A model generated the notes under the pieces. It ran no database searches, was not told the origin of the DNA, and was given only the letters and a program-made list of their open reading frames with translations. Shown here piece after piece: positions 1 through 64,000 of a stretch of DNA of 64,000 bases. Origin of the DNA: Octopus vulgaris (lineage: Eukaryota); NCBI GenBank assembly GCA_951406725.2, contig OX597840.1:14446001-14510000 (forward strand), in the 5' to 3' direction. Both the position numbers and the translations under genes were made by a program. The number at the start of each line of letters is the position of its first letter. The first letter of the stretch is position 1.

Positions 1-47
1 AAGAAACACACAAAAGCCGTTCGATTCACTTCAACATATAAGTTTAA

Positions 48-97
48 TTTGTCAAAATATTTTCGTTGCTAAAATCTGCAACCTGTTCACTGACAAA
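48..97 (-). ncRNA. Minimal type I hammerhead ribozyme-like motif, G3:C8 core variant
   Basis: Minus strand: TTTGTCA-GTGAACA-G-GTTGC(agatttta)GCAAC-GAAA-ATAT-TT-TGACAAA. 7-bp stem I, 5-bp stem II, palindromic stem III (AATATT). Confidence 0.7.
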
Positions 98-105
98 AAT
101 CCGTG

Positions 106-138
<33 letters not shown>

Positions 139-652
139 ATGGTTGTATACTGTCAACTTAACGTGACAGTAGAGGATTACACCACCGCTGTTTAGCCCTA
201 GAAAGCATCAACGCTTTCTGATGGCTTCGACACACTGTGTCCTTATATATTTAAGAAGGGGAGACAAATACCCCCAACAGCTAGGCCTGCATCTAGAGAC
301 ATGCCCCACCACTCTACATATCTCTATGAGATATTTAGAAATTTAATATTTCTGATAAATATATATACACACACACACAAAATATGTTATTCATATTTTT
401 GTATCTACATCTGTTTCCAGTCGATGGCTCTGTGTTAACTTCCTGTAATTGAGACAAATATCTTCAACAGACTCTGCTTCATCTGTTGAAGCAAAACCGC
501 TTTGATGTCAACAGATATCATAATAATAACAATATTACATGTGTGTATATTTCATATACACCACATGGTACAAACACATACACATGTAATGATGTAGGAG
601 AGTGTGTTATATATGCATTCTGCATTATATTGTGTGTATTGTGCAATATATA

Positions 653-689
<37 letters not shown>

Positions 690-1654
690 CAGGAGAGCGA
701 GAGAGATGTTGATTGACAGATATATAAATATATGTTTATACACACATGTGCATGCACACACACGTATATCTACATGTATGTGCAGTCACCAAATTTCAGC
801 GATTAGATATTCTAACCATTTGGAGCCAGTGTTCAGATTAAAACATACACGTTCATATCAGACACACTCGTGGACATATACAAAAACACAGGTGCATACA
901 CAGAGACATACACAAACTTATATTTTAACTAACCATCCATTCCCCTCTTCTTCCACTCCCTCACCTTCAGATGCTTACATGTATACATACTTATCTCTCT
1001 CTACACACACAGACATACACATTGTATGTTTAGCATCAAATGAAAAAAATGAAAATTGAATGAACTTGCTTTCGACAATTTCTCTGTGACTCTTCCATTT
1101 AAAACTAAACTAAAATAAAATAAACGTTTTTCTATGTCGATTTAAGTGTTTGATTAACTATTTTCACTGAAAAGAACTGATTTTTATTGATAAAAAAAAA
1201 ATAATAAAAAAGAAACAAAAGAAACAATCTCAGCCATTTTGGCTGCCAAAGAAACAAAAAAAAAAACAACCAAAGATAAAAACTTTGGATGAAATATCTC
1301 AACAAAATATGTATCTATCTTTTTGAATATTTTTCAGCTTTTTTTCTGGATTTCTAAGCAGGTAAATCAAATACAAAATTCTTATCCAAAGGAATGGGTT
1401 GTATATCTTGGTGTTTGACTTTTATTTGGTTCTTTTTAAAACATTTTGTTTGTAGTTTTTTATTTATTTTTTTATTTGATATATTTATTAGTATTATTAT
1501 TTATTATTTTTATTAATATCATTATTTTTGTCAATGTTTTCATGAAACGTCTGCTTTCTTTACATTTAGATTCTGTAGAGAACGTATACAAAAAAAACCA
1601 AAAAAAACCAAAGGTTGCTTGCTATTATTTGAGTGATGGTGATATCTATCTATC

Positions 1655-1685
<31 letters not shown>

Positions 1686-2007
1686 CCATCTATCTATATC
1701 TATCAATATATATATATATCTATCTATCTATATATATATATATATATATAATAAATTGGCTTGTTAATGTGTTTAGATAGTCAATATTTGTTCTCTGTTT
1801 GTAGTACTCTGTTGAACATTTTTCTTTTAAAATGTGTGTGTGTACCAGTAGTGTTGAATAGCTGTAGAACCATTTGTTTCATCATCCTAAACACTTCAGA
1901 TGACAGCTAGGTACATGTTTGATTCTCTGTTCCTGCAAAACCAACTTTGCAAACAAATGAGCCATAAAGGTACAGCAATAATACCACACTAGACACGGTT
2001 AGCTATT

Positions 2008-2046
<39 letters not shown>

Positions 2047-2223
2047 CACACACATATATATATATATAAATATATATGTAATTATTTTTCATTTCCTTTG
2101 AAAATTGCTATTAAATGTGGTTTTGGTCATTTTGGCTGCTTCTAGCATGTAAAATGACCTGTTAAAGGGTAGTTTTCTCTTGAGTTTAAATGTACACTAT
2201 TTTATAAATACACACACACACAC

Positions 2224-2280
<57 letters not shown>

Positions 2281-2519
2281 TGTATACATGTATGTATATA
2301 ATCAATGGTCCTTGTAAGGTACAAAGTTTGGGTATTTTTACTGATTTCCTTTGAAGCACTTAACCCAAGTTCTGGGCTGTCAACCCTGTCAGATTCCAGA
2401 CCAATACCAAAATTCTTCAGGTGTAGAAAATCCTGGTTTCACAATGGTAAAACCGTTGCATGAATTTATTGAACAATAAAACAAAGAAATGATTTAACCC
2501 ACCTTTAATGTTCAGTATG

Positions 2520-2625
2520 TGAAGGCGCATGGCTCAGTGGTTAGAACGTCGAGCTTGCGATCGGGAGGTTGTGAGTTCAAATCCCGGACCGAGCTGTCTG
2601 TTGTGTTCTTGAGCAAGACAACGTC
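2520..2625 (+). mobile_element. tRNA-derived SINE 5' part (CORE-like family)
   Basis: A box TGGCTCAGTGG, B box GTTCAAATCC, then TGTGTTCTTGAGCAAGACA. Confidence 0.75.
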
Positions 2626-3944
2626 ATTTTGCGCAAAAATTCAAAGTGAAAATTTATGTAATATTTGCAGTTTTAGACATTAGAGAGGTACTTCAAAAGA
2701 CTTGCATCAAAGGTGTGCTCTTACATTGTTTATCTTCAAGACATGGTTTTTTGATTAAATTGAGTGGAAACAAAAAGTAAATAAAGTTATGGTTAAGGGA
2801 TGAATAATTACTACAGAGAGCATGTTAAAGTTGTATTATACATATATTATATACACTGCATATATTCAGGTAGTTTATGATGTATTAAATGACATCCTCC
2901 AAAAAATAACAATGAAGTGGGATTTATCTTTTCATTAGCAAAAGGAAACAAAATCCTAGCAGCAATTGTTAGGAAACTTTAAGGATCAGATAATTTCTGG
3001 AAATTAGAAACAATTCAACTAAAAATTTAATTTTCATGCTTGAGGGAAAAATATTTTGATTTTTGATTACAGGCAAGTGACAGCAATGGACTTATATATT
3101 TGGTCTTATTATAAATGTTTCTTTTCTGATGTGTTATATTGTAGAAGATGTAATTGTTATTTGTTTGGTCCAGTCATGTGTTTTAGCATTTTCTTATATT
3201 TTTGCCGAAATACACTATTTTTGCTTCAATTAAGAATTTATGAAGACCTTAGTAACATTATTTTGATTTTAATTCATGTTCCAAACACCAGCATAATAAA
3301 TAAGAAATCTTAATGGAAGGTTGTTTTAATTCACTTTAAAAGAAGTAACTCATTATATAGATTCAAGTGGTTTCAGTCAGGCAGCTTGGTATGAAAAGAT
3401 TTAAAAGGTGATATGCTATGTATTATATTTAACATGGATTGGTATTGCATATATCATGACTTCTGGCATGTGAGACTGTATTGTATATAGTTGAATATTA
3501 TGTATACAGATGACATGGTGTGTATATATATATATATATATATGTATATGTATATATAAGACATAGTGGTATAACAAGGTACCAGTGTTTGCTGGAAATA
3601 GCAGTTGATAATGATACGATGCTATGTAAAGCTTCATTAAAATGTATACTGCCAAAGAACTTAAAAAATATTTTGTCTTACCTCTAGAAAGATTCACTTG
3701 AGATGAAATTTTTATCTCAGGTGAATCTAGCTGGAAAGTCTGAAACTCAGGTCCTGTATTATCCACTCTAGATAGTCTATATAGTCTAGATAGTCGATAT
3801 ATTCCTAAATGTAAGACGAAAATTTATATATATATATACACATACATATATATACATATAATAATAATATTAGGGAATATTCCAAACTTACAGGGAAAAA
3901 TTCAATTTAGTAATACTAAATCAAATTTCACAATACATAATACA

Positions 3945-4334
3945 TATATATAAATTAGAGAAGAACCACCATGAAGCAATTCAACAATGATATACTTAAA
4001 TCATACCATATAGAAAATTGTAAAATTATGTATTTTTATATATATTTATCTTTTCTTATGAGATAATATACGTACTTTTATTTAATTATTTTATTGTTTT
4101 TATCTTAGACCTGATGAGTGACTATACCTAAACTGAATTGATTTTATTGTTATCAATTTGAAAATATAGCCCCGAAATACGTGTAGCCTATTTACTATTT
4201 ATATACTATTTATTTATTATTTAGTACTTTCTTTAGTTCTAGGTAAATGTTTTATTGTATGTTTAATTTTTTTCTATATGGTATGATTTAAGTATATCAT
4301 TGTTAAATTGCTTCATGGTGGTCCTTCTCTAATT

Positions 4335-4345
<11 letters not shown>
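3945..4345. mobile_element. TA-flanked fold-back element containing a hammerhead (Penelope-like pLTR remnant)
   Basis: Inverted arms ~3945-4017 and ~4270-4345 (AGAAGAACCACCATGAAGCAATT... / ...AATTGCTTCATGGTGGTCCTTCT) enclosing the hammerhead. Confidence 0.6.
4106..4190 (+). ncRNA. Type I hammerhead ribozyme-like motif with long stem II
   Basis: TAGAC-CTGATGA-GTGACTATA...TATAGCCCC-GAAA-TACGTG-TA-GCCTA. Canonical core and near-palindromic stem III, with a few decay mismatches in the stems. Confidence 0.7.
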
Positions 4346-4654
<309 letters not shown>

Positions 4655-4655
<1 letters not shown>

Positions 4656-5235
4656 CATCATCATCATCTTTTAACGTCCATTTTCCATGCTAGCATGGGT
4701 TAGACGGTTCAACTGGGGTTTGGGAAGCCAGAAGGCTGCGCCAGGCCCAGTCTGATCTGGCAGTGTTTCTACAGCTGGATGCCCTTCCTAACGCCAACCA
4801 CTCCGTGAGTGTAGTGGGTGATTTTTACGTGCCACCTGCACAGGTGCCAGACGAGGCTGGCAACGGCCCCAATCGGATGGTACTTTTTATGTGCCACCAC
4901 CACAGAGGCCAGTCAGGGTGGCGCTGGCAACAGCCCCGTTCAGATGGTTCTTTTACATGCCACCGGCACTGGTATCACAGCTACAGTTTCCATTGATGTT
5001 GATCGATTTTGATTTTGAGTTTCACTTGCCTCAACAGGTCTTCACAAGTGGGGTTTGTGTCACAAGAAGAAAAGGTATGCATAAGTGGGCTGGCTATGTC
5101 CCAGGTAGAGGCTACAGGTTATGGTCTCACTTGTCCTGCTGGGTCTTCCCACGCACAGCATACTTCCAAATGTCTCGGTCTCTGATCATTTCCTCGGTGA
5201 GACCTAAAGTTCGAAGGTCGTGCTTCACCACCTCA
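4655..5235 (-). mobile_element. 5'-truncated RTE-clade LINE 3' end (ORF C-terminus, repeat-containing 3' UTR, (GAT)n tail)
   Basis: Minus frame EVVKHDLRTLGLTEEMIRDRDIWKYAV resembles an RTE C-terminus. UTR has ~55-bp internal repeats and ends TTAAAAGATGATGATG. Confidence 0.7.
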
Positions 5236-5254
5236 TATACATACATACATAAAT

Positions 5255-5301
<47 letters not shown>

Positions 5302-6169
5302 CACACACCATATCCAGCATTGGTTCTACACATTATGGTAATTATCTTGGAGCTAAAATCCGAGAGTACCACACAAATTCTGAAAAACTAACAAAATTTC
5401 TTAATCTGACTTAAAACATGAATAAAATGAGGAAGAAAGTTCACTTGTGGCACAGAAGAGGCAGGAGAAGAGAATTGGGAGAGGATGATGGAGATGTGGT
5501 CTTATGACTGGTTAAGTAATCTTGTCAGATAACAAACTGACAATAGCATCATATGTACATCAGAGCCAGACCCCACCCTCTATTGCCTTCTGGTTCATTC
5601 CCATCCCTGATTGCACTATAGTGCAATTGCCTGTATTTGGACATCTTCAACATTGTTGCCTTGCAAAGTGATAGATAGCAGGTTCAAACTCCATTAGTAC
5701 CCCCTTGATTTTTTCTCTCTCACATATTGATGTTTATTAATATCTCTAATATTATTTACTTCATAATCTTAGCAGTTAATTCCTAATTTGGTTCATGGAG
5801 TTATTTCTTGTTGCAATCATCCAACCAAGCTGGGATACCTTTGTATATTTTAGACATTAAGTTAACTAACTTATCCACCTTGTGCTAAATGACTGATGAA
5901 TTATTTTGGAGAGATAAAAGTTTTCCCTTCTGCTGCAGGATGAAAGCCACAGCATACCATTGCTAGTTTATTTCTGCTAGTTGTAGACCTATGTGTCTAC
6001 ACAGGGCAATGTTTGATGGAAAATCTAGTGCCCTTTTTGGTTATAGCTAACCATGGGTTTCTACACCTGGTAAATTCCTTTCCATGTTGCAGGCCAGGGC
6101 AAGGTTTTTGTTACAGATGTGCAGTTAAAAAAACGAAAGGTAAAACTACCTTCTTGAGTCATAAGGGCC

Positions 6170-6608
6170 AGTTTTCCAGTTTCATGGCATATATATTCCA
6201 CACCTGGATGGGACGCTGGTCTGTCGCAGGGTTGCTCACTTTTGTCAGCTGAGAGGACAGGATCAACGTGAAGTGAAGTGTTTTGGTCAAGAACACATTG
6301 CATCATGCGGTTCAGGAATCAAAACCACAATCTTACAATCATGAGTCCAACACCCTAACCACTTAGCCACATGCCTCCTCTACAGACTCACAGGGCCAGC
6401 TTCCCGGTCTCATGGCATATATTTTCTGCACTTGGATGGGACGCTGGTCTGTTGCAGGGTTACTCAGTTTTGCCTGCTGAGTGGACAGGAGCAACATGAA
6501 ATGAAGTATTTTGCTCAAGAACACAATATGTTGCCCAGTCCAGGAATCGAAACCACAATCTTATGATCATGAGCCCAACACCCTAACCACTAAGCCATGT
6601 GCCTCCAC
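6170..6608 (-). mobile_element. Two tandem tRNA-derived SINE copies
   Basis: Two ~220-bp similar units, each ending ...CCCTAACCACT(T/A)AGCCA(C/T)(A/G)TGCCTCC (reverse-complement tRNA head). Confidence 0.8.
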
Positions 6609-7239
6609 ATGTTAGCAGTTATATGTGTTTGTTTAGTCTCTTCCATCTGTGCCACAGGAGTTGTCCAACAGGAGGTAAATCTCACACAGTCTGCAACCAA
6701 TTTCAATGTAGCCATTGCTGTTGGAACACAGAAACTTAGCAAGTCCTTCAGGACATCCACTGCCTTCAACTGATTGTGTTTTAGTGACCCCAAAAGAAGA
6801 AAAGGTAATTCTTTGCTTGTAGCACAAAGGGTCATGAAGTAACCAAAATTCTAAGGACTCAGTTCAATATGCACCTGGTTGAGTATTCCATGGATACATT
6901 TACTCCTAATGTGACCCTCAGACAGGGTCAATGTAGCAGTGGGAACCTTTGAATTACTGTTACAGTCCATCTGTGGCTTCCATACAGTTTCCATTTATTC
7001 AATTTCCTCTCACAGGATTTGGATCAACCCAAGTTATAATAAAAACCCAAGGTATCACACACTGGATGTGAACCTACAACCTCATGCATGTAAAGCCAAC
7101 ATTTCAACCACCCAGTCATGTCACATCTATAATCATATAATCACAATAACTACATCATATGTTGTGTGCTACCATCTGTATCTTTTGGTGTGGGTTTGAT
7201 CTGCAGAAGGAGACTATAGCTATAACCTTCACCCTTTAA

Positions 7240-8165
7240 GACTATTGAGATTGACATGATTAGCGTTTCTCTCTAAGACTGTTGAGATTGAGATCTCTTC
7301 AAAACTAATGGCGTTGACATGACTAACGTTTCTCTCCGAGGGTGTTGATATTGATGTGACCAATGTTTCATGCTGACACTGTTGAGATTGACATGACTAA
7401 TGATTAGTGAGATTGACATTACTAATCTCTCTTTCCAAAACTTGAGATTGATGTGACTATAGAAATTGATGTGATTGATGTTTCTCTCAAAGACTGGTGA
7501 GATTGACATGATTAATGCTTGTGTGCAAGGCTTGAGATTAAAATAACTAAAATTTCTCTCTAAGATTGGTGAGATTGACATGACTAATGCTTCTCTCGTA
7601 AACTGTTGAGATTCCAAAACTGTAGAGAGTGGCATGATTAAGGTTTCTTTCAAAGACTGGTGACATTGATGTGATTAATGTTGCTATTTAAGACTGTTGA
7701 TGTTGACATGACTAATGTTTTTCTCCAAGACTGTTGAGATTGATGTGATTAATGTTTATGTCCAAGCCTTGAGATTGACATGACTTATGCTTCTCTTCAT
7801 GACTGTTGATATTGACATGATTAATTTTTCTCTTAAAGGCTGGTAAGATTGATGTGATTAATGTTTCTTTCTAAGTCTAGTGAGAATAACCTGACTAATG
7901 TTTCTATCCAAGACTGTTAAGATTGACATAACTAAAGTTTCTGTCCAGAACTGGTGAGATTGATGTGACTAATATTTATCTCCAAGGCTGGTGAGATTGA
8001 CATGATCAGTATTTCTCTCCAAGACAGGTGATTGACATGGCCAAAATTTCTCTCCAAGATTGATGAGATTGACATGATTAATGTTTCTCTCCACGACTAT
8101 TTATATTGTCGTGATTAAGTTTCTCTCAAAGGCTGTTGACATTGACATCATGAATATTTCTCTTC
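7240..8165 (+). repeat. Degenerate ~37-bp minisatellite, roughly 25 units
   Basis: Consensus approx. GACTGTTGAGATTGACATGACTAATGTTTCTCTCCAA repeated head to tail with no spacers. Confidence 0.9.
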
Positions 8166-9439
8166 AAATTCAAATTCCCTTGTGCAGGTGTTCTGAGAGG
8201 GGTGGAAAATAAGAAGGTGTAGGGGTTAGTGTAGAGCCTGAAAGCCAAGGGGATACAATTATGAACTGACACACAAACATCTCTGGGTATTTTCTCACTT
8301 TTATGCTTTGAGAAATATTATGTCAAATAACATTAATCATGGCAAACAAAATCTAGCTTTTCACTGTTTAGACAAAGACACACTGTTTATACTCAGAGTG
8401 TCTCTCCTTACACACATATTTCCCCACTCTTATACTCTGATATCCTCCTCACATACTCTCAATATTAATCTTTAATACCCTTTCTTTGCTTTAAGTAGGT
8501 AAATTAGTTATTTTGTGCTATTTTCTATTATGAAAATTTATCAATATGTTTAGATTTTTTCTAATCACCTCCATCTCTCTTCCCTCCAATGTTTTCTTTA
8601 ATTATATTTTAATCATTTTTTGAACTAAAACTTTTAATGACCTAATTTCCAATTAGTCACATTTAATGGTGTTTCAATTTGAAATAGTTTTTATCACAAT
8701 CAACTATCGATGAACAATTCAGATTGTGTTGTTGTTGTTGTTGTTGCTGTCACTGTTGTTGTTTTTAATGATGATGATGATATCGTCATTAATGATGTCT
8801 TTGTTGTTATTTTAAATAAATTTATTTCTCATATTTTTATGAGATTTAGAATGTGAATAATCATAATTCTATTTATTTATTGATTTAATTTTGGTAGTTC
8901 AATACATCATATGAACCAATAAGCCCTGATTAAGTTTGCTTTGCAACCACAATGTGCTAAGTTCAATTTCACTGTGGTGTACTTTGCCCAGGGTCTTCCT
9001 CTGTAGCCTCAAATCAGCACTAGCTAATAGAAGCTGTGTAGAATCTCATCAAATGGATTGTACTTTGTCAAACTGACTCTGCTTGGAGATTATGTTTATG
9101 GTACAAGTGTGTGTGGGATACTCAGCCATTGATGTGTTAATTTAATAGGCAGGTATTCCAGATGAAAAAATGGATGAAAACTCCTGCTGGAAAATTCCGA
9201 GATTCATTTCTCTTTGTAGAATCAATACAAACAATTCAAGACCAAGAAATTAAACAGCCCTGCCCCTTCCCTCTGTTGTTTTCCGGTTCCTTTCCATCAC
9301 TGATTACACTAAAGAACACCTGCCTGTATTCAGGCATCTTCAACATTGTTACCTTGCAAGTGATAGATAGCAGGTTCAGACTCCATCAGTACCTACCCTC
9401 CCGTTGGTATTTTCTCTCACCAGTCAATGTTTATTAATG

Positions 9440-9865
9440 TCCCATGTAAAAGCACCATCCAAATGTGGTCGATGCCAGTCCCCTCTGGCCCCTGTGCTGG
9501 TGGCACATTAAAAGCACCCACTACACCCTCGGAGTGGTCCAGCTGGATAAACACTGCCAGATCAGATTGGAGCCTGGTGCAGCTTCCTGGCTTCCCAGAC
9601 CCCAGTCAAACTGTCCAACCCATGCCAGCATGGAAAACAGACATTAAACGATGATGATGATGATGAAGGCGGCAAGCTGACAGAATCATCAGCTTGCTGG
9701 ACAAAATGCTTAGCGGCATTTCATGTCTTCACATTCTGAGTTCAAATTCCACCAAGGACTACTTTGCCTTTTGTCCTTTTGGGGTCAATAAAATAAGTAA
9801 CAGCTGAGTGCTGGGGTCGATCTAATTGACTTACCCCTCCCCCACTTATGCCCAAATTTTAAGCC
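9440..9865 (+). mobile_element. RTE-type 3' UTR fragment with (GAT)n tail followed by a tRNA SINE
   Basis: ...CCATGCCAGCATGGAAAACAGACATTAAACGATGATG, then AAGGCGGCAAGCTGACAGAATC...GAGTTCAAATTCC. Confidence 0.75.
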
Positions 9866-9959
9866 AATACTATTTACTTCATAATCTTAGCAGTTAATTC
9901 TTAATCTGATTTATGGAGTTATTTCTTATTGCAAACATCAAAACAAGGTGGGACACTAG

Positions 9960-10189
9960 AATTCTATATTTAAGAGATGAGGAATTATGTATATTATTTA
10001 CATTATTTACATTTGATGGATATTTGTCCTCATCTTGTTTGTTGTTAACACAACGTTTTGGCTGATATACCATCCAGCCTTCGTCAGGTGTCTTGAGGAA
10101 ATTTCAAACCTGGGTTCTAATACCTAAGGTATTTTTTTATGTTGTTGTTGTTATTGTTGTTGTTGTTGTTATCATTATTATTATCATCA

Positions 10190-10235
<46 letters not shown>

Positions 10236-10416
10236 TATTGTTATTATTATTCAGGTCATTGCCTGGAATCGAACTTGGAATCTTGGTGTTAGTAGCCCAT
10301 GCTCTCTGTCTACGGGCATATGGGTTAGTGGTTAAGAGTGTGGGCTGTTAACTCCAAGATTCCAAGTTCGATTCCAGGCAGTGACCTGAATAATAATAAT
10401 TATAATTATAATAGTA

Positions 10417-10454
<38 letters not shown>

Positions 10455-10505
10455 AACATAAAAAAATGTTAGGTATGACAAATATCCATCAAATGTAAAT
10501 AATGA
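9960..10505. mobile_element. Fold-back element: tRNA-like head + (TAA)n + hammerhead
   Basis: Outer IR CATTATTTACATTTGATGGATATTTGTC / GACAAATATCCATCAAATGTAAATAATG. Inner inverted tRNA-like pair at ~10252-10305 and ~10315-10388. Confidence 0.65.
10048..10091 (-). ncRNA. Minimal hammerhead-like motif (GAAA decayed to AAAA)
   Basis: Minus: ACAC-CTGACGA-A-GGCTG(gatggtatat)CAGCC-AAAA-CG-TT-GTGT. Palindromic AACGTT; G12 loss is consistent with CpG decay. Confidence 0.65.
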
Positions 10506-11483
10506 TGAAAATGGAAGAAACAACTCCTCATCATCATCATTATCATCACCGTCGTCATTGTTGGCGTCATCACCACCAGCACCATCACCATCTATGCTTT
10601 TGCATCCCACTTTTTACATATTGTCATGGGTTGGATGAGTATTTGTGTTTGTATGTTTGCCTGCCTCTCTCTATATATTTATCTTTCTCACTCTGTCTTC
10701 ATACTTTCTCTCTCCCTCACACACACACTCACACATACATACAGTGTGTGTATATATATATGTGTGTGTGTATGTGTAATCATTTAATATTGCTGAGCAA
10801 AGATTATTTAGTGCATTTTAAAGATGCAAGGTTAATGAGGGTAGGTAATTAGGAACTGATTAGCATGAATGTTTCCTGAGACCTAATTTCTCCAAATTAT
10901 ACACACAAACATGTCTGCACATCTGTGTGTTGTATGTGCATGTGTGTGTGTGCATCATGTGTTTGTGTGTGTGTGCATGTGTGGTATGTGTTTGTGTGCA
11001 TGTTTGGGTATGTGTGCATGTGCATATGTTGTGTATGAGTGTGTGCATCTGTTGTATGTATGTTTGTGCATGTATTTGGGTGTGTATGTGCATGCGCATC
11101 TGCTGTGAGTCTATGCATGTGTGTGTGTGTATACATGTATTTATATGTTTAACATACCACCACCATTTCAAGAAAAAAACCTTGGTGTTGTGTCTAAAGG
11201 TTAACCAAGCCACCTGCTAAATTGAAATTGATAAAATGAAAGACTGAAGTAATTCATTATACCACTAAGGTTGATTAACCTCACCCCCAATCTTTCCTTT
11301 CATTGGGTTTCCTGGCACCACTGCAATCTGATGTCTGGAACTTGTAAAAGAAAAGTGTGTGCATTTGTGTATATTTCGTCATCGTTGTTTAATGTCCACT
11401 TAAATGACAATGATATATACAAACACACACACACACACACACACATATAATATATATAATATATTTGTATGTATATATATGTA

Positions 11484-12652
11484 TCTACTACATATGTGTG
11501 TTTGTGGAGTTGTTAGTTAACTCCTCCTACATCGTTTTATCGATTTTGACGAAACTTGACATGTGAGTAGAACTCATGCCTAGAAACCTTGTGACATACT
11601 TAGATTGTTGAAAAAAATCGATAATAGGGTCCCTGGAAGGGATCATTATATCTATTACATATAACTAATATTTTATATAAACACCCAAGGGAAATAACCC
11701 ATAGCACCTACATTTACAAGTGTCAGTTTTTAGCGAAGCGATCAATATTTGATTCTCATGATCAGTGGACCTAATTCTACATTTCACTACTTACAGTTTT
11801 GAACTACTAAACCTTATTATTGCACTTTCTTGATTTGAACCTTAAATCTTAAATACTTCATTCATACATTTATATACATACATACTTTTTTGTGCTTATG
11901 TATACTACATTTAATAATAATAGACTTGATAAAGTTAGCCTTTAAAATGGCATGACAAGCCAGAGTATGAGTGGGTACTTCTACTCCACAAGCTGCTCTA
12001 ATGCGACAATAGTTTGAATGAGTAGTAGACCAATTCTTCGTCTATTCTACTTCAATATCTAAACACTTATATACATATTGCTGTAATTAATTTAGACATT
12101 GCATTAATAGACATTTTTTTCAACATCTTTAAATAACTAAATCCTGGCAATCCATGTAGGGGTTTCAATTAAATTTGATTACACTTTGAATGCCCATAAC
12201 GAATAGTTCTGCATTTTTCCAGTTAAACTTTTTCGATGACAGTAGATAAATTTTTGATTCAAGAACATATTTAATAAGTGTGTCCCAATCCTGCTTTTTC
12301 TCACAGACAGCTCTATGTTGGATGCTCTAGAGTTGGAAATCCGGAAAATTTATTCATCTATGCACCCAACGGCAAAATCAAAATCCTTGTGTATCATGAA
12401 GACCTGCAAGACTGTAATTTTGGAACAAAGATGCCTCTCCCTCCTACAACCTCTCTTGCCAACCTCCGGAAACCCCTCTCGCCAAACTCCGACAATCTTT
12501 CTCTTCTCCAGCTGACAGTTTTTTTAAACTTTTTCACAGTGGAAAATACACCTTTTGTGGCAGTTAAAATGAAATTGCTTTTTCATATCAGAGTAATAAG
12601 GTGTTTAACTAGAACATCTTTACCCCCGGGAATTACTGGGTACAGCAGCTAG
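11484..12652 (+). mobile_element. Non-autonomous Helitron with PIF1-helicase C-terminal fragment
   Basis: A|TC 5' end; 3' hairpin CCCGG(gaatta)CTGGG then CTAG|T. 12278-12410 encodes PAFSHRQLYVGCSRVGNPENLFIYAPNGK, matching the Helitron helicase motif FSHGQLYVAxSRV. The 5' boundary is less certain. Confidence 0.75.
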
Positions 12653-12681
12653 TATGTGTGTGTATATATATATATATATAT

Positions 12682-13010
12682 AGGTGCAGGAGTGGCTGTG
12701 TGACTTATAAGCTTGCTTCCCAACCACATGGTTCCAGGTTCAGTTGCACTATGTGTCACCATGGGCAAGTGCCTTCTACTATAGTCTCAGGTCGACCAAA
12801 GCCTTATGAGTGGATTTGGTAGAAAGAAACTGAAATAAGCCTGTTGTAGATATATATATATATCTTTATATAGTCAAAGAATTTGAAACCAGGACTTACC
12901 TTTTTTTAGTATTTATTCTATCAGCCTCTTTTGCTGAACCGCTAAGTTACTGGGATGTAAACAAACCATTACTGGTTGTCAAGCGATAGTGAGGGGACAA
13001 ACAACAGATG
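12682..13010. mobile_element. tRNA-derived SINE fragments (GGTGCAGGAGTGGCTGTG family): head on +, tail piece on -
   Basis: Matches full copies at 24033-24425 and 25783-26180. Confidence 0.75.
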
Positions 13011-13029
13011 CACACACATAGATATGCAT

Positions 13030-13066
<37 letters not shown>

Positions 13067-13239
13067 ATAAATAAGAAAATGAACTAAAAAATCCAAGGCT
13101 TTGAATAGTTTTCAGAACATTTATAAAGAGAAAGTCTTACAGCTGTGTCCGTAATGCTATATATATCCCATCACAGCATTACCTGATACCTTTGGGTCTT
13201 CTTGACACCAATACTGTTCATACCCTATGTATATATATG

Positions 13240-13272
<33 letters not shown>

Positions 13273-13317
13273 GTGTGTGTGTATATGATTATAGCGGTGC
13301 CTCAATCAATTTCTAAC

Positions 13318-13359
13318 ACTATCTGAAGAAGGAATTTTTATATTCCGAAATATTATTAT
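13318..13359 (+). ncRNA. Minimal hammerhead-like motif
   Basis: CTGAAGA-A-GGAAT(ttttat)ATTCC-GAAA-TA-TT. Perfect stem II, palindromic AATATT, decayed stem I. Confidence 0.55.
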
Positions 13360-13389
13360 TATATCAGACTATAGATAATTAATTTATAT

Positions 13390-13595
13390 CTTTTCTACTC
13401 TTGGCATAAGGCCCGAAATTTTGGGTGGGGGGGCCAGTTGATTAGATCTACCCCAGTACACAACTGGTACTTAATTTAGCGACCCTGAAAGGATGAAAGG
13501 CAAAGTCGACCTCAGCAGAATTTGAACTCAGATGTAAAGACAGATGAAATACTGCTAAGCATTTCACCTGGCTGCTAACGTTTCTGCCAGTTCAC
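13390..13595 (-). mobile_element. tRNA SINE (family carrying CCTTTCATCCTTTCGGGGTCGATAAATTAAGTACCAG)
   Basis: Reverse complement of the copies at 36678-37305. Confidence 0.8.
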
Positions 13596-13718
13596 CTCTG
13601 TAATAGATAATTAAATTATAACAGCTATTATAGTCCACTCTGCATTGTTGTGCCTTTCAAGACATGTTATATTTTACAAGCAATACACGATGCTTCCAAC
13701 GAACTACAATACTCTCAT

Positions 13719-13758
<40 letters not shown>

Positions 13759-13934
13759 GCGCACACACACACACACATATATATACACACACACATATAT
13801 ATGTTAGGAAGGGCATCCAGCTGTAGAAACTCTGCCAGGTCAGATTGGAGCTTGGTGCAGCCATCTGGTTCACCAGACCTCAGTTAAATCGTCCAACCCA
13901 TGCCAGCATGGAAAGCAGACATTAACGATGATGA

Positions 13935-13985
<51 letters not shown>

Positions 13986-13993
13986 AATATATA

Positions 13994-14772
13994 TACAGGG
14001 GTTGGACAGAATAATGGAAACACCTAGCATCATAATTTTGAAATATCTATAAAACCATCCAAAGCGTGTTTATTTTCATGTTTTTTGATTTATTATTTGT
14101 GCTGCTTAATATGTTTTGCTAAAATTGCTCTTTCTTTTCGGATATCAGGAAAAGGTAATTAAAATTCATTAAAATGACAGAACTATCGGACTTTCAAAGA
14201 GATCAAATTGTTGGTGCTGATATTGCATAATGAAAACAGCTGAAATGTTTGGTGTATCAAGAAGTACTGTCTTGAAAGAAATAAGAAATGTTAGCACACC
14301 TGGCAAAAAAGATGAAGAAATAAGAAGTACTGTCTTGAAAGTAATGACACCCTTTGAGAAGAGGGAAAATCCTCTTCTGGAAGAAAACCAAAACTTTCAG
14401 AATGGGACTGTCGGACTCCTATGCAAAATCTTAGAAAAGATCACAAAAATGCAGTTCCCAAATTTACTACAGAGCTTAATGACTACCTTGAGAACACAGT
14501 TTCCACAAAAAGTGTTTGCCGGGAGCTGGACAAAGCTGGATTTCACAGGATGGCTCCAATCAGAAAACCACTACTTTCAAAAACAGACATTGCAAAGCAT
14601 TTAAAGTTGAGTAAACACCTACAGAATTGGTCCCTAGAGCAGTAGAAGAATGTTATTTTCTCAGATGAGTCATCCTTTACCCTATTTCTGACCACTGGCG
14701 GAGTATATGTGTGGAGACAGCCAAAAGAAGCATTTGACCCAGACTACCTTCTTCCAACTATTAAACATGCAT
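13994..14772 (+). pseudogene. Tc1-family transposon remnant (5' TIR and frameshifted transposase N-terminal half)
   Basis: TA+CAGGGGTTGGACAGAATAATGGAAAC end. Peptides MTELSDFQRDQIVGA, KTAEMFGVSRSTV, RKPLLSK, NWSLEQ*KNVIFSDESSF. Confidence 0.85.
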
Positions 14773-14774
14773 GA

Positions 14775-14960
14775 CATCAGGGTGCTTTTACATGCCACCA
14801 GCACAGCTGCCATCTGTGTGACCCCAGTGTCTGCAATGGCTGCCATTTTGCTCTGTTTGATGAGTCTTCTTTTCAAGCACGACATAATGCCAAAGGTCTC
14901 GTTGGTCATTGCCTCTGTGAAGCCCAGCACTTGAAAGGAACTCAACCACTTTGCCTCCAG
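14775..14960 (-). mobile_element. RTE LINE 3' fragment
   Basis: Minus frames LGFTEAMT / RDLWHYVVLEKKT, similar to 5127-5235. Confidence 0.55.
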
Positions 14961-15890
14961 CCCTTCCTAACATGCCGACTTCTTCACAGAGTGTGCTGGA
15001 TGCTATTATGTGTCAATGCACGAGCACTTTTATGGGTGCTTTTATGTGAAGCTGTATGAATGCTTTATGATGCTGTGTGAATACTTTTACGGGATGCCAC
15101 ACAAGCACTTTTATGTGGGACCACATAGGTGCTTTTTCCTGGCACCACACAGGTATTTTTATGTGGCACCACCATGGGTGCTTTACACAACCAGACAGAT
15201 CTGGGTACAGGTCTTATTGAGTACAGCCAGGCACCAGGTGTCTTGGTCCTTTGACAGGAATAGATTTGAATATGACATAGAAGCAGTGCTAATGTATGAA
15301 GCATTATCGACCACACATACATAGCATATAAGCATTGTGGATTTACCAGTTTGCTGTGATTTGGCATGTTGGGAGGTACTCCCTCGAAGTGCTGGCTGTT
15401 AAAACACCTGAAAGTCATGGATGAGTAAGATAACACACCTCAAATACATACACATATATGAAGTATATTTGTAAGCACACACATGTATATGTGTATATAC
15501 ATGTGGGTGTATCTGTGTGCAATTATCATTGTGTGAGATAAGCACAGATTATATTCTATGACTATGCTTCACCAGCTGACCATTAACTTTAATGGATTGA
15601 ATAAATATATATCAGGCTTTGCATTCTTCCAACACAAAGTTCGAGTGTGGTCTTTTCTGATCTTGTACCATAATTTAAATTATGTGTGACTGTGTGTGTG
15701 TGTGTGTACACACATACACACATATATATATATATATGTATATATATATAGATATATATACGGGTGTGTGTGATTATTAATATATATATATATATATATA
15801 CACACATTTATTCTCGCGTGTATATGTATGTATGTATGTATATATATATACATACATACATACATAAAAACACGAGAATAAATGTGTTTT

Positions 15891-15933
<43 letters not shown>

Positions 15934-16347
15934 TCACACACTTTTATTCACATAAGCACACATATCTATATTTACACATGCATATATTTGTGTGTGGGGA
16001 CTTGTGTATATGTAAGTGTGTGTGTGGGAGTGTGTGTATGTATAGACTAATAGACAGATATGTAGCTAAATAGATAGACAGACAGATAGACAGATAGATG
16101 GATAGATATAGGGTGAAAGCATGTACTCACTTTCTCAACCAATATGCCATATCGGAAATCATGGGAAGTTATATTATCAGATTAACTGTAAATTGATAGC
16201 CATTATTAGGACTAAATAAAATATCTGCATCTTGCTGCCTGTCCATCTTTCCTTCACCCTATACATCTATGTTAGCATGTGTATATATTTACACACACGC
16301 ACACACACACACATATATATATCTACACACACACACACACACATACA

Positions 16348-16380
<33 letters not shown>

Positions 16381-19300
16381 GTACACACACACACACACAT
16401 ATACCCACAGTGTGTCTGTGACATAAGTTGCAATGGATGTTATTCTATATGTAGAAATCTCTCCGTCTTTTACGTCTGGCATCTCCCAAATTGATTTTGA
16501 CACAATGTATTTCAATAAAATTGGACTTGTAACTAACAAGTTATATCTATTTTGGTCTGACATTCCTCAAACTAATCTTGACAAAACAAATTCCAGTGTA
16601 GAATGGTGGCTTTGAATATCAAACTGCTTCTCTTTTAGCTTTTGTGTTCTGTATAATTGACCTTTACTTAATAAATTCTGATTGAAAATTCGAATTGAAT
16701 CACACAGCTAACCATATTTTTGCTTGTTATTTTGCAAACTGACCTTGGCTCACCAATATATTGTAGTGAAAGTTGTGAAATCTATACCAAACTAAACTGG
16801 AAATAAAAACCTTTTAATGGAAGTGGATATGTAACTAGGTCTGACCTTTGCGTACAATATTCCAATAAAGATGCAGCTGTAGCCATTAAACTGATCTTAA
16901 TGTAAAACATTTCAGTGGAAGAGTAGGATCATGACCATCTCATTGACCTTGATGCAAATGGTTTCATTGAAAGTAGAGCAGTGGTCAGTGTTACACACAC
17001 ACACAGAGCTTAATGACACAGAATGTATAATAACTATGTAGGAATAATAATTATATTGGAGATGTAATTACACAAAATAAATTTCACTGAAAGAGTTAAC
17101 CCACTAGCATTCAGGTTACTCTGTCAAATCTGATGCTTATTTATTCACATTGTTTTGAATTAATCATGGATTATCTCAAAGCTTTGAGATTTTGATGATG
17201 TGATTGTAAATTTTTAGGGGAGACATAAGAGCCTGGGTCCGGTCAGTCTGAACATAAAACAGATGGAATATTTTCACCAGATATAGTTAGTTCAAATGCT
17301 AAAGAGTTAAAGAGTAGTTCTAATTTTAGTTTGTTACATTCCCAAATAATCCTGACACACTATATTTCAACAACAGTTAATTTCAAATGCTTTCTTTTAC
17401 TTTTGAGATTTACTGTTGACCACCCTGAACTTGAAATATTATACCTCTATGAACATTGTGCCATATCTACCAAACTACAGCCATATTGTCTGCTATCTCT
17501 CAGGCTAATTCCATAATATATTTATTTCATTGACAGTAAAGCAATAAATACTAAACTGGCCATATTTTAGTGCTTGTGAACACAGCCTGTTTTCAGCCTT
17601 TTTTTTTGTTTTCCTTTCTTGATCTCCACCATATTTTTAGTGTATGTGTCCTGTTAGTGTGTTGGATGCACTCATATATATTGGATTCCAATGTAGATTT
17701 ATGACTAATTCCAGCATTAGTGCTGTTCGTCTTTGACTTTTACCATCTCCTTCTTCAATTCTCTTTCTTCGTTTAAAACCAAGACAATAAATCTGAATAT
17801 ATTACTTATAAGGAATTATCTGTGTGTTAGTCATCACCAGTGAAGCATGCAATCATACAGAAATGTGCTTATTGATAGAGAAACAGAAGAAAATAGAAAA
17901 TATTAAATATTAGATTTAGATTTAATTGTGTGAAATTAATGTTTTGAGAAAAATAAAAAAAAACATTTTTTCTCCACTTCTTTCTTTGATTTATTCATTT
18001 ATAATGAGAACAAAAAAATGGAATTGTCCACTCACCATATCAATCTTAGGGCCTATATTTTAGTTTGTTTCACAGAACAACATTGTTCCACCAATCTATC
18101 AAGTTATTTTCTCTGTTATTCCTCAAATTTGAGACTATATTTCATCGAGAGGACAGCTATAAATATGAAGTCAATCCTATTTCAGTTTATTAAAGCATTG
18201 TTGTTCATTTGGCAGCAAATCTCAAAGACATATAGCCAAGGATTCTGACTTCTTACTCTGCCAGCTCCCCAATAAAACCTTCACATCACACATTTTCTTT
18301 TCTATTTTCACCATCACATTGGAGTCTCTCCTAATATTTTCTCTCTTTTTTCTCTCTCTCTATTATGATGTTTGTCATTCTGTTTCTCTCCCTCCCTCTT
18401 TCTCTCTTTTTCCTTGAAGCCCTTTCTTTCAATTGCATTTCGTTCTTCTCTTCCTTTTCTTCTGCCATGAAAAACAAATAAATTTATAAAACGATTTTTC
18501 TCTTTTTTTTTTTAAACTCTGGAAAAAAAAAAAAATAATAACAAAATGAAACAAAGTAACAACCCAAAACAAACATTTGTAAAGAAAACTAAATCAGCTG
18601 AATGGAGGTGGTGTTATAGTAGGGATGAGAGAAAGAGAGAAAGAGAGAGAGATGGAGGGAGAGAGAGAGAGGTGTGTGTGTATGAATATGTGGGTCGTGT
18701 CTTGGTTGATTAACACACATCAGATGAAATTAGGTAAGGTGTGAAAAAAAAACACATTCACACAAACACACACATGTACACAAGCACACAGACACACATA
18801 CATAAAAGTACATAAATTTGTGTGTGTGTATGTGCATGTGTGCGGTAGAAGTTTCCCTGTGCATATGTGTAAATGGTTTTGTGTACGTGTGTGTAAATGC
18901 CATGATGGTTTCTTTTTTAAAAGTGCATATCCTGTTGCAATGAGATTTGAAGATTATGCCTTACTTCTCTAAATAACCACCGCTACCACCACTACCTCTA
19001 CTACAACTATGCCCTCCCCCCATCCACCTCACCACTATGCCATAGTGACAGCATTCCCCAAGAACTTTGACATAATGGATTTGTGTTTCATTTCTCCTGG
19101 TCAGTGACATTAGTATTAAGCGATTGTGGATGAATGGCTAACTCCACCTAAATAGTCTGACAATCGCAGCGTCTACCTGCTTTTGCATGGTACCAGATGG
19201 AGGGGCTAAGCTTCTAGCAAATGGAACAGAGAAATGTGTCAACCAATTTCTGAACCAATAGGGGGAGCATGATCAAAAGTAGTAGCCAAATCTCTCTCAA

Positions 19301-19808
19301 CTCACACTTCAGCATCTGATAAAATGAAGGGCCAGGTACATTCAATATCACACAACCATGCTTGCTTCTGGGTCCTATCCCAGCGTCTTTGGTACCTTGG
19401 GCGAGTATTTCTTTCTTCATTTACTATAGCTTTATATTGACTAATGCTTTGGGAAAGAAATTGCATACAAAACAAACTTAATCCACCACCTACTTTGACA
19501 CCACTACCACCAGGCACCTTGAGTGCCTTTAGCAAAGGGTAACTCTCTTGTAAGCAATCAGACCAGTTTAAAGAAACCTTCTTCCCTCCCACTTGCCACT
19601 CCCACTGGTCAACGGAAATCCCCACCCCAGCTACAAAGACATCCATAGGTAAGGTCTGTTGATATCCACTCACCACCACACCACACATTGGGGATGTTGC
19701 TAGATGATGGTTCCAGTCCATATGTCAGTGGTTTTATTGAGAAGTTGTTGTTGGTCTCTTCTTCTTCAGCAATCTCTGCAGAGAGCATGTGACTCATGCT
19801 CTATCACC

Positions 19809-19860
19809 TGACACTGATGAAGAAAGTCGTTCAACTGGAAAAGGGAACCCAATTGTGTTA
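19809..19860 (+). ncRNA. Degenerate hammerhead-like motif next to a palindrome
   Basis: TGACA-CTGATGA-AG...CT-GGAAA-AGGGAACCC-AATTG-TGTTA. Stem II weak and cleavage triplet broken. Confidence 0.35.
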
Positions 19861-19866
19861 TGTTAG

Positions 19867-19937
19867 AATTCTTGTGAATAGCTGTTATTACAGAATAGGG
19901 AAGAGGTGTGTGGTAGTGGTGGTGGCAGTATCTATTG

Positions 19938-19992
<55 letters not shown>

Positions 19993-20064
19993 TCAATAGA
20001 TACTGCCACCACCACTACCACACACCTCTTCCCTATGCTGTAATAACAGCTATTCACAAGAATT
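19867..20064. repeat. Near-perfect palindrome centred on (CT)n(TA)n(GA)n
   Basis: AATTCTTGTGAATAGC...TATTGATC is mirrored by GATCAATA...GCTATTCACAAGAATT, with one mismatch seen in ~74-bp unique arms. Confidence 0.9.
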
Positions 20065-21127
20065 ATATATACGCACACATATGCCCAAGGTGCCATGCAG
20101 TGGGATCGAACCCAGAACCATGTGGTTGGTAAGCAAGTTTCTTACCACACAGCCACTCAGGCGCCTATATATCTATATATTTCTTTTATCTTTTTCTTGT
20201 TTCAGGCCATGTTGGGGTACCACATTGAAAAAGTTTTAGACAAATTAATCGACCCCAGTAACTTACTTTTTAAGCCTGATAGTTATTCTATCAGCTTTTT
20301 TTGCTGAACCACTAAGTTACAGAGACATAAACACACCAACACTGGTGGGAGACAAACACAGACACAAAAACACTGATACACACACATGATGGGCTTCCTT
20401 CAGTTTCCATTTATTAAATCCACTCACAAGGCTTTCGTTGGCCTAATGCTATAGTCGAAGTCACTTGCCCAAGGTGCCACACAGTGGTACTGAACCAGGA
20501 ACCATGTGGTACAAATATATTCTGTACAAAACCAAACAGAGTGATATATTTGGATGATTTTCCTACCACTACTTCACATCTCCATGCAAATATTATTATC
20601 TGGTATTAATTTCCATTTTTTTTTTTTTGTCTGTTAATTAAGCAGATAATACTTGGATTCATTTGAATAATTAAGAATGTCTCAGTCAAGATCTTGGCTA
20701 ATCCTGTCTATACATGTCTATGTACTTTCATATTTCATATTTTCATACGTATTGTATTGCACTCTTTCAAATGATCAAAACTTGTGTAACTCACACAGCT
20801 AAGATATTTCTCCAGCTTCTATTGTTTTATGGTGAGAGAAAAATGTCCCCCTGGATAGAACACTTGTCTCTTGTGGGTAGGTTTTCATGCACGAGACAAA
20901 TTAGATTCAGTCCAATATTTCCTGAAGAATCATTGATCAACTTCTGTGAATGACCTAATTAAATAATACATGTGTGGTGCAGGTAAGAAGCTTGCTTCTC
21001 AAACACATGGTTCAGAGTTCAGTCCCACTGCATGGCACCATGGGCAAAGTGTCTTCTACTATAGCCTCAGGTCGACCGAAGTATTGTGAGTGGATTTGGT
21101 AGACAGAAACTGAAAGAAGCCCATTGT

Positions 21128-22345
21128 GTGTGCATAAGGTATTTGAGGACATGCATTTTTGGGATCATTGCTGCATTTTTTGCTAACTCTGTATAAACTT
21201 TGTTATAGAAAATAATAGCGGCAGACACTAAGCTTATTCAAGAAACGAAGATACATACTGTTATTGTAGTTAAAAATGCTGAGCATAGCAATTTAGAAAT
21301 ATCTCAATTTTTAAAAGTTGCCAGAACTTTTGTGTACAAAGATTGTAAGGAGTTAGAGACTGAAGATGGAAACATATCCCCAGTATCAAAGCATAAAAGC
21401 GTTCTAAATGCTCTGGAATCATCAGAACACCTGAATTTATCCAGCAAGTTCAACAGACCTTTGATTACAATCCCAGAAAGTCCATGAGGTCAATTGCAAA
21501 AGTTCTCAATGTATCAGAAGGAACAGTCAGAAATGTTGTCCACAAAGACATCAGATATAAGTCTTATGCGATGAGGAAGGGTCAATTCATCAGAAAAAGC
21601 AAAAGAATATCACTACATCAGATTTCAAAAGCTCTTAAACCAACTGAAAAATCCAGCAAAAGATGATTTGATTTGGTTTTTCTCAAATGAGAAAAACTTT
21701 GACCAAGATCAAAAAGTTAACAGAAGAAATGACAGATGGTTATGTGCAGACCCTTCTGAAGTTCCAAGTGTTATGCATACAAAATTTTGTGCAGCTGTCA
21801 TGGTTTTAAGAATTTTCAGCAATGAAGGACATGTGATGCCTCCTTACTTCTTTGCACAAGGCCTTAGAGTTAACTCTGCTGTCTACATTGAGGTCCTGGA
21901 GATAATTGTTAAGCCCTGGATAGACAGTGTATGCAATGGAAAGCCATGTATTTCAGTAAGACTCTACACTATGACACATGGCTCTAGTAACACAGGAATG
22001 AATGGCTGAAAATTTTCATGATCATATAACCCCAAACATTTGGCCTCCTAATTCCCCAGATATCAATCTGTTGGACTTGTGGGGCATTATTGAGAGGTTA
22101 ATAAACACACCCATAACACCAAAGATTCTTTGAAAGCTGCCATACTCAGAGTAATGTCCAAAATGAACCAGGACCACTTGCTTTGAGCATGTAGATGATT
22201 TAGATCTCATATAGAAGCAGTTGTTGAAGCTGAAGGTGGCTTTATTGAATAACATTATAGAAGAGAAAGTTTATTTTTATCCTCATAGCATTTTTTGATA
22301 AATAAAATTATCTGTTATTATATATCTATTTTTTTTTATAAACAT
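21128..22345 (+). pseudogene. IS630-Tc1-mariner (maT/DD37D-like) transposon, decayed transposase
   Basis: MRSIAKVLNVSEGTVRNVVHKDI (HTH), WFFSNEKNF, NRRNDRW, WPPNSPDINLLD; frameshifts and stops. Confidence 0.85.
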
Positions 22346-22445
22346 GAAAAAACAACAACGTGACACATGTAAAGTATTAGCAGATCCTCAGGGAAGGAAA
22401 AAAAGATGGTTTAATGTTTCAGAAACAGAGGAAACTCCAATAGAA

Positions 22446-22493
<48 letters not shown>

Positions 22494-22499
22494 CTGTCT

Positions 22500-22805
22500 C
22501 TGTCGCCCTTTTCAAGCCTAGCCAGGTTCATGGGCCTAGTTTCCCCAGTTTCTGTGGCGTATGCGTTCCCCCCAGCTGGACGGGACGCCAGTCCATCCCA
22601 GCATTACTCAAGAAACAGGAAGAAAGAGTGAGAGAAAGTTGTGATGAAAGAGTACAACAGGGGTCACCACCACCCACTGCTGGAGCCTCGTGGAGCTTTT
22701 AGGTGTTTTTGCTCAATACACACACACAACGCCCAGTCTGGAAATTGAAGCCACGATCCTCCGACCGCGAGTCTGCTGCCCTAACCACTGGACCATTGCG
22801 CCTCC
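22500..22805 (-). mobile_element. tRNA-derived CORE-like SINE
   Basis: Reverse complement of GGAGGCGCAATGGTCCAGTGGTTAGGGCAGC...; matches 53493 and 62466. Confidence 0.8.
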
Positions 22806-23118
22806 ACACACATATATATATATATATATGTATGTATATATGTATATGTCCATATGTATGTATACATATATACATGTATGTATATGTATGTATGTATACA
22901 TATATGTATGTATATATACATATATATATATATATGTGTATACTTGTATATGTATGTATGTATACATGTATATGTATGTATGTATACATGTATATGTATG
23001 TATGTATACATGTATATGTATGTATGTATACATATATATATGTATATATGTATACATATATATATATGTATGTATACATACATATATATATATATGTATG
23101 TATGTATACATATATATG

Positions 23119-23151
<33 letters not shown>

Positions 23152-23230
23152 ACATATATATATGTATATATATATATATATGTATATACATTTATATATG
23201 TATATATATACATATATATATGTATATAAT
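22806..23230. repeat. (TA)/(TATG) compound microsatellite
   Basis: Direct inspection. Confidence 0.95.
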
Positions 23231-23493
23231 GCATAGCATTGCGTTTGGCACCAGTTTGGTTGCAGGAGATGCTGGAAGAGTGTCAAGTCAGACAATAAAC
23301 CACCTACAGAGCTCCATTCTGGATTTCATTGAAGGTTGTCTCCTTTCTGTAACCCTGGATTGGAACTCATACTGGGTACTGTCAGCTGGAGCCAGCTGAG
23401 CCTGGGACTCATGTCAAGCAGGGTCCTCATTCCCTAAAGTAGTGAAGAAAATCGCTACCCACTACGTATATATATATATATAGATATAGATGC

Positions 23494-23538
<45 letters not shown>

Positions 23539-23799
23539 TGTGTGTGTCTTTGTTCCTCATCACTACTTGACAACTGATATTGGTGTGTTTATGCCCCCAT
23601 AACTTAATGGTTCAATGAAATAGACCGATTGAATAAGTACCAGACTTATAAAAAGGGTCCTAGGGTTGATTTGTTTGACAATAACCCCTGCCATGGCCAC
23701 AGTCAAATGACTAAACAAGCAAAAGTCAAATGGTTGTAATTAAAAACAAGACAGTTTTCACTAACGATGCAAGATTCACAGTGGGTGATAGTACACAAT

Positions 23800-24425
23800 C
23801 CTTTCTACTGTAGGCACAAGGCCAGAAATGTTAAAGGGGAGGAGGCTAGTCGATTACATTGACCCCAGTACACAACTGGTACGTAATTTATCGATCCTGA
23901 AAGGATGAAAGGCAAAGTCGACCATTGCAGAATTTGAACTCAGAACTTAAAGACAGACGAAATACTGCTAAGCATTTTGCCTGGCGTGCTAACGTTTCTG
24001 CCAGCTTGCCACCTGTGACAGTATATATCACACTCTCTTTTACTCTTTTACTTATTTCAGTCATTTGACTGTGGCCATGCTGGAGCACCGCCTTTAGTCA
24101 AGCAAATCGACTCCAGGACTTATTCTCTGTAAGCCCAGTACTTATTCTATCAATATCTTTTGCCAAACTACTAAGTTACGGGAAGGTAAACACAACAGCA
24201 TCGGTTGTCAAGCAATGTTGAGGGGACAAACACAGACACACATACATATATAGATATATACGACGGGCTTCTTTCAGTTTCCGTCTACCAGATCTACTCA
24301 CAAGGGTTTGGTCGGCCTGTGGCCATAGTAGAAGACACTTGCCGAAGGTACCACACAGTGGGACTGAACCCAGAACCATGTGGTTGGTAAGCAAACTACT
24401 TACCACACAGCCACTCCTTTGCCTA
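23800..24425 (-). mobile_element. Two adjacent tRNA SINEs of different families
   Basis: 23800-24012 matches the 36678 family. 24033-24425 is a near-full GGAGTGGCTGTGTGGTAAG copy with an internal microsatellite. Confidence 0.85.
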
Positions 24426-25782
24426 TAAATGTCTTCTCTTTTCTTTTTCTTACTTCTCTCTCTCTCTTTCCATTTCTCTTTTGTCTCCTTCCACATCTTT
24501 GTCTTCTCCATCATCTCCCAACATCATTGTCTTCTGTCTCCTTCATTTCTTATCTCCTTTAATCTATTTTCTCTCCCCAAGACCATCAAACCCAGTCAAC
24601 CGATCACATAAATTCACTGATAAATCTAATAAAGTCTATTAAAGTATTGTTAAAGGACAAAAATGTTGGATGATTTCCAACAAGGTTTACATTGAAACTG
24701 GGAAAAACACAGAATCACCCCTCCATGTCTGTCTGTCTACCTAAATGCCAGTTTCTGTGACTGTCTCTTTCTTTCTCTTTCTCTCCTTCTCTCTCTGTCT
24801 ATCTCTTCTCTGTTTCTCTCTCTCCCCCTCTCTCGTTCTCTCTGTCTCTCTTTCTCTGCCTGTCTGTCTCCCTTCCACCCCTCTCTTTCATTCTCTTTTC
24901 AGTCTATTATATATATATATATATATATATATAATAATAATTATTATTTGAGGGAATAAAATCCAAACTTACAAGGAAAAAAAATTCAATTAGATGTCTT
25001 GCAAACAACTTGCACATGCAAGTGCTACCAGTTAAAAGCTCCGTATATCGGAAGCTAGCAAGTGTATGGGGTCATCAAATTCCACACAATATAATATATA
25101 TAAAATATTAGGAAAAAAACCCACCTTTTATCAATTCAAAATGAATAATTAAATTACACCATCTAGAAAATTACATATAATAGAAAAGTTAAAATTAAAA
25201 TAACAATTAAAAAGTAAAGATTAAGTAAATTACAAGAATAATATAATGTATATAATAGGTAGAAAAACATATCTACACACACACACACATGCTTGTCTAT
25301 ACATATATAGACACAAGTGTGGTTGTGTGATAAGAAGTTTGCTTCCCAACCACATGATCCCGGGTTCAGTTCCACTGTGTGGCACTTTGGGCAAGTGTGT
25401 TTTACTATATCCTTGGTCCGACCAAACTTTGTCAGTGGATTTGGTTGAGGGAAACTGAAAGAAGTCTATCATATATATACATATATATATATAAATTAAT
25501 AAAAACACCTGTTTGTAATATTACACCACAAAGGAAAATTATAGTCGTCAGCTAAACTTGACTAAGGCTGTGTTATAACCTACATTGCTAGAAATAGGAG
25601 CTAAAATGCTTGAATTCTGCTACAAAGCACATACCATATACTCTGATATGAGCTGCAATTGCCCTGAACACCAAACTGAGAATTCCTTAGACTGCCCAGC
25701 TAACTTTCAGCAATTTCTGTTGCCATCTTCAATAAGGCCAGCTCGTTTGGTTGAATCCAGGCTAGCTTGCCTATCAGAGTAT

Positions 25783-26180
25783 ACTCTTTTACTTATTTCA
25801 GTCATTTGACTGTGGCCATGCTGGAGCACCACCTTTAGTCGAGCAAATCGACCCCAGGACTTATTCTTTGTTAGCCCAGTACTTATTCTATCAGTCTTTT
25901 TTGCCGAACTGCTAAGTTACGGGGACATCAACACACCAGCATGGGTTGTCAAGCAATGTTGGGCAGACAAACACACACAGACACACACGCACACTCACAC
26001 ACACATATAGATATATACGACAAGCTTCTTTCAGTTTCCATCTACCAAATCCACTCACAAGGCTTTGGTCGATCTAATGCTATAGTAGAAGACACTTGCC
26101 CAAGGTGCCACGCAGTGGGACTGAACCTGGAACCATGTGGTTGGTAAGCAAGCTACTTACCACACAGCCACTCCTGTGTC
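25783..26180 (-). mobile_element. tRNA SINE, near full length
   Basis: High similarity to 24033-24425 and 60140-60512. Confidence 0.85.
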
Positions 26181-27679
26181 TATATATATATATTCACCAT
26201 AAAAATCTATGGATGTTTTAACAGATCACTAATGTGTATATAAAAATTAATAAAAACAGCTGTTTGCAACATTATACTGTAATTAAACTTGACTAACGGA
26301 GTCAAGTTTAGTTACAGTATATTGCTAGACATAGGAGCTAAAATGCTCCAATGCTGTTACAAAATCTCACAGCACACACCAGTGTTGGTGTGTTTACATT
26401 CTCATAACTTAGCAGTTCAGCAACAGTGTCTGATAGAATAAGCGTCAGATTTTAAAAACAAAATTAGTACTGGGGTTCATTTATTTTACTAAAACATCCC
26501 TCAGGGTGGTGCTCCAGCATGGCTGCAGTCTAATATCTGAGACAAATAGAAGGAAAAATAAAAGATACATACCCTCATACATAATACATGGACACACAGA
26601 AGCATAATTTCACTCATGTGTTCCACTTTAATGTCCACTTTTCCATGCTTACCTGGGTCAGACAAAAAAACTTAGTTTGTAGCAGATTTTTTCCTATGCT
26701 CTGATGCTTTTCCTGTCACCAACCCTCAGTTATTTCCAAGCAAATTAATATTTCACTTAGTCTGTAAACAAGCCATGTGTGTCCAAGGAGGATTGTAAAA
26801 AAATGACACTGCTTATATGAATGGTGGCTTTTTATTTACAGTGAATGAGCACTTGTGGAGACAAAGGGAGTACAAAGTTGTGCAGACGCTTCTTCCAGTT
26901 GCTGTCTCCTCAATTTCAGTCATTCGACATTGGTCGGCCCACAGCAATAATAGAAGACATCATTTGGCAGGGTCCGTGCTGTAGGATTGAAGCCAAGACT
27001 ATATTGTCTTGACGTTAACTTCTTAACCACATAACTACATCTGCACATGTGTGTATGTATGATGATGATGATGATATATATATTTGAATATAAAATACAT
27101 CAAGTGCAGGATATCACCAGCAAGTGAAAAATACGTAAACACATAATGAGAGACAAATATGGGAAAAAAATACCACAAGAAGTCTAATCCCTCCTCAGTT
27201 GGCGACTGTTAATTACTCACTATTTTGAGCTTTCAACCACAAAATAGGAAAACTTCATTACACAGCAGCATCCAGAAATTTTAGAAATATAAAATTTCTG
27301 GAGAATTAGAGCTTTGTACGAAGAAAAATGACAGGGTGGATGTACAGAGTAAACAGTCGACGAAGACAAACAGTAAGGGCTGTTAGGCCAAGACACATTG
27401 TAATGCGTAAGGCCTGGGAGAAATTTTGAAAGGATATAGAATAAATAGAAGAGGAGGAAATAGTAGAAGAGAAAATAAAAAGAGAAAAATGTTGGGAGGC
27501 AAGAAAAAAATGACATCCACTTAAGTACATGTGGTGTCCAGAAAAGTGAGAGGTGAGAGAAAAATGGCCACCTGCAGTCAGGTGAGAACAAACAAGCAGA
27601 GGAGAAGGGAGGCAAGAGAGAGGATGAGGGTAAGAAACAAAGGGAGTGAGAAGGGAGAAATATATTTATATATATATAT

Positions 27680-28095
27680 ATACCTTGGATCGTAGGGCGA
27701 CCTGCTGTGCTTGAGGAGACCTATTGAGTCAAGTACATCAACATCAAAAAATCAAATGGAAATTGTAGTTGTGATACCTGTGCCGGTGGCATGTATAAAG
27801 CACCATCTGAACGTGGCCGATGCCAGCGCTGCCTTGACCTGCTTCCGTGCCGGTGGCACATAAAAAGCACCAAGCGACCGTGGCCATTGCCAGCCTCCCC
27901 TGGCACCTGTGCCAGTGGCACGTAAAAAGCACCCACTACACTCACGGAGTGGTTGGCGTTGGGAAGGGCATCCAGCTGTAGAAACACTGCCAGATGAGAC
28001 TGGAGCCTGGTGCAGCCTCCTGGCTTCGCAGACCCCAGTCGAGCTGTCCAACCCATGCTAGCATGGAAAACGGACATTAAACGATGATGATGATG
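27680..28095 (+). mobile_element. RTE-type 3' UTR repeat with (GAT)n tail
   Basis: Reverse complement of 4655-5030. Confidence 0.8.
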
Positions 28096-28204
28096 ATATA
28101 TATATAGTTAATCCAAACATGAACAAAGAGAAAATACAAGAATGCAAGGATGTGGAATAAGTATAGTGTTATTGGATGCTCAGGAAAGGAAAGAAAGAAG
28201 GAGG

Positions 28205-28239
28205 ATTTAACATTTCAAGCGGAGCTCTTCATCAGAAAT
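28205..28239 (-). ncRNA. Minimal hammerhead-like motif inside a TA-flanked dispersed repeat (~28105-28322)
   Basis: Minus: ATTT-CTGATGA-A-GAGC(tcc)GCTT-GAAA-TG-TT-AAAT. Second family member at 61071. Confidence 0.7.
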
Positions 28240-28859
28240 ATAGCAAAAAGGAAAAAGTTCTAGAAAGGGAAGACAGAGAAAGAAAATCGCCAATGATACA
28301 CACGCAGTCACATATTGAAACGACTGGAAGGGAATGGGTGAAGAAAAAGTTCTATATATATATGTATGTATGAATATATAGATATATACGTTTTTTTTAT
28401 TAATAATTAACTGAAATTAAAGTAATTGAGAGGCCAAGAGTTTTGTGTATTAGCATGTGTGTGTCTGTGTAAGTGTCTATGTATATCTCAGTATACACAC
28501 ACAGACACATATATATATGCACTCACTCACATAAATGCACATATTTTTCAAAGTGTATGTAGTGTATATATACGTGTTTGGGTATCTCCCATAAACGGCT
28601 ATTGTTCAGCTCTTAATGTTTCCATTGTCCCAAGCCTTGTTCCTGCGCCACCACAGCAGCCCAACCCAACAGATCATGTCCTTTTTGTTTCGCAGCAATA
28701 AAGATGTCAGGCTTTCCACAGTCTGACATCTCCAATGTGAGATGTGAGGCACAAGTTAGATAAACACGTTACAACCACTCGGCTTTGGCATTTAAGGTTA
28801 GAGGATACATTGGACAACATGAAGTATGAGGTGCTGGAAAAAAGACATGAGATATACTC

Positions 28860-33960
<5,101 letters not shown>

Positions 33961-34668
33961 CATTTCTAGGTGAGCTTATGATTGTGTGTGTGTGTGTGCG
34001 TGTGTGTGAATGTGTGCACCCATACCTATATATTTACTATTACTTGTATCTGGTTGGTGCTAATGCCTTCAATCAATTTCATATGAGTATATATCAGTAT
34101 ATATATATATATATATATATGATGGGCTTCCTTTAGTTTCCGTCTACCAAATTCACTTGCAAAGCTTTGGTTCGCCCAAGAATATAGAAGATGATGCTTG
34201 CGCAAAATGCATACAGTGAGACTGAACCTGAAACCATCTGGTTGGGATGTAAGCTTCTTACCACACAGCCACATCTGTACCTATAAAGACGTATTCATAT
34301 GCATCGGCCACAATATAATTCACTGAGAATATTTGCTGTACAGAAGCAAAGTTGTAAATACAAAATATATCTGAAGTCTTCTTTACATATAAAACCAATT
34401 CTGCCTACCATACATATCATCATCATCACCACCACAACCACCATCATCAGCATCATTGTTGTCATCCCTATCATCACCACTCTACCACCATCATATACCA
34501 TCCCCCAACATGTATACAATGCCACCATTCCCCCACCCCACCCCATATACACTCAATATGTCTGTCCAATTCTTGTCATTTCCCAACCACATAATTCTTG
34601 TTTTTTTTCCATTCTTCCGCTTTTTACCTTAATTTTCCCATCCATTAACTATGTCTCCCTCTCTCTCT

Positions 34669-34704
<36 letters not shown>

Positions 34705-35310
34705 CTCTCTCTTTCTCTTACACTGTCCTTCCTTGTGTGCATACTCACACATGTACACACATATATACATACATGTATATGTAGATATCAACATACACAC
34801 TCACAAATAAATACATACATATATATATGCACATGTATATAAAATTAACCGTCCAAAATATTCCAGTCTTTTCCTCTCTTTGATGCTGCCTAATGACATT
34901 TTCTTAGTTTTGCCATTCTTTGTCTTCCATCATGTAGAATTCTACATCCATCTTTCATTCTGTATACACACAAATGTGCTTATGTCTGTATATGAATATA
35001 TAGTCATATGTGTATGTATATATGTGAGTATACACATACACACATACGTGCATACATACATACACACATATATTCACAGTTTTAAAACTATTTTTTCTCT
35101 ATTCACACACACAAACACACACACACACACACACACATGTGGGTGTATCTATATATATGTGGGGTGGATAGACACAAGCAGGGTTGTTTGATTAAGAAGT
35201 TCACTTTGCAACCACATTGTTTTAAGTTCACTCTCACTGAGAGGCACCTTTGGTAGGTGTCTTCTAGAATAGCCTCGAACTTAGGGACTGACCACATATA
35301 TGATACACAC

Positions 35311-35370
<60 letters not shown>

Positions 35371-35436
35371 GTATGTAGATATAAGTAGATATAGATAGAC
35401 AGTCATATGTATGTATGTATATAAGGCACAGATAAA

Positions 35437-35636
35437 TATGTGTCCATATTGCAGAAAGGACTCCTTCCAATCTTTTCCAGTGGTGAAATGATTAAAAAAG
35501 ACTATTTACTTATGGAAGATGGGGCTCCTTGTCACACGACTGAAATGACCCAAGATTTGTTGGATAAGAATGGCATTAAAAACTTTCCATGGCCAAACCA
35601 GTCACCAGATATGAACCCTATCGAACACTTCTGGGA
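35437..35636 (+). pseudogene. Tc1 transposase catalytic C-terminal fragment (DD34E)
   Basis: EDGAPCHT...WPNQSPDMNPIEHFW, with 34 residues between D and E. Confidence 0.85.
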
Positions 35637-35757
35637 CAACCAACCACATGGTCCCAGGTTTAGTCCCACTGCATGGCACCATGTAGCTTCTACTATCACC
35701 TTGAACTGACTAAAGCCTTGTGAGTGGATTTGGTAGACAGAAACTGAAAGAATCCCA

Positions 35758-35792
<35 letters not shown>

Positions 35793-36020
35793 ATGTGTGT
35801 GTGTGTGTGTGTGTACATATTTGTGTGTCCTCCCACCATCTGTTGAGAACTGATGTTGGTATTTTTATGTCCCCCATAACTTGGTGGCTCAGCAAAAGAG
35901 ACCGATAGAATAAGTATTAGGCTTACAAAGAATAAATTCTGGGGTAGATGTGTTTGACTAAAGATTGTGCTCCAGCATGGCCACAGTCAACTGACTGAAA
36001 CAAGTAAAAGAATAAAAGAA
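35637..36020 (+). mobile_element. tRNA SINE (5' truncated)
   Basis: Matches the 24033 family. Confidence 0.8.
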
Positions 36021-36169
36021 TATATATATACAGAGACATGCCAAAAGTAAATAGGCACTCTTATAATCATCAAAATGTATTTAAATCTTAAATTATACAT
36101 TTACATTATTTATTAGTGGTTATAATGTTAATATTTAATATTTAGTTGACAAATCCTTTGCATTTTTCA

Positions 36170-36295
36170 ATGCAAGGACCCACACACCCTTACTCTAAAA
36201 TATGTAACCTCTGCCTTGAAGAGACAATCATTGTAAGATTATGTAAGGATAAATTAATAAACAAACACTTGGAGATAATCCTCACATGCAACCGC
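36170..36295 (+). pseudogene. Penelope-like element GIY-YIG endonuclease C-terminal fragment
   Basis: YSKICNLCLEETIIVRLCKDKLINKHLEIILTC resembles the CxLCLxEK...LLNxRxE...C tail of PLE ORFs (pattern recalled, not searched). Confidence 0.5.
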
Positions 36296-36677
36296 ATCAG
36301 CCCTAGAAGGATGAAATGTGACTTTATTGGTATTTGAACACAGGAACGCAAAATGTTAAAACATTTCCTGTTAGACACTTTTTAGAAGCAGTTAATTCTT
36401 ATATAGTTGTTAATTCTTAGCTGTTACTATTTATTTTTTCTTTAGCTGTTAATCACGATCTGTTAAATCTTAGCAGTTAATTTTCAATTATTAATTCTTA
36501 ACTATAAAATATTAGCTAATAGCTGTTAGTAATTAACAGTTATTTATTCATTATTAGTTGCTAATTGTTAGCAGTTAACTTTTTTAAAGATTGCAAGGAT
36601 ATTTGGCTGCTTTTATTAGCAGGTCAAATAATGACCTGTGGACTCATTCTCAGAAGTATTGGTATAATTACCATCAA

Positions 36678-37305
36678 TTAAGGCGGTCAAGTGGCAGAAT
36701 CATGAGCACACTGGGCAAAATACTTAGCTGTATTTCATCTGTCTTTACGTTCTGAGTTCAAATTATGCCGAGGCTGACTTTGCCGTTCATCCTTTCAGGG
36801 TTGATAAATTAAGTACCAGTTGCAGACTGGGGTTGCTCTAATTGACTGGCTCCCTCTCCAAAAATTTCGGGCCTTGCGCCTAGAGGAGGAAAGAATATTT
36901 TAAGACAGCAAGCTTGCAGAAGCGTTAGCATGTCATGCAAAATGCTTAGAGGTATTTCGTCTGTCTTTACATTCTGAGTTCAAATTCCACCGAGGTCGAC
37001 TTTACCTTTCATCCTTTCGGGATCAATAAATTAAGTACCAGTTGTGGACTGGGGTTCATCTAATCGACTAGTCTCCTCCTCAAAAATTTCGGGCCTTGTG
37101 CCTTGAGTAGAAAAAAATTGTTAGCATACTGAGGAAATGCTTAGTTGCATTTTGACCATTCTGAGTTCAAATTTCACCAACGTCAACTTTGCTTTCATCC
37201 TTTGGTGGGGGGCAGGGGTCAATAGAATAAGTACCAGTTAGATACTGGGGGTTGATGTAATCTACCCCCCCTCCAATTACTGACCTTGAGGCAAAATTTG
37301 AAACC
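36678..37305 (+). mobile_element. Three tandem tRNA SINE copies (Meta/Sauria-like central domain)
   Basis: Three ~210-bp units with GAGTTCAAATT and TTCATCCTTTCGGGxTCxATAAATTAAGTACCAG. Confidence 0.8.
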
Positions 37306-37769
37306 AATATTAGCATTAATCACAAAGTGAACCCTAATCCAACAAACCCAATGTCATAGGTGTTCCAGCCATGACCATCTCATATACTTTATTGAAAATA
37401 TGTGTTTCTGGGACTCACATTATACCCTAAGGGAATTAAATGTCACTTGGTGATGGTTGCTGTTTATAGCGGGTAAAATAAGATAGAGGCACCATTCATT
37501 GTATCATTTTGTGCTCTTTTTAATGAGATGACAAGGTATGGTTTAAGGGAGGATTGGCTGTTGTTTCTAACAAAGTAAGTAACCATATAGAGACATCTCC
37601 TCACTACCTCATTAATTTCTACAAAAAATATAAAACTGTGTTTTTTTTTAGCAACTTGGAAACTCTAAGGAGTTCTGGAATCTGAGAGTCACCAACTGAA
37701 GCTGGATGATTAGTAAATAACAATGAAGATGGTGACAACAACACATCAAATACAGAATAGATAACACAT

Positions 37770-38395
37770 GGGAAAGTCAGTCAATGTACACCACTATCCC
37801 AGAAAGAATATAAGAGATGTCATGACAATATAGCAAGGATTGTCCATTGGACACTTTGCAACAAGTATAGTCTTGACAGAGCAAAAAAGTGGTATGAACA
37901 TAAACTCAAAGGCATCATTGAAAATGATAATGCAAAGATCCTATGGGATTTTAAGATTCAGTGTGACCATGAGATAGAGAATAGAAAACCATATATAGTG
38001 TTTATTGAGAAAGAAAGCAAAGGATGCCGAATCATAGATATAGCATGCCCAGCTGACAACAAGGTATGAGATAAGGAAGAAAAGAAAGTTGATAGATATG
38101 ACAGGTTAGCTTGGGAATTTAAGCAGTTGTGGTCTCTGAAAAAGGTGGTAGTAGTACCAATAATTGTTGGAGCCCTGGGAACAGTGAGTAAAAATCTTGA
38201 GAAGTACATTGGACAAATAGGGGCTGCAATAAGGGTGGAGCAGAAAACAGCATTGCTTGGAACCACTCGAATACTCTGGAAAGTACTCGAAAAACAAGAG
38301 GTGTTACCTTAGTTCACTGGTAGTGAACAGGTACCACCATAGTACATCTCCAGTATTAGAAGCTGTTCAAAGGCAATAATAATAATAATAACAAC
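37770..38395 (+). pseudogene. R4/Dong-clade LINE 3' end (restriction-like endonuclease) with (TAA)n tail
   Basis: HDNIARIVHWTLC, ILWDFKIQCDHEIENRKP, VVVVPIIVGALGTV, KTALLGTTRIL; internal stop. Confidence 0.85.
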
Positions 38396-38949
38396 TCCAT
38401 TCTATTGAAGGCACAAGGTCTCAAATTTGTGGGGAGGGGACTAGTTGATTAAATTGACTGCCCCCCACACACAGTACTTGACTGGTACTTAATTTATCGA
38501 CCCTGAAAGGATGAAAGGCAAAGTCAACCTTGGCAGAATTTGAACTCAGAACATAAAGACTGATAAAATAATGCTAAACTCTTCACCCAGTGTGATAACA
38601 ATTCTGCTACTTCGTCACCCTAATAATAATAATAATAATAATAATAATGATAATAATAATAATTATAAAAATAATAATAGGACAGTTTATTACATTTTAT
38701 TAATTTATTTCCAACACAAATCACCTAATCACAGACAAGTGATACACAGATGTATAGATGTATTGATACACACTCACACACACACACACACACACACACC
38801 AACACATGCTTGATGCTAGTATGCAAATTTGTTGCATAAATAGCATAAAATGTAAACATGGGACTCTATTTATATTTATAAGAACAGTATTAAAAAATGT
38901 CCCATGCCTCTGTGTGTGTGTGTACATGCATTTGTGTAGGCACATGTGA

Positions 38950-38962
38950 GCATGTATATATG

Positions 38963-39016
<54 letters not shown>

Positions 39017-39164
39017 CATACACATATACATATATATATGTATATATATATATATACATATATACATATATATATGTATATATATATATATATATACATA
39101 CACATATACATATATATATGTATATATATATATATATATACATACACATATACATATATATATG

Positions 39165-39195
<31 letters not shown>

Positions 39196-39198
39196 ATG

Positions 39199-39229
<31 letters not shown>

Positions 39230-39369
39230 ATGTATATATATATATATACATACACATATACATATATATATGTATATATATATACATACACATATACATA
39301 TATATATGTATATATATATACATACACATATACATATATATATGTATATATATATACATACACATATAC

Positions 39370-39400
<31 letters not shown>
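38950..39400. repeat. (TA)/(CATA) compound microsatellite
   Basis: Direct inspection. Confidence 0.95.
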
Positions 39401-39927
39401 TTCACATACCTATTTGTTTGTGTATATGCATGTATACCTGACAAATCCCGCTTTAAAAGGATTAATTAAAGCACTCAAAAGAGGGAAAATGAAAGACAAA
39501 CACACAAGAAACCAAAGAGGAAATGATGTGATGTTTGTCCCAGAACCTTTAAAAGTACATGTGATCTGAGGGGATGCGGGTGTTATTAGTGGTGGGGATG
39601 GCTGTGGTGGTGATGGTTTTATTGCTTGAGGTTGTTGTTGCTGTTGCTGTTGTCAAGGTAGAAATTTGCAGAATATGATAGTGAGATAGAAATATATCAC
39701 ATTTGCTGTGTGTGGGTGTGTGCGTGTGACTGTGTGTGCATGTGTGTATCCATCCATCCATCCCTCCATCTGTACGTATGTATGTATGTATGTATTGTTG
39801 AATGCATACAAGTGAGTGTTTGTATGCAAATATTTGTATTTGTGCTTACACTCAGTTTGCACATTCACATATCCGTGCATATTTGTACATTTATGTATTG
39901 ATATACCTTTCATTATTCATGTGTATG

Positions 39928-39962
<35 letters not shown>

Positions 39963-40314
39963 GTTTATATAAATATATGTGTGTGTGTGTCTGTGTATAT
40001 AAATGTATATATACATGTATATTATTTATTATTATATAATTATATATAACCATATGTATGTGTGTATATATATGTGTGTATGTACATGTGTATATGTATA
40101 TTGAATTAGAAAGTGGGAATAAAAGAATTTACGAAACGAAAAAAAAAACGAAGGGAAAGAAGTTGAGAAATGAATTAAAAGAGAAGAAAATTGAGCGAGA
40201 AAGGGAGGAGATGATATTATTACTACCACCACCCACCACTGTATAAAATCAATAAGGGAAAAGAGAAGCTAAAGAGATTTGAAAATGTAATAAGTTAATA
40301 CAAAGATAGTCAGT

Positions 40315-40368
<54 letters not shown>

Positions 40369-40664
40369 TATGTATGTATGTATATGTATGGGCACACACA
40401 CACACTCATGCATGTAGATGTGTGCATAGTAAACTATAGATGTACAGATACATATATGTGTGTGTCATAGTTATGTGTTGGTATCCTTGTTTCTATTTAA
40501 TCTGTGCATATAGTCATGAGAACATCTATGTGCATATCTTCGTGCATATTAATTTGCATACATATTGTTCGTATGTATTAGGTCATGCAGATTTATATGT
40601 ATGTACGCATGCATCTGTGTGTGTTTAAGTGTATTTTCATTCATACATATGTGTATGCATATAC

Positions 40665-40890
40665 CTATTTCTTTATTACCCACAAGGGGCTAAACACAGA
40701 GGAGACAAACAAGGGCAGACATAGGTATTAAGTCGATTACATCGACCCCAGTGAGTAACTGGTACTTAATTTATCGACCCCGAAAGGATGAAAGGCAGTC
40801 GACCTCGGCGGAATTTGAACTCAGAACGTAGCGGCAGACGAAATACGGCTACGCATTTTGCCCGGCGTGCTAACGTTTCTGCCAGCTCGC
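40665..40890 (-). mobile_element. tRNA SINE, young-looking copy
   Basis: Retains many CpGs; same family as 48555-48765. Confidence 0.85.
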
Positions 40891-41289
40891 ATATACCTAT
40901 ACATATATACACATATACATACATATATATTTACATATATATATAGTGAAGGCACATGGCTCAGTGGTTACAGCATTGAGCTTACAATTGTGAGGTTGTG
41001 AGCTTGAGACTGAAACAAGCAAAAGATGAAAGTTAAATAACAAAATTCAAATGTCACAACAAATTGTTTCATAACTTAAAAACATGTAAATATTTTAAAT
41101 TTACTTATTGTTAAATCAAAACTTCATCAAACTATTTCTCCGTCATTTCTGACTTTATTCATTCCTTATCTTTTCCTCTTGTATTGGTATCATGCTATGT
41201 AGTCTGTATGTTTGGTAGAATGATACATTAAGGGGCTTTTTTTATGAGAACTACCAGATTACTTGAATCTATATATTGTAACTTAAATA

Positions 41290-42420
41290 TATATATATAT
41301 ACACACACACACACAGTAAATGTCCTTTGAAAATAATTTTATGGCTTCCAGTAAAACCCCAATTTAAATTCACTTTCTTTAGTCGATACAACAAATAGTG
41401 TATATGGAAAAATTAAGTAGTTCTTTTAGATTTATGTGAAGATGGCATCAATAGTTGACTTGTTTGCCCCCTATTTATGAATCTCTAATTCTTTCCGATA
41501 ACGATTTATTGCTATAATTACATGTACTTTAGGTTTTAGGCTTTGTTTATAATTCGGTTTATTTTCTGAAAATCACTCCAAAGCATGAGATATTTCATTA
41601 AGTCTTTTAGTTAAGGCTTTCTGTCATGAAACCCAGTTTTGGTGGTGTTGGTGGTGGGGAGTCTCATCTTTGGAATCTAAACTAGACTCTTGTTGTTTGT
41701 TAATGTTTTCTGGTCTTCATACAATAAATTCTGACTTAAAACTCCACCAATTTCTTCAAATTTTATCTACAATCTGTAGAAAACCATTGCAAAAGAGAAT
41801 GTTTCATTTTCTATCATTTGTTTCTTTTAACTGCTTTTGGATATAGTTTTCCAAATTCCAAAAGGGCATAGAAGGTTCTAATTCTTCTAGAATTCTTTAA
41901 CCAACTGCTGTTCATCATAAATCACTTTAATTAATTATTCTTCTGAGACAATATATCTTGAATGTAGAAAGAAATTCCTGACAATAGGCTGTAGTAATGA
42001 AGTCCTGTTTGGTGAAATGTGAACAATTTCCGCAGGTATACATGTTTGGATTAAAGTGAAATTTGGATAATGACCAGCAGTCCACAATAATGTTTGGCAG
42101 TAGACTAGAAATATTTAACAAACCATTCAGCAAACAGATCCTGTATAACCCAGGTTTGTTGTTTCAGTTCCCATTGGAAATGCCAGCAGAATTTGGAGAT
42201 GCCTTTTAGTGTTCTTTCAACAAGTTCCAAGTCTCCACTAATATTTGATATCAACAACAATATTTTCCCATTTTATTTCTCTTTTGAAATGGAAGTTTTA
42301 GAAAAAATCCATTTCGAAATCTCTCATATCCACATATTCATCTCCATTAAAAATTAGTTTTGGTTGATTTAATACTAACCTTCAAAGATCCCTTCTTCAT
42401 AATCCAGGTTTTAATGCCAA
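41290..42420 (-). pseudogene. Tigger/pogo transposase remnant
   Basis: Minus frames RTLKGISK, QTWVIQDLFAEWFVKYF, ISPNRTSLLQP, STFKIYCLRR match DDE_1 motifs (KAWVT..LF.DWF; PPNTTSLLQPMDQG). Extent approximate. Confidence 0.65.
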
Positions 42421-42472
42421 AGAGAAGAATGCTTCCATCCCTCTCTCTCTCTTTATATATATATATATACAG

Positions 42473-42514
42473 AATCCCTGAAGAAGGCGAGTCATATAAC
42501 TGAAATACTTGATT
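42473..42514 (+). ncRNA. Degenerate hammerhead-like motif just after (TA)n
   Basis: AATCC-CTGAAGA-AG...AACT-GAAA-TAC-TT-GATT; stem II poorly paired. Confidence 0.35.
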
Positions 42515-43004
42515 AATCAATGTTGTGGAAGTTGTTACAAACACTCGAGGACTGTCCTTTGTGTATGAGGAAGTGTTTCCATACAAGAATGAATAAAAGA
42601 TTTATAAAAAGGATGAAAGCAGTGAAGGGAAACATAATGATGAGCTCAGAAGAGAGAACCAGCTTTCATAGTGGCGCATTTAGGGAGAGATCTAAAATTA
42701 TAATCAATACAAAAAGTTTAACCTAAAATTGGACATAAAAACAGGAATATTATCAGAGTATGTGTAGGGGTGGGGGTGGGGGGTTAATGGAAAGGAGTTT
42801 AGTTTTTACAGAGTTGAAAGTAATGAAAGATAGAACTCTGCCATTAGTCATCAAATGGAGATGACACTGAAGAGAACCAACTATTTCCTCATCATCTCCG
42901 TGAACACCCCCATCATCATCACCACCACCACCGCCACTCTGATCAAATAAGACTTCAAATTCAAGCAAGGAATACAAAGTGTAATCAATAAGGTCTGAAA
43001 GATC

Positions 43005-43420
43005 ATGAATGAATAATCTGAGGTGGCTGGGGCATGTCAGGAGAATGGATGACCATCGAATCCCGAAGCAACTGCTCTCTGGAGAACTGGCCCAGGGCAA
43101 GAGACCAAGAGGAAGACCAAAACTGAGGTATAAGGAGACTTGCAAAACTAGTTTGTCCAAGTGTGAGGTGGATGTCAGCACCTGGGAAAAGAGGGCTGAG
43201 GACAGAACAACATAGGGGACTGTGGTGAAGGAAGGAACTGCTTCAATAGGGAGCAGCTACAGAAACAAACAAGTTTAGAAGCATCAGTGGTGAAAGGAAA
43301 ACAACAGAAATGCAGAGCACTGAGAGCCACCCTCTTGGTATTCAAGTACTGTGACAGAAGCTGCACTTCAATCATAGGAAAAATCCATGATGAAAGAAGC
43401 TGCAAGAAAGGGAGCCCCTG
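43005..43420 (+). pseudogene. RTE/BovB-type LINE ORF C-terminus
   Basis: LRWLGHVRRMDDHRIPKQLLSGELAQGKRPRGRPKLRYKE...WEKRAEDR. Confidence 0.9.
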
Positions 43421-44068
43421 ATATGTTCAATTAAGTGACCTCTAAGCTAAATTGACCGTCTGCATAGATGAAAAGGGCCAGAGCATCTTATACAGTTCTC
43501 TGGATATATTACTATATCTAATAGATGTATGTAAAATATATAAACACATATTTTATTCATTTCTCTAGATATATTACTATGGTTAACGGTTGTGTATAAA
43601 ATATATACACACATATGCTCCCGTCATCTGAAATATATTGGGAATAAATCCCCAGTTGTAGAGTTTGAGCCATTATCTCTAAATAGGAATCTAAGAATAT
43701 CATAGGTATTGGAATTCTTGAGAAAATTCAGTTAACTATCGAGGGAAATATATATATATATGTCTTGTTTTATTTCTGTGTCCTTTAAAATTTGCATTAT
43801 TTGCTATATTAATATATTTCTACATCTGAATTTTGATTTCATTCTATATTCACTCTCTCTTTCTCTCTCATTCACGAGATGAAAATTAACCACATCATCA
43901 TCATCATCATGTCCAACTTTATCCGCTGAGTTCAAATTCCGCTGGGGTCGACTTTGCCATTCATCCTTTTGGGATTGATAAAACAAGTACCAGCTGAGCC
44001 CTAGGGCCGATGTAATTGACTTATCCCCCCTCCTCCAAAATTGCTGCCCTTGTGGTAAAATTTGAAAC

Positions 44069-44107
<39 letters not shown>

Positions 44108-45319
44108 CATTGTCATCATTCTTGTTTGACTTGAAGGTTAAAAGACATTGATTAAAATATCCTTTTTATTTATATTAATTACCATAGATTTTCTTCGTCT
44201 CCTTCCCCTTATTCCACCTGATCATCATCATCACCTCCACCACCACCACCTTTATCATCATCATTATCATCATTGTTGTCATTGTCATCGTAATCATTAT
44301 CAACAACAACACTGCCATCAATTTTGAGAACTTATTCAAGGGATCCATTGCAGGAGCCTCTATATGGATACTTGGCCTTCTGGAAACAGCAGCCAAATAC
44401 CTTTCAAATCATATTTCGCTGTCTTAAAGAAGGAAGGAAATATTGCAATTCATAGTCCTAGATATACATTGCCTTTGAAAAAGATGGGTTGGTTAAGACA
44501 TAAATACTATTGATCAGAATAAGCCTTGGGTTGAAGAACATCATCAACCACTAGTGGTTGTTCAATCTGCAAGAAATAGCAGCCAGATCCTCCTCAAATC
44601 TCATACGCTTGAAAAATAAGAGAAACATTTGTTAATAGAATACCACAATGCCCTTAAAATTTTGGCGATGGTCATCGTTGGATTACGTTTGATCATTGAT
44701 TTACTCAACCAGAAGTGACCTAGGGCCAAGCAGTAGCAGCAGCAACAATAACGACTTGTGTTTTTCTTTGAATATTTTTTTGTTCTATTTACATGAGGCA
44801 GTTTTAGCATGGAACAGGGAAAGAAAAAGGAATAGTGGTGGTTCAAATCCTGCTGAGGTTGGCTTTACCTATCATGCTTTTGGGATTGATAAAGTATAGT
44901 ACCAGTCATGTACTGGGGTTGATTTAATTAACTAAACATTCCCATTAAACTTGTCTGATCACACAATGTTCAAAATTGTTATATTTTTGGTATTATTATT
45001 ATTATCATCATTATTTTAAGATGGTAAACTGGCTGAATTATGAGCATGCCGGGCAAAATGATTCGTGGCATTTCATATGTCTTTACATTCTGAGTTCAAA
45101 TTCCATGAAGGTCAACTTTGCATTTTATCACTTCAAGAGTCAATGAAACAAGTACCTGTTGAATACTGGGGTCGATGGACTCAACTTATCCCCTCCCCTA
45201 AAATTGCTGGCTTTGGACCAAAATTTAAAACCATAATTAATATCATTGTTTTAAGGTGGCAGATTGGCAAAATCATTAGCACACCTGGCAAAATGCTTAG
45301 CAGTATTTCGTCCATCTTT

Positions 45320-45780
45320 TCAATCATCATCATCATCATTTAACGTCCGTTTTCCATGCTAGCATGGGTTGGATGGTTTGACCGGGGTCTGGGAATCCAG
45401 GAGGCTGCACCAGGCTATTGTCTGATTTGGCTGTGTTTCTACAGCTGGATGCCCTTCCTAATGCCAACCACTCTGTGAGTGTAGTGCGTGCTTTTTACAT
45501 GCCACCAGCACAGGTGCCAGAGGAGGCTGGCAATGGCCACGATCAGTTGGTGCTTTTTACGTGCCACCGGCATGGAAGCCAGTCAAGGTGGCACTGGCAT
45601 TGGCCATATTTGGATGGTGCTTTTTGGGTGCTTTTTATGTGCCACCGGTAAGGTGCCAGGGGAAGCTGGCAATGGTCATGATCGGTTGGTGCTTTTTATG
45701 TGCCACCAGCATGGAAGCCAGTCAAGACGGCGCTGGCATTGGCCACGTTTGGTAGTGCTTTTTATGTGCTACCAGCACGT
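45320..45780 (-). mobile_element. RTE-type 3' UTR repeat with internal ~55-bp tandem units
   Basis: Matches the 4655 and 55880 copies. Confidence 0.8.
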
Positions 45781-46179
45781 AATCCTACTGAGGTCAGCTT
45801 TGCCTTTCATCCTTTTGGGGTCGATAAATTGTGGTAAAATTTGAAACCATTATGATTATTATTATTATTATTCTATGTTTGACTTTTGCTTTATATTTGT
45901 ACAAGTTGGCTCCGAGTCTCACCCAGAGACCTCAAGAGGCAATAGGTTGGAAGTTTGTATTGTTGTTATGCCTAGTGTGCCATATATTTGGTTTTGTATT
46001 TAGTGTTGTACTAGTGAATGCCTAAAAAAAAAGAAAAAAAAAAGTTATGTTTGTTTTAAAACTTGAGGTTACATAGAAAGTATTTTGCATAGGATATGAG
46101 CAGTTCCCATGAGCACTATCTTTTGAATTTCTGCCATTTTGGGGTTTCCTGGTATCTGAGTTAGGTAGCGATCACCCCC

Positions 46180-46235
<56 letters not shown>

Positions 46236-46715
46236 TAGTCTTATTTTTCCACGTGCATTCACTGCACTACCAAGCACAGCTCTGTATGCCTTGAGTATGT
46301 GCTGTGGTTTGTTCTGATGCTCTTATGGTTATTGTATTGAAAGTGTTTTACGTAGGATGTGTGCGGTACCTAGTAGTGCAATTTTCTGTATGTTATATAG
46401 ATTTGTTAGTCCTGGTGTTTTTGTTATGTATTTGTCTGAATAATTTTTTATCATACCTAATGCACCTACTATGATAGGAATTGTTTCTGCTTTTAAACTC
46501 CACTTTCAAGTTGCCTCTATTTCCAGTTCTTTGTATTTTGAAAGTTTCTCCATTTCTTTTAGAGAAATGTTGTCATCTGTTGGTATTGATACATCAATTA
46601 GAAAGCATTTTTTTTCTTCATGATCTCTGACAACCATATCTGGCCTATTGGCCTTAATTTCTCTATCTCTGTATATTGGCATATCACATTATATTATTGC
46701 TTTCTCATTTTCTGT
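46180..46715 (-). pseudogene. R4/Dong LINE 3' end with (TAA)n tail
   Basis: Minus frame PGLTNLYNIQKIALLGTAHILRKTLSIQ* followed by UTR and (TAA)n. Confidence 0.8.
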
Positions 46716-46889
46716 GACCCTTCTTCTTCTTCTTCTTCTTCTTCTTCTTCTTCTTCTTCTTCTTCTTCTTCTTCTTCTCCTACTTCTCCTCCTCCTCCTC
46801 CTTCTTATTATTCTTATTCTCCATTTCCTCCTCCTCCTCCTGTTAGCCACTACACTTACATAAGAGATAATTGCTACTTTCTTCTTTCC

Positions 46890-49230
46890 TACAGATTCTG
46901 AGTCTGTTGATCTTTGTCTTTATCAGATTTCTCCTAATACTTTGTTCCTGAGTGGCTATAATTAGCACTTCAGTCTCTCATTCCAGATTTCTCTCTGTCA
47001 TCCGTGGTCAACATTCTGTATTTCCATCATCCTTGGTTTGTTTCATGAATTGGCCATAAAGTTCAATTTCCTTACCCCTGCTTTCTCTCTTCTTCTCTTC
47101 ATCAATTTTTCTCCTGTTTCCATAACTTTTTGGACATCATTAGCTACCAACAGTATTCTTTATTCACTCCTCACTCTATAATTTTTCAACCCCAATGTCA
47201 TGGTACTAATGGTGTCTTCTGCATTTAGTAACCCTATGCCACTTTTCTTTCTTGGTAGAATGAATCTGTTAGTATTAATTTTAGGGTGGTGTGCATTGTG
47301 AACAGCTTTCTAGTTCTTCCATCAAGATCTGTAGCTTTGTCCATTATAGAAAAGGAGCAGAGTATCTTAACACTGGCATAGTCCATGTATTTATAGCTTT
47401 AATGGTGTTCCCTCCATTTAAGTTTGTCTTGAGCATCTTCCTAATTCTCCTCTTGTACTCTTTAGAGATTTCTCTTTCCGTTACCCTATTGTCTTGCAGC
47501 ATTCCTAGCTTTTTGTGTCCCTCATTACTCCGGCAATTTAATGATATCATGATAATTTTGTACCACCAGAGTTTATCTTCTGATCTCCCTTCAGATGTAC
47601 ATATCCCAAATTAGTTTTATATACTTTCAGAATACTCTTGGATCAAAGAATCCAGGTCTTTCTCATTTTATTTTGTATATAGTTTGATGTCATCCATATA
47701 AAGCAGGTGGCTTATTTTCACCATGGTTTTGGTAAACTAATAGGCAGGCCTAGATTTTCTCAGCATACTTGTACAAGGGATTGATGCAAAGATGAAGAGT
47801 AGTGGAGAGAGGGAGTCTCCCAGAAAAACACCTGTGCATCTCTTCGTGTTTCCTAGGAATTCATTTGTGCATGTCAGCTCTACTTCCCACACACTCATCA
47901 CTTGTTCAAAAAAGTTTTTTTATCTTCTCATTGATTCCCAATGTCCCTAGACACTCCAAGAGCCAGCAGTGCAAAACATTGTCATAAGCCTTCCTATAAT
48001 CTACCCAAACCACAGCTAAATTCTTTTATTTATTCATGCCACATTTAGTATCCTACTATCAAGCAGATCATCAGTTCTTCATGACTTCTTGTCTGCTTCT
48101 TTTTTGCTAATCTGGCAACAAATTCTCCCTTCCCAGAAAGTTATATCTACTTCATCCGCTTCAAGGCCAATTAATAACTTCCAAAGTAATGATAAACATG
48201 GAATAAATCCACAGTTGCTAATTCTCTTCAGTGTATCAACACTTTAGTCATACATGCTGGCATTCCATTTCTTGGAAGACTTTTTGGCATCATCTGGTCC
48301 AAGAGCAGTTTGTTATTCTCTTAATCATTTCTTTCACTTTTTTATCCATAATTGTTTTATTTTCCTATTTCATTCCATCTTCCATTTCTCTTTAAAATTC
48401 CCATAATCAATCTGCATTTATATGATGTTGGACATGTTTGCTCCAGATTTCTACCCTCAGTTTTCTTGCCACTTCAGCATTTTGCATGATTCTCTTCCTT
48501 GTTGTTCAGTTGTTTATAGAATTTTCTTTCATTGTTCTTTAAAGAGTTTATTCTTATTTCTTTATTGCCCACAGGGGGCTAAACATAGAGGGGACAAACT
48601 AGGACAGACAAAGGGATTAAATCGATTAGATCGACCCCAGTGCGTAACTGGTATTTAATTTATTGACTCCGAAAGGATGAAAGGCAAAGTCGACTCATAA
48701 TGTAACAGCAGACGAAATACCGCAAAGTATTTCGCCCAGTGTGCTAACGTTTCTGCCTGCTCGCAGCCTTCTTTGAAGAGTCTTTTCTGCTGGTACTGAT
48801 TTGTTATCTATTGGTACACGTGTGTGTGTGTTTGTTTACCTGACACTTCTTTGACATTTTTGCCTTAGCTCTTATTTATCTACCTGCAGTCCTTTGCGTT
48901 TCATGTACTTCCTTTATAGTTCATCCCCATGTCTTTCCTTCACCCTCTTCGTTTCTATGATTGCCTGTATCCATTCAAGATCTCTCTTGAGCTGTTCAAT
49001 CTGGTTCTCATCTCATGTATTCACTCCCACCGTGGGACTTTTTCCTTTGTTTTTCTTTGTCTTTCAATCCCCCAAATTTGCACATTGACAGAAGCTTTGC
49101 GGTATATAAGGTCGTGTATCTTCTATCTAGATTTTCTTGACAGTTCAACCATCTTTTTTACTATTTAGTTTTTCTTTTCCAATTCCTTTCAGGAGTGACA
49201 GTCTCTTGTTTTCACTATTTCATGTCTCAT
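46890..49230 (-). pseudogene. Decayed R4/Dong-like reverse transcriptase, interrupted by a SINE at ~48555-48765
   Basis: Minus frames LAVVWVDYRKAYDNV, HLLYMDDIKLY, LNGGNTIKAINTWTMPVLRYS. Confidence 0.8.
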
Positions 49231-49309
49231 ATATAAGGATAAGATCGTTATTTAAATACCGATCTTATCAGGGAATAAAAACCTTCAAAGGTAATAATTA
49301 TTATTAAAA

Positions 49310-49541
49310 TTATAATTTAGGGTATCTAAGAGATACCATCATACTGGAAATAGCAGCCAAAACTTGACTCTAAAACCACATTAAATGTTCATACAGCACC
49401 TGGAGAGAAGACAAAGAGACAAAATAAACTAGCAAAAAAATTACTGGATAATTCCAGATCCCGGATTTCTGACTCTGCATAAGAAATGCTCTGCCTTCAT
49501 CAGTGGAATATACTCAGGTAGCACATAGATACAAATATATA

Positions 49542-49585
<44 letters not shown>

Positions 49586-49842
49586 CAACATATGAATACT
49601 AACATATATGAACGTATACATACATATATATGCATGTATGCACATGACCAGTTTAAATTTAAACTCTACTTATGTAGGAGCTAGAAATCCAGGATCTGGA
49701 ATTATCCAGTAATTTTTTTGCTAGCTTTTTTGTCTCTTTCTCTTCTCTCCTGGTGCTGTATGAACATTTAATGTGGTTTTAGAGTCAAGTTTTGGCTTCT
49801 ATTTACAGCATGTTGGTATGTCTTAGATACCCTAAATTATAA
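49310..49842. mobile_element. Fold-back element with ~175-bp imperfect arms and a hammerhead
   Basis: 49310-49483 is mirrored by 49669-49842; the spacer contains (TA)n. Confidence 0.75.
49452..49508 (-). ncRNA. Type I hammerhead ribozyme-like motif
   Basis: Minus: TTCCA-CTGATGA-AGGC...GTCA-GAAA-TCC(g)GGA-TC-TGGAA. Confidence 0.7.
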
Positions 49843-49856
49843 GTTTATATACATAC

Positions 49857-49894
<38 letters not shown>

Positions 49895-49896
<2 letters not shown>

Positions 49897-50100
49897 CTAT
49901 ACAATATGTTACATTACTCGGTAGTCAAGATAAAACTCTGAGTTTCAGATGCCGAAGTGGAAATCCACAACACCATCTCTTCGGTTATCTCTTCAGTTAT
50001 AGCCAGATAACCGAAGAGATGGTGTTGTGGATTTCCACTTCGGCATCTGAAACTCAGAGTTTTATCTTGACTACCGAGTAATGTAACATATTGTATAGAT
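49895..50100. repeat. Perfect 96-bp inverted repeat with 14-bp spacer
   Basis: 49895-49990 is the exact reverse complement of 50005-50100 as read by eye; lies between (TA)n tracts. Confidence 0.92.
50005..50067 (+). ncRNA. Hammerhead-like motif, U4C core variant (mirror copy at 49928-49990, minus strand)
   Basis: AGATAA-CCGAAGA-GATG...CATC-T-GAAA-CTC(a)GAG-TT-TTATCT. Confidence 0.65.
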
Positions 50101-50165
50101 AAATTTCCTCTATTTACATAATATTGAGGTCTCTTTCTTTCTTTTGTTATCTTACCGTTTTATCA

Positions 50166-50220
<55 letters not shown>

Positions 50221-50445
50221 GTAAACAGCATCTACAAATAATTAGCTAAATGCTTGTGTTTGCAAACAAAATAGGAAAAAGATTCAATAGACAAAGGCTG
50301 AAGTTATAGTTTTTATGGTGGGAATCTAGAACTTCACATGTTTCACTTAATACTTTTATGTCCCTCATCTCACCATCAATACATACATGCATACATACAT
50401 ACATATATGCATGCATACATGCACATACATATATACATACATGCA

Positions 50446-50478
<33 letters not shown>

Positions 50479-50523
50479 GCATACATACATACATACATAC
50501 ATATATGCATGCATACATGCACA

Positions 50524-50556
<33 letters not shown>

Positions 50557-50561
50557 GCATG

Positions 50562-50592
<31 letters not shown>

Positions 50593-51416
50593 GCATGCAT
50601 ACATACATACATACATATATATGTATATGTACATACACACACACATACTCTCATATGAATACGCATATAAACTTCAAACATGTATAGAAATATATTTACG
50701 CACACACACACACACACACATCCAAACACTCAAGCGCACAAACATGTCCCCCCACCACACACACACACACAGCATACCGGTTATTGGTATCTAATCAAAG
50801 ACTCTGACCATGTTGTTGCTGTTCTTCTAATCTAACTGATACCATTATCTTTGACCACAGCATTAGAACCTAATTTTATAAGACTGCTTCTTTTATGATT
50901 TCGGTAAAATGCCAACTAGCACTTGTACACGGACAAACCGTTCTGCGCCCTAACCCTTCCTTTTACCCTTAACGAGCGCCAATTCCAACATTATTTCTCA
51001 AGTTCAAATACAATTTTGTTTATATCTAATGTTTTTTATAGAGTTATCCACAGAGTGATTATTTATATTGGTGTGTGTGTGTATATATATATGTGTATAT
51101 ATATATATGATATATGTATATATATGATATATATATATATGATATATGTATATATGATATATGAATATATATGATATATGATATATATATATATATTTAT
51201 ATATGTATATATGATATATGTATGTATATATATATGATATATGTATATATGATATATGTATGTATATATATATGATATATATATAATATATATATGGTGT
51301 ATATACATATAAACACACACATATATCAGATTGGAGCCTGGTGCAGCTGCTGGCTTTCCAGACTTGGTCAAACTGTCCAACCCATGCCACACTCACACAC
51401 ACTTGCCCTCACTCTC

Positions 51417-51472
<56 letters not shown>

Positions 51473-51719
51473 ACACACACACACACACATGTATTTACAT
51501 CAACTGGTTTCCGTAATGTAACTGCAGCTCATCTGAGCCTTCATCTTTGAAAATGTTTTAAGTTGATTCCAGTCGTGTCTGACTCTTATTTCCTTAACCT
51601 TGGACAAGGGGCCTGATGCAAGAACGATTTCAACCAAATATAAGGAAGAACATAGTTGAGTGAGAGTGTGTGTGTGTGGAGTACTGGAATATAATCTTTT
51701 GCTTTCTGTTATATATGTG

Positions 51720-52470
51720 TGTGTGGTAAGAAGCTTGCTTCCCAACTACATGGTTCTGGGTTGTCCTACTGCGTGGCACCTACTATAGCCTCAGGCTGAC
51801 CAAAGCCTTGTGAGTGAATTTAGTAGAGAGAAACTGAAAGAAGCCTTTCGTGTGTGTGTGTGTTTGGCCCCCCCTCCCATCGCTTGACAACCTCTGTTTA
51901 CATCCCTGTAACCTAGCTGTTCAGCAAAAGGGACTGATAGAATAAGTACTAGGCTTACAAAGAATAAGTCCTGGGGTCGATTTGTTCAACTAAAGGTGAT
52001 GCTCCAGCATGGCCGCAGTCAAATGACTGAAACCAGTAAAGGAGTGAAAGAGTATATATGTGTGTGTGTGTGTGTGTGCATAGGTGTAGCTATGGCTGTG
52101 AGGTAAGAAGCTTGCTTTCTAAACCACATGGTTCCAGGTTCAGTCTCACTGCATGGAATCTTAGGCAAGAGTCTTCTACTCTAGCCTCAGGCTGACCAAA
52201 GCCTTGTGAGTGGATTTTATAGATGGAAACTGAAAGAAGCCTATCATATATATATATATGTATGCGTGTGTGCATTTTTGTGTCTGTTCATCCCCTGCCA
52301 CAACAAGACAACCAGTGCTGGTGTGTTTACATCCCCATCCCCCAGTGGCTCAGCAGAAGAGACTATTAGCATAAGTACTAAGCTTAAAATAATAAGTCCT
52401 GGTGTCGATTTGTTAGACTAAAACCCTTCAACACAGTATCACAGCATGGTCGCAGTCAAAGGACTAAAAC
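51720..52470 (+). mobile_element. Two tandem tRNA SINE copies
   Basis: Same family as 24033-24425. Confidence 0.8.
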
Positions 52471-52793
52471 AAGGGACAAATAAAACACACACACACACAC
52501 GTAAAATCAATTAAAACAGTGCAGTTACCTTGCAATGAGGAGTGGAAAATCCAACGTTTCAGATAAAGTTCTTTTTCAGTCGGAAAGTCAGAAGGAGTGA
52601 AATGAAAGAAATAAAGAAGAGTTTTAAATAATTTAAGTTTAAATAAAATGGTTGCAACTGATAAGGCCAAGACAGAAAGTTCCAATGGCTGCAGACACAG
52701 AAATCTTTTGTTTTAAATTAAATTTGAATATTGCAAGCAATATGGTATAAGCCAAGAAAGATGGGAAAAGATAGCAAAGATAACTATTCATAG

Positions 52794-53349
52794 TATTGGG
52801 TTGTCTGGAAAGTTTGTGCCAATTTATAGTAGCTTACCTTTTGACTTATTTCAGAACATGGTTGACTCCATAAAATAGGATTTGACTACACCTCCATTTA
52901 GAGCACAGTTTAAGCTATCTTTTCATGGAAGAAGGTTTATGTTCCTATAACCTGTGTTAATTCTGTAACCCTTTAAAATGGAAGATAAGAAAGTGCATTT
53001 TCGGCACTTGATGCTTTGGGAACCAGACAAAAATTGCTGCAGCTCGGCTGGGATGTGTTACCCCACCCTCCATATTCACCAGATATTGCTCCTTTGGATT
53101 TCCACTTATTCAGGTCTCTGCAGAATAGTCTTAATGGCAAAAATTTCAATAAAAAGATACCTTGATGAATTCTTTGCCATGAAACCACCTCAGTTTTGGG
53201 AAGAGGGTATTTTCAAGTTAAAGGAAAGATGGAGACGCATTGTGCAACAAAATGGTTCATATTTGGTTGATTAAAAATGTAATGGCATGTATTTATTGAC
53301 CTTTTTCTTTCCTTTAAAAATTGGCATGAACTTTCTGGACAACCCAATA
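52794..53349 (+). mobile_element. Internally deleted mariner with both TIRs and TA target duplication
   Basis: TA-TTGGGTTGTCTGGAAAGTTTGTGCCAATTT...AAATTGGCATGAACTTTCTGGACAACCCAA-TA. Peptides [39 protein letters not shown]. Confidence 0.9.
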
Positions 53350-53432
53350 TTAAGACACTTAAGATTAGGCACAGCAAAAGAGATAGTTTAGAGAATTTAG
53401 ACAGTAAATATGATCAGACATTATACATGAAT

Positions 53433-53476
<44 letters not shown>

Positions 53477-53492
53477 TGGTGTATATATTTGT

Positions 53493-53860
53493 GGAGGTGC
53501 AATGGCCCAGTGGTTTGGGCAGCGGACTCGTGGTCATAGGATCACGGTTTCGATTTCCAGACCAGGCATTGTGAGTGTTTATTGAGTGAAAACACCTAAA
53601 GCTCCACGAGGCTCCAGCACGGGGTGATGGTGATCCCTGCTGTACTCTTTCACCACAACTTTCTCTCACTTTTTCTTCCTGTCTCTGTTGTACCTGTATT
53701 TCAGAGGACCAGCCTTGTCACGCTGAATCTCCCCAAGAACTACGTTAAGGGTACACATGTCTGTTGAGTGCTCAGCCGCTTGTACGTTAATTTCATGAAC
53801 AAGCTGTTCCATTGATTGGATCAACTGTAACCCTCATTGTTGTAACTGATGGAGTGCCAC
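53493..53860 (+). mobile_element. tRNA-derived CORE-like SINE
   Basis: GGAGGTGCAATGGCCCAGTGG...GTTTCGATTTCC head. Confidence 0.8.
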
Positions 53861-55009
53861 TATATATATATATATATATATATATAAAGAGAGAGAAAGA
53901 TGCTGGCAAGAGTGATGTTTTTTTTTTATTTATTGATCCTAAAATATGAAGAACAAAACTTACCTTGGTGAAATTTGAACTCAGAGCACAGACAGCAAGC
54001 CAATCTAACTGATGCAACTTGGTTAGTGTGTGTGTGTGTGTGTGTGTCTGTGTGTATGTTTATTGTAAGTTGGCAGAGGGTGAGAGAGATAATGAAACAC
54101 TAAATTATTTAGATTTACTATATTGTGGAGAAGACACAGCCAACCCCTGGGCGGTTGTGGTGTTGGTGGTGGTGGTGGCAGCGGTTGTGACTGTACTGGC
54201 AGTGATGGGGATGGGCACAGAGGTGCTGCTGCTCCTGATGATGATGATGATGGTGTTTTTATCCTGTTGTATGTTTATGACTTTACATGTAAAAACCAAC
54301 AAAATTAATCAATACATACTCGTTGGAAAGTATGTAGAGACAATACTGTACATACACACAGTCACACACATACACATGTATATACATATAAATATACGTA
54401 AATATGTATATATGTGTGTGTTTACGTATAAGATAATCTAAACATGTTTTTGTACTACAAAATATAAAAATGTGTATATATATATATATATCCCTGCATG
54501 CATACATACATACAAACATACATACATAGAGATAGATAGATAAACTGATACACTCACACGGACAAATATTTCCACACACACACATATTTATATATATATG
54601 TGTGTTTGTAAGTCATGTTTTAGTTTAATTAGCTTACAATATAGCTTTCTCATAAAATCATGTTTTTTGAGTGATCAAACAACTCGGAATATCTATTAAC
54701 TGCTGGGATTTATTTGTTTTTCCTCATTTTAAGTTGTTCTGTTTGTATTGTTTTACAACCTGTGTAGCCAGTATCAGAACCAATGGAAATGAAATTCTTG
54801 TCTTATCTCAATGAGTCACCACTGAGCTTTCGGTCACACACGTGGCTATCCTCAGGGGGAAATTTTTGATTAAACACTATAACACTATGTCAATAAATGC
54901 AAACATAGAAATATGGGACAACTACCCACTGGCTTGGGCAGTAAAATACCCATTGGTTTGTGCAGTAAAACACCCACTGCATTGGGCAGTAAAATTTCAT
55001 TTCAACATG

Positions 55010-55230
55010 TATGAAGGGTGCCAAAAAGTTACTGGCTTTGGGTAACAGAGAATAAAGGAAGATCGGTTAATTATGACTTTACTCAACAAATTCCCCTCTC
55101 AGATTCACACACTTATTGCAGTGGTCCTTCAGTTGTTTTAAGCCCTGTAAAAGAAATTGGAAGGTTGGGCCTCCAGCCAAGCCTTTCGTGATACCCTTAG
55201 AGACAGGAACTTTTCAGTAAACCATCACAT
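55010..55230. mobile_element. Mariner-derived MITE (decayed)
   Basis: Imperfect TIRs TATGAAGGGTGCCAAAAAGTTACTGGCTTT / AGACAGGAACTTTTCAGTAAACCATCACA. Confidence 0.45.
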
Positions 55231-55640
55231 GTAGCTTCATTGAAACTCCTGCAACTCAGACACTTTTTGTCTCTTTTTCTTCCAGTTAAATTCTATTATA
55301 GTTTATATATCCATACAGATGTACAAACATTCTGTATATATATATATATATCTTTCTGTATATCCATCTGTCTATACCTGTTTATCTACATAACTATCTA
55401 ACTCTACTGTGTAGTAAGAAGCTTGCTCCTCGGCCACATAGTGCAGTATCCAGTTCCACTCTGTGGTACATTGAGCAAGTGTCTTCTACTAAATCCTTGG
55501 GCCGACCAAAGCCTTGTGAGTGGATTTGGTAGAGAGAAACTGGAAGAATTCCATCATATATACAATGTGTGTGTGTATGTCTGCAGGTATACATATATAT
55601 ATATATGCATATGCGCATATACATATGTATGTATGTATGT

Positions 55641-55692
<52 letters not shown>

Positions 55693-55879
55693 GCATACAT
55701 ACATATATTTTTAATTTACAAGGAAAGATCCTGAAGAACAGTTACCAGGGTAGCCAAATGTCACATAAGCACCTAAGAAAGTAACCACACTTGCATGGGT
55801 GATGATTTCAATGAGAAGTGAGACATGATTTGGAGAGTAAGGGAAAATGGAGACAAATGCACAAGATGTAATTCAAATC

Positions 55880-56785
55880 ATCATCATCATCGTTTAGCGT
55901 CCACTTTCCATGCTAGCATGGGTTGGACGGTTCAACTGGGGTCTGGGAAGCCAGGAGGCTGCACCAGGCCCAGTCAGATCTGGCAGTGTTTCTACAGCTT
56001 GATGCCCTTCCTAATGCCAACCACTCCGTGAGTGTAGTGGGTGCTTTTTACGTGCCACCTGCACAGGTGCCAGACGAGGCTGGCAAATGGCCACTATTGG
56101 ATTGGTGCTTTTTACATGCCACCGGTACGGGTGCCAGATGAGGCTGGCGAACGGCCACGCTCAGATGGTGCTTTTTATGTGCCACCGGCACAGAGGCCAG
56201 GCGAGGCTGGCAACGGCCACGATTGAATGGTGTTTGTTACATGCCACCGGCACAGAGGCCAGTCGATGCGGCGCTGGCTACGGCCACATTCAGATGGTTC
56301 TCTTATGTGCCACCGGCACTGGTATCACAGCTACAATTTCCATTGATGTTAATCGATTTCGATTTTGATTTTATATATCATTTATATCAATCATTATAAA
56401 TGATTTGAATAACATCATGTGCATTTGTCTCCATTTTCCATTACTGTTATGTATACATATATCATCATCATCATTATCGTTTAACGTCTGTTTTCCATGC
56501 TGGCATGGGTTGGACGGTTTGACTGAGGTCTAGAGGACCAGCAGCTGCACCAACCACCATTAGGATCTGGCAATATTTCTACAGCTGAATGCCTTTCCTC
56601 ATGCTAACCAATCCGAAAGTGTAGTGGGTGCTATTTACATTCCACCGGCATGGGAGCCAGTCAGGCGGCCCTGGCATCAATCACGTTCGGATAGTGCTTT
56701 TAACATGCCACCAGCACGGGAGCCAGTTAGGTGGACCTAGCATTGACAACGTTCAGATGGTGCTTTTTACATGCCACTGGCACAT
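55880..56785 (-). mobile_element. Two RTE-type 3' UTR repeats
   Basis: Each begins with (CAT)n CGTTTA(G/A)CGTC and matches the 4655 copy. Confidence 0.8.
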
Positions 56786-57021
56786 AAGTGTGTGTGTGTG
56801 TGTCTGTGTGTCTGTGTTTGTCCCCCACCACCACCACTTGACAACCAGTGCTAGTTTGTTTACATCTCCGTAACCTAGTGGTTTGACAATAGGAAACTGA
56901 TAGAGTAAGTACCAGGCATAAAAAAATAAGTTCTGGGATTGATTCATTTGACTAAAATTTCTCCAAGGTGGTGCCCCAGCATGGCCACAATCAAATGATT
57001 GAAACAAGTAAAGGATAAACA

Positions 57022-57052
<31 letters not shown>

Positions 57053-57071
57053 CATACATACATACATACAT

Positions 57072-57153
<82 letters not shown>

Positions 57154-57551
57154 GTTGATAGCTGGATAATCATTGAATTTACATTACTACTTATAGTTTC
57201 ACCCTTTGATGGTTTATGGATGATATCTTTTGATTCCCTTCTACAAATATTGATTGTCAAAATCAGAATCATAATAAAACTATAACTCCTGTTTAAAGTT
57301 TAAATTGAAGTGTTCCTTTGGTTTGTGTGGTGTGAATGTGTATGTATATAAGTGTGTGTGAGTGTGTGTGTATGTAATATATATATATGTGCATATATTA
57401 TGTATACATATATGTGTGTGTATGTGTATTATATCTTCATATATATATAATGTATTTATATCTATACACACACACGCGCATATATATTCACATGATATAT
57501 ATATGTGTGTATATATAAATGTGGAAGTATATATATAAATACATACATATA

Positions 57552-58690
57552 TACAGGGTGCATAAGATATTTGTGGACAGATTTATGTTTTTTTTTTAAA
57601 AAAAAACAGATATATAAATAACACATAATAACTTTATTTATCAAAAAATGTTATGAGGATAAAAATAAACCTTTTTTTCTATAATGTTATTCAATAAAGC
57701 CACCTTCAGCTTCAACAACTGCTTCTATATGAGATCTAAATCATCTACATGCTCAAATCAAGTGGTCTTGGTTCATTTTGGACATTACTCTGAGTATGGC
57801 AGCTTTCAAAGAATCTTTGTTGTTATGGGCCTCTTCATTGACCTCTCAATAATGCCCCACAAGTCCAATGGATTGAGATCTGGGGAATTAGGAGGTCAAA
57901 TGTTAGAGGTTATATGATCATTAAAATTTTCAGCCATCCATTCCTGTGTTACTAGAGCCATGTGTCATAGTGTAGAGTTTTACTGAAACTCATATGGTCT
58001 TTCATTGCATACATTATCTATTCAGGGCTTAACAATTATTCCCAGCACCTCAACATAGTTGGCAGGGTTAACTGTAAGGCCTTGTGTAAAGAAGTAAGGA
58101 GGCATCACATGTCATTCATTGCTGACAATCCTTAAAACCATGACAGTTGCACAAAATTCTGTATGCATAACACTTGGAACTTCAGAAGGGTCTGTACATA
58201 ACCATCTGTCATTTCTTTAGTTAACTTTTTAATCTTGGTCAAAGTTTTTCTCATTTGAGAAAATCCAAATCAAATCATCTTTTGCTGGATTTTTCAGTTT
58301 GTTTAAGAGCTTTTGAAATCTGATGTAGTGATATTCTTTTGCTTTTTCTGATGAATTGACCTTACCTCATCATATAAGATTTATATCTGATGTCTTTGTG
58401 GACAGCATTTCTGACTGTTCCTTCTGATACATTGAGAACTTTTGCAATTGACCTCATGGACTTTCTGGGATTGTAATCAAAGGTCTGTTGAACTTGCTAG
58501 ATGAATTCAGGTGTTCTGATGATTCCAGAGCATTTAGAATGCTTTTATACTTTGATACTGGTGATACATTTCCATCTTCAGTCTCTAGCTCCATACAAAC
58601 TTTGTATGCTCAGCCTTTATTACCATAATAACAGCTTGTCTCTTCATTTCTTGAGTAAGATGAGTGTCTGCCATTATTATTTTCTGAAAC
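57552..58690 (-). pseudogene. Second copy of the maT-like transposon, inverted relative to 21128-22345
   Basis: ORF 57684-57917 is nearly identical to ORF 22022-22255; TIR TACAGGGTGCATAAGATATTTG. Confidence 0.85.
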
Positions 58691-58837
58691 AAAGTTATAT
58701 ATATATATTGCTCTTTTTCAGGATGGTCATTTTATTTATTTATCTATTTTGTTTTCCCCAAATAAACACATACACTATACTTGTAATTTTTTTCTCCACT
58801 CGTTTATTACTGTTACTTTATTATTTTAATGCCTGTT

Positions 58838-58885
58838 CATCGTCCGGAAATCTTTCATCACACATCTGTGACCTCTTCAGCGACA
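58838..58885 (-). ncRNA. Hammerhead-like motif within an imperfect fold-back (~58715-59170)
   Basis: Minus: TGTCG-CTGAAGA-G-GTCAC(agatgt)GTGAT-GAAA-GATTT...CGATG; stem III/cleavage site unclear. Confidence 0.45.
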
Positions 58886-59255
58886 CTTTTCATTTTCGTG
58901 TGTGTTCTTGCTCCACTCACTCCATTCTGTTCCTCTAATATGTGTATCCTTATGTGTACATGCAATTGTATCATTGCGTGTGTGTGTCTTATAGTTTTTA
59001 GCAGTAGCACAATGGGGTGAGAGGTTGGGGGTGTAGGGAAGTCCAATCTGCTGCTAAAAACTATGACACACACACAGGCACAGTAATAAACGAGTGAAGA
59101 AAGCAAAATATAGTGCGTGTGTTTATTTGGCAAAAAAACAAATAAATAAATAAAAAAATATAATCACCATCTCAAAATAGAACAATATCTGTTTCAACAT
59201 GCAATTTCACATCAGGAGTTTTGCAAAATGAATTGATAAATGTGTATATATATAT

Positions 59256-60082
59256 AATGGAAATATTAAAATTACTAAGTCTCTCTAAAAGAGAACAACG
59301 GCAGCGTTCCCGGAAAATAATAGTTATCGCCATACTAATATGGCATTCTTATAAAAATAAGAAAAAAGCTGTCCGCTTATTAGCTCCATGAGGCCATCGC
59401 CTTAAGTTAGCTATTTGATACACAAACTGTATCCATATAACCTTCGAACAAGGGAGGTCAGTCGCTCCACACTACTTGGCCGGCAGCTACAGACGCGTTT
59501 CGGGGTATTGCCCCTTTTCAATGCAGCGTAGCCAGACCAGTAGGTGTCGCTTCTGACAATCTCTGTTCAAAGGTTTTATTTACCTAGCTTCGGTGGAATA
59601 CATCCACTTGTTTTCAATAATAGAAATATTAAAATTACTAAGTCTCTCTAAAAGAGAACAACGGCAGCGTTCCTGGAAAATATTAGTTATCGCCATACTA
59701 ATATGGCATTCTTATAAAAATAAGAATAAAGCTGTCCGCTTATTAGCTCCATGAGGCCATAGCCTTAAGTTAGCTATTTGATACACAAACTGTATCCATA
59801 TAACCTTCGAACAAGGGAGGTCAGTCGCTCCACACTACTTGGCCGGCAGCTACAGACGCATTTCGGGGTATTGCCCCTTTTCAATGCAGCGTACCCCGAA
59901 ACGCGTCTGTAGCTGCCGGCCAAGTAGTGTGGAGCGACTGACCTCCCTTGTTCGAAGGTTATATGGATACAGTTTGTGTATCAAATAGCTAACTTAAGGT
60001 GATGGCCTCATGGAGCTAATAAGCGGACAGCTTTATTCTTATTTTTATAAGAATGCCATATTAGTATGGTGATAACTAATAT
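59256..60082. mobile_element. Tandem 363-bp direct repeat plus 191-bp inverted copy (Penelope-like pLTR architecture), TA-flanked
   Basis: Units start at ~59256 and ~59619; 59680-59870 is mirrored by 59892-60082. Confidence 0.85.
59487..59526 (-). ncRNA. Minimal hammerhead, U3:A8 variant (second copy 59850-59889)
   Basis: Minus: CTGCA-TTGAAAA-GGGG(caata)CCCC-GAAA-CGCG-TC-TGTAG; palindromic stem III ACGCGT, GUC triplet. Confidence 0.75.
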
Positions 60083-60139
60083 ATATATATATATATATAT
60101 ACAACTAAAAATAAGGGTGTCTGAGACATATATATATAT

Positions 60140-60512
60140 ATTCTTTCTTTTATTTGTTTCAGTCATTTAACTGCAGCCATGCTGGAGCACCACCTTTAGT
60201 CAAACAAATCGACCCCTGGACTTAAGCTTTGTAAGCCTAGTACTTGTTCTATCGGTCTCTTTTGCCGAACTGCTAAGTTACGGGAATGTGAACACACCAA
60301 TATCTGTTGTCAACCGATGATTGGGGGACAAACACAGACACACACACACACACACACATACATATATATATATGATGGGCTTTTTTTAGTTTCTGTCTAC
60401 TGGCCCGAGACTACAATAGAAGACACTTGCCCAAGGTGCCACACAGTGGGACTGAACCCGGAACCATGTGGTTGGTAAACAAGCTACTTACCACACAGCC
60501 ACTCCTGCACCT
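60140..60512 (-). mobile_element. tRNA SINE
   Basis: Same family as 24033-24425. Confidence 0.85.
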
Positions 60513-60557
<45 letters not shown>

Positions 60558-60656
60558 CCATTGTATCACTCTCTTTCTCTCTCCATCTGTGTATTATATT
60601 CTACCTACAACTCTTGACCTCACTCTAAAACTCATTCTGTTTCTTTTCTAAATCAG

Positions 60657-60777
60657 ATTTGAACGGCACCACAATGTTGACAAATACAAGATGGTCTCAG
60701 AGCAGACAATGCCGCCAACCAATGTTAACCAAATGTCTACAACGGCCCTCGAGGACAACATGGCATTTGCATATCAG
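60657..60777 (+). CDS. Putative internal coding exon of an unidentified host gene
   Basis: Polypyrimidine tract TTCTGTTTCTTTTCTAAATCAG acceptor and CAG|GTAAGG donor. Open frame FERHHNVDKYKMVSEQTMPPTNVNQMSTTALEDNMAFAYQ in non-repetitive, higher-GC sequence. Confidence 0.6.
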
Positions 60778-61070
60778 GTAAGGGCACTTATCTTAGCAGA
60801 CGTCACTAACAATTTGACTCCATTTGACCTCACTATAAAAATTTGACCTGTTGACATTTTAACCCACTCTGCTTTGCATTTTTTCACTTTTTGTAAATTT
60901 GAAGAATTTGATAAAAAAAAATTAGTATGAAGTTTCCAACATCTAGTGAGTTCTTAACTGTATCATTGTGTTATCTTCACTCTCTTCCCCTGTGAATTCG
61001 TGACCGCGTGTGTACCGTTGGCGATTCTTTTTTCCTCTGTCTTCCCTTCTCTGGATTTTCCTTCTCCTAT

Positions 61071-61105
61071 GTTTCCGACGAAGAGCTCCGCTCAAAACGT
61101 TAAAC
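61071..61105 (+). ncRNA. Minimal hammerhead-like motif (same family as 28205)
   Basis: GTTT-CCGACGA-A-GAGC(tcc)GCTC-AAAA-CG-TT-AAAC within repeat ~60985-61205 that ends in (TA)n. Confidence 0.6.
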
Positions 61106-61744
61106 CCTCCTTCTTTCCTTCTTTCCTGAGCATCCAATAATACTATATTTGTTCCACGTCCTCGCGTTGTTGTGTTTTTTTGTGCTTTCTTGAATGGATT
61201 AACTATATATATATATATATATATATTTGAAGTTTTTCAATATATATGAAGATTTTTTTTTTAAACGTTCTTCTACAGAAGTAATTAAAGAAAATTTATT
61301 TATTGAAAAATACAGAACTTGCCTAAATATTAATGCATAACCAACTTTGGTCTCAATATATTTTTCAATTCATGATCACATATCCATCACTACATATTTC
61401 ACCTCACTAACTTAGCTCATCAGGTTTTGTATGTTTATTTATACCACCCCAAAAATGAATTATTCCCTCCCCTATCCTGAGTAATAACTATCACCAGTTA
61501 CCTCTCTTTAGGTTTTTCTACTTGTTGATTCATTCACAAACTTTCATACAAGAACATGGACTAAAATCTTTTTAAGAAAATACAAAATTACAATAATTTC
61601 AATGTCATAATTAGCGAAAGCAAAACCAGTCGACAACCACAATACTCTTTCCTTTAAAATATATTAAAATTATATAAACTGTGTGTATTTTGCTCATTTT
61701 ATATCATATATATATATACAGTGGCAATATGACCATTCCGAAAT

Positions 61745-61790
<46 letters not shown>

Positions 61791-61805
61791 ATGCAATAAT
61801 TTCAA

Positions 61806-61838
61806 TGTCATGATTAGTGAAAGCGAAACCGGTTGACA
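61806..61838 (+). ncRNA. Ultra-minimal hammerhead-like motif, A3:U8 variant (decayed twin at 61603-61635)
   Basis: TGTC-ATGATTA-GT(gaaa)GC-GAAA-CCGG-TT-GACA; twin TGTC-ATAATTA-GC(gaaa)GC-AAAA-CCAG-TC-GACA. Confidence 0.6.
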
Positions 61839-61929
61839 AACACAATACTCTTTTATTCAAAATATATTAAAACTATGTAAACTGTGCATTTTCCTTCTTT
61901 TATCTGATATATATATATTTTTGCATTGC

Positions 61930-62466
61930 AACTCACAACGTGGGGATAACCGAAATTCACTTCCTCCATTTTCTTACTTTATATATGTATGTACATATGT
62001 ATGTATAGTTGTAGCCAGTTTTTTTCTAGCATAGAGGATGTAAAACTCTTGTTTCTCATCCATTTCTCTCCTCTGAAATTTTCCCTGAAGACTCTCTGAA
62101 ACTGATTCTCCACTCCTAGCAGCAAGTTCATTGCACTCATTTTATGTACTTTACTACTACTACTGTCACCGTGATCACCCAGGCTATCAGATGTTGCTAC
62201 ACATCGCTGGTCACAATGCGCTTCGCATTGTTTTAGTCTCCAAATCACGCCACCCCACTGGCTAATCTAGCAGGTCAACAGAAGAAAGAGAGAGAGAAAG
62301 TTGTGGCGAAAGAGTACAGCAGGGATCGCCACCACCCCCTGCCAGAGCCTCATGGAGCTTTAGGTGTTTTCGTTCTATAAACACTCACAACGCCCGGTCT
62401 GGGAATCGAAACCGCGATCCTACAACTATGAGTCCGCTGCCCTAACCACTGGGCCATTGCACCTCC
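61930..62466 (-). mobile_element. tRNA-derived CORE-like SINE with a longer 3' region
   Basis: Head at 62390-62466 matches the 22805 and 53493 copies. Confidence 0.7.
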
Positions 62467-62506
62467 ACACACATACATATATACATATATATATATACAC
62501 ACATAC

Positions 62507-62537
<31 letters not shown>

Positions 62538-63489
62538 CATATGTGCATGGGTGTGTATCTGTGTATATGCATGCGCAAATACAACACACACACGCATACA
62601 CAGACACATGCTCAAATATATGTATGTGTCTATATACGTATTCTTTTATTGTTTTCAACCCTAAGTTGTAGCCATGCTGGAGCACTGCTGCTCCAACTTG
62701 AAGTATGAGTTTCAAATCCTTGGCCGGCAGGATGCTGGCTGGCTGGCTGACTGGCTGGTTGGCTGAACTAAAATGTCATCTTAGAAGTCACCAAGGACCA
62801 TAAATATATGCTAAGAGATAATGTCAATGTGCCGGAGGTGGCTTTACTTGGACACATGTTCACTTACACCATACATGTGTATATATGTACATATATGTGT
62901 ATGTAGGTATGTATGTATAAATGTGTGTGTATGTATTTCATACATTATAAGGAACAACCCAAGTACTGATGATGGAACTTGAACGACAAATATGTCCACA
63001 TACCAAAAAGGTTTCTTGTCTCCCCTCTTGGGCCAAGGTTGAATAAGCCATCAGGGTTAAATTTAAAGCCTCACTTAGTATAAATTTCGTATTGCATCAT
63101 CATCATCATCATAATTACTATGACCACCACCACCACTACCATCACCACCATCACCAACAACACCAGCACCATCACCACCACCTTTTTCTTCTTCTTCTTC
63201 TTCTCCATTGTCATCATCATAACCACCAACACAACCACCACATTCTTCTCCTCTTCCTCCTCCTTTTCTTTCTCCTTCTCCATTATGAATTTGTGTGCAA
63301 TTTTTATCCGTATTTTGTATTTAAATCTGTAAACAAAAAAGTTATTTATTCCAGAAAAATGAAAACTAATCAATTAGTTTGCTTGTGTGTGAAGGTGTGT
63401 GGATCTGGAGGGAGTTAGGATGGGGTGGAAATGTCTAACAACTTCTTGGAATTTTACTTAATAATTTTATGATTCATCATTTTTCATTC

Positions 63490-63960
63490 ATTTAACATCT
63501 GCTTTCCAAGCTGGCATGGGTTGGACAGTTTGACAGAAGCTGGCTAGGCAGAAGACTGTGCCAGGATCCAGTGTCTGTATGGTTTTTATAACTGGATGCC
63601 ATTCCTAACACCAACCACCCTGTAGAGTGGACTCAGTGCTTTTTACATGGCACCAGTACAGCTGGATGCCCTTCCAAATGCCAACCATTTCACAGTGTGG
63701 ACTGGATTTTTTGTGGCACCAGTACTGGCAGGGTCACTAAGTAACTTGCAAGACAAAACTCCTTTGAGAGGGGAGTAGGGCACTGGAGGAGGTGAACTTG
63801 TGCCAGATGATGAAAGGTTAGAGTGTGACAGAGGGACAGAAACAGGTGTCTTGCTGGGAGGTATATTGTTACCTGGTCAGAGAGAGGGAGAGTGATGAAG
63901 AATGAAGACAGAAACAGGTATGTTGCTGTAGAGAGGTTCTTGTTAGGAATTACGGAGCCA
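63490..63960 (-). mobile_element. Diverged RTE-type 3' UTR repeat
   Basis: GGCATGGGTTGGACAGTTTGAC...CTGGATGCCATTCCTAACACCAACC. Confidence 0.55.
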
Positions 63961-64000
63961 GAGGTTGCTGATCTGAGGTCAAACAATAACAACAATACTA

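Follow-up and report, generated by a model that had tools for sequence, protein, structure and literature searches.

Position 8 of the hammerhead is the source of the general acid, and how it pairs with position 3 has been studied mainly with engineered mutants. In work by Przybilski and Hammann from 2007, all four Watson-Crick 3:8 pairs were reportedly active in two natural type III ribozymes. Minimal hammerheads (min-HHRs) occur in the pseudo-LTRs of metazoan Penelope-like elements (PLEs; Cervera and De la Pena 2014, PMC4209133), and those published cut weakly even as dimers. Minimal palindromic Penelope hammerheads of the dimer type, a natural U3:A8 core and stems II of 2 bp are already known (PMC4209133, PMC3088659). 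By our own count, Fig. S3 of PMC4209133 presents 56 motifs, several of them 34 nt long: 53 have C3:G8, 2 have U3:A8, 1 has U3.G8 and none has A3:U8. When a type III hammerhead was scanned through all its double mutants, the 3:8 pair was rescued by the G:C swap alone (PMC9901934), a result that counts against activity of an A3:U8 core. Hammerheads are also found in non-LTR retrozymes, homogeneous arrays in which non-coding monomers of 170-400 bp carry a canonical ribozyme (PMC7229834). No natural A3:U8 hammerhead was found in the literature searched, whose coverage leaves out Lunse 2017, Przybilski and Hammann 2007, Nelson and Uhlenbeck 2008a/b and Hammann 2012.

The window, by which we mean the whole 64,000-nucleotide stretch of Octopus vulgaris DNA analysed here, carries two copies of a hammerhead motif with A3 and U8, on the same (+) strand and spaced by 203 bp. 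A 33-nt consensus had been derived from them in a preliminary description. In hammerhead numbering, this 33-mer comprises stem I UGUC/GACA, the core A3 U4 G5 A6 U7 U8 A9, stem II GC-GAAA-GC, G12 A13 A14, A15.1-CCGG-U16.1 and C17. It matches the window at two sites only, the first with 3 mismatches and the second with 2, and 100 shuffles gave no match; neither window copy is identical to it. The same 33-mer is present unchanged elsewhere in the genome (L029:1513-1545), which, together with the family-wide frequency of A3:U8 given below, bears out the consensus at the family level. We consider it somewhat probable that the window motifs are decayed, likely inactive minimal type I hammerheads with an A3:U8 core, lying in the 3′ pseudo-LTR of a Neptune-like Penelope element that is abundant in the genome and whose intact members are predicted to be slow cutters acting as dimers of two motifs.

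The locus consists of two insertions separated by a (TA)n microsatellite (61752-61787), a sequence that is the usual target of such elements (PMC8557442). Insertion 1 opens at its 5′ junction with an inverted piece of the element's endonuclease ORF (61233-61280, - strand), identified by reverse-orientation matches to L006, L007, L032 (2138-2093) and L060; 5′ inversion is typical of Penelope-like insertions. The last codons of a GIY-YIG endonuclease (EN) ORF follow (61282-61340, + strand), with a translation ending in KENLFIEKYRTCLNINA and the stop at 61338-61340, and belong to a 5′-truncated Neptune-like Penelope element; in longer family copies this ORF end runs on from ORFs encoding reverse transcriptase (RT), linker and EN. 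The 3′ UTR or pseudo-LTR of insertion 1 occupies 61341-61750 (+ strand), and the span 61282-61787 matches L032 at 81% and also aligns with several other copies. Motif copy 1 (61603-61635, + strand; A3 at 61607, U8 at 61612, predicted cut after 61631) lies 260 nt past the EN stop codon. Insertion 2 (61794-61980, + strand), delimited by alignments to family copies, is a short 5′-truncated pseudo-LTR copy that starts about 40 nt upstream of its predicted cut and holds motif copy 2 (61806-61838, + strand; A3 at 61810, U8 at 61815, predicted cut after 61834). The unit repeated in the window exceeds the motif, with about 135 bp aligned, and the motif is contained in a dispersed repeat for which a first look at the 2.8-Gb genome gave 1231 candidates, 40 of them scored. 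Elsewhere in the window, about 62277-62468 is taken up by a short interspersed repeat that is abundant and also present in L015 and L022, and 30001-34000 is an extreme simple-sequence array of about 4 kb with 3-11% GC and a GC skew near +1.

Both window motifs are decayed. Copy 1 carries G5A (61609), G12A (61622) and a stem III palindrome broken at 61628 (ACCAGU), and copy 2 carries C10.2U (61818), which leaves a G.U pair in stem II, and C17U (61834). Each of the five changes is a transition, and four fall on CpG sites. Copy 1 is predicted to be inactive, its stem III self-duplex being computed at +1.4 kcal/mol versus -8.3 kcal/mol in intact copies, and folding prediction gave no hammerhead fold for copy 2, neither alone nor as a homodimer. 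Contigs of four runs with four organism labels (one run possibly being the source sample) carry the same family, and their majority letters at 61609, 61622, 61628 and 61834 are back in the hammerhead state. With G5 and G12 lost from copy 1, the window copies do not stand as a working pair.

The two copies are 80% identical to each other versus a median of 83% among 2701 other copy pairs, rank only 58th and 51st of 75 as each other's neighbours, and differ from the family majority at 10 and 15 positions, with 1 difference in common. The low mutual identity and the single common difference indicate that they are old and did not arise by recent duplication. Their description as "duplicated" is therefore misleading. 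In our reading, tandem or repeated insertion at a (TA)n target left the direct pair as a by-product and not as a selected ribozyme pair; the locus is ordinary transposon debris, a fossil.

Other hammerheads are found nearby. A direct repeat with a 363-bp period, 97% identical and with an inverted third part, occupies 59254-60082 and has one type I hammerhead per unit (59487-59526 and about 59850-59889, - strand), each built on a U3:A8 core, with a 4-bp stem II of GGGG/CCCC and a palindromic CGCG; it is either retrozyme-like or the terminus of another element. Decayed copies of a different minimal hammerhead, of the C3:G8 type and with stem I GUUU/AAAC, a 4-bp stem II and an extra A after A9, lie at 61067-61105 (+ strand) and within 28096-28311 (- strand) in another abundant repeat. 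Three hammerhead families thus occur within 3 kb of window sequence. Elsewhere in the genome, L163-L191 (for example G000:C1:20002279-20004541) form a young family of 359-360-bp tandem arrays whose halves are inverted. Their hammerhead is a canonical type I with C3:G8, has the ACCGGU palindrome in common with the 33-mer and is missed by Rfam at its gathering score; these arrays look like a non-LTR retrozyme.

The A3:U8 pair is a property of the whole family. Searched with two degenerate motif patterns that allowed any letter at positions 3, 7 and 8, the genome yielded 387 and 728 matches, and 0 with the reversed controls, so that it holds more than 1,100 motif copies. In a hand count of the first 100 matches listed per pattern, A3 was present in 93 and 98 and U8 in 92 and 99, and none of these matches had both positions changed. 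A pattern requiring a change at both 3 and 8 found one genome-wide match, with G3/G8. Among 142 distinct copies from loci, a set from which copies with motif indels or without downstream flank were dropped, 123 have A3 and U8 in place of C3 and G8, and the other 19 differ by a single change.

Free variation at core positions in other copies, named in the preliminary description as speaking against a hammerhead, is not what the family displays. Five subfamilies (A1-A5) can be distinguished, and in A1 core mismatches affect 44 of 994 non-CpG letters (4.4%) versus 123 of 568 CpG letters (21.7%). The 19 copies chosen by ORF similarity alone have 15 mismatches in 266 non-CpG and 33 in 152 CpG letters. 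Fully intact motifs make up 5/71 copies in A1, 14/27 in A4 and 9/13 in A5. Genomic copies decay like dead DNA, from one fixed sequence and mainly at CpG. Rfam returned no hammerhead match in the window, L029, L272 or a canonical retrozyme-like locus, and its silence is uninformative because that canonical locus was missed too. The motif pattern had no match in metagenome contigs.

Comparison of subfamily majorities gives a different view from that of the decaying copies. Across the five majorities, none of the 20 positions in the core, stem II and stem III differs, versus 25 of 87 flank columns (Fisher p=0.003), the latter being ungapped columns of a gapped alignment that replaces an earlier ungapped comparison (57/117), and with core conservation somewhat overstated since A2 and A3 were collected with core-anchored patterns and indel copies were dropped. 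Searches with DNA or protein from beyond the core also recovered A1, A4 and A5. U4 G5 A6, A9, G12 A13 A14, A15.1:U16.1 and H17 are invariant in the majorities, and are broken in window copy 1 by G5A and G12A. The 2-bp GC/GC stem II and the palindromic ACCGGU stem III are likewise unchanged, as the preliminary description had them. Three of the 5 free positions differ (N7 from U to A; loop II from GAAA through GAUA to GAUU). The GNRA tetraloop is consequently not a kept feature: younger subfamilies have GAUA or GAUU/GAUG (728 matches). The three-way junction is complete, with a stem I of 4-6 bp, a stem II of 2 bp and a stem III formed as a 6-bp intermolecular palindrome.

Stem I changes in a compensatory manner. 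Pair 2.3:1.3 is G-C in 66 of 142 copies and A-U in 56 of 142. On the 3′ side of this pair the change arose when about 14 nt were deleted, and a G-to-A substitution on the 5′ side matched it. Of 13 copies of A5, the youngest subfamily, 6 show a second switch, from A-U to G-C at 2.5:1.5, and the stem grows from 4 to 6 bp across subfamilies. Taken together, these sequence patterns indicate that the hammerhead fold is under selection in the active lineage.

The host element can be classified from a longer copy. L193 has a 635-aa open frame with a Pfam RVT_1 match just below the cut-off (E=1e-6, 28.9 bits against 29.6) and a GIY-YIG match above it (E=2e-6), together with the motifs CGRPNCGTC (Zn-linker, CX2-5CxxC) and CSGC..H..H (GIY-YIG with CCHH). 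Judged on these predicted domains and the criteria set out in PMC8557442, the element is an EN+ Penelope-like element of the Neptune/Nematis type; (TA)n targets and inverted 5′-truncated partners agree with this assignment. In the full-length relatives L303 and L313 (families F and G), motifs on the same strand flank the ORF on both sides, which would place two of them in a single transcript. The A-lineage copies fetched are 5′-truncated or inverted, with no direct pair of 5′ and 3′ motifs. Of 20 close genomic motif pairs, found with a filter that missed the window pair itself, 19 are inverted and hence would not pair in cis on one strand. We saw no excess of insertions starting at the predicted cut among 25 matches to a pattern that detects about one third of random junctions: 23 are an older subfamily with the motif still upstream, one starts at the cut-site G after (TA)n, and one is truncated elsewhere. 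Family pieces occur in three runs guessed to be RNA, as contigs that carry no information on ends, strand or level; one such contig ends 1 base beyond the predicted cut and was not counted.

Related families, reached by protein search independently of the motif, have 3:8 pairs of their own. At the motif site behind the ORF, the young intact family F has U3:A8 in 10 of 10 motif matches and family G in 4 of 4; in family H, L229 has U3:A8 and a second copy U3.G8. Of the 37 rows of family I, whose stems I and III are different, 30 have A3:U8, 6 have A3.C8 and 1 has A3.A8. Family B had been taken as a clean C3:G8 sister on three pattern-selected copies. Among 28 copies it is mostly U3.G8 (17 rows, with C3:G8 in 4, U3:A8 in 2 and 5 unpaired) and has a 2-bp stem I, so it was left out as clean covariation. 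Families F and I have extra nucleotides in the core, and no hammerhead motif was found in family J (L228, L233). The 3:8 pair is thus Watson-Crick as A:U in the A subfamilies and I and as U:A in F, G and H, with family B and a sub-branch of I as exceptions. On a protein tree of 22 RT-EN rows, built without an outgroup and covering families of the source genome plus P0001, an AU test rejected a single A3:U8 clade (p=0.003), which implies at least two double switches between U:A and A:U unless 3′ ends have recombined.

Several features of these relatives were recorded separately. Family I (L242-L271), the second A3:U8 family, has a palindromic stem III of 10 nt and, following G12, an additional nucleotide that varies, and A3.C8 is fixed in one of its sub-branches. 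One parse of this family has U17 with A3 throughout, which weakened our earlier idea that window copy 2 is disabled by U17-A3 pairing. A very young Neptune-like family (L196-L221, L302, L303 and L307) comprises dozens of near-identical open ORFs of up to 782 aa, carries a U3:A8 hammerhead whose GAAA strand has one additional A, and is probably still active. The 3′ UTR of family J contains tandem repeats with CCAAT-like and TGACGT motifs.

Folding predictions point to a dimer. In a lone intact motif the hammerhead fold costs +1 to +3.5 kcal/mol, and the predicted monomer has A3 paired with U16.1 in place of the hammerhead. The homodimer minimum free energy (MFE) structure is the double hammerhead in 25 of 25 intact A1-A4 copies, held by a 6-bp ACCGGU duplex with the stem I strands swapped. 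In A5 it is the MFE structure in 0 of 5 intact copies, where a loop II self-duplex is favoured instead. At the family level the dimer requirement is therefore upheld as a prediction. Single-strand folding z-scores are near zero for the window and intact copies alike, as expected for a dimer motif. In the mechanism that we propose, two intact motifs would pair through ACCGGU and swap stem I strands to give the double hammerhead. By analogy with published Penelope hammerheads, this dimer may join the two direct pseudo-LTRs within one transcript, full-length or tandem; a slow, dimer-dependent cut would fall after C17, as the systems in PMC4209133 and PMC6765202 suggest. Again following the Penelope examples, cleavage might trim element RNA from read-through transcripts before reverse transcription.

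Other accounts of the same motif must be weighed. The window copies might be a locally duplicated working ribozyme, dimerizing in cis and with a role at the locus, and their position on the same strand 203 bp apart is the arrangement that a cis dimer needs. With G5A, G12A and ACCAGU for the palindrome in copy 1 and U17 in copy 2, with two copies no closer to each other than random family members, and with a region that does not fold as a double hammerhead, we regard this as extremely improbable. It is also improbable, to a lesser degree, that the motif is a relic without function, its A3:U8 pair having arisen by drift of an ancestral hammerhead in one master copy and having been passively carried since. 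The absence of change at 20 constrained sites beside 25 of 87 changed flank columns runs counter to such passive carriage, as do the compensatory changes in a stem I that lengthened through successive subfamilies, even though genomic copies decay neutrally and families can amplify from one master whatever their 3′ UTR contains.

A more serious competitor, which we nevertheless judge rather unlikely, is that the fold derives from a hammerhead and is kept as an RNA structure that cuts barely or not at all (for dimerization, packaging or as an RT/EN-binding site), A3:U8 being tolerated as catalysis matters little. Dimerization alone would conserve the palindrome and stem I. The residues fixed in the five A subfamilies nevertheless include G5, A6, G12, A13, A14 and an H17-compatible C17, which serve catalysis and not pairing, and 3:8, a tertiary pair of the catalytic core, stays Watson-Crick through at least two double switches. 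The loosened constraint in related families supports a structure that does not cut: A3.C8 and U3.G8 occur, a wobble or unpaired 3:8 is fixed in sub-branches of families I and B, cores have extra nucleotides and family J is without a detectable motif. G:C as the sole active double mutant at 3:8 in the scan of PMC9901934 points the same way. Returning to a cutting dimer, we suggest tentatively, and with less than even confidence, that A3:U8 is a selected working core, that at least two U:A/A:U flips took place while stem II shrank to 2 bp, and that A3:U16.1 pairing locks the monomer off until a second copy pairs via ACCGGU.

The value of these motifs lies at the family level, in the A3:U8 core and a natural series of 3:8 states. 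A3:U8 persists through five subfamilies and more than 1,000 insertions beside relatives with U3:A8 and U3.G8/C3:G8, and this graded series can be used to probe how free the pair is and whether selection acts on cutting or on shape alone. Since standard descriptors and Rfam miss such motifs, some elements reported as hammerhead-free may carry variants. If A3:U8 is indeed a selected working core, searches based on CUGANGA would overlook a large natural class of hammerheads.

Apart from the identity of C3 and G8, every testable feature places the A3:U8 family among the minimal Penelope hammerheads. It resembles the min-HHRs of PMC4209133 in its type I topology, its place in a PLE terminal repeat, a palindromic stem III (palindromic or absent there) calling for a dimer, the G10.1-C11.1 pair, a length of about 33-35 nt, many truncated dispersed copies, some of them inverted, and core covariation at 3:8 (U3:A8 there). 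It differs from them in the A3:U8 core, a stem II of 2 bp where theirs has 3-8 bp and the lack of an extra nucleotide after A9, and the list given in PMC4209133 includes no cephalopod. The initial characterization of the motif as extremely small needs qualifying, as its size falls at the low end of the published range and not outside it (34-nt motifs in PMC4209133, 2-bp stems II in PMC3088659). A diminished palindromic stem III, association with PLEs and dimer cleavage, here predicted, are common to the variants of Lunse, Weinberg and Breaker 2017, as described in PMC6765202 and PMC6466107. Natural core variants (Perreault et al. 2011, PMC3088659) likewise combine 3:8 covariation with stems II of two bp; the sole natural covariation named there is U3:A8, and section 8 of that work contains no A3:U8. 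Work on the Neptune clade (Craig et al. 2021, PMC8557442) uses descriptors built on a CUGANGA core, and the present family would escape them. Non-LTR retrozymes (Cervera and de la Pena 2020, PMC7229834) also place a type I hammerhead in short direct repeats, whereas the window holds two unequal, 80%-identical fragments of an element that bears an ORF.
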